From: a virus | Lineage: Duplodnaviria; Heunggongvirae; Uroviricota; Caudoviricetes | DNA length: 1,500 nt | Virus record (IMG/VR): IMGVR_UViG_2531839468_000020 | Span: 1 to 1,500 of that record | Direction: 5' to 3' (one strand) | Shown here: piece by piece, positions 1 to 1,500 of the stretch | How positions within the stretch are numbered: the first letter of the stretch is position 1 | Layout: the number at the start of each line of letters is the position of its first letter | Translations under genes and position numbers: made by a program | The notes under the pieces: model-generated | Database searches by the model: none | The model's input: the letters and a program-made list of their open reading frames with translations, nothing else | What the model was told of the DNA's origin: nothing

Positions 1-23
1 TTCTATTTCAGCCCCGTTTTTCT

Positions 24-46
24 GACCTACGAAATTTTCGTAGGTC
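24..46 (+). terminator. Perfect 23-bp palindrome; candidate plus-strand intrinsic terminator or dimeric-protein binding site
   Basis: Seen in sequence: gacctacgaaa-t-tttcgtaggtc, with 11-bp arms that are exact reverse complements around one central T. As RNA it gives a 9-bp stem with a 5-nt AT loop. On the plus strand it is preceded by a T6 run and followed by tcttctttcc, which would fit termination of a convergent plus-strand transcript entering from before position 1. The minus-strand version is followed by an A-run, so it is not a minus-strand terminator. Confidence 0.35.
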
Positions 47-65
47 TCTTCTTTCCGCAAACCGA

Positions 66-85
66 TTCTTATCCCCAGATAAGAA
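66..85. repeat. Inverted repeat ttcttatc-ccca-gataagaa (8-bp arms, 4-nt spacer)
   Basis: Seen in sequence: perfect 8-bp reverse-complement arms at 66-73 and 78-85 in the non-coding region downstream of the DUF551-like gene. AT-rich stem. Function unknown; it could be an RNA hairpin or a protein-binding site. Confidence 0.3.
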
Positions 86-86
86 C

Positions 87-99
87 GGCGGCAACCGCC
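87..99 (-). terminator. Short GC hairpin (ggcgg-caa-ccgcc); weak candidate terminator for the minus-strand operon
   Basis: Seen in sequence: the minus-strand RNA GGCGG-UUG-CCGCC has a 5-bp GC stem and a 3-nt loop, followed by GUUCUUAUCU. It lies about 40 nt downstream of the DUF551 stop. The stem is short and the loop tight, so this is weak. Confidence 0.2.
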
Positions 100-138
100 A
101 TTGCGATTCCTACCACTGAAAATACTTCAGGCCAAGCA

Positions 139-504
139 TCATTTCACCTCCTGCGGCGGTTCCGGTAGCGGCATCCAGTGAGTTGCTTGCTCAATACCAT
201 TACCCGGCTTAATCGTTGCATCTCCGCGCCGAAAGGTGCTTCCGGTATAGCGAGCGGAGCATATTAGCGGCTCAACCAGAGAGCTATCGAAATTCACCGA
301 AATAAGTACGTTCTGATTCTTTTTCGGCATTCGCTCACTACAGCTTATCCAACTATCCGGAGTTACCGGAGAGTTGCCAGTCTTACGCATGGCAATCTCC
401 ACGATTTCAACCATATCTCCTGGCAGAATTTTACAAAGCTGGCCAAAGCGTCTCTGCTGCCTGGCATACTCGAGGATGTGCTCCAGTTTGGTTCGATTAA
501 TCAT
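139..504 (-). CDS. DUF551-like phage protein (121 aa), function unknown
   Basis: Seen in sequence: 366-nt minus-strand ORF. The ATG at 504-502 overlaps the upstream TGA stop (501-503) in an ATGA arrangement, and a GGGGGA Shine-Dalgarno lies 7 nt upstream. Recalled, not searched: the C-terminal half (WISCSERMPKK ... THWMPLPEPP) resembles the conserved W-I-S ... HWMPLPEPP signature I associate with Pfam DUF551 proteins of enterobacterial prophages. The first ~50 residues are an N-terminal extension I cannot assign. Confidence 0.6.
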   Translation of the reverse strand: MINRTKLEHILEYARQQRRFGQLCKILPGDMVEIVEIAMRKTGNSPVTPDSWISCSERMPKKNQNVLISVNFDSSLVEPLICSARYTGSTFRRGDATIKPGNGIEQATHWMPLPEPPQEVK

Positions 505-968
505 GATTTATCCCCCTTAAGCATGGCTGCACGGCAGGCGTTCCATCCTCTCACCTCTGCAATAGCGGCAACAGCATCAACCGCGTACATGCTAAGAGGG
601 TTCGGCATTGGTTTTTCTTCCGGCACTACTGGCGATGGCTGTTTAGCTTCTAAATCAGCAATTCTGTCAACCACGGCATCGACAGCATCTGAAAAACTGA
701 AACAGTTACTCCACTCAGGCCTATCCCCGGTTGCTGCAAAGTACATATCAGCTAAAGCAGACTCAGCATGGTCACGCTCATTAATGAGTTGCTCTTCGCT
801 TTTCTCCAGTTCTGCAATACGCTTGTTTTGGGATTCCCGTTCATCCAGCAGCGCCAGCACAATCGATGGTGTTACCAGCTCATGGAAAAGGTCCGCATCA
901 AATCCCCAGTCGTCATGCATTGCCTGCTCTGCCGCCTCACGCAGTGCCTGAGAGTTAATTTCGCTCAC
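501..968 (-). CDS. Ea22-like (ead/Ea22 family) phage early protein (155 aa)
   Basis: Seen in sequence: 468-nt minus-strand ORF. The start codon is GTG (plus-strand cac at 966-968), not ATG, with a GAGAGG Shine-Dalgarno 6 nt upstream, and it overlaps the upstream TGA stop as GTGA. Recalled: the N-terminus (SQALREAAEQA...DDWGF) resembles the conserved ALREAAE..W N-terminal helix of lambdoid Ea22-like proteins. The central stretch (NKRIAELEKSEEQLINERD) is charged and heptad-like, consistent with a coiled coil. Confidence 0.6.
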   Translation of the reverse strand: MSEINSQALREAAEQAMHDDWGFDADLFHELVTPSIVLALLDERESQNKRIAELEKSEEQLINERDHAESALADMYFAATGDRPEWSNCFSFSDAVDAVVDRIADLEAKQPSPVVPEEKPMPNPLSMYAVDAVAAIAEVRGWNACRAAMLKGDKS

Positions 969-1186
969 TTCGAACCTCTCTGTTTACTGATAAGCTCCAG
1001 ATCTTCCTGGCAACTTGCACAAGTCCGACAACCCTGAACGACCAGACGTCTTCGTTCATCTATGGGATCGCCACACTCACTACAATGAGTGGCGGATATA
1101 GTCTGGTAGTTCAGACGACGCATTTTTATTGCTGTATTGCGCTGTAATTCTTCAATTTCTGATGCTGAATCAATGATGTCCGCCAT
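965..1186 (-). CDS. TraR/DksA-family C4-type zinc-finger protein (73 aa), phage TraR-like
   Basis: Seen in sequence: 222-nt minus-strand ORF; the ATG at 1186-1184 has an in-frame TAA 9 nt upstream, so the start is constrained. The translation contains C-S-E-C, 17 residues, then C-A-S-C, which is the C-x2-C-x17-C-x2-C spacing of the DksA/TraR zinc finger, with one extra Cys in the spacer. Recalled: the segment CGDPIDERRR resembles CGNPIPEARRK of F-plasmid TraR, and the 73-aa length matches TraR and lambda Orf73-type proteins. Confidence 0.8.
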   Translation of the reverse strand: MADIIDSASEIEELQRNTAIKMRRLNYQTISATHCSECGDPIDERRRLVVQGCRTCASCQEDLELISKQRGSK

Positions 1187-1192
1187 CTTCCA

Positions 1193-1282
1193 TTAATCCC
1201 TGAATTGTTGGTTAATACGCTTGAGGGTGAATGCGAACAATAAAAAAGGAGCCTGTAGCTCCCTGATGATTTTGCTTTTCAT
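1193..1282 (-). CDS. Candidate small ORF, 29 aa (MKSKIIRELQAPFLLFAFTLKRINQQFRD); may be spurious
   Basis: Seen in sequence: ATG at 1282-1280 sits 8 nt after a consensus AAGGAG (1296-1291) and runs to TAA at 1195-1193, 6 nt before the zinc-finger ATG. An alternative in-frame ATG at 1288-1286 overlaps the upstream TGA stop. Against it: the ORF contains a hairpin plus U-tract and a promoter-like -35/-10 pair, so the gap may be purely regulatory. The hydrophobic stretch is only about 10 residues, too short for a transmembrane helix. Confidence 0.2.
   Translation of the reverse strand: MKSKIIRELQAPFLLFAFTLKRINQQFRD
1212..1240 (-). promoter_or_regulatory. Candidate sigma70-like promoter upstream of the zinc-finger gene
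   Basis: Seen in sequence (minus strand): TTGTTC (plus 1240-1235), a 17-nt spacer, then TATTAA (plus 1217-1212). Each hexamer matches its consensus at 4 of 6 positions. It lies about 25 nt upstream of the ATG at 1186. Unscored hand prediction, weak. Confidence 0.25.
1238..1266 (-). terminator. Candidate intrinsic terminator or attenuator between the 71-aa gene and the zinc-finger gene
   Basis: Seen in sequence: the minus-strand RNA AGGGAGC-UACAG-GCUCCUU folds into a 7-bp stem (one G-U pair) with a 5-nt loop, followed by UUUUAUUG. On the plus strand this appears as aaaaaaggagcctgtagctccct at 1242-1264. The stem is short, so termination is probably partial, as expected for lambdoid early operons read through by antitermination. 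Confidence 0.35.
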
Positions 1283-1284
1283 GT

Positions 1285-1500
1285 TCATCGCTCCTTAAAG
1301 ACGCCGTTTAACATGCCGATCGCCAGACTTAAATGAGTCGGTGTGAATCCCATCAGCGTTACCGTTTCGCGGTGCTTCTTCAGTACGCTACGGCAAATGT
1401 CATCGACGTTTTTATCCGGAAACTGCTGTCTGGCTTTTTTGATTTCAGAATTAGCCTGACAGGCAATGCTGCGAAGGGCGTTTTCCTGCTGAGGTGTCAT
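1285..1500 (-). CDS. Hypothetical phage protein (71 aa or longer), possibly truncated at its 5' end by the window edge
   Basis: Seen in sequence: minus-strand ORF ending at TGA 1287-1285, with an ATG at exactly 1500-1498 (the last three bases of the window). No upstream RBS or in-frame stop is visible, so the true start cannot be confirmed. Same strand and compact spacing as the downstream genes. I recognise no family or motif. Confidence 0.5.
   Translation of the reverse strand: MTPQQENALRSIACQANSEIKKARQQFPDKNVDDICRSVLKKHRETVTLMGFTPTHLSLAIGMLNGVFKER

Follow-up and report, generated by a model that had tools for sequence, protein, structure and literature searches.

The DNA segment analysed here, referred to as the window, is 1,500 nucleotides long and originates from a virus. 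Its minus strand carries part of the leftward early region of a lambdoid prophage, with genes that are orf63-like, code for a DksA/TraR zinc-finger protein, are ea22-like, and code for a DUF551 protein. Positions 834–1500 are approximately 96% identical to positions 30261–30928 of phage lambda. In this lambda-homologous part, between the orf63-like gene and a short ORF at positions 1193–1288, the minus strand contains a terminator-like hairpin at positions 1246–1264, AGGGAGCTACAGGCTCCTT, which is followed by TTTTATTGTT. The surroundings of the window were taken from contigs that encode its exact DUF551 protein, one of which (L014) holds the entire window. In these contigs, the DUF551 gene is followed by a gap of 138 base pairs, which corresponds to positions 1–138 of the window, and by a convergent toxin–antitoxin pair composed of an HTH_3 antitoxin of 106 residues and a RelE/HigB-type toxin of 123 residues. 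Beyond the toxin–antitoxin pair lie an AntA/P22_AR_C gene, xis, int, and then a pectinesterase gene, which appears to mark the neighborhood of the lambda attB site. Immediately before the start codon of the toxin gene, outside the window (L012, 11216–11240), there is a palindrome, AGTGTAATA caatg TATTACACT, that is probably the antitoxin operator of the RelE/HTH_3 module.

The stop codon of the antitoxin gene is on the plus strand and directly adjoins position 1 of the window from the outside. Positions 1–138 are thus the space between two convergent genes, and the plus strand is the strand of the toxin–antitoxin transcript. The initial annotation of the window, made from its sequence, had proposed a convergent plus-strand transcript and had pointed to the DNA upstream of position 1 as the place to look; the convergent toxin–antitoxin operon ends there, on the plus strand. 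All contigs that include the junction of the window are identical across it, and a megablast comparison of positions 1–140 with 5,426 complete E. coli genomes gave no match.

Three inverted repeats are located within the intergenic space, at the positions given by the initial annotation (Table 1). The two longer ones were recovered by a repeat finder, and the third was read directly in the sequence. The lengths of the arms were compared with those arising when the window was shuffled 1000 times with its dinucleotide composition preserved. Arms of at least 11 bases, scored with loops of up to 6 nucleotides, occurred in 0.3% of the shuffles (3/1000), and arms of at least 8 bases in 12%. Only the 23-base-pair palindrome exceeds chance and is statistically unusual; the 8-base-pair repeat is borderline and the 5-base-pair GC hairpin is unremarkable. 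The calculated energies of the RNA hairpins are −13.3 kcal/mol for positions 24–46, −6.1 kcal/mol for 66–85, and −7.0 kcal/mol for 87–99. When the RNA of both strands was folded, positions 1–138 were more stable than their shuffles, with z-scores of −5.3 for the plus strand and −3.8 for the minus strand. The region had been labeled 3′ non-coding, which is partly correct: it is intergenic but is built of decayed coding sequence, with a gene relic at positions 1–46 and a broken ORF at 69–137.

Table 1 Features of the region between the toxin–antitoxin pair and the DUF551 gene, in window coordinates.
Feature	Position	Strand	Description
Relic codons Q-K-N-G-A-E-I-E	1–23	−	22/24 nucleotides match L009 (cagaaaaacggcgcagaaatagaa); reading frame checked
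23-bp palindrome	24–34/36–46		Repeat finder: 11+1+11, 100% complementary; GACCTACGAAA T TTTCGTAGGTC
Palindrome as relic codons (E)-T-Y-E-N-F-V-G	24–46	− (reading)	Orphan of the family-conserved palindrome
Terminator-like unit	24–56	+	Consensus scan: 10-bp stem, 3-nt loop, tail TCTTCTTTCC
DUF551-module spacer	47–68	−	ggtttgcgg-aaagaagag aligns with ggtttgcgggaaaaggggag in L011 and L247
8-bp inverted repeat	66–73/78–85		Repeat finder: 100% complementary, 4-nt loop; TTCTTATC CCCA GATAAGAA
Decayed small hydrophobic ORF	69–137	−	Follows the DUF551 gene in relatives; TAA stop at 71–69
5-bp GC hairpin	87–99		GGCGG CAA CCGCC, read directly in the sequence
DUF551 gene	139–504	−	Pfam PF04448 on the identical protein; last intact leftward early gene before the junction

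Judged by where its similarities to other prophages end, region 1–138 is a patchwork of three modules. Homology breaks at positions ~1–2, 46/47, and 90/137, in agreement with the suggestion that the region marks a module junction. Relatives of the toxin–antitoxin module are 87–91% identical, and their homology breaks off at the stop codon of the antitoxin gene, corresponding to positions 1–2 of the window. For relatives of the DUF551 module, the match begins at position 137 or 91, and a gapped alignment extends it to position 47. The homology of the spacer stops at ...aagaagag, precisely at the edge of the palindrome. Between the spacer and the DUF551 gene, the relatives carry an intact small ORF of 26–28 codons that encodes MMNWPEAFTAVGVAIAVAFILYSLFRWG or MTWPEAFTTTGIAMAVALMVYSICRWG, is unannotated, and is conserved in several E. 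coli prophages (L245/L246 ~360–450, L011 ~2960–3047, L247 ~360–447). Its ATG overlaps the stop codon of the DUF551 gene (ATGA). The copy in the window is damaged by the deletion of one nucleotide after ATGATG and of 12 nucleotides near the 3′ end; it reads ..WPEVFSVVGIAMAVAAVLIWG* and has no in-frame ATG.

The two shorter hairpins belong to this decayed ORF. The 8-base-pair repeat spans its stop codon and sits at the 12-nucleotide deletion, and the 5-base-pair hairpin lies inside it, at the codons A-V-A-A, where the relatives have GCCGTGGCGCTG or a similar sequence. Both hairpins are absent from the homologous place in all four relatives, L011, L245, L246, and L247, and they are regarded here as by-products specific to this lineage and are assigned no role. 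The proposal that the three palindromes form one cluster with a common role is not borne out, because they reside on separate pieces of DNA and the second and third are missing from the relatives.

Read on the minus strand, positions 1–46 are very likely a 16-codon relic, ETYENFVGQKNGAEIE, of an Ant/KilA-type antirepressor N-domain gene (phrog_1726). The exact 23-mer of the palindrome occurs in ten IMG/VR contigs, in nine of which it is inside antirepressor-like ORFs of 240–350 amino acids and encodes E-T-Y-E-(I/N)-F-V-G. One 23-mer-bearing ORF matches phrog_1726 "anti-repressor" with an E-value of 1e-95. Among 185,579 species-representative genomes, the exact 23-mer is present in only two, those of Arsenophonus and Sodalis. 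The 24 nucleotides that follow the palindrome match the intact genes of both L009 and L008 at 22 positions. The homology of the relic ends after 16 codons, where the convergent antitoxin gene has its stop codon. Of the N-domain motifs RNNDF...DEL...YExFV...RESKAVRRS, those that would lie upstream and downstream of the relic are lacking both in the window and in the 20-kb locus. The window contains no intact N-domain ORF, and its copy is a relic and not a gene. A minus-strand ORF through the relic, starting from a TTG at approximately position 58, was judged unlikely to be genuine, since it has no homologues and would run antisense through the antitoxin gene. Just downstream of an intact antirepressor-like gene in L009, positions 3402–3491 match the Rfam family sRNA-Xcc1 with 64.8 bits, above the gathering score.

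Related prophages that carry the same toxin–antitoxin module (L020–L022) have an intact or truncated family member between the DUF551 gene and the module. This syntenic gene is on the strand of the DUF551 gene; the intact one is in PhiR12_3 and is labeled "Roi". The copy in the window is therefore what remains of a gene that resided at this place. In two complete E. coli genomes (L021, 4454–4723; L022, 5476–5745), the antirepressor-like gene is cut to its N-domain with the palindrome intact; it encodes 96 amino acids and is annotated as an incomplete pseudogene. These truncated genes resemble a step on the way to the decayed copy of the window. An intact antirepressor gene was probably once positioned between the DUF551 gene and the convergent toxin–antitoxin moron of this lambdoid prophage, and a deletion or recombination event would have removed all of it except for 16 codons centered on the palindrome, with one junction exactly at the base of the stem.

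The N-domain of the antirepressor family is about 100 residues long, is common to Ant1 and Ant2 of phage P1, and has no match in Pfam, NCBIfam, or the PDB. A tblastn search detects it in approximately 220 phage records, which include P1 and P7 Ant1/Ant2, Stx2a phages, APSE, and phages of Klebsiella, Salmonella, Erwinia, Acinetobacter, Pseudomonas, Vibrio, and Shewanella. The palindrome is located at the same seven codons in nearly all sampled members, from phages of Enterobacterales, Acinetobacter, Pseudomonas, Vibrio, and Shewanella. The relatives were collected by peptide patterns outside the palindrome, so that the samples are not conditioned on its presence. The first set, obtained with the patterns RNNDF and KDEL, includes 75 loci with 33 distinct sequences, all of which have perfect arms of 9–13 base pairs at the same codons. 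In the second set (pattern L[VI][GSA]MRESK), 61 of the 65 distinct sequences form 8 or more pairs with no more than one mismatch, and among distant phage homologues with 34–70% protein identity at least 8 pairs are formed in 17 of 19. By contrast, approximately 2% of other 60-nucleotide windows of the same genes reach at least 8 pairs. The initial annotation had advised a search for the palindrome elsewhere, and had argued that a unique and non-conserved palindrome would be simply a terminator. Instead, the palindrome is widespread and conserved as a coding-embedded element of antirepressor genes, and that argument fails.

The sequence of the stem differs among the members of the family. The variants include gaCCTACGAAAtTTTCGTAGGtc, which encodes TYEIFVG, ggGTTACGAAAtTTTCGTAACcc (GYEIFVT), gCACTACGAAAtTTTCGTAGTGc (HYEIFVV), TACTACGAAAcTTTCGTAGTA (YYETFVV), aTTTTACGAAAcTTTCGTAAAAt (FYETFVK), TACAAAATTTTTGTA (YKIFV), TACCAAAAAATGGTA (YQKMV), GACCTACACaaaaaGTGTAGGTC of the P1/APSE class (TYTKSVG), and the Pseudomonas forms GGGGTATGCAaaaaaTTGCACACCCC and AGGGGGTGCAaaaatATTACACCCCCT. 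On either side of the core, the encoded residues covary in pairs with reverse-complement codons: T/G, G/T, H/V, Y/V, and F/K. There is no apparent reason for this covariation at the level of the protein. In 85 distinct codon-anchored sequences, standard pairs occupy 89% of the cells, compared with 76% in shuffles and 26–46% when the partners are slid, and changes on both sides affect 8 of the 10 stem pairs, compared with a shuffle mean of 5.4. The covariation score is 0.346 versus 0.112 in shuffles and was reached by none of 500 shuffles, a control that ignores phylogeny; a separate covariation count on 31 sequences agrees with this result. The many distinct versions of the stem, together with the spread of hosts, make it unlikely that inheritance alone explains the covariation. 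The core codons are frozen, with tyrosine encoded by TAC in 99 of 99 sequences and valine by GTA in 96 of 99, whereas the codons flanking the core are near synonymous saturation. The compensatory changes in the stem and the reverse-complement covariation of residues indicate selection on the nucleic acid. In the intact family, the palindrome thus appears to be a selected hairpin-forming dyad that is perfect or nearly so, and the compensatory changes that keep it also alter the encoded amino acids.

The coding-embedded palindrome of antirepressor genes is apparently undescribed: Rfam 15 has no match at the palindrome in the window and four intact loci at E-values of up to 1, the detailed annotation of P1 contains no feature at this position, and a literature search for the core sequence gave no match. 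In P1 itself (L105, NC_005856, ~49140–49165), the ant1/ant2 palindrome is degenerate, ATTTTACACAAAAAGTGCAAAAT, with one A·C mismatch, and in the close relatives Ro157c2YLVW, APSE-7, JEP4, and Midgardsormr38 it is perfect. The Rtp-like Drexlerviridae phages phiA2-1 (L236) and IME253 (L239) carry the N-domain with the palindrome TTGACTACGAAAGTTTCGTAATCAA, which has one mismatch. These two phages are presumably virulent, and if so, the palindrome is not tied to the control of lysogeny. Mismatch types were considered as an indicator of the strand on which an RNA hairpin would form. All five internal mismatches of the first 31 sequences were A·C, the counterpart of G·U on the antisense strand, and seemed to point to that strand. 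T·T, G·T, and C·T appeared in the second set, after which no bias between G·U and A·C was left, and the approach was abandoned.

The initial annotation had seen in the symmetric, AT-rich center of the palindrome a possible site for a dimeric DNA-binding protein. Such an operator, bound by a phage regulator or an antirepressor-like protein and still active as an orphan, would account for the perfect 11+1+11 dyad and for the motif TAC-N9-GTA, which is nearly invariant across classes. Operators inside genes are of a known kind, and orphan copies of the palindrome tend to adjoin other antirepressor or regulator genes. However, the stem is free to change as long as complementarity is kept, and its inner pairs open into a five-nucleotide loop in the P1/APSE class. 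A stem that covaries freely and tolerates such opening fits a structure better than a recognition sequence. Furthermore, 42 distinct intact loci of ~3.2 kb contain no second copy or cluster of half-sites within 1.5 kb on either side of the intact genes, the palindrome is also single in the window and in the 20-kb prophage segment, and no promoter-like site adjoins it in the window. The palindrome of the toxin–antitoxin promoter described above is unrelated to it, and the 23-mer was rejected as the operator of the antitoxin. On this evidence an operator is improbable.

Several known sites resemble the palindrome in part. Coding-embedded cis elements, such as lac O2 and the Roi site of phage HK022, also overlap codons and constrain synonymous positions, and the host genes in the case of Roi are phage antirepressor-like regulators as well; the stem of the antirepressor palindrome differs from them in that it covaries, which points to a structure and not to a fixed recognition sequence. 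Roi reportedly binds a site inside its own gene, roi, in work attributed to Clerget and Boccard (1996). HK022 Roi (34655–35377) was considered as a counterpart, since the relative in PhiR12_3 is annotated with its name, and was rejected. Its N-terminal half is different and, from a reading of its sequence, seems to be Rha-like, and tblastn found no similarity to the N-domain of the antirepressor family anywhere in the HK022 genome. Palindromes bound by MqsA-type antitoxins have the form ACCT-N2-4-AGGT. The outer bases of the copy in the window are ACCT...AGGT, and the adjacent antitoxin has a weak, sub-threshold match to the MqsA-family HTH; however, the spacing in the window is 13 nucleotides instead of 2–4, and the outer bases differ in other members of the antirepressor family. 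An MqsA-type site was rejected because of the spacing; the palindrome in the toxin–antitoxin promoter is also unrelated. A TACGAA/TTCGTA resemblance to loxP was dismissed since the half-sites are oppositely arranged.

The same core also occurs in an unrelated system. Contigs of low-GC phages contain AATACGAAA(A/T)TTTCGTATT twice, 235 base pairs apart, at 3901/4136 in L143 and 9251/9486 in L148, and the pair is also present in L154, L164, L175, L185–L187, and L198. One copy lies between the TTGACA −35 element and the −10 element of a cro-like HTH gene, and the second is inside the 3′ coding end of the cro-like gene (NEYENFVF). This arrangement looks like an operator pair, and the copy at the cro-like promoter indicates that a sequence of this kind is able to function as an operator, a point in favor of that role for the antirepressor palindrome.

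Copies of the palindrome outside of antirepressor genes are not limited to the window. Among the matches listed in a scan with the 15-nucleotide core, long-armed intergenic copies are found in L001, L114, L205, L135, L231, L179, and L181. The orphans of L179 and L181 lie between a P22-type ant gene and a tailspike gene, contain a stop codon, and retain ~18 nucleotides of the gene upstream of the palindrome and ~15 nucleotides downstream of it. The homology of L001 does not extend beyond the palindrome ±3 nucleotides. Several orphan copies adjoin other antirepressor-like or regulator genes, and no flanking signal is shared among the contexts of the orphans. The recurrence of orphans implies either that the stem is a preferred endpoint of recombination or that it is kept for its own sake.

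The first of these alternatives leads to a scar at a module junction that has no present function. Template switching at a quasi-palindrome, a mechanism said to have been established by Ripley and by the Lovett laboratory, copies a change in one arm to the other arm or reverts it, and the bases of hairpins are preferred endpoints of illegitimate deletion; the two processes together would produce both the covariation and the orphans. The exact coincidence of one junction of the window with the base of the stem is what such deletions would leave, as are the narrow homology of L001 and the heterogeneous contexts of the orphans. The pairs of the stem are nearly all strictly Watson–Crick, with G·U in only 16 of 850 cells, as templated correction would give. 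Quasi-palindrome hotspots in E. coli thyA and T4 rII are comparable coding inverted repeats that are made complementary by templated mutation. However, they are mutational hotspots of the laboratory, whereas the antirepressor palindrome is fixed at one site throughout the family and survives the loss of the gene. The same seven codons are kept across homologues of 35–50% identity, in many host genera, and through full replacement of the stem; rare codons such as GTA are retained, and amino acids are forced to covary. Without a benefit, a palindrome in coding sequence should have disappeared from more than ~6% of lineages. Because the palindrome persists among such distant homologues and in spite of codon preference, neutral template switching is less likely, and the scar as a whole is regarded as an unlikely but serious explanation.

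The second alternative, that the palindrome functions autonomously as a hairpin or dyad within antirepressor N-domain genes and is retained alone after the loss of the gene, is a tentative possibility. Selection for it would override the preferences of the protein, and the copy in the window would be a working orphan from an undescribed class of phage cis-elements. If this is true, the element may act as a control point for the expression of antirepressors or as a joint for module exchange in phages of many Gammaproteobacteria.

The position of the orphan in the window offers it a role of another kind. The hairpin starts 23 nucleotides after the stop codon of the antitoxin gene on the plus strand, and five of its ten pairs are G–C. 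Its tail on the plus strand is UCUUCUUUCC, in which six of the first eight bases are U and the U-tract is interrupted by a C, and its tail on the minus strand is AGAAAAACGG, which has no T-run. T-run flanks had been proposed to suit termination of a plus-strand transcript; a T-rich tail is present on the plus strand only. The location of the hairpin behind the antitoxin stop codon and the restriction of the U-rich tail to the plus strand indicate that, of the roles considered in the window, one-way termination is the most likely. Moreover, a moron that opposes the pL operon needs a stop, while leftward transcription must pass, as a one-way terminator would allow. Predicted from its sequence and position, the orphan hairpin may be either a one-way intrinsic terminator or a hairpin that protects the 3′ end of the toxin–antitoxin transcript, an assignment held at a little under even odds. 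A terminator at this position would keep the toxin–antitoxin transcript from running antisense into the DUF551 and ea22 genes, and leftward transcription from pL would pass the hairpin. The interrupted U-tract and the AT-rich top of the stem argue against a strong terminator, and termination could be weak. The orphans of L001, L179, L181, and L114 have no T-run on either side. Therefore, the element does not in general possess terminator activity; the T-rich tail in the window is sequence of the neighboring module, acquired by juxtaposition.

The hairpin shares with the intrinsic terminators that close phage morons a stem-loop soon after a co-oriented stop codon, a U-rich tail on one strand, and a placement between convergent genes of a lambdoid prophage. 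It differs from them in that its stem is recycled from the coding sequence of another gene and its U-tract is interrupted, and its function as a terminator is a prediction. The retroregulatory element sib/tI of phage lambda is likewise a hairpin of the lambdoid early left arm, the effect of which depends on the transcript that reads it. However, sib is a longer RNase III substrate positioned beyond int, whereas the stem in the window has only 10–11 base pairs, is located upstream of xis and int, and originates from a gene fragment. An ordinary stand-alone terminator, or a chance palindrome without a history, would be in keeping with the match to the terminator consensus on the plus strand and with the location between convergent genes. 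It is nevertheless very improbable, because arms of this length are so rare in the shuffles, the 23-mer and 24 further bases are common to antirepressor genes, and relatives of the toxin–antitoxin module lack the palindrome.

The best overall explanation, with a probability of about 0.6, builds on the demonstrated anatomy of the region, identity of the relic, junctions, and covariation across the family: the palindrome is part of an antirepressor-gene relic, was selected within that gene family, and persists as an orphan hairpin for which one-way termination is the most likely, though not a firm, present role. What appeared to be a regulatory cluster becomes a record of prophage history, in which an antirepressor gene was deleted beside a toxin–antitoxin moron and left a piece that probably came to serve the moron as its terminator. 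In the intact genes, the seven-codon palindrome represents selection on the nucleic acid that overrides the protein sequence in phages of at least five host orders. Antirepressor genes govern the induction of prophages, including Stx phages. The dyad is open to direct testing by synonymous recoding. A functional palindrome would point to a so far unrecognized step in the control of antirepressor genes, and a non-functional one would illustrate how a palindrome can perpetuate itself in nature.

What the first reader, a model, noticed from the sequence alone, without database searches (positions are those of the whole stretch)
1187..1296. Dense overlapping signals in the gap between the 71-aa gene and the zinc-finger gene: hairpin plus U-tract, promoter-like hexamers and a 29-codon ORF with a strong Shine-Dalgarno
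Within about 100 bp the minus strand carries three things at once. There is a consensus AAGGAG at ideal spacing (8 nt) from an ATG that opens a 29-codon ORF (1193..1282). There is a 7-bp hairpin followed by UUUU (1238-1266) inside that ORF. And there is a -35/-10-like pair (TTGTTC, 17 nt, TATTAA) between the hairpin and the zinc-finger start. These cannot all be primary functions. Either a small peptide is encoded here and its translation interacts with termination (attenuator-like control of the zinc-finger module), or the ORF is spurious and the gap is a terminator-promoter boundary separating two transcription units.
Basis: seen in the sequence. Interest (0 to 1): 0.5.

Follow-up and report, generated by a model that had tools for sequence, protein, structure and literature searches.

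The report
Terminator inside a small phage ORF
The gap between two small genes of a lambda-like prophage holds a conserved, probably translated 29-codon gene with a conserved transcription terminator inside it, just upstream of the phage's RNA-polymerase-binding regulator; both parts were already noted for phage lambda, but their link and shared origin were not.

Summary
The window is the exo-xis block of a lambdoid prophage, with genes on the minus strand. It is 96% identical to phage lambda at this spot.

**What holds up**
- The hairpin with U-run is real (8 pairs, -10.2 kcal/mol, then UUUUUUAUUGUU). It is the predicted terminator "t2" of Bloch et al. 2014.
- The 29/31-codon ORF is real. It is the only 31-aa ORF in lambda's block, matching "orf2313" reported from ribosome profiling. 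That match is inferred, because the paper was not readable.
- The promoter-like hexamers fail a consensus scan, and the -35 is not conserved.

**What is new here**
- The small ORF's last 24 residues are homologous to the C-terminus of Orf61-family (phrog_303) proteins. The neighbouring 71-aa gene is a full-length member.
- Equivalent 30-39-codon ORFs occur in more than 500 viral contigs, usually directly before a TraR-like gene.
- Non-synonymous change runs at about 0.2 of the synonymous rate.
- The hairpin and U-run are kept inside this coding sequence in three lineages, with compensatory base changes and U-biased codons.

**Best reading**
A translation-coupled small ORF carries an intrinsic terminator and ends 6 nt before orf73. 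The terminator is probably sensitive to ribosomes, as in pyrBI/pyrE. That interaction is untested.

The parts
1285..1500 (-). 71-aa Orf61-family gene (phrog_303), full length, ending ...GVFKER-TGA. Its last codons AAG GAG supply the Shine-Dalgarno sequence of the small ORF.
   Evidence: The ORF is listed. PHROG match E = 1.8e-34. It aligns residues 1-70 to a 71-aa Citrobacter-type homolog at E = 9e-19. PGAP annotates it as a hypothetical protein.
1291..1296 (-). AAGGAG Shine-Dalgarno sequence, 8 nt before ATG 1282. It reads AAGGAA in lambda and many relatives.
   Evidence: Sequence; variants.
1286..1288 (-). Upstream in-frame ATG overlapping the stop of the 71-aa gene (ATGA), the start of the 31-aa version. 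It is GTG in about half of the lambda-type relatives.
   Evidence: The same ATGA overlap appears in most type-iii mini-ORFs.
1193..1282 (-). 29-codon ORF MKSKIIRELQAPFLLFAFTLKRINQQFRD plus TAA. It belongs to a family of 30-39-codon ORFs whose C-terminal 19-24 residues match the C-terminus of Orf61-family proteins.
   Evidence: BLASTP E = 9e-10 and 4e-11. Independent mini-ORFs in other contexts. N/S ratio about 0.2. Annotated in phage 21 and SfI. Present in protein databases as a hypothetical protein.
1246..1264 (-). Terminator hairpin AGGGAGCU-ACA-GGCUCCUU, covering codons R7-P12 of the small ORF. It equals the predicted t2 of lambda.
   Evidence: Same sequence listed as t2 in PMC4195576. Pairing conserved with compensatory changes across lineages.
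1236..1247 (-). U-run UUUUUUAUUGUU, encoded by CCU UUU UUA UUG UUC (P-F-L-L-F).
   Evidence: In homologs the Phe codon here is always UUU, the Pro codon always CCU, and the Leu codons only UUA/UUG/CUU.
1170..1193 (-). 7-codon ORF MEDGGHH*. Its ATG overlaps the TAA of the small ORF (TAATG), and it overlaps the orf73 start out of frame. It is a possible competitor for re-initiating ribosomes.
   Evidence: It fits the 7-aa 'orf2311' mentioned in PMC8614690. That identity is inferred.
965..1186 (-). orf73, a TraR/DksA-type zinc-finger regulator. Its ATG lies 6 nt after the small ORF's stop.
   Evidence: Pfam PF01258 and phrog_54. Lambda Orf73 binds RNA polymerase and inhibits rrnB P1 (PMC9239242).
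1212..1240 (-). TTGTTC-17 nt-TATTAA promoter-like pair. This is not supported as a feature.
   Evidence: No site passes the scan in the window or on this strand in lambda. The -35 reads TTATTC in most relatives.

Best explanation
**What it is.** The 98-nt 'gap' is not spacer. It is a small coding module of about 30 codons with three properties:
- It is homologous to the 3' end of Orf61-family genes.
- It starts at or just after the stop codon of the preceding gene (ATGA overlap, plus AAGGAG-8 nt-ATG).
- It carries an intrinsic transcription terminator inside codons 7-16 and stops 6 nt before the ATG of orf73, the phage TraR/DksA-like regulator of RNA polymerase.

**Shown here**
- The hairpin and U-run exist and are conserved at the nucleotide level.
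- The reading frame is conserved at the amino-acid level.
- The start and stop geometry is conserved.

**From the literature**
- The hairpin was predicted as terminator t2.
- Lambda mRNA levels are lower downstream of it.
- A 31-aa ORF in this block was seen by ribosome profiling.

**Inferred mechanism**
- RNA polymerase that is not terminator-resistant stops at the U-run, unless a ribosome is close behind it.
- A ribosome finishing the 71-aa gene (stop codon 20 nt before the stem), or translating the small ORF, covers the 5' arm of the hairpin and lets transcription run on into orf73 and ea22.
- The same ribosomes are delivered to the orf73 start.
- The element would therefore act as a coupling-type attenuator (as in pyrBI/pyrE) and a translational relay, gating the orf73 module. 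N-modified pL transcription largely ignores it.
For: **Hairpin**
- The terminator scan and fold support it.
- The same sequence is listed as t2_lambda, and orf73/ea22/ea8.5 mRNA is lower than orf60a/63/61 in lambda (PMC4195576).

**Conservation of the hairpin inside coding sequence, in three lineages with different stems**
- Lambda type: AGGGAGCU/GGCUCCUU.
- Citrobacter type: AAAGGGAC/GUCCCUUU.
- Type iii: AGGUCGC/GCGGCCU.
- All three lie at the same codons and directly before the same U-run.
- 88% of cells pair, against at most 71% when the 3' partner is slid. Two pairs change on both sides, and 0 of 500 shuffles reach the observed covariation.
- Within type iii, 96.6% of cells pair and nearly all changes in the six outer pairs keep pairing.

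**Codon evidence**
- Pro53 is CCU in 31 of 31 sequences and Phe54 is UUU in 31 of 31.
- Other Pro codons in the same genes have synonymous diversity 0.45-0.56. Other Phe codons mix TTC and TTT.
- Leu codons in the U-run are never CUG.
- Homologs without the hairpin (L044, L049) use CCA UUC ACU CUC at the same place.

**The ORF**
- Homology to the family C-terminus.
- Mini-ORFs of 30-39 codons follow unrelated upstream genes, mostly with an ATGA overlap. They precede a TraR-like gene in about 65 of 79 type-iii loci and in 167 of 167 lambda-type loci.
- Variant counts are 28 synonymous against 18 non-synonymous in type iii, and 8 against 8 in lambda type. The ratio is about 0.2. P = 5e-7 to 5e-3 for type iii, and 0.005 to 0.11 for lambda type.
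- It is the only 31-aa ORF in lambda's block, matching orf2313.

**Ribosome masking is established for other terminators**
- Termination falls from about 90% to under 10% when a stop codon lies 5 bp before tR2. It is maximal beyond 27 nt (PMC4824070).
Against: - No 3'-end mapping, reporter or footprint data were available to me for this site. Termination and its dependence on translation are untested.
- pL transcription is N-antiterminated, so in a normal lytic cycle the terminator may matter little.
- The covariation rests on only three lineages, so on few independent events. Within lineages the shuffle control is not significant.
- The lambda-type synonymous excess is marginal once transition bias is allowed for (P up to 0.11). 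One lambda-type locus carries a nonsense codon at position 26 (L127).
- Strong amino-acid conservation of codons 16-27 is not needed for a purely ribosome-masking role. The peptide probably has a function of its own that this model does not explain.
- Published reporter work shows that a terminator within the first 100 bp of a de novo initiated ORF is not masked. Masking here therefore depends on coupling to the upstream gene.
- Citrobacter-type alleles with the same terminator precede varied downstream genes.
Confidence: 0.5

Rival explanations
1. Independent parts with no interplay. The small ORF encodes a free-standing micropeptide with its own function, for example a mimic or partner of the Orf61 C-terminal helix. 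The hairpin is an ordinary operon-internal terminator of the pL operon that happens to lie in coding sequence, as tL3/t1 lies inside orf60a.
For: - The amino-acid sequence of codons 12-29 is conserved while synonymous sites vary.
- The t1/tL3-like hairpin of lambda also lies inside a CDS.
- Citrobacter-type full-length proteins carry the same terminator deep inside a 71-74-codon gene.
Against: - The start of the mini-ORF is tied to the upstream stop codon, and its stop to the downstream ATG, in nearly all contexts. This points to translational coupling rather than a free-standing gene.
- A 29-aa fragment of a three-helix domain is unlikely to fold alone. This is an inference from the model described in PMC8614690.
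Confidence: 0.25
2. Mosaic scar. The gap is a decaying remnant of the 3' end of a replaced Orf61 allele. The ORF, the Shine-Dalgarno sequence and the hairpin persist only because the replacement is recent and the region hitch-hikes with orf73.
For: - The window has a complete 71-aa allele followed by a second C-terminal fragment.
- Lambda-type copies are 95-99% identical, so little time has passed for decay.
- One copy has a nonsense codon (L127).
Against: - Mini-ORFs of the same design occur in divergent lineages after unrelated genes, with intact frames.
- Type iii shows a significant synonymous excess.
- Stem changes preserve pairing.
- More than 500 viral contigs carry each type.
Confidence: 0.12
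3. One reading: a terminator-promoter boundary between two transcription units. A promoter in the gap drives orf73 and ea22 independently of pL, and the ORF is spurious.
For: - Bloch et al. predicted a promoter p1 here with BPROM, with -35 TCATCA and -10 TTTTATTAT.
- They saw high orf73/ea22 mRNA in phage 24B after H2O2.
Against: - No site passes a sigma-70 consensus scan on this strand, in the window or in lambda.
- The BPROM hexamers overlap the hairpin and U-run, so they are explained by the terminator.
- The ORF is not spurious.
Confidence: 0.08
4. The hairpin and U-run form the 3' end of an Hfq-binding small RNA, derived from the 3' end of the orf61 mRNA, that acts in trans.
For: A stem-loop followed by U6 is the usual Hfq-binding 3' module. 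Prophages of EHEC encode many sRNAs (PMC4104026).
Against: - No Rfam family matches.
- The known prophage anti-sRNAs lie 3' of PR', not in the exo-xis block.
- A 2026 survey of prophage sRNAs does not mention this region.
- The conservation pattern upstream of the hairpin is that of codons, not of a seed.
Confidence: 0.05

Closest known systems
Predicted terminator t2 of lambda and phage 24B (Bloch et al. 2014, PMC4195576)
   Same: It is the same element. The published sequence AAAATCATCAGGGAGCT ACA GGCTCCTTTTTTATTATT is the lambda version of window 1270..1236. The authors place it between orf61 and orf73 and link it to lower downstream mRNA in lambda.
   Different: The paper treats it as intergenic. 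It does not note that the hairpin lies inside a conserved ORF, that it is conserved with compensatory changes in other lineages, or that the 'gap' is homologous to the Orf61 C-terminal coding region.
orf2313, the 31-aa ORF from lambda ribosome profiling (Liu et al. 2013, as cited in PMC8614690)
   Same: It has the same length and lies in the same conserved block. This is the only 31-aa ORF in lambda's exo-ea22 block. The neighbouring 7-codon ORF fits orf2311.
   Different: I could not read the primary paper, so the identity is inferred. No function or homology is given in the citing review.
pyrBI leader and pyrE (rph-pyrE) attenuators of E. coli (own knowledge; mentioned in PMC4824070 and PMC5021804)
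   Same: - An intrinsic terminator is overlapped by, or lies just after, a translated ORF.
- A closely following ribosome prevents hairpin formation.
- No alternative antiterminator hairpin is needed.
- As in pyrE, the ribosome comes from the end of the upstream gene.
   Different: - There is no evidence for nucleotide-sensitive pause sites.
- The ORF's amino-acid sequence is conserved, unlike typical leader peptides of this class.
- The element sits in an N-antiterminated phage operon.
- Regulation by coupling is untested.
Lambda tL3 / predicted t1
   Same: It is also an intrinsic terminator in the pL operon, and it also lies inside a small exo-xis ORF, orf60a.
   Different: It is a different site, about 600 bp upstream just after exo, with a different sequence. 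tL3 is the terminator retained in lambda Red plasmids (own knowledge).
Orf61 family (phrog_303)
   Same: The small ORF's last 24 residues align to residues 47-70 of 71-aa members, with 58% identity.
   Different: Only the C-terminal helix region is present. There is no PHROG or Pfam hit for the peptide itself. It is a fragment-sized relative, not a domain-complete member.

Membership tests
Intrinsic (Rho-independent) terminator | G+C-containing stem-loop directly followed by a U-run on the transcribed strand | tested here: met
   8-pair stem, 3-nt loop, then UUUUUUAUUGUU. dG is -10.2 kcal/mol and z = -2.84.
Intrinsic (Rho-independent) terminator | Pairing and U-run maintained in relatives beyond what coding alone requires | tested here: met
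   - Three stem versions occur at the same codons.
- 88% of cells pair, against at most 71% when slid. Two pairs show double changes.
- Within type iii, 96.6% of cells pair.
- Stem and U-run codons are invariant at synonymous sites, and Leu is never CUG.
- Caveat: there are few independent lineages.
Intrinsic (Rho-independent) terminator | RNA 3' ends or termination at the U-run, in vivo or in vitro | not testable with these tools
   Only indirect evidence exists: lower orf73/ea22/ea8.5 mRNA than upstream genes in lambda by qRT-PCR (PMC4195576).
Coupling-type ribosome-mediated attenuator (pyrBI / pyrE class) | A translated ORF runs across the terminator or ends just before it | tested here: met
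   - The hairpin starts 18 nt after ATG 1282 and 20 nt after the upstream stop codon.
- The ORF continues 40 nt beyond the U-run.
- The frame is conserved, with N/S about 0.2.
- Translation itself is known only second-hand.
Coupling-type ribosome-mediated attenuator (pyrBI / pyrE class) | Termination efficiency changes with translation of the ORF or with ribosome-polymerase coupling | not testable with these tools
   It needs reporter or 3'-end experiments. Published results for tR2 show the principle (PMC4824070).
Coupling-type ribosome-mediated attenuator (pyrBI / pyrE class) | Regulated polymerase pause sites upstream that set the coupling | not tested
   No tool was available. The upstream stretch is A-rich (AUGAAAAGCAAAAUCAUC), not U-rich as in pyrBI (own knowledge).
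trp-type attenuator | Alternative antiterminator hairpin competing with the terminator, and a run of regulatory codons | tested here: not met
   The fold of the 114-nt gap shows the terminator plus weak long-range pairing only (z = -1.25). The peptide has no run of codons for one amino acid.
Orf61 protein family (phrog_303) | Match to the family profile over the whole domain | tested here: not met
   - The small ORF has no PHROG or Pfam hit.
- It aligns only to residues 47-70 of a 71-aa member, at E = 9e-10.
- The adjacent 71-aa gene does meet this feature, at E = 1.8e-34.
Sigma-70 promoter | -35 and -10 hexamers close to consensus at 16-18 nt spacing, and conserved | tested here: not met
   The window has no sites, and lambda has none on this strand. 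TTGTTC becomes TTATTC in most relatives.
Curated RNA family (Rfam 15) | Covariance-model match | tested here: not met
   Only two chance-level eukaryotic hits, with E = 3.8 and 6.4.

The most novel reading that the evidence does not exclude
The ~30-codon ORF with its embedded terminator is a portable sensor of ribosome-polymerase coupling. It gates transcription into the phage TraR/DksA-like gene. Orf73 shuts down host rRNA and ribosomal-protein promoters. The module would therefore close a feedback loop between the host's translation capacity and the phage's reprogramming of host transcription. The conserved peptide may contribute through a nascent-chain or trans-acting role.
Probability: 0.15. 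Interest if true: 0.7.

Novelty: new member of a known kind. Interest (0 to 1): 0.42.

Why it matters
- The exo-xis block of lambda and Shiga-toxin phages influences the lysis-lysogeny decision and prophage induction. Its internal regulation is unexplained, including the different orf73/ea22 expression seen in lambda and phage 24B.
- The terminator in front of orf73 is conserved, lies inside a conserved translated mini-ORF, and is tied to the neighbouring genes by overlapping start and stop signals. This gives a concrete, testable model for how expression of the RNA-polymerase-binding regulator Orf73 is gated.
- It corrects the annotation of an 'intergenic' region in thousands of E. coli genomes.
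- It is a clean natural example of an RNA structure overlaid on coding sequence.
- The parts themselves were already reported as predictions, so the advance is modest.

Tried and rejected
- **Rfam search of the window.** Nothing relevant was found.
- **Sigma-70 scan of the window and of lambda.** There is no promoter on the gene strand. The BPROM p1 hexamers of Bloch et al. overlap the hairpin and U-run.
- **Is the hairpin lambda tL3?** Rejected. The tL3/t1-like hairpin lies about 600 bp upstream, inside orf60a (plus own knowledge of lambda Red plasmids).
- **Alternative antiterminator structure in the gap.** Not supported (z = -1.25).
- **Known prophage sRNAs (AgvB, AsxR, Pas).** They lie elsewhere or are not mentioned for this region.
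- **Programmed -1 frameshift on U_UUU_UUA.** The heptamer is in the 0 frame, but it is not kept in Citrobacter-type alleles (CCTTTTCTT, CCTTTTGTT) and there is no downstream stimulator. It is probably a by-product of the U-run.
- **The primary ribosome-profiling paper.** Not held. A full-text search for the peptide found nothing.
- **Cluster look-up.** It also returned 'ZapA, partial' entries. These are contig-end fragments of the 71-aa protein, not relatives of the peptide.
- **First viral scan with the mini-ORF alignment.** It returned only identical lambda-type copies, so it was repeated with a type-iii sequence first.
Full report
**Where the window comes from**

All genes lie on the minus strand. 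In order they are:
- a 71-aa gene (1500..1285);
- the flagged gap;
- a 73-aa TraR/DksA-type zinc-finger gene (1186..965);
- an ea22-like gene;
- a DUF551 gene.

Megablast places the region between exo and xis of lambdoid prophages in 4,055 of 5,426 complete E. coli genomes. In O26:H11 the order is N-side ... gam, bet, exo, DUF1317, DUF1382, the 71-aa gene, TraR/DksA, ea22-like ... xis, int.

Phage lambda itself matches window 1100-1400 at 95.7% identity (J02459 30527-30827). The zinc-finger gene is therefore lambda orf73. Lambda Orf73 binds RNA polymerase and inhibits rrnB P1 (PMC9239242). The 71-aa gene is the intact form of lambda orf61 (phrog_303).

**Checking the observation**

The Shine-Dalgarno sequence, its spacing and the ORF are exactly as described:
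- AAGGAG lies at 1296..1291, followed by 8 nt and ATG 1282.
- The ORF has 29 codons and ends with TAA at 1195..1193.
- An additional in-frame ATG at 1288 overlaps the upstream stop codon as ATGA, giving 31 aa.

The hairpin is stronger than stated:
- It has 8 pairs at 1264..1246, followed by UUUUUUAUUGUU.
- dG is -10.2 kcal/mol and z = -2.84.

The promoter-like pair is weak:
- It scores 3/6 and 4/6.
- It does not pass the consensus scan. The window has no sites, against 1.9 expected from shuffles.
- Its -35 reads TTATTC in most relatives, including lambda.
- Lambda has no site on this strand either.

**What was already published**

- Bloch et al. 2014 predicted exactly this hairpin as terminator t2 of lambda and phage 24B, using ARNold (-8.3 kcal/mol).
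- They also predicted a BPROM promoter p1 overlapping it.
- They reported lower orf73, ea22 and ea8.5 mRNA than orf60a, orf63 and orf61 in lambda (PMC4195576).
- A 2021 review states that ribosome profiling of lambda (Liu et al. 2013) found two extra genes in this conserved block, orf2311 (7 aa) and orf2313 (31 aa) (PMC8614690).
- The ORF here is the only 31-aa ORF on either strand of lambda's exo-ea22 block.
- A 7-codon ORF, MEDGGHH*, overlaps its stop as TAATG.
- I therefore infer that these are orf2313 and orf2311. I could not read the primary paper.
- The 29-aa ORF is annotated as a hypothetical protein in phage 21, SfI and others. PGAP does not call it.
- The hairpin is not tL3. The tL3/t1-like hairpin lies about 600 bp upstream, inside orf60a.

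**Origin of the small ORF**

In Citrobacter, Pseudocitrobacter and related prophages, the gene directly upstream of the orf73 homolog is a single 71-74-aa ORF. It ends ...KGLGVPFLLFVYTIGRINGQFREH.

- The window's 71-aa protein aligns to these proteins end to end (E = 9e-19).
- The small ORF aligns to their last 24 residues with 58% identity (E = 9e-10; alignment).
- The window therefore carries a complete Orf61-family gene followed by a second copy of the family's C-terminal coding end.

This is not a one-off scar.
- ORFs of 30-39 codons with the same C-terminus follow unrelated genes, such as DNA methyltransferases.
- Examples are MKALITRSLSRPFLLLAFTFNRINRQFREH and MTLTNRITRSLQRPFLLLAFTFTRINQQFREH.
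- More than 500 viral contigs carry this 'type iii' form.
- Among the best 79 loci, the ORF is 30 codons in nearly all.
- Its ATG overlaps the upstream stop as ATGA in about 70 of them.
- The next gene starts 2 nt after its stop. That gene is TraR-like (M(A)DIIDTAAEIEELQ...) in about 65 of 79.
- In 167 lambda-type loci the downstream gene is always orf73.

**Is the frame under selection?**

I counted distinct single-nucleotide variants against the consensus.

| Group | Distinct sequences | Synonymous | Non-synonymous | Synonymous / non-synonymous sites | Normalised N/S |
|---|---|---|---|---|---|
| Type iii | 51 | 28 | 18 | 23 / 67 | 0.22 |
| Lambda type | 16 | 8 | 8 | 16.7 / 70.3 | 0.24 |

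- One lambda-type non-synonymous change is a nonsense codon.
- It is marginal for lambda type, with P between 0.005 and 0.11.
- Non-synonymous changes concentrate at the N-terminus and at the loop codon. Codons 12-30 change mostly synonymously.
- The ORF is thus a conserved coding frame. It is not an accident of an intergenic spacer.

**Is the hairpin under selection?**

The hairpin and U-run occupy the same codons in three lineages, with different stems.

| Lineage | 5' arm / loop / 3' arm | Peptide at these codons |
|---|---|---|
| Lambda type | AGGGAGCU / ACA / GGCUCCUU | RELQAP |
| Citrobacter type | AAAGGGAC / UUGGC / GUCCCUUU | KGLGVP |
| Type iii | AGGUCGC / UAUC / GCGGCCU | RSLSRP |

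Each is followed by UUUUUUAUUG. The terminator scan detects the hairpin in representatives of each lineage.

Across lineages, in the codon-aligned register:
- 88% of cells pair, against at most 71% for slid controls.
- Two pairs change on both sides (G-C/A-U/C-G, and A-U/G-C).
- 0 of 500 shuffles reach the observed covariation.

Within type iii:
- 96.6% of cells pair.
- Nearly all changes in the six outer pairs keep pairing (U-G to C-G, U-G to U-A); the loop-closing pair is lost in the 6-nt-loop variants.
- There is too little variation for the shuffle control to be significant.

Codon usage in 31 distinct Citrobacter-type genes:
- The stem and U-run codons are almost invariant at synonymous sites. 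AAG has diversity 0.06, GUC 0.06, CCU 0.00 and UUU 0.00.
- Other Pro codons in the same genes have diversity 0.45-0.56. Other Phe codons mix UUC and UUU.
- The loop codon GGN has diversity 0.56.
- The two Leu codons in the U-run are only UUA, UUG or CUU, although CUG dominates elsewhere in the gene.

Homologs without a hairpin (L044, L049) encode a similar peptide with CCA UUC ACU CUC. This is a natural control. It shows that the U-run is not forced by the protein.

The window's own 71-aa gene has no such hairpin. Here the terminator is supplied only by the small ORF.

The main caveat is that three lineages represent few independent events.

**How it most likely works**

Shown:
- A canonical, conserved terminator lies inside a conserved ORF.
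- The ORF's start is tied to the preceding stop codon.
- The ORF's stop lies 6 nt before orf73 (1-2 nt in other lineages).

Inferred: the terminator is ribosome-sensitive.
- The upstream stop codon lies 20 nt before the stem (14 nt in type iii). The small ORF's ATG lies 18 nt before it.
- In a reporter study, the tR2 terminator fell from about 90% to under 10% efficiency when a stop codon was 5 bp upstream.
- In that study termination reached its maximum only beyond 27 nt.
- Inside a long ORF it dropped to about 40%. It was not masked within the first 100 bp of a de novo initiated ORF (PMC4824070).
- By analogy, a ribosome arriving from the 71-aa gene and re-initiating on the small ORF would suppress termination. 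It would also carry ribosomes to the orf73 start.
- Uncoupled transcription would stop before orf73.
- This is the logic of the pyrBI and pyrE attenuators (own knowledge). It is not the trp type, because no alternative hairpin is evident.

Limits of the model:
- pL transcripts are N-modified and terminator-resistant. The element would therefore act mainly on unmodified or spurious transcription, or give only the partial drop seen by qRT-PCR.
- The strong amino-acid conservation of the C-terminal half is not explained by masking alone. It suggests that the peptide has a role of its own.

**Rivals**

I considered four rivals, scored in the rival-explanations section:
- independent micropeptide plus ordinary internal terminator;
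- non-functional mosaic scar;
- terminator-promoter boundary;
- 3'-derived sRNA.

**Verdict**

- The flagged signals are real, except the promoter.
- The terminator and the ORF had each been reported for lambda as predictions.
- Three points are new:
  - the two are one conserved module;
  - the 'gap' is homologous to the Orf61 C-terminal coding region;
  - the RNA structure is maintained by compensatory and codon-choice constraints inside coding sequence, upstream of the phage TraR-like regulator.
- The regulatory interaction remains a hypothesis.

Noticed in passing
window about 1435-1441 (minus strand A-run); L002 (lambda J02459) 30839..31024: Lambda's annotated orf61 is a frameshifted form of the 71-aa gene. 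Lambda has AAAAAAA where the window and O26 have AAAAAA, so the lambda product loses the family's C-terminal two thirds. This fits the review's remark that lambda Orf61 'appears truncated'.
   Followed up: partly
loci L007-L040: About 35 of 52 'genome' hits for orf73 are roughly 96%-identical lambda DNA in assemblies of unrelated organisms, including Shewanella, Bradyrhizobium, Streptomyces, Paenibacillus and Candidatus Nanosynbacter. Several contigs are about 48.4-48.5 kb. This is almost certainly lambda DNA contamination of the assemblies.
   Followed up: no
L002 2239-2261 (lambda about 31265-31287), minus strand: The t1/tL3-like terminator hairpin GAGGCTGGGTATTTCCCGGCCTT lies inside the orf60a coding sequence. 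This is a second terminator embedded in a small exo-xis ORF.
   Followed up: partly
window 1170-1193, minus strand: A 7-codon ORF, MEDGGHH*, has its ATG overlapping the small ORF's TAA (TAATG). It overlaps the orf73 start out of frame. It fits the 7-aa 'orf2311' from ribosome profiling and could compete with orf73 for re-initiating ribosomes. It is absent from type-iii loci.
   Followed up: partly
window 1240-1248, minus strand (CCU UUU UUA): The U-run forms the heptamer U_UUU_UUA in the 0 frame of the small ORF, the classic -1 frameshift slippery pattern. It is not conserved in Citrobacter-type alleles and has no downstream stimulator, so it is probably incidental.
   Followed up: partly
L005 (phage vB_EcoS_ST2-8624) 691-822: An extra 132-nt CDS annotated as a zinc-finger protein lies between the small ORF and orf73. 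It appears to be a partial duplication of the orf73 5' end.
   Followed up: no
window 24-46, plus strand: A perfect 10-bp palindrome, GACCTACGAAATTTTCGTAGGTC, is followed by a T-rich stretch downstream of the DUF551 gene. The terminator scan flags it on the plus strand, opposite to the genes.
   Followed up: no
protein P0061: A type-iii mini-ORF variant, MKALITRELKAPFLLLAFTFNRINRQFREHP, carries the lambda-like RELxA codons at the hairpin. This suggests that hairpin versions are exchanged between lineages.
   Followed up: no
cluster 1 (P0035-P0047): Many 43-49-aa 'cell division protein ZapA, partial' entries are contig-end fragments of the 71-aa protein. E. coli draft assemblies often break inside this gene, probably because several prophage copies are present. 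The 'ZapA' name for the family looks like an unsupported propagated annotation, since no Pfam hit was found.
   Followed up: no
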